A stretch of 64,000 nt of DNA from Octopus vulgaris (GCA_951406725.2 OX597828.1:73904001-73968000); one strand, 5' to 3'. Shown: positions 1 through 64,000, counted from the stretch's first letter. A program made the numbers and translations. The notes: generated by a model not told the origin, from the letters alone.

Positions 1-1422
1 ATATGAAATATATATCAAAAATATATGGAATATATATTCAATATGTTTATAATCCAGAAACATGATGTTCACAGATAACCGCCAGACTTCGTATTCGTTA
101 TCTATTCCTTCTGTTTTGCATATGTGAATTACAGGGTCTGTCATGCCCGGAGTCCAACTTTGATAGAAATAAGCATTCTTGACTGCTATTTCTATTTTTT
201 CGGTATGCGGTCAAGCAACCTGTTTTGCCTGTCCCTTTTTCTTATATACAATACATATACTGAACTTTACAGAAGTTCCTGCCAGTAATCGGCTATATTT
301 ACATACCGAATTCTACCAGTAAATAATTGGGGTTTTTTAAAAGCCTTTATAGAAATTATTTACTCTTATCACTATATTACTATTTGGATTTTTCACTCCC
401 TTTGACAACCTAACTGTAGTGCGCATGGCAAAATTTTGGACGGAAGATTTATGAATTCAAACGTCTATGTAGGTTTAGCCTTTGCTCACTCTCTTCAAAT
501 ATTTTGATGTCGCATGGTCAGAAGGTTTGAGGTACGTAGCATTTGATAAATCTATGATAAATCTTTTTCAATGGAAAGCTGTGCTGAAGAAGGATGTGAA
601 ATATATTTGCAATATATATGAAATATATATCAAAAATATATGGAATATGTATTCAATATGTTTATAATCCAGAAACATGATGTTCACAGATAACCGCCAG
701 ACTTCGTATTCGTTATCTATTCCTTCTGTTTTGCATATGTGAATTACAGGGTCTGTCATGCCCGGAGTCCAACTTTGATAGAAATAAGCATTCTTGACTG
801 CTATTTCTATTTTTTCGGTATGCGGTCAAGCAACCTGTTTTGCCTGTCCCTTTTTCTCATATACAATATATATACTGAACTTTACAGAAGTTCCTGCCAG
901 TAATCGGCTATATTTACATACCGAATTCTACCAGTAAATAATTGGGTTTTTTTAAAAGCCTTTATAGAAATTATTTACTCTTATCACTATATTACTATTT
1001 GGATTTTTCACTCCCTTTGACAACCTAACTGTAGTGCGCATGGCAAAATTTTGGAGGGAAGATTTATGAATTCAAACGTCTATGTAGGTTTAGCCTTTGC
1101 TCACTCTCTTCAAATATTTTGATGTCGCATGGTCAGAAGGTTTGAGGTACGTAGCATTTGATAAATCTATGATAAATCTTTTTCAATGGAAAGCTGTGCT
1201 GAAGAAGGATGTGAAATACATTTGCAATATATATGAAATATATATCAAAAATATATGGAATATATATTCAATATGTTTATAATCCAGAAACATGATGTTC
1301 ACAGATAACCGCCAGACTTCGTATTCGTTATCTATTCCTTCTGTTTTGCATATGTGAATTACAGGGTCTGTCATGCCCGGAGTCCAACTTTGATAGAAAT
1401 AAGCATTCTTGACTGCTTTTTC

Positions 1423-1426
<4 letters not shown>
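1..1426. repeat. 615-bp tandem repeat, about 2.3 near-identical copies, running off the left window edge
   Basis: atatgaaatatatatcaaaa recurs at 1, 616 and 1231; near-identical ORFs at 482 and 1097; the third copy is truncated into (TA)n. Confidence 0.95.
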
Positions 1427-1483
<57 letters not shown>

Positions 1484-1571
1484 TTATACAAAAAATGTTT
1501 CTTCTAACTACTTGGTAAAATTATTAATTAGTAATTGACTAATTAATTTTTTAGCCTTTTATTATTATTAT

Positions 1572-1616
<45 letters not shown>

Positions 1617-1619
1617 GTT

Positions 1620-1677
<58 letters not shown>

Positions 1678-2906
1678 AAAAAAAAAATATATATATATAT
1701 GTACGTTTGTATATATATATATACGTATGTATGTATACACGCATGCACATATACGTGTATTATACCGCCACAGGCATACGTACCATGTCAATGGTTGTTA
1801 TACGTTTGCTATACAACACGGTTGGCGTGTATGTAGCGACACTTATAAATTCTCGGCGACATTTTATTGCAGATATTTAATGTTTCTTTAATAGTCTTTC
1901 ATGTTGAGTACGAAACCATATTTATGTTTATTACGCAGCCATGTTTAATTGAATTTACTATGGAGCAATGCTTAACTGTGTTTGATACGGAGCAATAACT
2001 TTCGAAGGTCTATTGATATTTCATAACCTTCACGTGCTTATCTTCAGAATGGAGTGATAGTTAACGACGTGTTAAAATGTTTGTAGCATACATAATTCCA
2101 AATTATCTAGAGGAGACATGTTTACTGTATTTTCTGGCATAGAACTTTTCAGACCAAAATTTACATCCGAAATAAGTTAGTCGCTGAGATTAGTGTGGAG
2201 GGCAAAAAATTTCCATCTGAAATTCTGCAGGATTTGGAAAGATAACGATGGTGTTTTGATATTTCCCCAATATTCTATAATGCAGTACACTACTTTGATT
2301 TCTATACTGAAAAATACGATAAGTCCATTGCTATTTCAAGTCCTCGTCCTTATCTTCAGAATGAAATGATGGTAAAAATGCGCTGTTACAACGTTTGTAA
2401 ATTTCACGTTTTCGGGTGTCATTTCGAAAAGACACATGGAACGTTTTCTCATCGAGTCACCACGCATTTAAAACAAGGAGTCATTGCTGTACATTCTGAC
2501 ACAGTCAGACCAACACCATTATATAACAAATATTTACTTGAAAACGCTTTCATCTTATTTAGAATTCCAAATAACTTCAAGTTGTATTACAAGGAAGCTA
2601 CAAAGCGAATATCAACACGCATATATAAATACATCTCACGTGCCAAACTGTGAAAGTAACTAGGAATTAAATGATAAATAAATTTAAAAGCTCTAGCGAC
2701 GTATATGTTTTATCAGTTACAACATCAATCGCATCGCAGTTGTTGGAAGATGAGAGAACAAAGATTTTATACAGCAGAAGAGAGCAAGCAATGATAAAAA
2801 GTATGTACATACATACTTTTTCTCTCATCTCACACACACACACTCTCTCTCTCTCTCACGCACACACACATACACACACACATACACACGCATATATATA
2901 CAGATA

Positions 2907-2960
<54 letters not shown>

Positions 2961-3061
2961 ATTATATACAGCTATAAATTTAGACACACATACACATATA
3001 TATATGAATATATTTTTTACTCTTACGTATATATATATATATAAATATATATATATATACG

Positions 3062-3118
<57 letters not shown>

Positions 3119-3138
3119 AAAAGTAATAATATATTCAC

Positions 3139-3198
<60 letters not shown>

Positions 3199-3583
3199 AG
3201 GTATGTGTCTATATTTATAACTGTATATAATTATATATATACATACATACATATATATATATACACATATATATATCTGTATATATATGCGCGTGTATGT
3301 ATGTGTGTGCGTGTGCGTGTGTGCATGTGCGTGTGTGTGTGTGTATGCACACGCAAATTTAGTACCTGAACACGTGACTGCAAATTCACAAAGCAATTGA
3401 ATACAATGACAGAACGGATCAGGTGCGAGTAGTGGAATATAAGAAAATGAGGGAAAAGCGCAAAAGTGAAACACTTTGTTACATATATCGGACTTTTTTT
3501 CATAAACATAAACACACACACACACACGTATATACATACACACATACATACATAGAAATGCAAGAATATATTTGTATATCTTC

Positions 3584-3648
<65 letters not shown>

Positions 3649-3732
3649 AGGATATATATATATATATATGGATATGTATAAAGATATGTATATATATATA
3701 TATATGTATATGTATATGTATAAATATATATA

Positions 3733-3876
<144 letters not shown>

Positions 3877-4056
3877 GCATATAATCGTATGTCGTAAATA
3901 CTTCATGATTACTCAAGGCGGAACGAGTAAAATCAGTGCGTTTTAATTGAGAATTACATTTCTTTCTTGTTTTTGTCTATATTCGGCTTCAGATACAATA
4001 ATAATGATATACCTGTTGATTATTTTGTCATATACACGTATATACATACGTACATA

Positions 4057-4114
<58 letters not shown>

Positions 4115-4142
4115 TTCATATAAATGCATATATTTATATATT

Positions 4143-4211
<69 letters not shown>

Positions 4212-4447
4212 ATATGTATAAACGCATATGTATGTACGCACGTATGTGTTTAAATGTTTTTTTGCTATATATTTTGTAAACTTATCACATGCGGTTTTCA
4301 GGTTTTTGTATATCTATTTCGAGAATGAGATGTTTATATACTGCAAAAGATCTACTGCTCAATAAAAAATATTACAACACACACACTTCTACAAACATAT
4401 ACAGAAGCATATATTTGTGGTTGTGTGTGTATATATATATATATATA

Positions 4448-5237
4448 CAGTGTGCGATGGTTAAATTAACGCTATTTTCGTGCATGCGCATTGTTTGTTT
4501 TTGGTTTTGTTGACTACACAGTATAATAGGGTCAGTTGGATACCGTCTGTGAGAAAAACAGCACCAAGACACAATTCACTCTGCCAGAAATTTGGTAACG
4601 ACATGTTGTACTGCTTGACATTCGCGACAGACGCTCCAATACAAATATTTCAATGTGTTTGGGTGTCGATCTAAGGACAATACAATCTGGGGACAGTTCA
4701 ATCTGAGGACATGTACCGAGGATGATAAAAATCAAACATCCAATCAACATCATTGTGTTTGGAGTGGTCACTAGTGGCGACTAGATGGCGACGTTATGCC
4801 TCCATTCATTTACCTTCACGGACTCACACTCAACGTGGAGGCCTACATCTAGTACCTGCCCTGGGTCAAAAGGGTGGCTGCTGGAAGACCCTATGTCAGA
4901 CACTTTCTGCGACCACATCACCCCTAACATCTGGCCACATAACTCCCAGACTGCAATCCCTTGATTATTATAGGTGGAACGCAGCTAAGCGAGAGACCAA
5001 GAAAACTCCAAGGCAAGGACTATAGCATCATTCACCAACATAAAGAAGGCGACCGTCCAAGAGATTCCGAAGACGTCTGGAGGCCGTGGTTGAAAGCAAT
5101 GGCGATGTTATTGAATAGATTTACTCTTTAGTATTTCAAGATATTTTTACGTAATTTTGGTAAATATATCTGTTAAAATGAGATATCAGTGTTACTTTCA
5201 CTTTTGCGTGATTCAGAGTTTATTCACAGCACCCTGT
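4448..5237 (+). mobile_element. Internally deleted Tc1/mariner (maT/DD37D-like) remnant
   Basis: Broken frames give KIKHPINIIVFGVVTS, PWVKRVAAGRPYV, FCDHITPNIWP-NS-DCNPLDYY and [13 protein letters not shown]; ends tacagtgtgc...gcaccctgt resemble degenerate TIRs. Confidence 0.8.
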
Positions 5238-5269
5238 GTGTATATATATATACATATACATATATACAT

Positions 5270-5336
<67 letters not shown>

Positions 5337-5341
5337 TACAT

Positions 5342-5382
<41 letters not shown>

Positions 5383-5385
5383 GTT

Positions 5386-5663
5386 TTGTTCCTTCTCGAG
5401 CCACACCTGGTTCATAAGGGTGTATAGGTTCTCCACCTGGATGGGACGCCAGTCTGTCTCAGGTGAGCTGCAAAATGCAGGAGGAAAGAGTGAGAGAAAG
5501 TTGTGACGAAAGAGTCAGCAGAAGTTCGCTATTACCTTCTGCCGGAGCCGCGTGGAGCATAAGTGCTTCGCTCATAAACACACACATCGCCCCGTCTGAG
5601 ATTCGAACCCACGATCTCTCGACCGCGAGTCCGCTTCTCTAGCCACTAGGCTATGTGCCACCA
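5386..5663 (-). mobile_element. tRNA-derived SINE (family C)
   Basis: Minus strand begins ggcacatagcctagtggctagag...ggttcgaatctc (A and B boxes); body similar to 38828-39214. Confidence 0.8.
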
Positions 5664-6346
5664 CACACACACATACACACACTCACACACACACATATAT
5701 ATATATACGACGGGAGTAGACGACACCTGCTCATGGTGCTGCGCAGTGGAACTGAACCCAGTCCCATGTGGTTGGGAAACAAGTTTCTTACCACAGAGCA
5801 ACGCCTGTATTACATTTTAATTTATATATTTTTAGTATTTCTTTTCTATTGCTGTTGATTTGTTGGTTTCATTATTTCTAAATGTGAAACAGGTCGACAT
5901 CGTTGATTATTATCGCCGTTGATTTGACATCGACGACGCGGAATACCGTCTTGGCTTAATCTGTGTTGCTTGTTTACGATACACGAAGAAAAATATTTGA
6001 AATATGAAGGAAATGTAATTCTGATAGATTAAGTAATTAAGATGGATTAAGTACGGCATCGGTTGTTTAATGCTAGAAATGTGTAATTGATTTATTTCAC
6101 AGGCGCACGCGAAACCACATGCACTCATATATATATATATATACGCACAAAAATACCCCTTCACGCACACACAAATGCACGTATCTTAACACACACACAT
6201 ATTTCCAAACACACGAAGTAATAAAGATATAGATACCTAGAGTAATAGTCATACAAATACATTGACTGAGAGTTCCCTATGCATTTGTGTGTGTATGCTT
6301 GTGTGTGCACGTGCATGTATGCGTGTATAAATAAATATATATACAT

Positions 6347-6608
<262 letters not shown>

Positions 6609-6653
6609 TGAAGATAGATATTCACTATATAAATAGATACATATATATATATA

Positions 6654-7498
6654 CTAGCAGAATTGCCCGGCGTTGCTCGGGGCTGAATTGCTTGAAAGTA
6701 CTGTTAATGATTGCACTGAATTATGATGATTATTCAGGCAAATATTGATATAAGTTTACGGTGGGAGATAAGGACTTAACGATCAAACGTGTGCCATTGC
6801 ATTGTTTTGGGGGAACCAAATTTCTGATGAGCATTATAGGGGCACCAACTTTAAGTTTGAGAAAGTGTGGTGGTAGTCCGGGGTGCTCAAAGGAATTGAG
6901 TACCTCTATTGGATAGTTGATGACGTCCTCTGGGTCAGGAGTTGTATCGATAGACTGATATACATAGACTTCCCCAGGAATGAGTTTTAGCATTTCATCA
7001 TTAATATGGTGAACAGTTTTATTCCTCGAGGCCAGTATAGCCTTTTTGCCAATTCAATCCATATTCTGATAATTAGCTTGTAGATCTGGGAACACTGCAT
7101 CTCTGAGATCAGAAGGCGTCTTAACAATGGTACAAATGGAATCGATGGCAATATTACCATTTTCATCCCCTGGTATTTTGCCTTCGCCAAGTGCAAGGAG
7201 GGTGTGAGGAAATGCTGCTGATGTGATATTACGTCGCATATGAGCACGCATATTGGTGTGAAGTTTGAGAGTTACTTCCCTTTATTAAAAAAAATATGCA
7301 TTAAAATGGAAAAAAATGATGGTAAATTATTTGTAAAATCATAGACTCATCGTAGACGCGCGCTAATACCCAGAAGGGCTCGATATGAATCACGACTATA
7401 AGATACCCGGTTTTGGTTAAACTGCATCGCAAAATGTGGGAGTAGTTAGGAATCTAAATCGGAGTAGACAGACACACAACCTTTCTTTTATATATAAA
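6654..7498 (-). mobile_element. Non-autonomous Helitron carrying a Pif1-type helicase fragment
   Basis: Minus-strand 3' end cccgagcaacgccggg hairpin followed by CTAG|T; 5' end T(T)tatatataaaag; sits in an A|T target; ORF 6730-6993 PIEVLNS..GLPPH.LKLKVGAPIMLIRNL...CNGTRLIV is Pif1/RepHel-like. Confidence 0.9.
6730..7260 (-). pseudogene. Pif1-like helicase fragment of Helitron RepHel (frameshifted)
   Basis: NMRAH...FPHTLLALGEG...DAVFPDL followed by LKLKVGAPIMLIRNL/CNGTRL motifs. Confidence 0.88.
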
Positions 7499-8178
7499 TA
7501 TTTTCGTCCTAAAAAACTTTGTATGGATTGAATGGTTACCTCTATGGAAATATATACACGCACATTATACATACATGTGTGTATAGATGAATATATAAAT
7601 ACATTTAAATATCTATATACACTTTTGGACGATCTTTCTGTTTCTTAGAGATAACTTTAGATCTTATTTTCGTCCTAAAAAACTTTGTATGGAGTGAATG
7701 GTTACCTCTATGGAAATATATACACACACGTTATACATACATGTGTGCATAGATGAATATATAAATACATTTATATATCTATATACACTTTTGGGCGATC
7801 TTTGTGCTACTTAGAGATAACTTTAGATCTTATTTTCGTCCTAAAAAACTTTGTGCGGAGTGAATGGTTACGTCTATAGAAATATATACATACACATTAT
7901 ACATACATCTGTGTATAGATGAATATATAAATACATTTAAATATCTATATACACTTTTGGGCGATCTTTCTGCTACTTGTATATACTTTAGATCTTATAT
8001 TCGTCCTAAAAAACTTTGCATGGAGTGAAAGGTTACCTCTATGGAAATATATACACACACATTATACATACAGCTGTGTATAGATGAATATATAAATACA
8101 TTTAAATATCTATATACACTTTTAGGCGATCTTTTTGCTACTTGGATATAGGTCTTATATTCGTCCTAAAAAACTTTC
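7499..8178. repeat. About 166-bp tandem repeat, about 4 diverged copies
   Basis: cgtcctaaaaaacttt at 7505, 7671, 7837, 8002 and 8162. Confidence 0.93.
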
Positions 8179-8339
8179 CTGTCACACACTCACGCACACG
8201 CACACATACACACACACACACGCACCCTCACACACACACACGCACACACACACACTCACACACACGCACGTTAGCTTACAATTTTATTTATATATTTGCG
8301 TGTCTATGTGTGTAAAGAGGAAGTGGGAGGCAGAGTGAA

Positions 8340-8630
8340 AGAGTCACTCACTACAGAAGGTGAATTACTTTCACTTTATTCGTTGCACACTGTGTGTGTG
8401 CATTTGCGTGTGCTGTATCCCACACTAAGAGAAGCATTTGACTCATACGCGACAATGTGAGTTTTCTCTAAATTTTGCTTAATTGGGGTTGAAATTTTAA
8501 AAAGTGGACCTGGCACGACCCGATGCATTCTACTCTTAAAAATGCTAGGTAAATTGTAATTGAAGAAATCCTATATTGTAGATTTCTATAAGATACAAAG
8601 GGAGGCAGATAAAATCTGCCTTTTATAATA

Positions 8631-8633
<3 letters not shown>
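8340..8633 (-). mobile_element. Helitron-like 5' terminal fragment
   Basis: Minus strand starts A|TCttattataaaa followed by the subterminal hairpin ggcagat-ttt-atctgcc (8604-8620). Confidence 0.5.
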
Positions 8634-8674
<41 letters not shown>

Positions 8675-8679
8675 ATATA

Positions 8680-10110
8680 TATCTAAGTTAGATAATTTAG
8701 ATATGTTTCTACCAAAGATTGGCCCAGGCCATAGGATAAGCTGAATCCTTTTTAAGTCAAGTCTTGTGGTATCATGGTCCATTCGAGTAGGGAGTTCTTG
8801 TTGAGTGGGTTGTATCCAGGTATACGTGGCTTATTTGTCCCGATTTCGTTTAAAGGTGATGAGTTCCTTTTCCTCTTTGATCTGTTTTGGGACAACTTTA
8901 AATAGGGCAGGGCCTGTTGAGGAAAAGAAATTGTGTTGCGGTGTATTTATGTGTTGTGATCCTGAATTGGGTATGGGATGTATGGCCCGTGGTCCTAGCC
9001 TTGGATGAATTTTGAAGCTAATCTTGAGGTCGTTTGGACAATGCTTGTGGTATTTTTTCCACAGTGTGCAAATGATGTATCACTCATTGCAGCACTGGAG
9101 AGAAAAGAGCTTCAATGCTTTAAAGCAACCCCAATAATCGAGGTCAGTCATGCCCTTAATTCTTTTAGTGAATGACCTGTGGGGTGATTCAATTTTGGAA
9201 ATGTTTTGTTTGGGATGAGGAAACCATAGGGGGCAGCAGTATTTGGGGTGTGGCTGTATAAAGGAGGAGGAAGAGGAATGATGACAGCTTGTTCTCTGGA
9301 CCGGAAGGTTCTTAGGATCCAGGAGCTCATCTTTATCAACTTTATTGTTGATGTGGGCACTCCAGCTGAGATTGCTTTCAACAATTATTCCCAGGTCTCT
9401 GATATTATTAGATGTTGTGAGTGGTTCCCCTGAAGGAAGAGAGTATGGCTGTTGTAGCCATATTCTTTCTTCCAAAATGCATCAGCTCAGTTTTTCCCTC
9501 GTTTAGTTTTTGTCTGCCCATTGACTCACCGCATGTAGATCAGACTGGAGTTGAGTTTGGTCTTCTTCTTCATTGATAATTTTCTGGAGCTTAGAGTCAT
9601 CGGTGAATATTTTCACTTTGCTGTGTTGTTTATATAGACTACAAAGAGAAGCGGGGCCCAAGACAGTCCCCTGAAAGACACCACTGGTGACTTTTGCTGG
9701 GTTTGAGTGGATTTCACCGATCACAACATGTGCTCTGTTCTCCGGAAATCCTCAGTCCAGTGTAGGAGTTTTCCATGGATTCCAATATTTGACAATAGGA
9801 TATTATGGTCGACTCTGTTGAATGTTTTACTGAAGTCAAGATATATGACATCAGAGTTTGAACCTGATCCCATGCCTTTAAAGATATCATTGATGTGGTG
9901 TAAGAGCTGTCCCTGTTGCAGTGAAAGCCATTCTGGTTTCAATTTAGGAGATTGTTGTTCTTCAGGAAACCAACTGTCCTTGATTGCACCACCCTTTCAA
10001 ACACTTTAATAATATAGGAAGTGAGTGAGATTGGGCGATAGTTGACTGCGAGAGATCTGTTCCACTGTTTGAAAACCAGGATGACAGACGGGGATAAGAG
10101 CTGTTTCGGT
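8680..10110 (-). mobile_element. Decayed CR1/Jockey-group LINE ORF2 (RT domain and C-terminus)
   Basis: YRPISLTS, DVIYLDFSKTFNRVDH, SGVFQGTVLGP, FTDDSKL, DLGIIVESNLSWSAHI and YCCPLWFP in broken minus frames. Confidence 0.9.
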
Positions 10111-10139
10111 ATATGACCTGAATCTAAATAATTATATAT

Positions 10140-10310
10140 AGTCTATATAAAACAACTTTCCAGCGTCATAAAACACAATGAAGTGAAAATATTCACTGAT
10201 GACTTCAAGCTCCAGAAACTTACCAATGCAGAAGAAGACTGAATGGAATTCTAGTCTGATCTACATGCAGTGAGTCAATGGGCAGACAAAAACAATATGC
10301 AACTGAACGT
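10140..10310 (+). mobile_element. Second CR1 RT fragment in opposite orientation
   Basis: VKIFTDDFKLQK...SDLHAVSQWADKNNMQLN; diverged reverse complement of about 9505-9640. Confidence 0.75.
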
Positions 10311-10419
10311 AGGTTCAGTTCCACTGCGTGGCACCTTGGCAATGTGTCTGCTACTAAAGCCTCAGGCCGACCAAATCCTTGTGTGTCTATTTGGCAGACG
10401 GAAACTGAAAGAAGCACGT

Positions 10420-10472
<53 letters not shown>

Positions 10473-10697
10473 ATTTACATATATATATATACACATATTT
10501 ATGTGTGTGTGTCTGTGTTTGTCACCCCACCATCGCTTGACAGCCGATATTGGTGTGTTTACGCCCCCGTAACTTAGCGGTTCGGCATAGCACACCGATA
10601 GAATAAGTACTAGACACAAAGAATAAGTCATGAGGTCGATTTCTTTGACTAAAAGCGGTTCTCCGGCATGGTCGCAGTTAAATGACTGAAACATATA
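10311..10697 (+). mobile_element. SINE family A, 5'-truncated
   Basis: Matches full copy 26785-27252 from ggttcagt onward, with a central (TA)n(TG)n tract. Confidence 0.85.
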
Positions 10698-10702
10698 AAA
10701 TG

Positions 10703-10828
<126 letters not shown>

Positions 10829-10833
10829 ATATG

Positions 10834-10879
<46 letters not shown>

Positions 10880-11049
10880 TATACATACATATATATATAT
10901 ATATATATAATTACATACATATATATGTATATATATATGTGTGTATATATATATTATATAATACTTTACATGTACCATGTCCATGTTTTGTTACTTTTTG
11001 TGTTTGTTCTTCGTTTTTGGGGGGATATATATATATATATATGCATATA

Positions 11050-11275
11050 CACGGCGGCCCAAAAGTATTTTACTGTTATCACGTAGGCACTACAATGTAC
11101 TTTTAAAACATTTTATTACATTTAAATTTCTATCTTACAAACTGAAAAGGTAGCTTCACAAAATTAACTAAATTACCATAGAATAATGATTTCATATCTT
11201 TTTATAATTGAAATCTAAACTGTTAGCATCCGAATGCGAAATATATAACTGTAAATCTACTTTTGGGCCACTCTC
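11050..11275. mobile_element. MITE (Tc1/mariner type)
   Basis: TIRs ggcccaaaagtattttactgtt and aactgtaaatctacttttgggcc; preceded by TA. Confidence 0.65.
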
Positions 11276-11911
11276 TCTCTCTATATATATATATATATGT
11301 GTGTGTGTGTATACACACGTGTATGTATGTCTGTATGTATGTATATAATATACCGGAATCCATGTATGTATGTATGCGTATGTCTGTGTTTGTTCATGAC
11401 TGTTTGTGTGGGGGGAGGAGTATATGTAAGCCAAAGAAAATATAACTGAAAGTCAAATGAAAAGAGAACCGAAATCCATTTCAAAAAGCTTTGTTAGAAT
11501 TTCTTCATAGAAATTCTGCAAACAAAAGAATACATTTCATGTTGCAAAGAAAGACAGAATCGTAATGTTTCGTGGTGAACCTTTCTTCGAAAACAGCTGA
11601 CACAGCTGCGGGCATTAGGAAATGGATATACGCATGAAGAAAGAAATATATATATCTTCGCTTTTAATATCCTTCCATGCCATTTGATATTTCAGTTTTC
11701 CAATCGTCTCAGATTCCTCATAACATGATATCTATTTACACGTTAGGACAAGTTTCATTAGATTTTGCCTACAAACAGCAAAACCAATTCCATAGAATTG
11801 TGCAAATTTAACTTCACAGTTTTAAAAATTCTATATTTTTGGTTTCAGGATTTTATATATTAGGCGCAGGAGTGGCTATGTGGTAAGTAGCTTGCATACT
11901 ACGCATGCGTG

Positions 11912-13221
11912 AGTTTGTCAGTCACTTACGAGAGTGAACGCTATCAAGACGGGCTTGGAAACCGGCTTGAATTAAAGAACCGTCGAAGGCTCGACTGCAA
12001 AGTAGGCATCTGCCTTTTTAGGAATTCGGTGGGGAGTTTTTATTTTTTTGATATTGTTTTGTACTCGAATAAGAAGTCCTCACTGGGTCTTAGACATTTG
12101 TCTGCTGCGGTCGCGCCGAGTGACTCACTTATCTGTGAGAATTGTTATTTTGGTGGGCATGTCTCGATACCAACATTTGGAAAATTTATGAATTCATGGA
12201 GGAATTTTTGTGTGCTGCGACGATGAACTGGAGTACCTGTATTCTTGTGGATTACCTGAATGGTGGAATTGTGTTGCCGTGAATTGAACTGTCTTCCTTC
12301 GTTCTTTTTCTCTGCTCTGTTTTTCTGTTCTTTTTATTTGGGCTTTTTATTTGGAACATTTTGGATTTTGTGTAGTTTTTCTTTAGTTTTTCTTTTGCAA
12401 GTATGGCAACAAAAAACACTGTATTGGAATGGCAAATTGTGGCCCCCAAGCAGTGGGAAAAACTTTAATGAGAGAACGGTGGTGTTGAGGACATATTCTA
12501 AGTCCCTCGATACCATCACTGTGTTCTTTCAGACGGACATTGAAAAGGAGTTGGCAGAATATCTGCTAACTATTAAGTTTACGGCAAGGGGTGTGAAATA
12601 TGCAATGGTGTGGTTGCTGTTTGACACCCCTGGGGTGCTCGAGATTTTGTGAGCCAAACCTTGGAAGGGGAAAATATTCTGTTTCTCCCCACATATGGTG
12701 GGAGGAAATTGTCAAGAGCTTGGGTGTGTGGATTGCCACACGGAATAGAGCCTGAATGGATAGAAGACACTATCCGTCGGGGTCTGGGTGGCAGCAGAGC
12801 TAAGCTCTTAAATGGCAAAATTCTGCCTGCAACTGATTGGGTGGGGTAGAAAGCAGTTTTGACCCTGTCGACCCAATTAGCTGATAATCTGGTTATTCCA
12901 GATTTTTTGAGGATGGCTGGGTGCAGGTACCCGGTGATTCTTCAGGGTCTCCTCTCTCCCAGGTGTCATCGGTGCCTGGAGCCTGGCCATATAAAGAAAA
13001 ATTGTCCTCAGGAACAAAGTAAGGTTCTGGAGCAGTTGATGGAGACTTCTGTAGAAGGAACAAAGGCGGCCGAGGGGGCGGAAGACTCCTCAAAGAAGTG
13101 GAAGGTGAACAATAATGGGTGCTCACCGAAGATGAGAGAGGGGAGGCGAATCTTCCGCTGTGTGTGTGTGTGTGTGTGTGTGTGTGCCTATGTGTGTGTC
13201 TGTGTGTGTTTGTGCCTGTGT
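11912..13221 (+). mobile_element. L1/Tx1-like retroelement with 5'UTR, ORF1 only and a (TG)-rich tail
   Basis: 13-bp direct repeat ctacgcatgcgtg at 11899-11911 and 13222-13234; ORF1 remnant with a CCHC knuckle. Confidence 0.75.
12403..13160 (+). pseudogene. Tx1/L1-type ORF1 (gag-like; RRM-like region plus zinc knuckle), disrupted
   Basis: MATKNTV... then WVCGLPHGIEPEWIEDTI and IPDFLRMAGCRYPVILQG...CHRCLEPGHIKKNC (C-X2-C-X4-H-X4-C); frameshifts and a stop at about 12847. Confidence 0.75.
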
Positions 13222-13450
13222 CTACGCATGCGTGTCTGTGCTTGTGTTTCTCAAATGCCCACAGTGTTGGTTTGTTTATGTCCTCGTAACGTAGGGTTAC
13301 GCCTAAAGAAATCGACGGAAGAAATAGCAGACGTTAACAACAATATCAAAAGTACTTGAGATGATTTGTTTTGAAGGCGATGCTCCAGTATGGTCGCAGT
13401 CAAATTACTAAAACAAGTAAAAGATAGATAATATAAGATAGATATATATT

Positions 13451-13520
<70 letters not shown>

Positions 13521-13724
13521 CATATATTGGTGCCTACCAAATTTGAACAGACTCAAGTATAACACGCCGAAACTGTAAGGATTATTGGAAGCTTGACTGA
13601 TGAAAGAAAGCCAGGAGTCTTCTGTCCTGGATTTTGCTGTCCGTCTTTACATCGTCTATCTGTCTGTATGTTTTTAGTGTCCTCCGTTACGTTCTTATTC
13701 CGTTTATTGGGATTTGTATGTATG

Positions 13725-13757
<33 letters not shown>

Positions 13758-13762
13758 GTATA

Positions 13763-13970
13763 AATGAAAAATGACGCATTAAAGACTACAAAACGTACAC
13801 GTAGGACAGACACAAGGACCCTAATCCTTCCTTAGTTCTCGACCAAAAATGCTTTTACCTAATTCCGTTACGGGTACGAAACTGGATATTAGTATTATGG
13901 GTTTAGAATTGAGGAAGGACTAATGTCTGTCCTACGTTACGGTTTGTAGTCTTTAATGCATTTTCATTTA
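13763..13970. mobile_element. Fold-back (inverted-repeat) element
   Basis: gcattaaagactacaaa..cgtaggacagaca..tccttcct mirrored by aggaagga..tgtctgtcctacgt..tttgtagtctttaatgc. Confidence 0.75.
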
Positions 13971-13999
13971 TGGAATAACTGAACACCACGCATATCGAC

Positions 14000-14095
<96 letters not shown>

Positions 14096-14637
14096 CCAGA
14101 GGCTTCTTTTAGTTTCTGTCTATCAAATCACTCACAACGCTATAGTAGAAGTCACTTGCCCAAGGTGCAACACTGACGGACTGAACCTGGAACCACGAAG
14201 TAAGGAAGCAAGTTTCTTACCCCACATATATAATTTTGATTCAATTAAGTGTACGCCTCTTCAGAACATTACAACCAATCTAGGAAGCTGTTATGATAAA
14301 CTCCATAATTTCATAATTCTATAATTTTTCTGTCATAAATAAACAACAGTAAAATGATATAAGTTCGTCGGTGGTGGTCGTCGCTGACCAAAAACGAAAG
14401 AGAATCAAGAATATAGTCGTTTGTTTCTTTCACTTGTTTGCAATAATAGTATAAATTGTAAAATGTAATAGAATGTCATTTTGTCAAAGACTGACCGATT
14501 TTTTCTTTAAGAATTATTGCCTACAATCCATCTTGTTTATAATGTGATGTTTCTATGTCTATTGGCAAGAAAGCCGAGAGAAATAACACCAAATAATCAA
14601 TTAATTGTGCATTAACGATATTGTTAAAGATTTCGTT

Positions 14638-14639
14638 AC

Positions 14640-14735
<96 letters not shown>

Positions 14736-14770
14736 TATTATTATTGTTATTATTATTATTATTATTATCA

Positions 14771-14819
<49 letters not shown>

Positions 14820-14845
14820 TTTCATCAATATTATTATTATTATTT

Positions 14846-14910
<65 letters not shown>

Positions 14911-14941
14911 TTCATTATTACTATTATTATTATCAATATTT

Positions 14942-14979
<38 letters not shown>

Positions 14980-14988
14980 TTCATCATC

Positions 14989-15020
<32 letters not shown>

Positions 15021-15024
15021 CATC
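14638..15024. repeat. Compound (ATT)n/(ATC)n microsatellite
   Basis: Direct observation. Confidence 0.97.
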
Positions 15025-15205
15025 AGGGCATCGAGTTGGCAGAACAGTTAGTACGCCAAGCAAAATGCTTATAGTTCAAATTCCGCCGTAGTCGACTTTG
15101 CCTTTCATCCTTTCGGGTCTATAAGTACCAGTTGAATACTGGGATCAATATAATTGACTAGTCCCAACACCACCTCCAAAGTTTCAGACCTTGTGTCTTT
15201 AGAAG
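15025..15205 (+). mobile_element. SINE family B, deleted copy
   Basis: gagttggcagaacagttag...agttcaaattccgccg..gtcgactttgcctttcatcctttcggg shared with copies at 26390, 54085 and 55191. Confidence 0.75.
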
Positions 15206-15259
15206 ATTTTTTGTTGTTGTTGTTGTTATTATTAGTAGTAGTAGTATTGTTGTTGTTGT

Positions 15260-15505
15260 TTCAGCATTGCTTGGAACTGCAAGAATTCTTCGCGGGGTTC
15301 TCGAAGCATGACCAGTGAACAAGTGTCACCCTAAACTGTTGGCTGTGGACAGCTGACACTTTCCATCATACCCAGCAAAATAATCTATCTTGTTCTATGG
15401 TTGTGATGCATGTGCCTGGCGTACCCTTATCAGACGGCTAGTCATGATAGCTATATTGGGCCTCGTCACTTTGATGGCATGCACCGCTCTCTCACCCAAT
15501 AATAA
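15260..15505 (+). mobile_element. R4/Dong-like non-LTR 3' end
   Basis: ALLGTARILRGVLEA* RLE-type C-terminus; 15395-15505 matches the reverse complement of about 54810-54932 and ends in aataataat. Confidence 0.65.
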
Positions 15506-15557
15506 TGTATTTATTATGATATTTAAACAGTTGATAGTTTCATTTTAGTTGCAATTG

Positions 15558-15767
15558 TACTCTTTACTCTCTTTTACTTGTTTCAGTCATTTGACTGCGG
15601 CCATGCTGGAGCACCGCCTTTAGTCGAGCAAATCGACCCCGGGACTTATTCTTTGTAAGCCCAGCACTTATTCTATCGGTCACTTTTGCCGAACCGCTAA
15701 GTGACGGGGACGTAAACACACCAACATCGGTTGTCAAGCAATGCTAGGGGGACAAACACACACACAC

Positions 15768-15804
<37 letters not shown>

Positions 15805-15962
15805 CATATATACGACAGGCTTCTTTCAGTTTCCGTCTACCAAATCCACTCACAAGGCATTAGTCGGCCCGGGGCTATAGCAGAAGACACTTGCCCAAGA
15901 TGCCACGCAGTGGGACTGAACCCGGAACCATGTGGTTGGTTAGCAAGCTACTAACCACACAG
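15558..15962 (-). mobile_element. SINE family A, near full length
   Basis: Reverse complement of 26785-27252. Confidence 0.92.
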
Positions 15963-16195
15963 ACATCCATATATTTGCTTTAGAGAATATACACCGATTC
16001 ACACATTTCTTATCGTGTCTCCAGTTAATACTTTCTCTCTACGCTGATATTATCAGTTATATTATCAGTTATATAAGTGAATTTATCCCGTTCTATTCTC
16101 TAGCCGTGAGCTATAGAATAAAACAGGATTTATGTGAGCTTGTGAATGCGTATACACAAATATTTAATCTGTGTGTATATATACGTACAAATATG

Positions 16196-16249
<54 letters not shown>

Positions 16250-16300
16250 TGTATATTTACGCATTTATGTATTTGTGTACGGATGTCAACACATATTTTT

Positions 16301-16637
16301 TCTCTTTTACTCTTTTACTTGTTTCAGTCATATGACTGCGGCCATGCTGGAGCACCACCTTTAATCGAGCAACTCGATCCCGAGACTTATTCTTTTGTAA
16401 GCCCAGTACTTATTCTATCGGACTCTTTTGCCGAACCGCTAAGTAACGGGGACATAAACACACCAGCATCGGTTGTCAAGCAATGCTAGGGGGACAAACA
16501 CAGACACACAAACACACACACGCATATATATATACATATACACGACGGGCTTCTTTCAGTTTCCGTCTACCAAATCCACTCACCCGGATACATGTGGTTG
16601 GTAAACAAGCTACTTACCACACAGCCACTCCTGCGCC
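16301..16637 (-). mobile_element. SINE family A with an internal deletion
   Basis: Head ...ccactcctgcgcc and tail both present; about 70 bp missing near 16585. Confidence 0.9.
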
Positions 16638-16721
16638 ATTGATATATCTGTTTGTGTACTTGCGCATATTTATACGTGTGTTTGATTGTGTGTGTGTATA
16701 AACACACACACACACACAGAC

Positions 16722-16774
<53 letters not shown>

Positions 16775-16882
16775 CATGTATGTTTGTGTGTACATGTACA
16801 TCTATGAGCATACATACATTCATACATACATACATGTAGATAGATATATGTGCATATACACACAGACATGCATATATATACA

Positions 16883-16931
<49 letters not shown>

Positions 16932-16944
16932 AGAGAGAGAGAGA

Positions 16945-18195
16945 GTTAAACGAATCGCAAGTGTTATTTGAGGACATATTTGTAAATTTAATAAAACAAC
17001 TCTAATCTCTCAAAAGCTAAATGTATCTTAATAGACATTCGCGTGAACGTTCTCGATAATCTTTCTTAGATTATTCTACGAATCCGCCTTCAACTTTGAT
17101 GAATGCCTCAATGTGGAACCAGAATCATTATTACGCCTGCACGAAATGATCATTGTGGATATCACGTGGACAGTGGCCGCCTTCAGTGTCTCTATAATAT
17201 TGTGAGGAAGTCGATTAGACTCCCTTTCGATAACGCTTTAAACTTAGTAGTCAATGGCATTTAAACCTGGCGAGTTTAGATGACACAGCTTTGGAGTCAG
17301 ATGTTTCTAAAGACTGTCTGACATCCATTCATGAATTATAGCAGCTTTGCGAGAAAGCGCTGAGTGTTGTTGCAACGCATATGGCCTTCCATTACAGACA
17401 TCATCCATCCAGAGATGAAGAAATTTCTCTTGCTCCTAAACGTTGCTATGCAGAAGTTATAATTCTAATAACCTGTGGGAAAATATGAGGTGGTATGACA
17501 TAATCTTCGTCACACACCATTTCTAAAACAGTTATAATTGTTAAAACCTTAGTATACGTTACTCTCCAAACATCAGGTGGATCTGCGCATAACCATCTGT
17601 CATTTCTCCTGTGAGACTTTTGGTCATGGTTGAGGTTTTCCTCAGCAAACAAGAACTAAAGTATGCCCCGTTGGTGTTAAGTAACTACTTGCTATGGGTC
17701 ACACAGTTTCCCTGTGTAATTACAGAAATGAATTGGCCTCTTCTTGCTTCATATAACTTGCCACGACTGCCCTCAGTTCTGATAATCACTTCGACACCTG
17801 AGGTTCTTTGACAATGATTCTATTTTATCTTCTGAGATCATCACCAATAACTTTTCAACCCCTTGTATGAATCGCGGCACAGTGCCGGAATCGTTATAGC
17901 GCCTGAATTTTGGGAATGATTTTTTTCTTGTCTTTGACGCAACTGAACCAAACTTTCTCGCTAGACGGTTCCAATGCCATTTGAACTTGGTGCTCTAAAG
18001 ATCTGGCAGCATTTAGACAGCAATTTCTAGAAACACTGTATTCCGCACACAATGCAAAACTTGATCGTGTCATCATTTTAACCGCCATGGTGGGGTGTGG
18101 GTTTCTACGGAAATGCAAACCGCTTAATTGGTATGAAGAGAGTTATATACCCATAAATAAGCGTCCCTAAATACCTCTCCACTACTGTACGCTGT
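16945..18195 (-). mobile_element. Old Tc1/mariner (maT/DD37D-like) transposase fossil
   Basis: ORF 17446-17652 DQKSHRRNDRWLCADP...TKV..ITVLEMVCDEDYVIPPHIFPQ; NSPGLNAIDY-like motif near 17250-17275; ends approximate. Confidence 0.7.
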
Positions 18196-18689
18196 ATTTA
18201 CGAAAGAATCTGAAATGAAATTGTAAAAGAACAAAGTCATATACATACAAGCATGCATATCTACATACATACACACACACATACATACACACGTACATAT
18301 ATACATATACACATACATACATACATACATACATGCATACATGCATAAACATATACATACGTACATATGCACATACATACATGCATACATATTTACCTAC
18401 ATACATACATACGTACATACATACATACATACATACATACATACATGCATATATACATACATATGTACATACATACATACAAACATACATACGTGCATAC
18501 GTATGTACATACATACATACATACATACATACATACATACATACATACATACATACATACATACATACATACCCCCCCAAATTTTTTCTCCTTCTGTTCT
18601 TTTCTCCAGCTAATCAGCTTCCTCGACCTACCCTACTATTATTCCTACCACTAAAGAATTTTTTTCTTGCAACAGTTAGAAGTGAACTT

Positions 18690-18960
18690 AATCGTGGTCT
18701 GACAGGCATCTTCCTTCATGTTTCCTGAAATTTATATCCGCAACTTTATCGGTATATTTACCTTCTCTGGGATGTCACTAATTAATCTGAGAACTTTACA
18801 TAGTTGGAAAGCATATATGAACTCAATCTTGATTGGCTTGGCATCTTGCTTCAAGTTCCTCAAACTCACATCTACAACTTTATCGGTATATTTACACTCT
18901 CTGAAGATGTTACTAATTGATTTGAGAACTTTACATTATTGGAAAACCTATATGAAATTA
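18690..18960. repeat. Diverged 134-bp tandem duplication
   Basis: caactttatcggtatatttac at 18741 and 18875 with extended flanking similarity. Confidence 0.85.
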
Positions 18961-19146
18961 GCTGAAGATTACTTGACATATTATATCTGCTGTAATGTTT
19001 GCAGCTTTAATAAATTGTTATAGTATGAAACAATTGTACTAAATTACCATTCTTGTTGCTTATTTTTTGGTTATAATCACCCCACATAATTTTATGGGTA
19101 ATACCATAAAAAATTCTGGTGCATCTAAATTAAGTACCATATTCAT

Positions 19147-19199
<53 letters not shown>

Positions 19200-19281
19200 A
19201 CTGCTCTTTCTAGTGAGTCAGATGTCCTATTATGGTAATCTCTTATGTGTTTAAATGTACACTGTATTTCTCTCTCTCTCA

Positions 19282-19315
<34 letters not shown>

Positions 19316-19371
19316 GTGTGTATGTATGCATGTAGATATGTATATGTATATGTAAATGTGTCTGTGTAGGT

Positions 19372-19557
19372 TTGTGTGTCTGTGTTTGTTCCCCCAACAT
19401 CGCTTGACAACCGATGCTGGTGTGTTTACGTCCCCGTAACTTAACGGTTCGGCAAAAGAGGCCAATAGAATAAGTACTGGGGTCGATTTGCTCGACTAAA
19501 GACGGTGCTCCAGCATGGCCACAGTCAAATGACTGAAACAAGTAATAGAGTAAAAGA

Positions 19558-19560
<3 letters not shown>
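19372..19560 (+). mobile_element. SINE family A, 3' half
   Basis: gcttgacaaccgatgctggtgtgttt...gctccagcatggcc.cagtcaaatgactgaaacaagtaa. Confidence 0.85.
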
Positions 19561-19645
<85 letters not shown>

Positions 19646-20371
19646 GCATATAAATGCTTGGTATTTGTTTATTCATGTTATTCAGTTTATCCTCTGGGTC
19701 GAGTATAGTGAATGTTCTCTCTGCCCTCGTTTCCTTACGTAGCCACCACCAAAGAAGACAAAAGATAATTGCGTTGGATTTACGTATCACTTACGAAAGA
19801 ATACTGGCTCTAAAAGAAATGCATTTAATTCCTGATGGAAAATGTGCAACAGATTCTTTGTTATAGGTGTTAAATGGAAGAACTTCAGAGAATTGATCTT
19901 ACTATGGCATCTAAAAGACTTCGGGTGGTGCTTTAAGAATGATTGAAATACATAATGGAGAGAAAGCTTTGTTAAACAGTGTGTGTGTGTGGGTACGTGC
20001 GTGTGTGTATGTGTGTGTATGTGTGCGTGTGTGTTGTCTTAATATGATTCTACTTTTATGGAAGAAACAAAATAGATGCGGATTATGTTTGCACTTAGTA
20101 TGTTTCTATTCCTGTTATGGTAGCTACAGTATAGTCATGTATGAATATATATATATATATATGTATGTATATACATATTTTATGAATGTGTGTGTATAAG
20201 TGTGAGTGTGTGTATGTGTGTGTATGTGTGTGTGTTTTGTAATGTTCCAGTCAATTTGACCTTCTCAATAAATTCGACTTTACGTTCAATATAGAATCTC
20301 TTCATCAACAAACATCGCTTCTTATTCGTAAAGTTGGTTTGAAATCATAATTTCATTTCATCCTTTAGACA

Positions 20372-20406
<35 letters not shown>

Positions 20407-20471
20407 GCGCACGCACACTCATATGCATACACATAGATATACAGCCATTTGCACTTATATATATATGTGTG

Positions 20472-20553
<82 letters not shown>

Positions 20554-20554
20554 T

Positions 20555-20646
<92 letters not shown>

Positions 20647-20652
20647 ATATAT

Positions 20653-20702
<50 letters not shown>

Positions 20703-21051
20703 GCACAACCTCTTCAAACTGCTGTATGCCTCTCTCGCAAAAGCATCTCTTAATAGACGACTATGCGTTTATACGCCTACTACACGCCTATATAAGATAG
20801 TTTCACGATATGAATACAACACTTCAGAATGCTTTCAACAATGTACGTTTTAAAGTATGATGCACAGGTTGCTAGTTTAAACAAAGACCTCATTCATTGA
20901 TATACATTCCCACGCTTTATGTTGAAGTCATTTGTGAACGATCGTTACGTATAGTAAGTCATTCGTGAGACTCTCTCTCTCTCTCACGCAACCCTTTTTC
21001 AAAAGCGTCGAATTCGGCAAGGTTTGCAGTAAGTTGAGTATCTTTCATCAC

Positions 21052-21490
21052 TTACCAGTTTCAGTCATTAGACTGCGGCCATACTGGGGCACCGCCTTGA
21101 AGGATTTTAGTCAAACAGATCGACTCCAGTATTTATTTATTATTTTCTTTTTTAAAATTTGATATTTACTCTGTTGGTCTCTTTTGTCGAACTGCTAGGC
21201 TACGGGTACATAAACACAAACCAAAACACAAAGACTCTCACACACACACACACACATATATATATATTGTTTTTTATCATTTATTTTTTGCTTGTTTTAG
21301 TCACTAGACTGCAGCCATGCTGGGGCACCGCCATGAATTTTTAGTCGGCTAAATCGACCCCATGACTTATTTTTTTAAGCCTGGTACTTAATCTATCCGT
21401 CTCTTTAGCTGAACCGCTAAGTTGCAGAAGCGCAAACACACCAACACGGGTTGTCAAGGAGTAGTGGGGGACAAGCACAGACACAAAGGC
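21052..21490 (-). mobile_element. Two tandem SINE family A 3'-half fragments
   Basis: tcagtcattagactgcggccat at about 21061 and ttagtcactagactgcagccat at about 21297. Confidence 0.75.
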
Positions 21491-21506
21491 ACACACATTC
21501 ACACAC

Positions 21507-21539
<33 letters not shown>

Positions 21540-21569
21540 CATACATATATACATACATATATACATATA

Positions 21570-21603
<34 letters not shown>

Positions 21604-21842
21604 CATACATATATACATACATATATACATATATACATACATGCATACATATATACATACATACACACATACATACATACATACATACATACATACATAC
21701 ATACATACATACATACATACATACATACATACAATTTCTGTTTCACGTTAGCAGCCCCTGTTATTCTGCGTCCATTATCAGTTGCAGCCAGTTTTCAAGC
21801 TGAGAGGATGTAAACTCAGTTTCTCTTTCTTCTCTTTTTCTC

Positions 21843-21879
21843 TATTCCTGACGAAGGATCGAATCCGAAACGCTGGATA
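21843..21879 (+). ncRNA. Minimal type-I hammerhead ribozyme motif (Penelope-like), probably inactive
   Basis: tattc-CTGACGA-a-ggat/cga/atcc-GAAA-cgct-ggata; stems I and II pair; the conserved U before the cleavage site is C here. Confidence 0.65.
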
Positions 21880-21996
21880 CTCCACTCTTCACGACAATTT
21901 CACTGTACCCCTTTCACTTTTTCCTATATTTTTTCAACTCTTGCCGACGCAGAGCTACTAGATTATATATATATATATACGTATATATATATATGC

Positions 21997-22027
<31 letters not shown>

Positions 22028-22047
22028 ATATATATATGTATGTATAC

Positions 22048-22141
<94 letters not shown>

Positions 22142-23378
22142 GAGAGACATATATCCTCCGTATAGAACACACTTCGTAGTACTCAAGAGATTTAAACTTG
22201 AGCAGGTAGAGGCGTAAAAGTATGGACAAGCAAGTTAGGTAAGTCGATATAAAAAAAAACTATTAAATACATTTAATACAAAAAAATAGACATACGTTTA
22301 GTTATAAAAAGGTCCGACTTACGCAGACTAGAAAAGCGATCAGGAATTAAAGGTGTTAAACACGTGGTTCGCGAGCCCAACAGCTGTTTCTACGATGAAC
22401 TCATTTCAATTTCTGTCTTTTGTCATTTACTTGAGTTTGGTCAGCTGCTCAAGGATATAATAGAAGATTCTAGCGAAGGGTGCCACTCAGTGAGACTGAA
22501 CTTGGAACCACACAGCCACGTCTACACCAATATTTTCTTTATAAGAACGTGTACATTAATTCATTGTTTCCGGATATAAATTCCTCATTGGTCATAGCCG
22601 TGGCGCATTTCTAATTTGTTGTTGAGCACTCACTAAATAATGATGTATTTGGACGAATCAAAATATGTTTTGTGTGGTTCATACAGATTTGTCATGAGCT
22701 GTGTGTGTGTGTGTGTGTGTGTGTAATAATGTGTGACTGCTTTGTGTATGCGGGTGGCTGTGTGAATATATGTGTACGTGTGTGTTTTTTTGTGGGTATC
22801 TGTGGCGCGTGTGAGTGTTTCAATTTTCTCCGAGCTATAACGTTGCAAGAGGCAAAGGAGCAGACAGGCGCCATTTTAGAGATTCTATCAAGGACGAAAT
22901 TCTACGCAAGAATTTTAATTCATTATACTTTGACAAACTAACGAAAAGTTGTTCAAATTAACGTGAGGTCTTAGCAGTCTGTCGGTCCCGTCGTACCTGT
23001 TGACAGCTAGAGGCACTGAGCCATTGAGATAGAAGCATCTGTCTCAGCTATGGACAAGCCGATGGGAAGGACGGGAAGGATCACGGGAACCGAACAGCTA
23101 AAGGTCTCGGAAATTTCGTGGATGGTTTACCGGCTCTGCACAATCTTAGCATTCTATGCAGAAGACCATTCAACGACAACGACAACAATAACAACATCAA
23201 CAATAATTACAGAGATAGCTGATTCGATCAAGTATTATCAACAGGTTCTTAACGTGTTTGAAAGAATAATAATAAAAAAAACTATAGTTAAGAAAAAACA
23301 ATTTCACCAGAAATCTAGAAAATAACATTAAAAAAAAACGTATAAATAAAATGGAAAAAAAAAAGTGATACGTCTATT

Positions 23379-23393
23379 GTTGCCTATAGCAAC
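23379..23393. promoter_or_regulatory. Candidate RFX X-box
   Basis: GTTGCC-tat-AGCAAC fits GTNRCC-N(0-3)-RGYAAC in non-repetitive sequence; motif match only. Confidence 0.35.
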
Positions 23394-23731
23394 GGGGGTT
23401 TAGCTCATAATATGAAAAATTATTCAGCAAACCAAACCATCATGAATATAATACCTGCAAGGTCCTTAATGAATACCCCTCTCTTTCTCTCGCACTCTCT
23501 CTCTCTCTCTTTCTATCAGTTTATCGATCGATCTATCTGTATCTTTCTCTTTCACTCGTTCTCTACCCCTTCGTGTGTATATGTATGTGTGTGTGTGTAC
23601 GTATGTTTGTCTGTAAGTATATACACACACACATGCACACATATATGCATGCATTCATATATGTACATATATAAGTGTATATATATATATACATATATAT
23701 ATAAACACGTATACACATACACACAGACACA

Positions 23732-23802
<71 letters not shown>

Positions 23803-24474
23803 GTCTGTATGTGTATACACATACACAAACATCCATGAATGCATTAAAAAACGAAAAATTCCCTATGTTAACTATATAATGATGTGTTGATGTGTTTATA
23901 TGTTTTATTAATTCCAGAATTACAAATTATTTTTATTAAAAAATTAAAAAACACAGGGAAATCATTACAGAAACCAGGAAACATGGACTATATATATTTT
24001 TTCCTGTATTTCCTCTTAAAATATTTTCTTTTTATGAAAACAAATCCTAAGGCAGTTGTCTTCCATTTTTCGAGGGACTTTTCTCGTCCATGTTTTTCGT
24101 TTTTCCGATTTTGTTCAATTTTGGAATTAATCTTTTAGATCTGTTCTGTTGTTTGTAAATTCTGAATATTATCTCTTCGACTACAAATATATTTGAATGA
24201 TATTAAGGCTCGAGTGCTGAGTGATATTGAATCATAAATTAATACATTATTCAATCAGTGACGTGTTTTTTAATTAACGCTGTCTAATCATAGCCGGCCG
24301 CCCACACCCAAATACACACACACGCGCATAAACACACGGAGGTAATCACGTTCACACATTCTCCCTCGCCGTCTCACCCTTCCTCTCTATATTAACACTC
24401 CAGCCTACTTTGAGAGCGTTGCACAATTACTGGAGGCGCCATCTTGATTCTTATAGCATTTGAAGTCAATACGA

Positions 24475-25010
24475 TGCCTCCTTCATCATCACAACCACAA
24501 CCATCATCATCGTATATAACGTCGTCATCGTTATCATGATCATCATCGTCATCATCATCATCATCGTCATCAGCATCGTCATCATCATCATCGTCGTCGT
24601 CATTCTAAGTATGATCGTTCTGTGTTCTCATTTTATTCATAATCATGATCATTACCATTTTAAACTTGGTCTCTTTCATTCGATTCTCCATCCTCATCCT
24701 TTCCATCTTTCTCCATCTTTTCCTCATCATCATCAACATCATCATTACCATTGCTGTCTTCATCTTCTTTATTCACCCCTTTCTCTCTATTCATCGTCAT
24801 TTTCATCATCTTCATCGTCACATTTACCATCATCTTTACCATCTTCATCATCATCATCATCGTCGTCGTCGTCGTCATCATCATTATCATTGCTGTCTTC
24901 ATCTTCTTTATCCACCCCTTTTTCTGTATTCAACATTAGAAGCATCATCTTCATCATCATCTTTACCGTCATCATAATCATCATCGTCGTTGTCGTAGTC
25001 AACATCATTA
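24475..25010. repeat. Degenerate (ATC/GTC)n tract with an internal duplication of about 139 bp
   Basis: cattgctgtcttcatcttctttat.cacccc at about 24748 and 24887. Confidence 0.85.
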
Positions 25011-25351
25011 GTGTGTGTGTGTGTGTGAGTGTGTACTGGTATTCTTACATATGTGCGATTATGGTTGCAGGTGAGTGAATCAGTGGCCTGTATATCTGAG
25101 TGCGAAATATTTGTATAAATCTTTAGGTGGAGTGGGGAAAAGCCCTCAGTATATTACTGGTATACTTTCTTACGGCTCTCCAAAGAAGAGACTGAAACGG
25201 GTATTGGACGCGATCTCAATTCGAGGTGTAAAAATGGAATTAAAAAAGTTACAGAAGGACGGGGGGGACGGGAAGTGAACTGATTATTTCAGAATCGGGT
25301 ATTTTGTTTTTCTGATGTTTATTTGGGAATATTTCGGTAAGATATATTTCG

Positions 25352-25695
25352 GTGAAGGCGCATGGCTCAGTGGTTAGAGCGTCGAGCTTACGATCGTGAG
25401 GTTGTGAGCTCGAATCCCGGACCGGGCTACGTGTTGTGTTCTCGAGCAAGGCACTTTATTTCACGTTGCTCTAGTTCACCCAGCTGTAGAAATGAGTTGC
25501 GACGTCACAGGTGCCAAGCTGTATTGACCTTTGTCTTTCCCTTGGATAACACTGGTGGCGTGGAGGGGGGAGGCCGGTATGCATGGGCGACTGCTGGCCT
25601 TCCATAAACAACCTTGCCCGGACTTGTGTCTAGGAGGGTAACTTTCTAGGTGCAATCCCATGGTCATTCATGACCGAAGGGGGTCTTTACCCCTT
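25352..25695 (+). mobile_element. Full-length tRNA(Arg)-like SINE (family D) with target-site duplication
   Basis: Head ggcgcatggctcagtggttagagcg...ttacgat...gagctcgaatccc; tatttcggt flanks both ends. Confidence 0.88.
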
Positions 25696-25851
25696 TATTT
25701 CGGTAAGATGAAGGGTAAAAGTCAAACCTGAGGGGTGGGTCTTGAAGTCAAAGGTGACATAATGTAATCTTAGGTGGATTTGAACTCAGAACCTCTGGGG
25801 CTATATGACAAGAAACCACAAAGTATTGCGTTATCTGCCTTCCAGAACATC

Positions 25852-25859
25852 AAGAAGAA

Positions 25860-25894
<35 letters not shown>

Positions 25895-26018
25895 AGAAGA
25901 AGAAGAAGAAGAAGAAGAAGAAGAAGAAGAAGAAGAAGAAGAAGAAGAAGAAGAAGAAGAAGAAGAAGAAGAAGAAGAAGAAGAAGAAGAAGAAGAAGAA
26001 GAAGAAGAAGAAGAAGAA
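25852..26018. repeat. Nearly pure (AAG)n tract, about 55 units
   Basis: Direct observation. Confidence 0.98.
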
Positions 26019-26389
26019 GGTTCTTTCTTTCATCTTGAGTTCATCTATGACAGGCCCTTCCTGACAGTATTCCCGGGACTTTAGAGTTTATTTCAAACTG
26101 ATCCTGGTAGGTTAGATGTTTTAAGAAGTTGTCCTCAGAAACAAATCAAGATCCTCATTGCTCTTTTCTACCACTACTGTTCCATTCTAGAATGGAGGTT
26201 TTGCGTTACTACCGACATCATTGCTTTAAAAGTACAGAATGAGCAACTGACATTTTGGATGTCAGATGTCCAATCTTAATATTCGTTTGACCTCAAACAA
26301 GACCTCCATCAGAGTTGAATATTGGGAAGGCTTGATCAACAAAAAGCTGACCACGCCTTACTATGAAGTACTACTTGCAAATGCCTTGG

Positions 26390-26600
26390 TGGGCAGCTGG
26401 CTGAATTGTTGGCATGCCAGACGAAATGCTTAGCAGCCTTTCCTTGTCTTTATGCTCTGAGTTCAAATTCTGCTGAGGTTGACATTGCTTTTCATCCTTT
26501 CGAGGTCGATAAATAAAGTACCAGTCGAGCACTGGGGTTGATGTAAACGACTTATGCCTCCCCCAAAAGTGCTGATCTTGTAACAAACTCTTAAATCAAT
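26390..26600 (+). mobile_element. SINE family B
   Basis: gcagctggctgaattgttggcatgcc..gaaatgcttagc..gagttcaaattc..ataaagtaccagtcgagcactgggg. Confidence 0.8.
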
Positions 26601-26784
26601 ATTTACTAATGTCAGCGTGAACTTGCAAATGGACGCCACGCATACGAAACTCTTTTGTGCAACAAGCGTTGGAAGTAAGTGGATTTTCTGATCACAGAAC
26701 TCATCCTCTTCCCATGAAGCGAGGAAGCAGACACTGTGCCTTTCGTCAGATGTTAACGACGATCAGGTGGTAAAAAATATTATA

Positions 26785-26949
26785 GGCGCAGGAGTGGCTG
26801 TGTGGTAAGTAGCTTGCTTACCAACCACATGGTTCCGGGTTCAGTCCCACTGCGTGGCACCTTGGGCAAGTGTCTTCTACTATAGCCTCGGGCCGACCAA
26901 GGCCTTGTGAGTGAATTTGGTAGACGGAAACTGAAAGAAGCCCGTCGTA

Positions 26950-27002
<53 letters not shown>

Positions 27003-27252
27003 ATGTGTGTGTGTGTGTGAGTGTGTGTGTGTGTGCGCGCGTGTGTGTCTGTGTTTGTCCCCCTAGCATTGCTTGACAACCGATGCTGGTGTGTTTATGT
27101 CCCCGTTACTTAGCGGTTCGGCAAAAGAGACCGATAGAATAAGTACTGGGCTTACAAAGAATAAGTCCCGGGGTCGATTTGCTCGACTAAAGGCGGTGGT
27201 CCAGCATGGCCGCAGTCAAATGACTTAAACAAGTAAAATAGTAAAAGAGTAA
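26785..27252 (+). mobile_element. Full-length SINE family A with internal microsatellite
   Basis: tRNA-like head ggcgcaggagtggctgtgtggtaag...ggttcagtcccact, central (TA)n(TG)n, tail gtaaaagagt; many copies in the window. Confidence 0.93.
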
Positions 27253-27382
27253 TATATAAGAGCAGCGATGTAGCAGTTGGCAACATCTACCCGGCCATTC
27301 ACAGATAAATAGCTTCTCTTCAAACCCTATTGTGGGTAAAACTAGCGAACCTTGTCTCGGTAGCCACCCATAAAGAGATATA

Positions 27383-27693
27383 CTCTTTCTTTTACTCTTT
27401 TACTCTTTTACTTGTTTCAGTCATTTGACTGTGGCCATGCTGGAGCACCACCTTTAGTCGAGCAACTCGACCCCGGGACTTATTCTTTTGTAAGCCCAGT
27501 ACTTATTCTATCGGTCTCATTTGCCGAACCGCTAAGTAACGGGGACATAAACACACCAGCATCGGTTGTCAAGCAATGCTAGGGGGACAAACACAGACAC
27601 ACAAACATACATGCACGAATACATATATATATACATATATACGACGGGCTTCTTTCAGTTTCCGTCTACCAAATCCACTCACAAGGCTTTGGT
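27383..27693 (-). mobile_element. SINE family A 3' two-thirds, inverted relative to the adjacent copy
   Basis: Reverse complement of about 26895-27250. Confidence 0.9.
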
Positions 27694-27721
27694 CTGCCTT
27701 TTTTTATATCATATTTATAAA

Positions 27722-28045
27722 TTTTACGTTCTGAGTTCAAATTCCACCAAGGTCGACTTTGCCTTTCATCCTTTCTTCATCAATAAAAAAAGTACCAGTT
27801 GAACACTGGGGTCAATGTAATCGACTTATCGCCTCCCCCGAAACTGCTGACTTTGTGCGAAAATTTGAAACATAGTATATTTATAAATTTTACGTTTTGA
27901 GTTCAAATTCCACCGTGGCCGTCTTTGCTTTTCATGTTTTCGGGGTTGAGAAAATAAGTACGAGTCGAGCACTGGAGTTGATGTAATCGAGTTATACCCC
28001 CACCCCGGAATTGCCAGACCTGCGTCAAAATGTACGACCAATATT
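27722..28045 (+). mobile_element. Two tandem 5'-truncated SINE family B copies
   Basis: ttttacgtt.tgagttcaaattccacc at about 27722 and 27888. Confidence 0.8.
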
Positions 28046-28569
28046 ATATTTATAAATTCTTATTCAATGTCTGTTGAAATGGAAATAAATAAAACACCGT
28101 TTGATTGTTCCGTTTTCACTCTGATACCTGTCATTTCTCTTTGTGTTTATCTTCTATTCCAAGACATCGTTTTCATCAACAAAGAATTTAGTTTACGTTA
28201 TATTGCAATCAAAGCAAAACGACTTTTATTCAAATTAAAAATAACCACTATTATCATTCCTTTCTTTCCTTTCATCCTTCTTCCTTTCATTTGTTTCCTT
28301 TGTTGGGCCCTATTTCCTTTCTATTTCTTCCTTCATTGAAATATTTCAACAATAGACAGCCATTGTGATGTTGGGTCTTTTTCTTTTTTTCCTCTTCTTT
28401 ATTCAACGAGTCGCAGAAAGATCAACGTCAGGGGAATACATTTTTAACGTTTCTCTTCAGTTCTTGATAACTAATTTTTCTCTGATCATTACATTACGAG
28501 ACGCTTAATATATAAATAAAACGAAAAAGTAAGTATTTGAATGTATCCCTGTACAAACACACCACACAA

Positions 28570-28612
<43 letters not shown>

Positions 28613-28766
28613 CATATACATACGCCGACACATAAACACACATTCGCATGTGTAGGTGTATGTAGATATACATATGATGTATGTATATAACGCCCATATG
28701 TACATATGTAGATACATATATATGTGTGTGTCTATATACATATATCGTGCATGTGTATTGTATATA

Positions 28767-28812
<46 letters not shown>

Positions 28813-29294
28813 CATATATATACAGTTATGTCACACTATTTGTATCTAAAAGTTATGTAATTAACAGTGATGAATGAAGATTGTATAAAACGTTAGAAGA
28901 AAAAAGAAACAGAGTAAGAGTGGAACAAAACGAAGGAGAGGGGTAATGGAGATTGGAGGAGGGAGAGGGAGGAGGAGGAAACTTACGTCTCTACTCACAC
29001 CAGTCAGAAACCACCAAATCGACAGTTCGTATCCTTTTAGCGACAGGGCATTATTGCCACTACCTTCCAATTCCCAAACATTTCTGTTATTGTAAATATT
29101 TTGCGCGAGAGAATTACAGAGGAATATTTTTTATCGCAGAATTTACCCCTTCCTCTAAATTGCTGGCCTTGTGCCAAAATATGAAATCAATAATAATAAA
29201 AATTATGTTCATGCATTTGTATATGTGTGTGTGTGTGTTGTTATATTTCGGATTGGTCATATTTTTCTTGCCAACTGAACACACGCACTATATA

Positions 29295-29500
29295 TTTGTT
29301 CTTCCCTTGTTTATTCTTGTTTTTATTGGAAACCTTTTGGTACACATTTGTGACCGCTTCATTGACACTTCCATCCACGTGCTTCCTCCTCTTCTGTTTA
29401 GTCCATTCCGTCTCTCTATGACGTGTATCCAGAAGAGGTCACAGATGTGCGACGAAAGATTTCCAGACGATGGAAATAAGATAAAATAAGAACAACGCTA
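29295..29500. mobile_element. Fold-back element with opposed hammerhead-like motifs (same family as 33605-33770)
   Basis: Plus strand cAGAAGA-ggtcacagatgtgcgac-GAAA-gatttc at 29430-29463; degenerate mirror copy at 29328-29366; shared core ccacgtgctt. Confidence 0.65.
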
Positions 29501-29510
29501 AACGAATATA

Positions 29511-29584
<74 letters not shown>

Positions 29585-29820
29585 CAGTGCGTGTGTTTCT
29601 CTGGCGAGAAAAAATAATGACCATCCCGAAATATAACACCTGCTTCAACACGTGATTTCACTTCACCGATTTTGCAAAACAAATCCATAAACATGTGTGT
29701 GTGTGTGTGCGTGCGTGCGTGCGTGTATATATATATATATATATATGTGGGTGGGTGTGTGTGTGTATATACGTATACATATATGTATGTACATATAGAT
29801 ACATATAGATTGGTAGATAT

Positions 29821-29865
<45 letters not shown>

Positions 29866-29868
29866 CAA

Positions 29869-29936
<68 letters not shown>

Positions 29937-30002
29937 GTAGGTAGGTATGTAGGTAGGTAGGTAGGTAGGTAGGTAGATAGGTAGGTAGGTAGGTAGGTAA
30001 GT

Positions 30003-30047
<45 letters not shown>

Positions 30048-30375
30048 CAGAGAGATTGGATGTGTGTTTGTGTATAACTGTTCGTATAAATCGATATAAA
30101 GAGAAGAGCAGAGAGAGAAAACTACCTATGTATGCATATGCACCTACGTCAGTGCGTGTGGGGGTGGATAGGTGGGTGAGTCTCCCGGATCTACGAAAGA
30201 AATACCCGGATTGAAAGAGTCCATTGTGGAAATAATGATAATATTCACCCCAAAAGAAGAGTGTATTACACCCACGCGCGCGCACACACACACACACTCA
30301 CATACATAAATGAATGTATATGAATATATATGTATATTATAAATATATATATTTATATATATAGATAGATAGATA

Positions 30376-30467
<92 letters not shown>

Positions 30468-30542
30468 ATATGTATATATATATATATATATATGTAAATA
30501 TATGTATATGTATATATATGTATAATATGTAAATTATGAATA

Positions 30543-30599
<57 letters not shown>

Positions 30600-30617
30600 C
30601 ATATATATACATACATA

Positions 30618-30778
30618 CAGGAGTGGCTGTGTGGTATGTACCTTGCTAACCAACCACATTGTTCCGGCTTCAGTCCCACTGCGTGGCATCTTGGGCAAGT
30701 ATCTTTTGCTATAGCCTCGGGCCGACCAAAGCCTCGTGAGTGGATTTGGTAGACGGAAACTAAAAGAAGCCTGTCGTA

Positions 30779-30832
<54 letters not shown>

Positions 30833-31045
30833 TGTGTATATATTTGTGTGTCTGTGTTTGTCCCTCTAGCATTGCTTGACAACCGATGCTGGTGTGTTTA
30901 CGTCCCCGCCACCAAGCGGTTCGGCAAAAGAGACCGATAGAATAAGTACTGAGCTTACAAAGAATAAGTACCGGGGTCGATTTGCTCGACTAAAGGCGGT
31001 GCTCCAGTATGTCTGCAGTCAAATGACTGAAACAAGTAAGAGAGT
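30618..31045 (+). mobile_element. SINE family A, near full length
   Basis: Matches 26785-27252. Confidence 0.9.
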
Positions 31046-31100
31046 ATATATATGTATAAATATATATATATATATATATCTATAAATAAATAAATGCATA

Positions 31101-31163
<63 letters not shown>

Positions 31164-31233
31164 ACATATATATGTATATATATATGTATATAAATGTATA
31201 TGTATTATATATAATATATATATATATAGAAAT

Positions 31234-31303
<70 letters not shown>

Positions 31304-31346
31304 ACACCTATATCCACACACACACAAACACACGCATATATGTATG

Positions 31347-31397
<51 letters not shown>

Positions 31398-31896
31398 GTG
31401 CATACATACATACATACATATTAATATATGCATTTGTATCTCATTTGATAAACATATACGAGGTGTGCGCATGCGTTCGTGTGAACGATAACGCCAACTA
31501 AAATGTTGTGATTAATAGTGATATCTAGTAATGGTTAAAAATATGGACGGGGCCTGGATACGTTGATTGGACAGCCGTACTGGCAGTCCTTTCATTTGTT
31601 CAACAATTGAAACGAAAGCGCTGAGTGCACTGGGTGCTCTGGAGTTTCATGGTTGCATTAGTTCTACGACACCTATAATCTGATCAACGGGTTGACGGAG
31701 AGAGAGCATGGAATTAGAGATGGGAGCAATATTGATAATGAGGTTAGGGTCCGCGTTTTTTTTTTTATCATCTTACGGATGGTCATTTACGGATTTAGCA
31801 CTAAGAAGAGATAATGTTTTGATCTACACACACACACATATACACACGCCTCCAAACACACAAACATAAACATAATTGTATATACGTATATGAATA

Positions 31897-31940
<44 letters not shown>

Positions 31941-31996
31941 TATATTCATATACGTATATATATACACATATATATATGCATATTTATATATGCGCA

Positions 31997-32037
<41 letters not shown>

Positions 32038-32130
32038 CTGTGTGTATATGTATATATATGTGAATATATATATGTATATATATATATATATATTTCTGTG
32101 TATGTATATGTATATACATATATGTATGTA

Positions 32131-32184
<54 letters not shown>

Positions 32185-32743
32185 TGTGTATATATATATA
32201 TAGAGAGAGAGAGAGAGGGGGAGAGAGATACGAAAAGACAGAGAGATATGTATGTGTGTGATATCATACCGAGGGGTAAATGACGGCTGATGTATCCGGT
32301 ATTGATAATCTCTGAAGACTAATAACTAGTTGCGTATGTTTCAGGCCAAAAAATAAGCGTTTTATGTGTGTGCGTGCGTATGCGTGTATGTATGTATGTA
32401 TGTATGTATGTATGTATGTATGTATGTATGTATGTATGTATGCATGTATGTATGTTTATACTAAGTAATGAGGAATTGTGTTGAAAAACACCCGACCAAC
32501 TCGTGCATGATAAATAAAGAGAAAATACGATAAAAAACCATGACGATGTTGATAGATTTATGTGTGTGTGTGTGTGTGTGCGTACATATATATATATATA
32601 TATGCAATTACATATATACATATATTTAGATATACATATGCATGTATATGTATTTATATATATATATATGCACACACATATACATATAAATATAGATATA
32701 TATACGCGTACATATATATATATATGTATATATGTATATATGC

Positions 32744-32806
<63 letters not shown>

Positions 32807-33604
32807 AGTGTGTAGATACATATATGTATATATCTGTGTTTATGTATGCATACATACATAAATACGTACTACATACATATATACATAAGTGCGTACGTAC
32901 TTACCTACGTACATACATACATACATACATACATACATACATACATACATAACATACCTACATACATGCATACATGCATACATACATACATACATACATA
33001 CATACATACATACATACATACATACATACATACAAATATACATACATACTACATACCTATTTGTCTCTCTATCTGTAATCTATAATACACTCAGTTATTC
33101 TTTGGGCAACAGAATCATTATAACGAACACTAAATCGAATTTCGTTCCCAAATAATACAATTAATGACACCACCACCACCAACAACAACATCAACAACAC
33201 TAGCATCACTAAGGCTGTTTATGAAAACGTTGATAGCATCTTCTTGTCTTTTACCTCAATGTGATGCGTTGCCATGCAGGGTATTGAGTGCATTCAGTGA
33301 GTGGATATTACATTGTCTATTTAGAGGGTGACTGTTTTGATCCGATGAACATGTATATGCTTGTTCGTGCGTGTGTGTGTCTGTGTGTGTGCGTGTGCGT
33401 GCGGATGTGTGCGTGTGCTGTGGAGTGTGGATACAAAAGGATTGCATTGATGATTACGTAGGTGTAACATCTAGACATTTATATTTATATTCTTTTATTC
33501 TTTTCTACTGGTTTCTGTCATTTGACAGCGGCCATGCTGTCTTCGCCAAATAAACACACGCACTGGATAATCGTTATTCACTTCAGCTTTTATTATCATT
33601 CATA

Positions 33605-33770
33605 ATTTAGCGTCATTTGTCGGAAATCTTTCGTCGCACATCCTGTAACCTCTTCAGTGACTCTTCATCCCACGTGCTTGCCCCTGTTCTGATTAGTCTA
33701 ATCTGTCTTTCTGTCTTTCGCTTAACATATCAGAGGATGTGCGACGAAATATTTCGGACAAAGAACCTTA
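33605..33770. mobile_element. Fold-back element with a minus-strand hammerhead motif and a partial plus-strand mirror
   Basis: Minus strand gtca-CTGAAGA-ggttacaggatgtgcgac-GAAA-gatTTC-cgac (33619-33661); plus strand aggatgtgcgacGAAAtatttc at 33734-33755. Confidence 0.7.
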
Positions 33771-33776
33771 AAATCA

Positions 33777-33843
<67 letters not shown>

Positions 33844-34204
33844 TGCAGTAGTAGTACTAATGCTGAAGCGAAAATGCTTGGCAAAATAAAATGATCATCC
33901 CCAAATATAACAAAGATTGAACACAGAATTTCACATTAGGAATTCAGCAAAACAAATACATAAATGTGAAATATACGTCCTTTACATATGAAGATGTGTG
34001 TGTGTGTGTGTGCATCCGGTCTTGAAGAAAGAAATGTCCGATGTTCTTCTGCACCAAGTCTGACAGTCATTAACCCTAATGTTTTATCCTGACAATTCTT
34101 TGTTTTGCAACATTGAAGAGTTACATCATCACTTTTCGAAATGCAGTTCATGGTGTCTGGTTATATTGTGAGTTTTCTCTTGTTAATCAAGTTTTGTGAA
34201 CCTA

Positions 34205-36325
34205 TGGATGGATGAAAAATTTGTGTTGTTTATGAGTATGAGTTCCATCATGGAACCAATGTATCCCAGACAACTCGAAACATCAACGAGGTGTTTGGTG
34301 ATGAAGTGGTAGATGAGGGCACTGTACGTCGATGGTTTGAGAAGTTCCGGTCTGGTGACTTTACCCTTGAAAATCAGCACCGTGGTAAGCCTGATAAGCT
34401 GGAAACTGTAGTGGAAACGGATGCATGTCAAACTATGCGTTGAGTTACAGCAAGGTTTGTTGTTTTGAATCTAACTGTATTGGACCATCTGAAACAAATC
34501 GGCAAAGTAAAGAAGCTGGCCAAATGGGTACCACACGAACTGAATGAATATCAAATGACACGTCATCTTGAAACTTGCTGTTCTTTGCTGTCGTAGCATA
34601 AAGGGAACGATTTTTGGATCGTATTGTTACGTGTGATGAAACATGGATTCTCGTCAACAATAGTAAGCATTCTGCACGGTGGTTGGTGAGAGACGAAGTG
34701 CAAGTACAACCCAAAAGAATATTCACCAAAAGAAAAGCTAATGGTGTCTGTTTGGTGGTCCAGCGCTTGTGGCATCCATTACAGCTTCATGAGAGCTGGT
34801 AAATCAGTTACAGCAGACGTATACGAGGGGCGTTCAATAAGTAATGCCCCTGACCCACTTCTCATAGCAGTAGAGCAACGACACTTGGCACAGTTATTAG
34901 TCTTTTTCTACATAGGAACTACCCAGAGTTATGCATTTCTCCCATCGTTTGATACAGCTCTGGAGACCGTTTTTGTAGAAGACCCCAGCTTGGTCCTCCA
35001 ACCACGACGTGACTTCAGAAATCAAGGCTGCATCATCTGGGAAACGCTTTCCTTTCAAAATCAACTTCATGGCTGGGAAGAGGTGAAAATCAGAGGGTGC
35101 AAGGCGAGGAGTTCATAGCTGCATGCCTGTGCTTCTGATCTGGCGACACGCGAGTTGTGGACCGGAGCGTTGTCCTGCAGGAGGAGGATGCCTTTGCTGA
35201 TCTTGCCGCGCCTCTTGATTTTGATAGCTTCTCTTAATTTCCTCAAAAGGGAAGCATAATAGGCTCTTGTAATTGTGGTACCCTTTGCCAGGAAATCTGT
35301 CATCACTACTCCGTCCTGGTCCCAGAAGACTGTGAGCATGACCTTGCCAGCGGAGGGCTGCACCCTTGCCTTCTTTGGAGGAGGTGAGTCACGGTGCTTT
35401 CACTGCATTGACTGGGCTTTGGTCTCTGGATCATAGTGATGGACCCAGGTTTTATCCTGTGTGATCAGTCTTTTGAAACATTTTGACTCATCGTCTTGGC
35501 ACATCTCCAAATTCATCCTCGAGCACTCAACGCGTTCTTGCTTCTGGAAAGGTGTGAGCAACCTGGAAATCCATCTGGCAGACACCTTTTGCATATGCAA
35601 ATGGTCATGAATGATAGTTTCCACAGACCCGGTACTAATCTTGACCTTATGGGCTATTTGGCGAATAGTTATGCGTTGACCTTCCAAAATGGCAGCCTCA
35701 ACTTGACGGACAGACGTCTCATCAACGGCAGAAGGGGGAGACAAGATCTGGGAGCTGTTTCCACAGAGTTCCGACCATGTTTGAATTCACAATGCCAGCG
35801 TTTTACAAGGTCATATGATGGGGCATCATCACCATAAGTTACTTTCATTTCATCAAAAGTTTCCCGTGGTGTGCGTCCTTTCAAATACAAAAACCAGATC
35901 ACTGCTCGACACTCAACAGGCTCCATTTCACACTTGACTCAGTTCAAACACCTGTAAATCAGAAACCACAATTAGTTCAGAGCTGTAATTCGCCACTTAA
36001 TCTATAGAGGTATAAATAAGTGTACATGCAAAATTTCAGCTAGATCAAATAAATGCAAGTGGGTCAGGGGCATTACTTATTGAACGTCCCTCGTACATCA
36101 ACCATTTGGATGAAATGATGAGTGGACTTGCAATGAAACAACCGAGATTGGTCAATAGAGACAGGCCAGTTCTCTTGCAAGACAATGCTTGACCACATGT
36201 TGCACAAAGAACGCTACTCAAGTTACAGGAACTGAACTTGGAAGTACTCTGTCATCCACCATATTCACCGAGACCTTCCACCTGCTAACTATCACGTTTT
36301 ACAGGCATTAGACAACCTTTTGCGA
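34205..36325 (+). mobile_element. Older mariner (Mos1/SETMAR-like transposase) interrupted by a nested mariner
   Basis: YEFHHGTN..NINEVFGD, KWVPHEL, DRIVTCDETW, GKSVTADVY then INHLDEM..LLQDNA*PH..HPPYSP across the insertion. Confidence 0.88.
34824..36093 (-). mobile_element. Full-length DD34D mariner, copy 1 (defective), TA target duplication
   Basis: TIRs cgaggggcgttcaataagtaatgcccctgacccactt and mirror; flanking TA at 34822-23 and 36094-95; transposase 34897-35926 with frameshift, stop and small deletion. Confidence 0.96.
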
Positions 36326-36622
36326 TGACCTCCCTTGCAAATGCTATATACGGACACAGACTGTGTGTCGTTAACCAGGTGGAAATGATTTTTCCTGGGG
36401 TTAAAACAACAGTAACATCGTCCTTTACAGGACTGCCACATTCTGTTGGCATAGAAACATTATCAACCGGTGGTACTGTTACTGTATTTCTCTCGTTCAG
36501 AGATTTAAAACGTTGTTTTTCTCCATATATATATATATATATATATATATACCGGAGTAAACACATAAATGTGAAACAAGGTGGAAAAAAGAGTACTCAA
36601 ATACCAATGGTAGAGTAATATG

Positions 36623-36780
36623 CTTTATTTAAAGCAGCAGAAAATTCAACAAAACCTGTTACTCTGAGTTTCCCATTGCCGTTCATCGGACAGTTTTTGC
36701 TAGCAAAAACTGTCCGATGAACGGCAATGGGAAACTCAGAGTAACAGGTTTTGTTGAATTTTCTGCTGCTTTAAATAAAG
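36623..36780. repeat. Perfect 158-bp palindrome with hammerhead-like motif on both strands (Penelope pLTR-like)
   Basis: Arms are exact reverse complements around gct|agc (36701/36702); ctgt-CCGATGA-acg-GCAA-tgg-GAAA-ctcagag-TA-acag. Confidence 0.9.
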
Positions 36781-36855
36781 TATATATATATATAGATACA
36801 TATATATATATATATGCATAGATATATATGCATAGATATATATGCATACATATAT

Positions 36856-36895
<40 letters not shown>

Positions 36896-37094
36896 CATGC
36901 ATGTACGTGTGCGGGTGGGGGTACGTTGGTTTGTATATGCACTCGTAACATAGTGGTCCATCTAAACAGAACCATAGAATAATAGTAGGCTTTAAGAAAG
37001 ACAATGTTCAACTTAAACCCTTCGCGATAGTGCTCAGCATGGCCACAGTCCAATGACTAGAAGAAGTAAAAGAGAAAGTCAAAAGATATTCTCG

Positions 37095-37520
37095 CCGATG
37101 GTCACAAGTATTGAGTACTGACCAAAACAGCGCAGTCGAGCATACGAGCAGCTGAAATGAGGTTCCTCCGATGGATCTTTGGTGTAATGTTACTCGACAG
37201 GGTCCGGAACACGGGGTTCAGGGAGCCTTTCCAGGTCCAGTGTTAGTTCTCAGCATTGCGAGGTCACTGCTCCGGTACTACAGACACATGAATGGAAATG
37301 TCTAAGAAAAGAATCGCAAGACGGATTCTTCAAGCCGAGCCAACAATTAGAAGACCGAAGATTAGAGCAAGAACGGGATGGTCAGATAATATCCATAGTC
37401 TTAGACGGTCAACTGGACAGTGTAATAACGGTTGCTGCTAATGGGAGCCTATGAAAAAGGTGCCTGATGCCACTACTCGCTTGACTCTTTCAGGAATAGT
37501 GAACGGAGATGGATGGATGC
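37095..37520 (+). mobile_element. RTE-clade LINE 3' fragment
   Basis: IRAAEMRFLRWIFGV.LLDRVRN and RIARRILQAEPT.RRP..RARTGWSDNI; ends in ggatggatgg. Confidence 0.75.
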
Positions 37521-37782
37521 AAATCGAAAGTATCAAAGACCGAAGATGAGAGTTATGTAGTTTGATTCCAGGCAATGATTCTGATTCACGATCCTTTTGG
37601 ATTCATCCATGAAGGAATGAGGAATTTTTCAGTTCCGCATTTAGAGTAATTTTGTCAATCGTAAATGTTTTGAAGAGGCGAAAAGAAACGAAATTTTTCT
37701 CTTTATACGAGTGAGTATGTATGTAGTTCTTAAGTGTCTGTGGTTTTAAGTATGTATTTGTTTAGTAGTATTATATGCGTAA

Positions 37783-37827
<45 letters not shown>

Positions 37828-38270
37828 TGTGTGCGTGGTATCCACATTTATGTGTGCAAATGTGAGACTAAATCTCTGGGTGTGCACGCACCGGAGCGTG
37901 TATGTGTTTTATATGAATGTATGTATGCATGTGCCTATGTGTGTGTATATAGGCCTCAGCACATTTGCTTCGTTAAATATTCACGACTACCTATTTAGTC
38001 TCAAGTGTCTTCAAAGACTTTATTATGGCATTCCTTAGAGGATAGAAATAAACTAGTCATGACGGCTACAACCGAACACATCAAACTGTGGAGCGTTGTT
38101 TCATATTGTAATCAATTTAGTTCAACGCTCTGCCATATGTCGTATAGAAATATCCGTGTGGTTTGTACCTCTGTGTCTGCTAGCACACATATAGAAAGAG
38201 AGGGTATGGGAGAAACCGCGTAGGCTTAATCAGTAGAGATTTTTCATACTCCATCTCACACACACACACA

Positions 38271-38318
<48 letters not shown>

Positions 38319-38584
38319 TACACACGTACTCACACACACACTCACACACGCACACACACACACACACAAACACGTTTATATACCTTACGAAAGAAAAGAG
38401 AAATTCATACGATGTGTAGCATATGTGCGGGGTTTTGTGTGCGCGCGTGTGTGGATGTGTGTGTACGCCTATTAATGCGCATGTGTGCGAGTGTATGTGT
38501 GTGTATGTATGAAAGGGAAGACTTCTTTTTCTCTTGTAAGTTTTGAATGTTTATCTTATTATTATTATTTTTTCCACTTTTAAT

Positions 38585-39250
38585 CTTCTTGTCCATCCTG
38601 ATGTCATTACTGAATTCTTCAACAGTTGTTAGCAGTCCTACAAGCTCTTCGTCATTTCTAGCAAACAGATTCAGATCGTCCATATAAACCAGATGGTTTA
38701 TTGTAGTATTGTAGACTTTGAGCCCATACCTGGTGGTATTTAGTTCGTTTGAGAGGGGATCGGTGCCATACAAAAGAGCAATGGGAAGAGGGAGCCACCT
38801 TCAAAGACGCCTCGTTTGATGTTCATGTTTGTTTGTTTGTTGAGCGAAGCGGTCTTCGTCCCAGAGCAATGGGAGAAGTCCGAAACGTGATCCTTTGCTA
38901 TTCGTAAGACCCGCAGAAGAGAAAGCAGGTCAACCCCCGACACCGAGAGCATCGACGGATGGATGGATGAATGCGCATCCAGGCTCAGCGGTTGCGTAGG
39001 AAGTCGGGGACAAGAAACAGAAAGAAAGAGCGAGAGAAAGTTGGAGCGAAAGAGTACAACGAGGGTAGCCACCCCACACCCCCTGCCGGAGCCTCGTTGA
39101 GCTTTAGGTGTTTTCGCTCAATAAACACACACAACGCCCAGTCTGGGAACCGAAACCGCGATCCTCCGACCGCGAGTTCGCTGCCCTAACCATTGGGCGA
39201 TTGCGCCTCCACAGTTGATGTTCATGCTGCTAGTTTGGTTCATTCCTCTG
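38585..39250 (-). mobile_element. R4/Dong-clade RT fragment interrupted by a SINE
   Basis: MNIKRGVFEGGSLFPLLFCMA.IPLSNELN...INHLVYMDDLNLFA. Confidence 0.8.
38828..39214 (-). mobile_element. Full-length tRNA-derived SINE (family C) with 12-bp TSD
   Basis: ttgatgttcatg at 38816-38827 and 39215-39226; tRNA-like head ggaggcgcaatcgcccaatggttagggcagcg; (AAAC)n tail. Confidence 0.9.
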
Positions 39251-39449
39251 CAATAAGTGTGTATTTATTTGCTCTCTTTGTCTCTAAATGTAACTAATAT
39301 CACCTTATATATCGCGCGCACATGCCGAAACAACCATTTATATATGAGTGTATATATTATATACACTCCTATATAACACATACATATATGCATTCACAAG
39401 TATACATATCTGAGACCATGTGATCAAGTCGGCGTACATTTTATAGATG

Positions 39450-39493
<44 letters not shown>

Positions 39494-39576
39494 TCACACA
39501 CACACATATATATATACGAATACATATATATATATATGCATATAAATACATGTATATACATATATACGCACACTCA

Positions 39577-39669
<93 letters not shown>

Positions 39670-39721
39670 AGGAAAACAACTAGTTTTAAATCTCTGAGCG
39701 AGAAGTAAGTAGTAAGAGTTC

Positions 39722-40142
39722 TACAGAGTAAAATCTATTTACCAATGTAAAGTGGCAGTCCTGGTTAGGACGATGTTACTACCTTCTTTCTAGATCCAGG
39801 AAAACATCTTTTCCAGCTGGCTTCCGACGCACAACTGCGTCCTTATACCTCTGTACGAGATCAGTAACTGTGTGTCACTTTAAAAGTACATACCTCAAAC
39901 AAGGCCTAGTGATGCAATCTCTAGCCAACGGTTATTCCGTGCCGATGAAGTGAAATTACCCAGAAACAATCGTCCGCAGGTTCTCTTCAGGGCTGAGTGG
40001 GGACATTAGCTCCCCTTGATTGAGGTATAAGGACGCAGTTGTGCATCGGTAGATAGTACGAAAAGACGTTTTCTACAAAAAAGGTAGAATCATCGTCCTG
40101 ATCAGGACTGCCACTTTACGTTGGCAAATAAATTTTAATCTA
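39722..40142. mobile_element. Fold-back element with arms of about 125 bp and a central degenerate hammerhead-like motif
   Basis: gtaaagtggcagtcctg..gcacaactgcgtccttatacctc mirrored at 40022-40125; core CCGATGA..GAAAC-aatc-GTC at 39942-39974; related arm at about 36415-36450. Confidence 0.75.
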
Positions 40143-40322
40143 TCTATCTATATATATATATATACCTCAATATGTGATCGCGTGTGTATCGTTGGCGATT
40201 TTTGTTCCTCCGTCTTCCCTTCCTTGGATCTTTCCTTTCCTGAGCGGCGTCCAATAACACTATACTTGTTCCACGTCCTCGTGTTTTCTCTTTGTGTTTT
40301 CGTGTTTGGATTAACTTTATAT

Positions 40323-40402
<80 letters not shown>

Positions 40403-40647
40403 ATGGATAATATATATGCATATATACATACGTATATGTACATACATCTATACGTATATATATAAGCATTTGTGGGCACAGGACGTCATGAAACGTGTAC
40501 AACAAAAAATACGAAGCACGAATACATGGAACATGAAGTATTCTTTCGGGCAACGAAAGACACAAATGGAAAACAAAAACAAACACCATAAAGAACGACC
40601 CTTTATTAATTGTTGGCTGTTTTTCTACTCTCGTATTTCGAGCATTT

Positions 40648-40700
<53 letters not shown>

Positions 40701-40783
40701 TTTGGCGGTGCCCCAGCATGGCCACAACTCATGAGCTGAAACTAGATAAAATAAAAAAATAAAAGAAATATATATATGTATAT

Positions 40784-40832
<49 letters not shown>

Positions 40833-41485
40833 TATACATATATACATATATACATATATGTATATATATACACATATATATACATATATACATATATGTA
40901 TGTACGTATGCATGTATGTGTGCATGTATGTATGTATGTATGTATGTATGTGTGCATGTATGTGTGTATGTATGTATGTGTGTGTATGTATATATGTATG
41001 TGTGTGTATGTATGTATGCATGTATGTGTGCATGTATGTGTGCATGTATGTATGTATGTATGTGTGCAAGTATGTATGTGTGTATGTATGTGTGTATGTA
41101 TGTATGTATGTATGTATGTATGTATGTATGTGTATGTATGTATGTATGTATGTGTGTGTGTATGTATGTATGTATGTGTGTGTGTATGTATGTATGTATG
41201 TATGTGTGCATGTATGTATGTGTGCATGTATGTATGTATGTATGTGTGTGAGTGTGTATGTATGTATGTATGTATGTATGTATGTATGTATGTATGTATG
41301 TATGTATGTGTGTGTATGTATGTATGTATGTATGTACGTATGCATGTATGTGTGCGTGTATGTATACAGTTCATTTTAACTTTCTTCATTCGGTCACTCT
41401 TTCCTTCGGCATATTTCTGTTGTTAAATATGACATCTCCAGAATCAATCTGAAAACAGCAGCAGCAACAACAGCAACAAGAACAA

Positions 41486-41533
<48 letters not shown>

Positions 41534-41534
41534 C

Positions 41535-41598
<64 letters not shown>

Positions 41599-41984
41599 AC
41601 AACAGCAACAACAACAGTGAGAACAACAGAATATGAGGAATTTCTATATGAATGTTGAAACAAGATGGAAAATAAAAAAAACCTAAATGTTAGCAGAAGT
41701 TGCATCGCAGAGATGAAGAATTCACCAGAATAAATATTTTGCATTCTGTGAAGTCATGAATAAATATTTTGAACATTGTGCCTACATCTTATTTATTCTG
41801 CTTTGTTTTAATAAATAAAAAAAACCATCAGCAATAATGACAACAACAACAGCATCAACAACAATAATACGAACTACGAACATGGCGGCTGTGATGAGGA
41901 TAAGGACGACGACCGGCGCTGCAACAACATCTGCAACAGCAACAATAAAAACGGTTGGGAATTTGCGTGAAGAGATGAGTTCCC

Positions 41985-42350
41985 ATAGGACTGTTAGAAA
42001 TAGCAGCCAACTCACCGCAAGCTACACATTCCACTGTCTGCAGAAAGCGAAAGAAATCCTGGGTAATCTCGTCCTAGACGTTAGCTTAAAGAGATGCAAT
42101 GTCGATGGTTATGCCTGGGGCTCCGTCAGTTACGAAGACAAGTGTCCCGGTCGATTCGATCAATGGAACAGCCTGCCCGTGAATTTAGCATGTAAGTGGC
42201 TGAGTACCCCTCAGACACGAGTACACTTAAGGTAATTCTCATGGAGATTCAATTGACCCAAAGTTTGATAAGGCTGGCCCTTTGAAATACAAGTGTTACT
42301 CATATTCGCCAGCTGAATGGAGAGAAGCAACGTGAAATAAAGTGTCTTGC
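41985..42350 (-). mobile_element. SINE-like repeat related to the family D body, truncated at the duplication junction
   Basis: agcaacgtgaaataaagtgtcttgct is the reverse complement of about 25445-25470; tRNA head missing. Confidence 0.6.
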
Positions 42351-42444
42351 TCTTTCCATTTCAGAATTACAACTATTAGTGGTTTGGAGTTTAGCTGCTC
42401 TTTCTAGTGAGTCGGATGTCCTATTATGGCCGTCCCTTATATGT

Positions 42445-42487
<43 letters not shown>

Positions 42488-42560
42488 GTATAGATATGTA
42501 TGTGTGAATGAAAGTTATGTATGTATATGTTTATGTACCCATAGACAGACAGATACATAA

Positions 42561-42603
<43 letters not shown>

Positions 42604-42767
42604 CATATATATATATATGTATGTATAAACCTACTTGGACATGGATGTGCGGCGTTCAGTCATATGATAATATATATTATATATATATGCATATATACAT
42701 ACATATATGTACATACGTACATATACATGCATATATATATATATGTATGTATGTATGTATGTGCATG

Positions 42768-42817
<50 letters not shown>

Positions 42818-44793
42818 GGTACAGGACGTCACAAAAAGTAAACAACATGAAATACGAAGACTTGAGTGTGCAAGCAACGAGAGAAACAGGGAAAACAAAA
42901 CAAGTAACATATAGAACGACCCTTCATCAGTTGTCGAGTGTCCATCTACTCCTCATTTCAAGCATTTAACGACAATATGAGGTTTCGAAAGGCAGTTGTC
43001 TTCGCGAACCAAAATAAAATTTGGGATTTGCGGAGGGTCAAAGTTGGTAACAAAAACAGGACAGTGGAGACATACAACGAACCTAATGAAAACAAACATG
43101 GAGGACCTTTAGACCAGACTAGATGATGTAGCGAACGCTGGAGAAATATTGTCTTTGACAAGAGAAAAGATAGAAGAGGAGACAAATAAGAATGCGTTTG
43201 GTCTGTACGAACAGACTGAAGGAAAAGAAAGATGATTACGCGAGGAAAAGGAAAATGGACGATGGTCACGTTTGAGCTACGAGAGAGAGAGAGAGAGTAA
43301 AGGAGAGAGAAGGAGAGACAGATAGAAAACGGTGAAGGGGAGAAAAAAGAATTAGAGAAAGGATGAGGGAGAAAAAACGAAAGGGGGAAAAGGGAAGATT
43401 TATATATATATATAGTACCCCCCCCCAAAAAAAAAACCAAGAACAAACTAAAAAATGTAACAACGCGATTACGTGGTGCATGTAAAGCATTAGCAGACGC
43501 TCAGGGAAGGAAAGAAGGGTGTTGATTGCAATGCGTGATTGAATTGTAATGCTTATCTGTTTGTATTTTAGATGCTTGTATTCTTAGCATCTTGTGTTCT
43601 GTTATTTTCGAAGTGACATGTAATATCTTTGAGTTGGATCCAGCAATTTATGCATTGTTCTGTCTGTCTGTTTGTCTGGTAGTTTAGAGTAATTATAGTT
43701 TTGAAATGTGCTGCAAAGTGGTTGTAAAAATACTGTCTGCATTTTTGGGACGAGAACGGCTTATGTGTTGATAACATTTTAGTATATACGACTATATAGT
43801 TGCCTTTACAACACGTGAATGTATCTTGGAACAGAAATAGCTTTTGTATTACAAAGGCAGCGAGCTGGGACGACAGTTAACACGCCTGACAAAGTGATGT
43901 CCATTTTTAGTTTCTGAATTCAAAATCTCCTGAGGTCAATTTGCCTTTCATCGATCGGGATCGATAAAAAGGGCCAATCACGTCCTGGAGTCGATGTAAT
44001 CGACTTCTCCCCCCCACCCCCGAAACTTCTGAACCTGTGTCAAAATTTGAAATTATTATTATGAGGTGTAATGCAACGAGTTGGTAGTACTGTTAGCACA
44101 CCGGACAAAATGATCAGCGGCATTTTGTCCGTCTTTACGTTCTGAGCTCAAATTTCAACGTGGTTGACTTTGTTTTTCTTCTTTTTGGCATCGATAGAAT
44201 AAGTACCAGTCGAGTATAGGGGTCGATGTAATCGACTTCATCTTCCAAGAAAAGAAACTGCCGGTCCCTTGCCAAAAGTTGAAACCATCGTTCCGGCAAG
44301 ATGTTTGTTGTTGTTATTGTCGTTTTTGTTCTTATTTAAACCCATCAGGCTTTATGGAGCAAAGTTATGTTCAAAGGCATTCCATGTACGGGACATTATG
44401 AAGGTACGTGAATCAGTGGCTTAGAAATTCGGCAAATGGTTGTAAAGTCGTGAGTTAATTTTGAAATTAAATCGGCAGTTTATATTTACTGCTGAGTAAA
44501 CCGCGCGAGCGTGGTGGAATTTGAAAATTTATAGCATATAGACTCGAGGCATGTTTATCATCGCCTCTTGGATATATGTTAGGCCTTGGCTTTTCTGCTG
44601 ACGAGGCAACGCCAGTGGTAAATAAATTAATTAAATTATTTTATTTACAAAAGATTGCCGAAACTATGCATAGTCCAGAAAGGAGAGGGTTTATATTTCT
44701 CTTTCCATTTCAGAATTACAACTATTAGTGGTTTGGAGTTTGGCTGCTCTTTCTAGTGAGTCGGATGTCCTATTATGGCCGTCCCTTATATGT

Positions 44794-44844
<51 letters not shown>

Positions 44845-44917
44845 GTATAGATATGTATGTGTGAATGAAAGTTATGTATGTATATGTTTATGTACCCATA
44901 GACAGACAGATACATAA

Positions 44918-44958
<41 letters not shown>

Positions 44959-45122
44959 CATATATATATATATGTATGTATAAACCTACTTGGACATGGA
45001 TGTGCGGCGTTCAGTCATATGATAATATATATTATATATATATGCATATATACATACATATATGTACATACGTACATATACATGCATATATATATATATG
45101 TATGTATGTATGTATGTGCATG

Positions 45123-45180
<58 letters not shown>

Positions 45181-47160
45181 GGTACAGGACGTCACAAAAA
45201 GTAAACAACATGAAATACGAAGACTTGAGTGTGCAAGCAACGAGAGAAACAGGGAAAACAAAACAAGTAACATATAGAACGACCCTTCATCAGTTGTCGA
45301 GTGTCCATCTACTCCTCATTTCAAGCATTTAACGACAATATGAGGTTTCGAAAGGCAGTTGTCTTCGCGAACCAAAATAAAATTTGGGATTTGCGGAGGG
45401 TCAAAGTTGGTAACAAAAACAGGACAGTGGAGACATACAACGAACCTAATGAAAACAAACATGGAGGACCTTTAGACCAGACTAGATGATGTAGCGAACG
45501 CTGGAGAAATATTGTCTTTGACAAGAGAAAAGATAGAAGAGGAGACAAATAAGAATGCGTTTGGTCTGTACGAACAGACTGAAGGAAAAGAAAGATGATT
45601 ACGCGAGGAAAAGGAAAATGGACGATGGTCACGTTTGAGCTACGAGAGAGAGAGAGAGAGTAAAGGAGAGAGAAGGAGAGACAGATAGAAAACGGTGAAG
45701 GGGAGAAAAAAGAATTAGAGAAAGGATGAGGGAGAAAAAACGAAAGGGGGAAAAGGGAAGATTTATATATATATATAGTACCCCCCCCCCAAAAAAAAAA
45801 CCAAGAACAAACTAAAAAATGTAACAACGCGATTACGTGGTGCATGTAAAGCATTAGCAGACGCTCAGGGAAGGAAAGAAGGGTGTTGATTGCAATGCGT
45901 GATTGAATTGTAATGCTTATCTGTTTGTATTTTAGATGCTTGTATTCTTAGCATCTTGTGTTCTGTTATTTTCGAAGTGACATGTAATATCTTTGAGTTG
46001 GATCCAGCAATTTATGCATTGTTCTGTCTGTCTGTTTGTCTGGTAGTTTAGAGTAATTATAGTTTTGAAATGTGCTGCAAAGTGGTTGTAAAAATACTGT
46101 CTGCATTTTTGGGACGAGAACGGCTTATGTGTTGATAACATTTTAGTATATACGACTATATAGTTGCCTTTACAACACGTGAATGTATCTTGGAACAGAA
46201 ATAGCTTTTGTATTACAAAGGCAGCGAGCTGGGACGACAGTTAACACGCCTGACAAAGTGATGTCCATTTTTAGTTTCTGAATTCAAAATCTCCTGAGGT
46301 CAATTTGCCTTTCATCGATCGGGATCGATAAAAAGGGCCAATCACGTCCTGGAGTCGATGTAATCGACTTCTCCCCCACCCCGAAACTTCTGAACCTGTG
46401 TCAAAATTTGAAATTATTATTATGAGGTGTAATGCAACGAGTTGGTAGTACTGTTAGCACACCGGACAAAATGATCAGCGGCATTTTGTCCGTCTTTACG
46501 TTCTGAGCTCAAATTTCAACGTGGTTGACTTTGTTTTTCTTCTTTTTGGCATCGATAGAATAAGTACCAGTCGAGTATAGGGGTCGATGTAATCGACTTC
46601 ATCTTCCAAGAAAAGAAACTGCCGGTCCCTTGCCAAAAGTTGAAACCATCGTTCCGGCAAGATGTTTGTTGTTGTTATTGTCGTTTTTGTTCTTATTTAA
46701 ACCCATCAGGCTTTATGGAGCAAAGTTATGTTCAAAGGCATTCCATGTACGGGACATTATGAAGGTACGTGAATCAGTGGCTTAGAAATTCGGCAAATGG
46801 TTGTAAAGTCGTGAGTTAATTTTGAAATTAAATCGGCAGTTTATATTTACTGCTGAGTAAACCGCGCGAGCGTGGTGGAATTTGAAAATTTATAGCATAT
46901 AGACTCGAGGCATGTTTATCATCGCCTCTTGGATATATGTTAGGCCTTGGCTTTTCTGCTGACGAGGCAACGCCAGTGGTAAATAAATTAATTAAATTAT
47001 TTTATTTACAAAAGATTGCCGAAACTATGCATAGTCCAGAAAGGAGAGGGTTTATATTTCTCTTTCCATTTCAGAATTACAACTATTAGTGGTTTGGAGT
47101 TTGGCTGCTCTTTCTAGTGAGTCGGATGTCCTATTATGGCCGTCCCTTATATGTTTGAAT
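42351..47160. repeat. Near-identical tandem duplication, unit about 2.35 kb (A-B-A-B-A, A about 100 bp)
   Basis: ctttccatttcagaattacaac at 42352, 44701 and 47062; duplicated ORFs 42938/45301 and 43568/45932; each unit carries two SINE B copies. Confidence 0.96.
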
Positions 47161-47252
47161 GTATATTATATAGTCTATTGACTATTTTTCCTTCTCACTT
47201 GACCGCTGGTAGCGGAGAATTTTTCTAGAATTTTTTGCTACCCTAAAATTTA

Positions 47253-47306
<54 letters not shown>

Positions 47307-49046
47307 CGTTTATACGTACACATATATATAAACACACAGTGCCAATGGACATTTTATGAAAAACTTGAATAAATAAAACTTATCTTGGTGTGTAATAAAT
47401 ACAGCTAACACATCAGGTGATACAAGATTATCACAGCTTAACCCCTTTTACCCTCCAGGTAAGTCGCGTCAACATTTTCACACATACCTCTGCATATCAA
47501 CAACAACAATTCATCCTCAGAAACAACCGACTCTGATCTAAACGCCGTTGTTACTACATTCATTTGGCAAATAGGTTCCTCTCTCCTTTCGTCACTTACC
47601 AATTAACATCAAAAGTGAATATCGTCACAAGGTAATCGAAACCAATACATCTCCGATTCCATAGCAAAAACTGCCGGAATCGCATAACCGGAATCAACTT
47701 CATATCCTATTCCATACAGCGACAATATTCACAAATGAAGTAAATGAACATCACAGAACGCGAAACGTTCTATGAATATACGCAAGGCTTTCGTTGGCCC
47801 CACAACGGTCAAGAGAAAGAAACAACATAAGTGTGGTAAAAGTAAAATAAAAAACTATGAATCAGATCCACTGTTTGCTATGATAGTCGTGTCTGGGGAT
47901 TCAGTTTCTTCCCCACAAAACTATAAACTTGAAAGACCCTAAAATACAGCAACAATATGCTTGAAATAATCAACCAGAGATGACCAGGTAAACACTGATA
48001 ACGAAGAAGTAAATGGATATGTGAAGGGAATGTTTTATTGTTGAAGCAAACCTTATCTCCCATTGGCTCTGCTTTTACCATTTGGAAATAACGTCCACGT
48101 ACCTACCACGTCTATAACACTGTAGAAAACTCACTACGTTTTAGAAATAAATTATTTTCCATTCAACCCAGACAAAATCCCGTACAATCGGGAATTACCT
48201 TGGCTATCAACAGCCTCATTATCCCTAAAACTGTCGCACTCGCTACCAGGATAACTTATGTGTAAAAATACAAGAAACGGGATGACCAGAGTATACTATC
48301 TTTAATCATAGATCGGCCCCATCATCAGGATTGACCCGAGGTTAAATAACACCAACAACCGTAACTGAAAGAAAAGTGTGCCATGCAGAGTAAGAAACGC
48401 AGTGTAACGCATGTAAAATGTGAATATTCAAAGCAAAATACGATGGATCATGGATTCTCCAGCGGTTTCAATGATGAGAATTATCAGAGAGTATCAGAGA
48501 GTAAGTTGCTGGGTATTCCAGAAATACTTATAACCTTTATGTGATGTTTAAGCAGAACTAGTCAGATCGTGAAACAAACGGGTCCTACCCTTTAATAACT
48601 TGGTTTATCTGACGGGCTTCCACACATTTGACGCCAAATCATTTTCACTCATAAAGCTAACGTCGACTGTAGACTATGATACAGAAAATTGCCCAGGCGA
48701 CTGCATCTAATACAAGGCACCATATTTATGAAGCGATCTTTTTTACCACTCTACCAAAATGAAAGCCGATATTTCATTCTTATCTTGTCGGCCATCTTAC
48801 ATCGTCTACTTCACACTATGAAGTAGAGATTTAAAACACCGCCATTTTAAAAATGACAGCGCAGTTAACTAGTTAAGGATGTTTTATTCATATGAATGGA
48901 ATAGTATATACAATAAAAGCAAATAATAAAGTACAATAAATGGAAAATAAGCAACTAAAGAAAGATAAGGAAAAAAGAAAGTGAACGAACGAAAGAAAAC
49001 ATCGTCGCTTCATTTCCTCCAATTTTCTAACCAAACACACACACGC

Positions 49047-49089
<43 letters not shown>

Positions 49090-49766
49090 AAGATAAATAT
49101 ATATATATATACATAAAGATATATACATACATATATATAAAGAAAACAACAGCCACAAAACGAGCGCAAACACTAGGAAGAGAAAATTAAACGTCCATAT
49201 GTAATATGAGAGTCAGTGTAGCAGTCATTCTGTGAAACAGAACGTATGACAAAAATCAATTAAATAACATTTACTCTTAATGCATGCGATAAAATGAAAA
49301 CCAGGAAAAATAAAAACCCACATCCTTCTGTGCGTCTTCCTCCACCTCGTTTTGGTTGATTCACCATTTTTATTTTTCAATATTTTTAGAATTACATTAG
49401 TTCTTTCTTCCTTTTATTCATTATAAGTAGAACTCAATAGAGATTGAATCTTGACACACAACAGCATTTTTTCTTCATTCTTTTCCTCTTCTTTTTTTTG
49501 TTATTTTTATTTTTTCTCTCTGGTTCTGCGATTGGTTTGCATTTGTTTATTTATATATATTTATGCAATTCATTTTCATTTACTTATTATTTATATATAT
49601 ATGCTTTTTTTTATCAATCTCTTCGTCTTGATATTTCATTTGATCATAAAGAAGAAAATGACTTACAAGCGCGCCTGAATATCTATACATATATGTGTGT
49701 GTGTGTATAGGTATGTATATTTTTTATATGTATATATATACACACATATATATATAAAGAAGGAAA

Positions 49767-49810
<44 letters not shown>

Positions 49811-50015
49811 CTAATGAACATGTAGGTATGTCTGTGCAAGCATATATATTCGTGTGTAAAACTATGTACGTATGATTCTTTCAAAAAGTATAAGATCATA
49901 ATATACATATATATATATACATATACATATACATATATATATACACACACATATATGTGCGTGTGTATGCATACATGTATGTATATGCCCCCATACATGC
50001 ACAAACATATATTTA

Positions 50016-50056
<41 letters not shown>

Positions 50057-50172
50057 GGAAGCTAAAATGAATCCAATACTCTACTTAACAGTATTGAGTG
50101 CTCTTTTAGTTGATATTATATTGCCTTCATGGAAAATTTTATCTAAAATACAAACACATTCATGTACTTCTG

Positions 50173-50231
<59 letters not shown>

Positions 50232-50457
50232 GTATGTATATGCATGTGTGTGTTTGGACGTTCGTGTGTAGGTATATATGTTTATATCCATATATACACA
50301 TATATATTTATGGATAGATTAATATATATATATATATATATATATAAGTGTGAGTGGACGTGCTTTTATATTGTATTCGGGCTCATAGAATACACCCACA
50401 CCCACATATATTAATATGTGTGTGGATTTGGTAGACGGAAACTGAAAGAAGCCTATC

Positions 50458-50507
<50 letters not shown>

Positions 50508-51276
50508 AATGTGTGTGTGTATACATATGCATATATTTATGTGTATGTGTGTGTTTGTCACCCCAGCCAACGCTTGAAAGCCGATGCTGGTGTGTTTATG
50601 TCCAGCGTGCTAACGATTCTGCTATCTCGCCGCCTCAATAATAATAATAATTACTAACGTTAACATAAAGTATTCGCCCACATCGTATTACTGGTATTAC
50701 ATTTATCATTCTCGAAATAGTGGAAAACGCAAGCGCCAAAAGCCGAGATTTGAACTCGGATCTTCAAAATGGAAAGAAATATAAACACACTGGGAAATAT
50801 CTTTATAAAACAACTGGTTTCACTCAGACTTGAAATCACTTCCACGAAACTGTCGAAACCGGTTTTTGAACTCACCTACTTCTCATTTAGCATTTGATCA
50901 ATGTTCGTTGCCATATAATGGAAGAAATCATTATTGATTTTATTTGTTTATTTTCTTTGCAAAATGAAAGAAATACATAAATGAATAAATAAATAAATAC
51001 ACAAATAAATAAATAATAAATTTTGAAAACTGCCGCAATTGCTTAAAAGTTAAAAATTGTTGAGTTAAACAAGTGCGTAGAAAGTTTCGGAACTGCGATA
51101 TTATTTTCATTTTAGCTTTATAATATTGAATAATTTTAAATATATATTTGTTTTATTTGTTTAACCAAGTTTGCCAACGACAAATAACAACAACAACAAC
51201 AACAACAAAATCAATAATAATAATTATAATAATAATAATAGTAATAATAATGATAATAATAACAATAATAATAATG

Positions 51277-51328
<52 letters not shown>

Positions 51329-51779
51329 TAATAATAATAATGATATTAATAATAATAATAATAATAATAATAATGATAATAATAATAACAATAATAATTA
51401 TAATAACAATGTTGTTATTATTCAATGTACAAACGACTGAAAGGTAACGAAACGATACGAACCTTTTCAATAGAAATAGAATAACATCGTGTCTATTTTG
51501 TACATTCTTATTATTAGAAATAAAAGTTGAACAAAATATATATTTGTAATAAACAAAAGGAGTTTTATTTTCTAGCAAAAATTAATTTATTTAAAATGTT
51601 CATATATTTCCGAAATGATGTTAAAATTAAGTTCTGTTAATTAGTTTCTTCCCCAAGTTACCAAATAATTTGTATGACAGTTCAATAGATGTGGATGCGT
51701 TTTGTAGGTTAATTACAATCTAGCTCAACAATCATTCGGTAATTATCAAGTGGAGTTCATAAAGTCTTGTTCAATACAA

Positions 51780-51884
51780 GGGTAGAGGGGCTCGGAGCAG
51801 CCCGATAGTGGGGCCTGAGGGCTCAAAGGTGCCCTGCACAGGAGCTAGCCTGAATACCGCCCGAAGAGCGGCTTTAAGGCTAGT
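51780..51884 (+). mobile_element. Helitron 3' terminal fragment
   Basis: GC-rich hairpin ccgc-ccgaaga-gcgg followed by CTAG|T at about 51880-51884. Confidence 0.6.
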
Positions 51885-51915
51885 ACTTACATATATACAT
51901 ACACACATACATACA

Positions 51916-51976
<61 letters not shown>

Positions 51977-52040
51977 ATATATGTATATATATATACATAT
52001 ATATATATGTATGTATGTATATATATGTATATATATATAT

Positions 52041-52072
<32 letters not shown>

Positions 52073-52126
52073 ACATATATATACATATATATATATGTAT
52101 GTATGTATATATATGTATATATATAT

Positions 52127-52158
<32 letters not shown>

Positions 52159-52314
52159 ATATATATACATATATATATATACATGTATATATAACATGTA
52201 TGTATATATGTGTGTATATATACACACGCGCATATTATTAAAAAGGACCTATGCGTATCGCACTTCTCCATAATTTACAGCCTTTGGATTTGCTTACAAA
52301 TTTATATATGTATG

Positions 52315-52364
<50 letters not shown>

Positions 52365-53166
52365 TATATGTATGCATGTATGTATGTATGTATGTATGTA
52401 TGTATGTATAAACATACACACACCTACGTATTTATCTATATCCATACGAGTATATAAGCGCACACACACACACCCACACGTCATATCTACATACCCTAAG
52501 TATACTACCTTCATATACTTGGTTCATAATATACACTGCAATATTACGTACACAGACGTACATACGCAAGTTCTAAATAATTACCTTACATGATGCTCTT
52601 ATTTGTATGAAACTTCATTCCTTCTGGGTCATTTTCGGTCAGCCAACTTTTTTACTATGATTCGGCACAGAAAAACATGTTTCTTCGTTATAACTGTTTT
52701 TTTTTTTTTTTCATTCTTTGCTCTTCATTTCTTATTCCAACGACCTGACTTTATGAAGAAGAGTTTACGCTCGAATTGTAAGAGACACATCTTCCTTCTT
52801 TGATTTTCGTCGTTAATATTGCATGTTTGTTATTGTTGTATTAATGTTTTTTGTTGTTTTTGTAATTATTGTTGTAGTATATTTTATTAATGTGCTACAG
52901 CATTGACTTCAACAATTAACAATTAACTCTCATTAATCATTGAAGATTTGAGTTAATGGTGGTTCAACATATACCTTTCTGTCTCTCTATTCTCTCTCCT
53001 CTCACTTTTTCTGTCTCTCTTTCTCTGCTTCTCTCATTCTCTCTTTCTCGCTCTCTTTCCCTGTATGTCTCTTTCAACTGTCGCTATCACACTGTCTTTC
53101 ACGTTCGGTTTATTTTGCTTTTTAAAGAACCTCTTTCCTCTTTCTTCGCTCTCTCTCTCCTCCTGC

Positions 53167-53198
<32 letters not shown>

Positions 53199-53328
53199 TT
53201 CTCTTTTTGTCTATCTATCTATCTATCAATTTTGATTGCTTGTAATTGTAGGTATCTCTCGCTTGGATTTTCTTCGCACAATGTCATTTTCTCATTTTCT
53301 CTCCCTCTCTCTCTCTCTCTTCGTCTCC

Positions 53329-53371
<43 letters not shown>

Positions 53372-53565
53372 TTTTCTCTCCCAATTTATAACAACATATT
53401 GGTGCTACCATGACAGCATTCATTCCAACACAAATGAAGATTCCTTAAGCATATTTTCTGCTATCGCTTTTCACTTTTGCCGTATTTGTTTGCAGTTTTT
53501 TACTCATGCGATTGTTAAATTGACTATTTTGTTTCATTTGTTTTCTACATGCACGTGTTGTTGTT

Positions 53566-53596
<31 letters not shown>

Positions 53597-53979
53597 CTGT
53601 TGATGATGATGGTGATGATGATGATGATGTTGCTATAGTTGTGATTGTTGGTGTCGTTATTTTTGTTACTTTATCGGTGGAATTTGGAGAGGTGTTTTTT
53701 TTTTGCAATATAATTTTTCCAGGTTTATTTCGTTCTCTTTTAAGCGATTTGCTTTTTATGTTTTCAGCGATCTTTCCGTTCCCTTTCCTGTTAAAATTTT
53801 GTTTTATTTTATGAGTTGACAAATTGCCAAAGTTTATATCAATCTAAATAAACCTTATTTTTAAAATATTTACTTTAGCTTTGTGTCGTGAAGAGAGCTG
53901 GCCTGCAACAAGTATACATTCCTAAGATTCTTAAAATGACTTCGCTTTTCTTTAAGTTCTTCTTCTTCTTCTTCTTCTT

Positions 53980-54322
<343 letters not shown>

Positions 54323-54323
<1 letters not shown>

Positions 54324-54732
54324 TATGTTTGACTTTTGCTTTATGTCTGTACAAGTTGGCTCCAAGTCTCACCCAGAGACCTCAAGAGACAACAGGTTGG
54401 AAGTTCTGTGCCATATATTTGGGTTTTTTTTTTTTTTTTTTTTTTTTGGTGTTGTACTAGTGAATGTCTAATACATAAAAAAAATAATAAATAAATTTTA
54501 AAAAAAGTTTGTTTTAAACCTTGGGATTACATAGAGAGTATTTTGCGTAGGATATGAGCAGTTCCCATGAGCACTATCTTTTGAATTTCTGCCATTTTGG
54601 GGTTTCCTGGTATCTGAGTTAGGTAGCAATCAGTCCCTTTCGCTATCATTCCCAGGGCACCTATGACAACAGGTATTGTTTTAGTCTTCAGCTTCCACAT
54701 TTTGCTGGTTTCTATTTCAAGATCTTTATATA
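54323..54732 (-). mobile_element. 5'-truncated R4/Dong-like non-LTR retrotransposon (RLE C-terminus plus 3'UTR) within (TAA)n
   Basis: YKDLEIE.SKMW....IPVVIGALG....IQKIVLMGTAHILRKIL*; (TAA)n on both sides. Confidence 0.85.
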
Positions 54733-54750
54733 TTATTATTATTATTATTA

Positions 54751-54809
<59 letters not shown>

Positions 54810-54811
<2 letters not shown>

Positions 54812-55062
54812 TGAGTGAGAGAACAGTGCATGCCATCAAAGTGACACTGGGGTAAAATATACGAAGTCTAGGATACCCATCATGACTACCCGTGTGATAA
54901 GGGTACACTACGTACATGCATCACAACCATATGTGCACGACATGGTGATCTCATATCAAGATAAACAGCACATGACCTTGCAGGTGGGGCCCAGTTAGAA
55001 TTTTCTTCAGGTCGAGTAACCCATCCCACTTGAAAGGTCCCTGAATAAGGGTTGTTTAAGGA
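54810..55062 (-). mobile_element. Non-coding retroposon 3' end flanked by (TAA)n
   Basis: Shares its terminus with 15395-15505; embedded in (ATT)n. Confidence 0.6.
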
Positions 55063-55082
55063 TATTATTATTATTATCATCA

Positions 55083-55458
<376 letters not shown>

Positions 55459-55546
55459 CATCATCATCATTATCATCATCATCATCATCGTCATGGTCAT
55501 CATCATCATCATCATATGAACCTCGAAAGGTTAAAAAGCATAGTTA

Positions 55547-56827
55547 CGAGGGGCGTTCAATAAGTAATGACCCTGACCCACTTCTCATAGCAGTAGAGCA
55601 ACGATACTTGGCACAGTTATTAGTCTTTTTCTACATAGTAACCACTCAGAGTTACGCATTTCTCCCATCGTTTGATCCAGCTCTGGAGACCGTTTTTGTA
55701 GAAGTCCCCAGCTTGGTCCTCCAACCACGACGTGACTTTAGAAATCAAGGCTGCATCATCTGGGAAATGCTTTCCTTTCAAAAACAACTTCATGGCTAGG
55801 AAGAGGTGAAAATCAGAGGGTGCAGGGTCAGGAGAGTAGGGGGTGGGGGAGAAGTTCATAGCCGTACGCCTGTGCTTCTGATCTGGCGACACGCGAGTTG
55901 TGGACCGGAGCGTTGTCCTGCAGGAGGAGGATGCCTTCGTTGATCTTGCCCCGCCTCTTGATTTTGATAGCTTCTCTTAATTTCCTCAAAAGTGAAGCAT
56001 AATAGGCTCCTGCAATTGTGGCACCCTTTGCCAGGAAATCTGTCATCACTACTCCGTCCTGGTCCCAGAAGACTGTGAGCATGACCTTGCCAGCGGAGGG
56101 CTGCACCCTTGCCTTCTTTGGAGGAGGTGAGTCACGGTGTGTCCACTGCATTGACTGGGCTTTGGTCTCTGGATCATAGTGATGGACCCAGGTTTCATCC
56201 TGTGTAATCAGTCTTTTGAAAAATTTTGACTCATCGTCTTGGCACATCTCCAAATTCATCCTCGAGCAATCGACACGTTTTTGCTTCTGGAAAGATGTGA
56301 GCAACCTGGGAATCCATCTGGCAGACACCTTTTGCATATGCAAATGGTCATGAATGATAGTTTCCACAGACCCGGTACTAATCTTGACCTCATGGGCTAT
56401 TTGGCGAATAGTTATGCGTCGATCTTCCAAAATGGCAGCCTCAACATGACGGACAGATGCCTCATCAATGGCAGAAGGGGCGACCAGATCTGGGAGCAGT
56501 TTCCACAGAGTTCCGACCATGCTTGAATTCACGATGCCAGCGTTTTACAAGGTCATATGATGGGGCATCATCACCATAAGTTACTTTCATTTCATCAAAA
56601 GTTTCCCGTGGTGTGCGTTCTTTCAAATACAAAAACGGGATCACTGCTCGACACTCAACAGGCTCCATTTCACACTTGACTCAGTTCAAACACCTGTAAA
56701 TCAGAAACCACAATTAGTTCAGAGCTGTAATTTGCCACTTAATCTATAAATAATTGTACATGCAAAATTTCAGCTAAATCAAATAACTGCAAGTAGGTCA
56801 GGAGCATTACTTATTGAACGCCCCTCG
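55547..56827 (-). mobile_element. Full-length DD34D mariner, copy 2, TA target duplication
   Basis: Same TIRs as copy 1; TA at 55545-46 and 56828-29. Confidence 0.96.
55620..56668 (-). pseudogene. Mariner transposase with two frameshifts
   Basis: MEPVECRAVI..., VSARWIPRLL, ITQDETWVHHYDPE, LLQDNAPVH, YSPDPAPSDFHLF; three overlapping ORFs. Confidence 0.9.
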
Positions 56828-56829
56828 TA

Positions 56830-58237
<1,408 letters not shown>

Positions 58238-59289
58238 TGTGTATGTATGTATACACATACACAAAATTGTGTGCATGTATATATGCATATATGTGTGTGA
58301 ATTTATACCGTCCTATCTATCTTAACGTTCGTTTATTAAACGACGGTAAACATTCTTAATGATGTAGCATTTAAATTATAGAAAATTAATAAAAACTTAA
58401 TAGCCACTTTCACAAAATAAATGCGAAATATTCCAAACGATTGCTTTAATTACTACAATACACCTGTATAAAATGCGCGTGGGTGGTTCTTCGTCGATTG
58501 TTTATTCCAGCGTCGTAGTTAGTTGGCATCGTATGAGCGTATGGAACTCGCACACGCTCCGCTACTTTTTCGTCTTAAAAACTTTCAAATCAATTCTCCT
58601 TTCCAATCAGAATTATTAATTTCGTTAATTTCTAGCTAGGCCTAGGCTATTTAATTACAGTGTAGCTAATTAAAATACTAACATAACCAGTAGTTATAAA
58701 TCGAGCTAACTTTTCAAGCAATGTACGTATTCTGTCTAGTTTTTCCATTATCTTTAGTTGTACGAATTTAATTCGACGACTTAATCACATCTCAATAGTA
58801 AAATGATTGATTAACTCTACGACCAACCATATTTTGTAATTCTGGAATCGCAACAACAGTGATATGGAAACCTATTGGTCGCCTGCGGCCTCTACCCATA
58901 ATCCTGTGCTTTTTATTCATCAGTGCTTTATTCCGTTTCTCGCAACACGTCAAACGAACTTTCGATCTAAAACGTGAAATGTGGAATTAAGATGTTACGT
59001 TAGAATTAATATTAAATAACATAATAGTAGTTTTAGCATTGTTATGATTAATATCGGTTTTAAATTTTGACACATGGCCAGCAATTAAGTTCATTACACT
59101 GTACTTGCTTTATCGACCTTGAAACGATGAAAGGCAAAGTCAATCCCTGCAGAATTGGGGAGGGTGATTTGCCTTATATCCTTTTGAGGTCGATAAAATA
59201 AGTGTCAGTTGAAGATAGGGGTCGATTTAATCGACTTATCCCCTTCCTCAAACGTATTGGCTTATTGCCAAACTTTGAAACCAGTTCAG

Positions 59290-61826
59290 TTAAATAACTT
59301 TGTATTCCTTTTTAAAAGTATTTCTTTTCACTTATAATAATTCGCTAAAAATACGTCTATCGTAGCTGTGTATTTTAGCTAATTTGCGTAATAAATCACA
59401 TAGTATTTAGGTAGTTAAATCTTAATTTGGTTTTCCCGCTTCCAATATACCAAAAGAGTATGGCGACAATGCTATCGATAATACAAAGAAATAGAAAGGG
59501 ATAACTTTGGAAGCAAAATATGACATCATAAATGAACAGAAAGCCGGAAGAATCGTCCCCGATTTAGCTTTCAATATTTTTTTCAGTCCACTACATCGAC
59601 AATTTTAATGGTTAAAGAGAAATATTAAAACTATGCACTCCATACAATCAGGGAGAGTAATCATAGAAAAACGATTTGTAACCCTTTCCTCGGTTATTAA
59701 CTCTGAAAACTGATGAGGCGCAAGGATTAAATACACCTGTTCCTAAGGCTGATATTTATGCTTAATCTTTAATCTATTTTAAGATGCTTAAAGAAAGAAA
59801 GTGACTCCGAAGGAACATTCATAGCAAACAATGACTGTCCTTATAGATATTGGTTTCGGATTTTGGCACAAGGCTAGTATGTCGATTACATTGACCCCAG
59901 TGATCAACTTGTACTTATTTTATCCCCTATGAAAGGATAAAAGGCAAAATCGACCCCGGTGGAATTTGAACTCAGAACGTAAGGACGGACGAAATGCTGC
60001 TAAGCATTTTGCTTGGCGTGCCACCTCGCGGCCTTAAATTGGCCTTATATAGATATTAAAGCTAAGTTGAACGATATAAGGGAAATATCAAAAAGTTACT
60101 ATGTCTAGTTTTGTGATAACAAATCTGTGCCCGGAAAATTATTGATATTCTAGAGGAATATGGTTAGACACTTTCAGTAAATTTAATGTAGCTAAAAGTG
60201 CCTATTTTGGAGGAGCACGGTAGCAATGAGCCAAATGGGAAAGAAATTTCACTGAAGCCAAATTCTAAAGCAGCTAAAGATTGCTACACGCAGTGTTCGT
60301 CAGGATTGAAAAGGCGTAGACAAAGTGCCACTTTTAACGGAATTAACTTTTAGATTTGTCCATTCATGGTAGCGAAAAAAAAAACGGAATTATATAGACG
60401 TAAAATAGTTTTTCTTCTTATTAGTTAAGAGGGGATCATCACAAAATGAAATTTCCCTACTATTTACTAGGGAGTAGTATCATTTGTGCGTATGACTTAC
60501 ATGGGATTAATGTTATACTTTGGAAATAATTCGACTGGAGATATACGTTTAGACAAATGGTTGATCCTCATGCCGGAAATACAAGGGCAATTAAAGGCTT
60601 CGTAACGATAACACTTCCGGTGACCGTATTGAAAGCATAGAAACAATGTTTCGTTTTCTACTGTATTGTTTTGACTCACTTTGATCCTCAACTTCGAATC
60701 TCACCTTAAAAAATATAATTAAAACAAAAATATTTCATTTAATGTCCTACCGGAGAAAATACAAATTTTGCCATTTATAAATTGTACGTTATCATCTTTG
60801 AAATATTAAATTATTGTTTGTAATACCAAATACAACATCAATTTTGCAAGAAATAGGCCAATGTGTTATTTCACCATTTAAAGCATCTTTCTTAGTCACA
60901 CATTTGATCATTTAAGGCTAGCGGAAAGGAAAAACCTAAACCTCAAAAGAATTTTGGAAATTATTCAATGTTCTGAATAAAGTAAAAGTAATAAAAGGAA
61001 AATGGCACAAAGTTACAGTGAAAAACATGAAGAAATGCTTCCAGTAACCTTTGCCCTCGATATATTGTGAATTTTGAAGGATTTGAAGAACCAATAAACG
61101 TTGCTTTTAAATAAAACAGCAATGACAGTACTAATTAGTTGTGACTTGATGTTCCTACCAACGACATAAATGATACGTTTTTATCACCTGACCAAGAGTT
61201 CAAAGCGAAGTCTTTATTGAAAGAGAAGGTTGTGAAAAGGCCAAAGATGACCTATAAATGGTAATTGCTGTTTATTTCTGAACGTCTAAACGGTCTGAAG
61301 AAGTAACATCAGCAGCATCACATATCCAAGAACTAATTAAGATTTTCAAAATTGGAATTTTCAAACAGATTACAACTGATGCTGTAGACCAAAATAAATC
61401 TAACGGATTGTCATAGAAGCAAGGAACCGTTGACGCGTTTATAAAGAAGAAAAAAAACAACGGAACATTCCCAGTTCCCATTTCAAGTAAAACCCCCCCT
61501 CCAAAAAAAAAACAAGAAAGTAAAATCCAATAATGAACCTAAACCAAATGGTAAAAACCAAAAAAATATTAAGCGACGAATAAAAAAATATTTCAAAAGT
61601 TATTTGTAAAGGTTTTATTTTATCAACTAATTTTATAGGCTTCAGTCTCTGTTCATTCATTGGTCATTTAAAACTTCGTAAACCGTTTATATCAAATCTC
61701 CTGGATGAGAACGTAACCAGGGTCTATAACATTATTGCAAAGAGAAATCTAGTTTCGTTAAGCGATCCATCATTTAACGATTAGGCATTTTCAGAGGATT
61801 GGGCCTTCAAGTCGAGATATACCAGA
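59290..61826 (+). mobile_element. Ancient Tigger/pogo-like transposon fossil with a SINE B insertion (about 59850-60037, minus)
   Basis: KGITLEAKYDII (psq-type HTH, about 59495), PNTTSILQEIGQCVISPFK (about 60826) and KEFWKLFNV...WHKV (about 60946); boundaries uncertain. Confidence 0.65.
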
Positions 61827-62084
61827 CTCTCTCTCTCTTTCTCTCTTTTTCTCTGTTTTATCTATCTATTTATCTATCTATCAATCAATCTGCCTAGATA
61901 TCGATTTATTTTTCTGTCCATCTATTTATATCCCCTCTCAGTCTCATTAATCAGACCTGCTTGTTTTAATCTGTGACGTCAGAAAACATATTCCGTATAA
62001 ATTGCAGGGTGGATTATGTAATCTACATAGCTGGAATACCTTGGGATTAGTCAGAATTTCAAGAATAGAGGGATGAACAGATAA

Positions 62085-62145
<61 letters not shown>

Positions 62146-62226
62146 AAGATAGATAGATTAGTAGACTGATGTGTAACGTAAATATGGTGTGCGTATATAA
62201 GTTCACACGCACGCACACACACACAG

Positions 62227-62275
<49 letters not shown>

Positions 62276-62500
62276 AGCACATAGACATGTATATATATAT
62301 ATGTATATGTATTCGTATGTGCATAGTGAGAGTGCTTTGTTTACGTGGATTGTTTGGTAACTTGAGAATTTAATTCGTATCTTTAGTTCTCAAAATCTCG
62401 CTTGTCTAAAAACTATCTTTATTTGTGTGTATAAATTCTGGGTACATCAGCTATTTATAAATATACACGCACACATTCACATACATATTTAGCTATATAT

Positions 62501-62567
<67 letters not shown>

Positions 62568-62681
62568 CAACACATACGTACATATATATGTAAATAAACA
62601 TAGACGTATTTATGCATATGTATATATACGTACATGTATATATAGTCATGTGTGTACATATATAAGCCATATATATGTCTG

Positions 62682-62728
<47 letters not shown>

Positions 62729-62911
62729 TTATATATATGCACATATACACATACGCCTATGCATATATATATCTATACACTCATATATACACATATGTAT
62801 GAAGAAATATCTATGTATATATAAATCTAAGTATACATTCACACACACACATATATATATATATATATACATATATACACATGCATACGTATGTTTGTGC
62901 GCACATGCATG

Positions 62912-62943
<32 letters not shown>

Positions 62944-63354
62944 TGTATGTATGTATGTATGTATGTAGTATGTATGTATGTATGTATGTATGTATATGTG
63001 TGTATGTATGCATGTATGTATGTATGTATGTATGTATGTATGTATGTATATATGTGTGTATGTATGCATGTATGTATGTATGTATGTATGTATGTATGTA
63101 TGTATGTATGTGTGTTTGTATGTATGTATGTTTGTTTGTATGTATGTATGTATGTATGTATGTATGTATTGTTAGATAACTTAAAACTAATAACATGCGC
63201 GTCAGTAAATACACTTCACAATTATTTTGATATACACATATGTCATACATATACCATATATACATACATAAACTTATATACACATGTATCTATGCGTATA
63301 TAAACATAAATGTATAAACACATATTTGTGTGCGTATGTAATCTGTTATACATA

Positions 63355-63392
<38 letters not shown>

Positions 63393-63476
63393 CATATATA
63401 TGTATGTATGCATATATGTATGTATGTATGCATGTATGTATGTATGTATATATTATCAGCATCTGATATACATAGG

Positions 63477-63540
<64 letters not shown>

Positions 63541-64000
63541 CATATATATATATATATATGTATGTATGTATGCATATATGTATGTATGTATGCATGTATG
63601 TATGTATATATTATCAGCATCTGTTATACATAGGTATGCGTATATATAAATATATATATATATATAATCAACATCTTTTTTATCTTTCTCACTTCACTTC
63701 TTTTAACATCATATTCTGCTAAAATCCTCTTAAGATGACTATTGACTGATAATCTTATGTATGAGCATGTAGGTACGTCTGTATGGATGTATGTGTGAAC
63801 GCATGTGTGAATGTATTTGTTTAGTGTTTGGCCCGACAGCTCTATAATCTGTTTGCAATGCTATCTCCGATAAAACAAAATGCTTGTACGGACGACGCTA
63901 TGTAAACGTGGACGATCTTCCCGAGTTGTGTTTAAAAGGAAATTCTGCAGAACACGGCAATTTTTGCTCCTTGTTTGTATTGTTATATCTTCAATCTATC

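What the first reader, a model, noticed from the sequence alone, without database searches (positions are those of the whole stretch)
29295..33770. Second family of short fold-back elements with opposed hammerheads around a shared core (two copies)
Seen: 29295-29500 and 33605-33770 share the core ccacgtgctt..ttctg.ttagtc flanked by inverted arms. The best motif is on the minus strand at 33619-33661 (CTGAAGA-stem II-GAAA-gatTTC); the other copy has its best motif on the plus strand at 29430-29463. The sequence is unrelated to the 36.6-kb palindrome but the architecture is the same. Inference: a non-autonomous, roughly 200-bp retrozyme-like unit with a ribozyme on each polarity, an arrangement reminiscent of viroid-like RNAs, probably mobilised by Penelope-like elements.
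Basis: partly seen in the sequence, partly recalled or inferred. Interest (0 to 1): 0.72.

Follow-up and report, generated by a model that had tools for sequence, protein, structure and literature searches.

The report
Head-to-head Penelope retrotransposon stumps
These two fold-backs are worn-down, back-to-back end pieces of a Penelope-type jumping gene whose end repeat carries one hammerhead-like RNA motif; the mirror layout is likely the element's usual way of landing, none of the four arms is predicted to still cut RNA, and the arrangement is ordinary.

Summary
The two related fold-backs are real (72% over 145 nt, E 3e-14), but wider than reported (29238-29692; 33542-33963), and they do not carry a hammerhead on each strand. 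Both arms are the same terminal repeat (pLTR) of a Penelope-like retrotransposon, placed head to head. Longer genomic copies run into a decayed RT + GIY-YIG gene. A young sister family with intact 1312-aa ORFs has the same pLTR, and the arm ends encode that ORF's first codons. In 24 head-to-head pairs the arm starts vary (-91 to +163 from the motif's C3). The optional tail is on one end in 18 and on both in 0. Only 7 pairs span the motif twice. Of the four window arms one keeps an intact core and none passes a strict hammerhead test. Opposed minimal hammerheads 100-700 bp apart and inverted pLTRs with a one-sided tail are in print (PMC4209133, PMC8557442, PMC3846280), and this scan noted the same layout on other DNA of this genome. 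One side lead: the youngest, very abundant sister family has C at core position 9.

The parts
29238..29430 (-). Copy 1, left arm: 5'-truncated pLTR (model -68 to +143, C3 = 0), ending at the tail-less end
29329..29363 (-). Copy 1, left arm: decayed hammerhead motif (C3, A9 and G12 changed, helix II broken)
29375..29403 (-).
29432..29692 (+). Copy 1, right arm: pLTR from model +2 through the ~52-nt tail, with an (AT)n expansion at about 29506-29585
29430..29463 (+). Copy 1, right arm: truncated hammerhead motif; it starts inside the first box and has no helix I 5' strand
29617..29692 (+). Decayed first codons of the PLE ORF, carried in the pLTR end and tail (MTIPKYN...)
   Evidence: translation; tblastn E 6e-4 to the N-terminus of the intact sister ORF
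33542..33712 (-). Copy 2, left arm: pLTR model -55 to +114; its outer end abuts a SINE-like repeat at 33469-33539
33619..33661 (-). Copy 2, left arm: the only motif with an intact core (extra G between 9 and 10.1, 5 of 6 helix II pairs, A-C mismatch at 2.1-1.1)
33713..33729 (.). Copy 2: 17-nt junction not matching the family model
33730..33963 (+). Copy 2, right arm: pLTR from model +9 (inside helix II, no CUGANGA box) through the tail, with a (TAG)n expansion at about 33777-33858; ORF start remnant at 33891

Best explanation
Each fold-back is likely one old, 5'-truncated insertion of a Penelope-like retrotransposon (C-terminal GIY-YIG, Neptune/Nematis-type linker) that left two partial copies of its terminal repeat head to head. 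Shown: both arms are the same pLTR; the pLTR follows an RT + GIY-YIG ORF in long copies; it holds one minimal type I hammerhead motif and ends in the ORF's first codons; arms stop at two discrete 3' points (about +145 and +197) and start at variable 5' points. Inferred from published PLE work: the element's protein nicks AT-rich or microsatellite DNA and reverse-transcribes its RNA from either of two internal start sites, and two truncated cDNAs are joined at their truncated ends. A motif appears on both strands only when both cDNAs happen to run past it. The copies have since decayed (about 80% identity between arms) and are predicted to be catalytically dead; in a read-through transcript the motif would be locked in the long hairpin.
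For: Link to an ORF: L028 and L004 run 5' into decayed linker and GIY-YIG coding sequence (tblastn to the intact ORF E 9e-49 and 8e-8). 14 of 29 other ORF-anchored loci carry this pLTR downstream on the same strand. The decayed ORF piece is 70% identical to P0001, which finds intact ORFs in the genome (56 matches scored, 91-100% identical). L128 is pLTR-ORF(1312 aa)-pLTR. That ORF matches Pfam RVT_1 and GIY-YIG at E 3e-4 each. Its model (pLDDT 85.8) has telomerase TERT as the two best Foldseek hits (E 2e-8, 1e-7). Geometry: 24 of 58 motif-anchored loci are head-to-head pairs, short-arm starts -66 to +163, long-arm starts -91 to -3; tail on one end in 18, on both in 0, on neither in 6; both arms span the motif in 7. 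Young family: among the first 100 of 3092 exact motifs, neighbours within 6 kb are 22 head-to-head pairs 94-4512 nt apart, 2 tandem, 0 tail-to-tail. Motif: extra nucleotide between 9 and 10.1, G10.1-C11.1, 6-bp helix II, short helix I and near-palindromic helix III, as described for PLE min-HHRs (PMC4209133). Helix II pair probabilities are 0.00 in the full fold-backs for the two arms scored.
Against: Both Pfam hits are below the curated cut-offs, and Pfam found nothing relevant in six decayed fragments or in the whole 1312-aa ORF. The protein evidence comes from a sister family and from other loci, not from the two window copies. Rfam finds no hammerhead in copy 2, but it also misses the clean sister motif, so this says little. 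Helix I is weak in this subfamily: 64% of cells paired over the alignment, and 4 of 29 loci pass the strict scan. Covariation is thin: pairs with a change on both sides 3, against 3.1 in shuffles. Long-arm starts are somewhat dense between -40 and -56 (12 of 24), which may mark a real 5' end of a short RNA; part of this is bias from my query. The joining mechanism was not tested here.
Confidence: 0.93

Rival explanations
1. The fold-back is a dedicated non-autonomous retrozyme or viroid-like unit with a ribozyme on each polarity, which replicates as such with the help of Penelope enzymes.
For: Both window copies share orientation and roughly similar junctions (-68/+2 and -55/+9). 7 of 24 pairs do span the motif on both arms. 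Animal retrozymes are argued to derive from pLTRs (bioRxiv 10.64898/2026.07.22.740005, abstract, introduction and first methods seen).
Against: No two of the 24 pairs share both breakpoints. Neither window copy has two complete motifs. The ends are asymmetric. No head-to-tail array of short units appears in the 58 loci. The spacing is continuous up to 4.5 kb in the young family. The fold-back pairs away helix II.
Confidence: 0.02
2. The arms were copied from a short pLTR-only RNA (a SINE-like non-autonomous derivative starting about 50 nt upstream of the motif) rather than from full-length PLE RNA. The head-to-head shape is still a by-product.
For: 12 of 24 long arms start between -40 and -56, and several single-arm copies start there too.
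Against: In the 27 pattern-anchored loci, which were not selected for their 5' end, starts spread from 0 to beyond -100 with no sharp edge. 19 of 58 loci extend past the model's 5' end, some into the ORF.
Confidence: 0.04
3. A MITE or fold-back DNA transposon with terminal inverted repeats.
For: The outer ends are inverted repeats: 29239-29295 vs 29580-29638, 81%.
Against: One end carries a ~52-nt tail that the other lacks (18 of 24, never both). Flanking duplications are not fixed: 9-10 nt in 2 of 8 complete pairs, a microsatellite match in copy 1, 6 nt or less in the other 5, and up to 7 nt in 56 mismatched controls. The repeat is the 3' end of an RT element.
Confidence: 0.01

Closest known systems
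EN+ Penelope-like elements of the Neptune/Nematis type and their inverted 5' pLTR insertions (PMC8557442, passages; PMC3846280, passages)
   Same: RT plus C-terminal GIY-YIG with a CX2-5CxxC linker; direct and inverted pLTRs; pLTR holds the first codons of the ORF and the tail adds more; tail on one end only; head-to-head junctions; microsatellite-rich targets; occasional 9-10-nt duplications.
   Different: The tail is about 52-56 nt, against the 30-40 nt quoted. The two window copies keep only pLTR sequence. Clade placement within Neptune or Nematis was not tested.
Minimal type I hammerheads of metazoan PLEs (PMC4209133, parts 1-2 of 4 read)
   Same: Unpaired base between 9 and 10.1, G10.1-C11.1, long helix II, short helix I, vestigial palindromic helix III. 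The paper reports dual motifs about 100-700 bp apart on opposite strands.
   Different: Helix I of this subfamily often has a mismatch or bulge next to the core. The window copies are decayed.
Poseidon PAc of Anolis (PMC11167929, passages)
   Same: Two discrete 3' ends, which that paper traces to two internal RT start sites.
   Different: In PAc the ORF starts at helix II; here the ATG lies about 120 nt downstream of C3. The linker differs.
Animal non-LTR retrozymes (PMC7761336, passages; bioRxiv 10.64898/2026.07.22.740005, first fifth)
   Same: Short, non-coding, type I hammerhead, linked to PLEs.
   Different: Retrozymes are head-to-tail tandem repeats with a motif in every unit and give circular RNA. 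These pieces are head-to-head, variably truncated, and have no complete motif pair.

Membership tests
EN+ Penelope-like element | RT closest to telomerase RT | tested here: met
   Intact sister ORF (P0001 is 70% identical to the decayed family's RT piece): RVT_1 E 3e-4, below cut-off; profile hits to RTs in the PDB; two best Foldseek hits are TERT. No tree was built.
EN+ Penelope-like element | C-terminal GIY-YIG endonuclease with CCHH motif | tested here: met
   Pfam GIY-YIG E 3e-4, 21.4 bits vs cut-off 22.6; Atlas neighbours with GIY-YIG in 40% and 19% of members; two Cys inside the motif and two His downstream seen in the sequence.
EN+ Penelope-like element | pLTRs in direct tandem and inverted arrangement around the ORF | tested here: met
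   20 of 20 young loci have the pLTR downstream (one only as a 70% match with a gap); upstream, within the 1.5-kb flank, it is direct in 10 and inverted in 6. Old family: 14 of 29 downstream; inverted upstream in L070 and L073.
EN+ Penelope-like element | pLTR contains the ORF start; optional tail on one end | tested here: met
   Arm ends translate to the ORF's N-terminus. Tail on one end in 18 of 24 pairs, on both in 0.
Neptune/Nematis clades | CX2-5CxxC linker between RT and EN | tested here: met
   C-x4-C-x2-C before the GIY-YIG motif in L128 and in decayed L078.
Neptune/Nematis clades | Phylogenetic placement of the RT in one clade | not tested
   No named reference PLE sequences were fetched.
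PLE minimal type I hammerhead (family level) | CUGANGA, unpaired base, G10.1-C11.1 helix II, GAAA, UH, helix I | tested here: met
   Strict scan passes 4 of 29 loci, 10 of 27 loci and 22 of 30 sister loci; the last two sets were chosen by a pattern that fixes the core and helix II. Helix I and III partners change together between subfamilies.
PLE minimal type I hammerhead (the four window arms) | Intact core and pairing at 1.1-2.1, 10.1-11.1, 15.1-16.1 (criteria in PMC3088659, passage) | tested here: not met
   0 motifs on either strand of either copy.
Hammerhead ribozyme | Self-cleavage | not testable with these tools
   Needs an in vitro assay.
Non-LTR retrozyme | Head-to-tail tandem units, each with a complete motif | tested here: not met
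   No abutting head-to-tail array in 58 loci.
Non-LTR retrozyme / viroid-like RNA | Circular unit-length RNA | not testable with these tools
   Only assembled contigs were offered.
Viroid-like ambisense RNA | A complete ribozyme on each polarity of one fixed unit | tested here: not met
   0 of 2 window copies; 7 of 24 pairs merely span the motif twice, each with different breakpoints.
MITE / DNA transposon | Symmetric TIRs and a fixed-length TSD | tested here: not met
   Asymmetric ends and variable or absent duplications.

The most novel reading that the evidence does not exclude
The lineage to which these stumps belong records the loss of ribozyme function during continued success: an older sister subfamily has a canonical minimal hammerhead (657 exact motifs), while the youngest one, with intact ORFs and 3092 exact motifs, has C in place of the conserved A9. 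If that variant does not cut, this is a natural experiment showing that a Penelope element can spread in vivo without hammerhead cleavage.
Probability: 0.3. Interest if true: 0.45.

Novelty: new member of a known kind. Interest (0 to 1): 0.12.

Why it matters
As found, it matters little: it is transposon debris of a published shape, and a caution that fold-backs with opposed hammerheads in animal genomes are usually Penelope insertion footprints. The useful by-product is a young, intact Penelope-like family in a likely octopus genome, with a core-variant hammerhead, which could be used to test what the ribozyme does for these elements.

Tried and rejected
Rfam: in the whole window the 150 listed of 616 matches were microRNA models on microsatellites; copy 2 gave 4 chance matches; the clean sister motif gave 2 chance matches. 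No hammerhead model hit, so Rfam is uninformative here. The repeat finder on the whole window was swamped by microsatellites. One search queried the wrong flank of L028 and fetched an unrelated repeat (L032-L061); these loci were left out of all counts. Pfam on six decayed ORF pieces found nothing relevant; on eight full-length homologues it gave one weak RVT_1. phmmer against the PDB with single sequences found nothing relevant. A single-sequence fold gave pLDDT 34 and was not used. RNA: no RNA holder was listed for the young pLTR; laying contigs of four runs on copy 2 gave only short scattered pieces, which says nothing on expression, ends or circles. Truncation at the ribozyme cut: no arm of the 24 pairs starts at +35; the nearest are +30 and +39. 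Local duplication of one copy into the other was rejected: no flank homology, different junctions and different subfamily marks in loop II and after the cleavage triplet. Lunse et al. 2017 on PLE hammerhead variants is not held, so I could not check whether an A9C variant is described there; a full-text search for A9C listed 8 of 217 papers, none with the term. A search for octopus + Penelope + hammerhead listed 4 papers, none on this family by title or abstract start. Repbase and Dfam could not be searched. No supplements were read; those of PMC4209133 and PMC8557442 may list related motifs or families.

Full report
Observation. The window is G000 C15:73904001-73968000 in a 2.8-Gb, microsatellite-rich genome. 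A protein named Octopus vulgaris by its source matches a locus of this genome at 100%, so the animal is likely that octopus. The two copies are homologous (72.4% over 145 nt, E 3e-14) and each is an inverted repeat, but the homology continues outward to 29238-29692 and 33542-33963. No match to the 36.6-kb palindrome other than microsatellite was found.

The family. Copy 2 as query gave 751 first-look candidates, of which 40 were scored. A 34-nt degenerate pattern had 54 exact matches against 0 for the reversed control. Aligned in the sense of the motif, the copies share about 110 nt upstream, the motif, and about 160 nt downstream. The 'shared core' is the part just upstream of the motif, so each fold-back is two partial copies of one repeat joined at their truncated 5' ends.

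Link to a coding element. L028 and L004 continue 5' into decayed coding sequence with linker and GIY-YIG motifs. Searching with that piece gave 30 loci. Leaving out the query's own locus, 14 of 29 carry the repeat downstream on the same strand, and L070 and L073 carry it inverted upstream. An RT-bearing piece of L079 is 70% identical to P0001. P0001 finds a young family: 56 matches scored, 91-100% identical, many without stops. L128 is repeat-ORF-repeat with a 1312-aa open frame. The window arms align to this repeat, and their ends translate to the ORF's N-terminus. The ORF matches RVT_1 and GIY-YIG at E 3e-4, both below the curated cut-offs. It has a C-x4-C-x2-C linker. A model built on a 37-sequence alignment (pLDDT 85.8) has telomerase TERT structures as its two best hits, with group II intron RT third. 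These are the defining traits of EN+ Penelope-like elements of the Neptune/Nematis type (PMC8557442, passages).

Geometry. I examined 58 motif-anchored loci: 29, 27 (30 less two duplicates and one not counted by the id range) and the two window copies. 24 are head-to-head pairs with at most 400 nt between the arms. With C3 as 0, short arms start from -66 to +163 and long arms from -91 to -3. Both arms span the motif in 7 of 24. 3' ends fall mostly near +145 or +197; the longer end is on one arm in 18 pairs, on both in none, on neither in 6. The young family ends at +160 or +216 in the same way. Among the first 100 of its 3092 exact motifs, neighbours within 6 kb form 22 head-to-head pairs spaced 94-4512 nt, 2 tandem pairs and no tail-to-tail pair. 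Flanking duplications are 9-10 nt in 2 of 8 complete pairs, a microsatellite match in copy 1, and at chance level in the rest. The literature describes this shape: an inverted 5'-truncated copy next to the pLTR, a tail on one end only, and a pLTR that holds the first codons (PMC8557442 and PMC3846280, passages). The tail has been traced to two internal RT start sites (PMC11167929, passages).

The hammerhead. At family level the motif fits the PLE minimal type I hammerhead: CUGANGA, one unpaired G, a 6-bp helix II opened by G10.1-C11.1, GAAA, a two-pair helix III with a near-palindromic loop, UH, and a short helix I. PMC4209133 (parts 1-2 of 4) lists these traits, reports low activity and only as dimers, and notes dual motifs about 100-700 bp apart on opposite strands. 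A sister subfamily (657 exact matches, control 0) has a clean version. On 51 rows (63 candidates less 12 near-identical sister rows), helices II and III are 94-95% paired and helix I 64%. Cells with a change on both sides number 19 against 9.4 in shuffles, but pairs with such a change number 3 against 3.1. This reflects one or two subfamily-level events, and helix II is partly fixed by my pattern, so I count it as weak support. In the window, a strict scan after the criteria of PMC3088659 (passage) finds no motif in any of the four arms, against 4 of 29, 10 of 27 and 22 of 30 in the three locus sets. Copy 2's plus arm lacks the first box. Copy 1's plus arm begins at G5. Copy 1's minus arm has three core changes. 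Copy 2's minus arm keeps the core but mispairs next to it. In the folded full elements the helix II pairs of the two scored arms have probability 0.00; in isolation they reach 0.07 and 0.26, against 0.9 or more for the young motif.

Mechanism. Shown: identity of the arms, link to the ORF, variable starts, two 3' ends, decay. Inferred from published PLE work: nicking at AT-rich or microsatellite DNA, reverse transcription from one of two internal sites, and joining of two truncated cDNAs head to head. How the two are joined was not tested here. A motif on both strands is an accident of where the two cDNAs stop. The two window copies are separate insertions: different junctions, different subfamily marks, no shared flanks.

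Verdict. This is an ordinary footprint of a Penelope-like element. My searches found no paper on this octopus family, but repeat databases were not available. Earlier notes of this scan reached the same reading for other loci of this genome; these are unchecked and are not counted as support. The one lead worth keeping lies outside the finding: 34 of 34 motifs in the 20 young loci have C at position 9 and U at 17.

Noticed in passing
L123-L142 (for example L128:184-4119; G000 C17:6331579-6336951): Young, probably recently active Penelope-like family with intact ORFs up to about 1312 aa at 98-100% identity. All 34 motifs seen have C at core position 9 and U at 17; 3092 exact motif matches in the genome.
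   Followed up: partly
L128: about aa 250-510 of the ORF: Long Asn/Ser-rich low-complexity stretch before the RT, in frame; similar N-rich inserts are reported in Adineta Penelope ORFs (PMC3846280, passage).
   Followed up: no
L143-L172: Sister subfamily with a canonical CUGAUGA core and a clean helix I (657 exact matches). L164 has the young-type flanks and U17 but still A9, which suggests the order of changes. L147 and L149 stop right after the cleavage triplet in a (CT)n run.
   Followed up: partly
window 36618-36785: Near-perfect palindrome from a different repeat with a hammerhead-like motif whose first box has C at position 4; it fails my strict scan for that reason.
   Followed up: no
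window 29238-33963: Two independent insertions of related subfamilies lie only 4.3 kb apart, in the same orientation; this is closer than the family's apparent density suggests and may reflect a microsatellite-rich target region.
   Followed up: partly
window 34822-36095 and 55545-56829: Two 93%-identical copies of a 1.27-kb repeat with 39-nt terminal inverted repeats, likely a DNA transposon.
   Followed up: no
window 42347-47158; 52-1422; 7499-8177: Near-identical tandem duplications: about 2.36-kb unit at 99%, 615-bp unit at 99%, and 166-bp unit at 88-94%.
   Followed up: no
window 33469-33539: Fragment of an abundant SINE-like repeat abuts and probably removed the outer end of copy 2's left arm.
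   Followed up: partly
L010, L094, L112: Three of 24 short arms start at +25, the G12 position; small sample, possibly microhomology.
   Followed up: no
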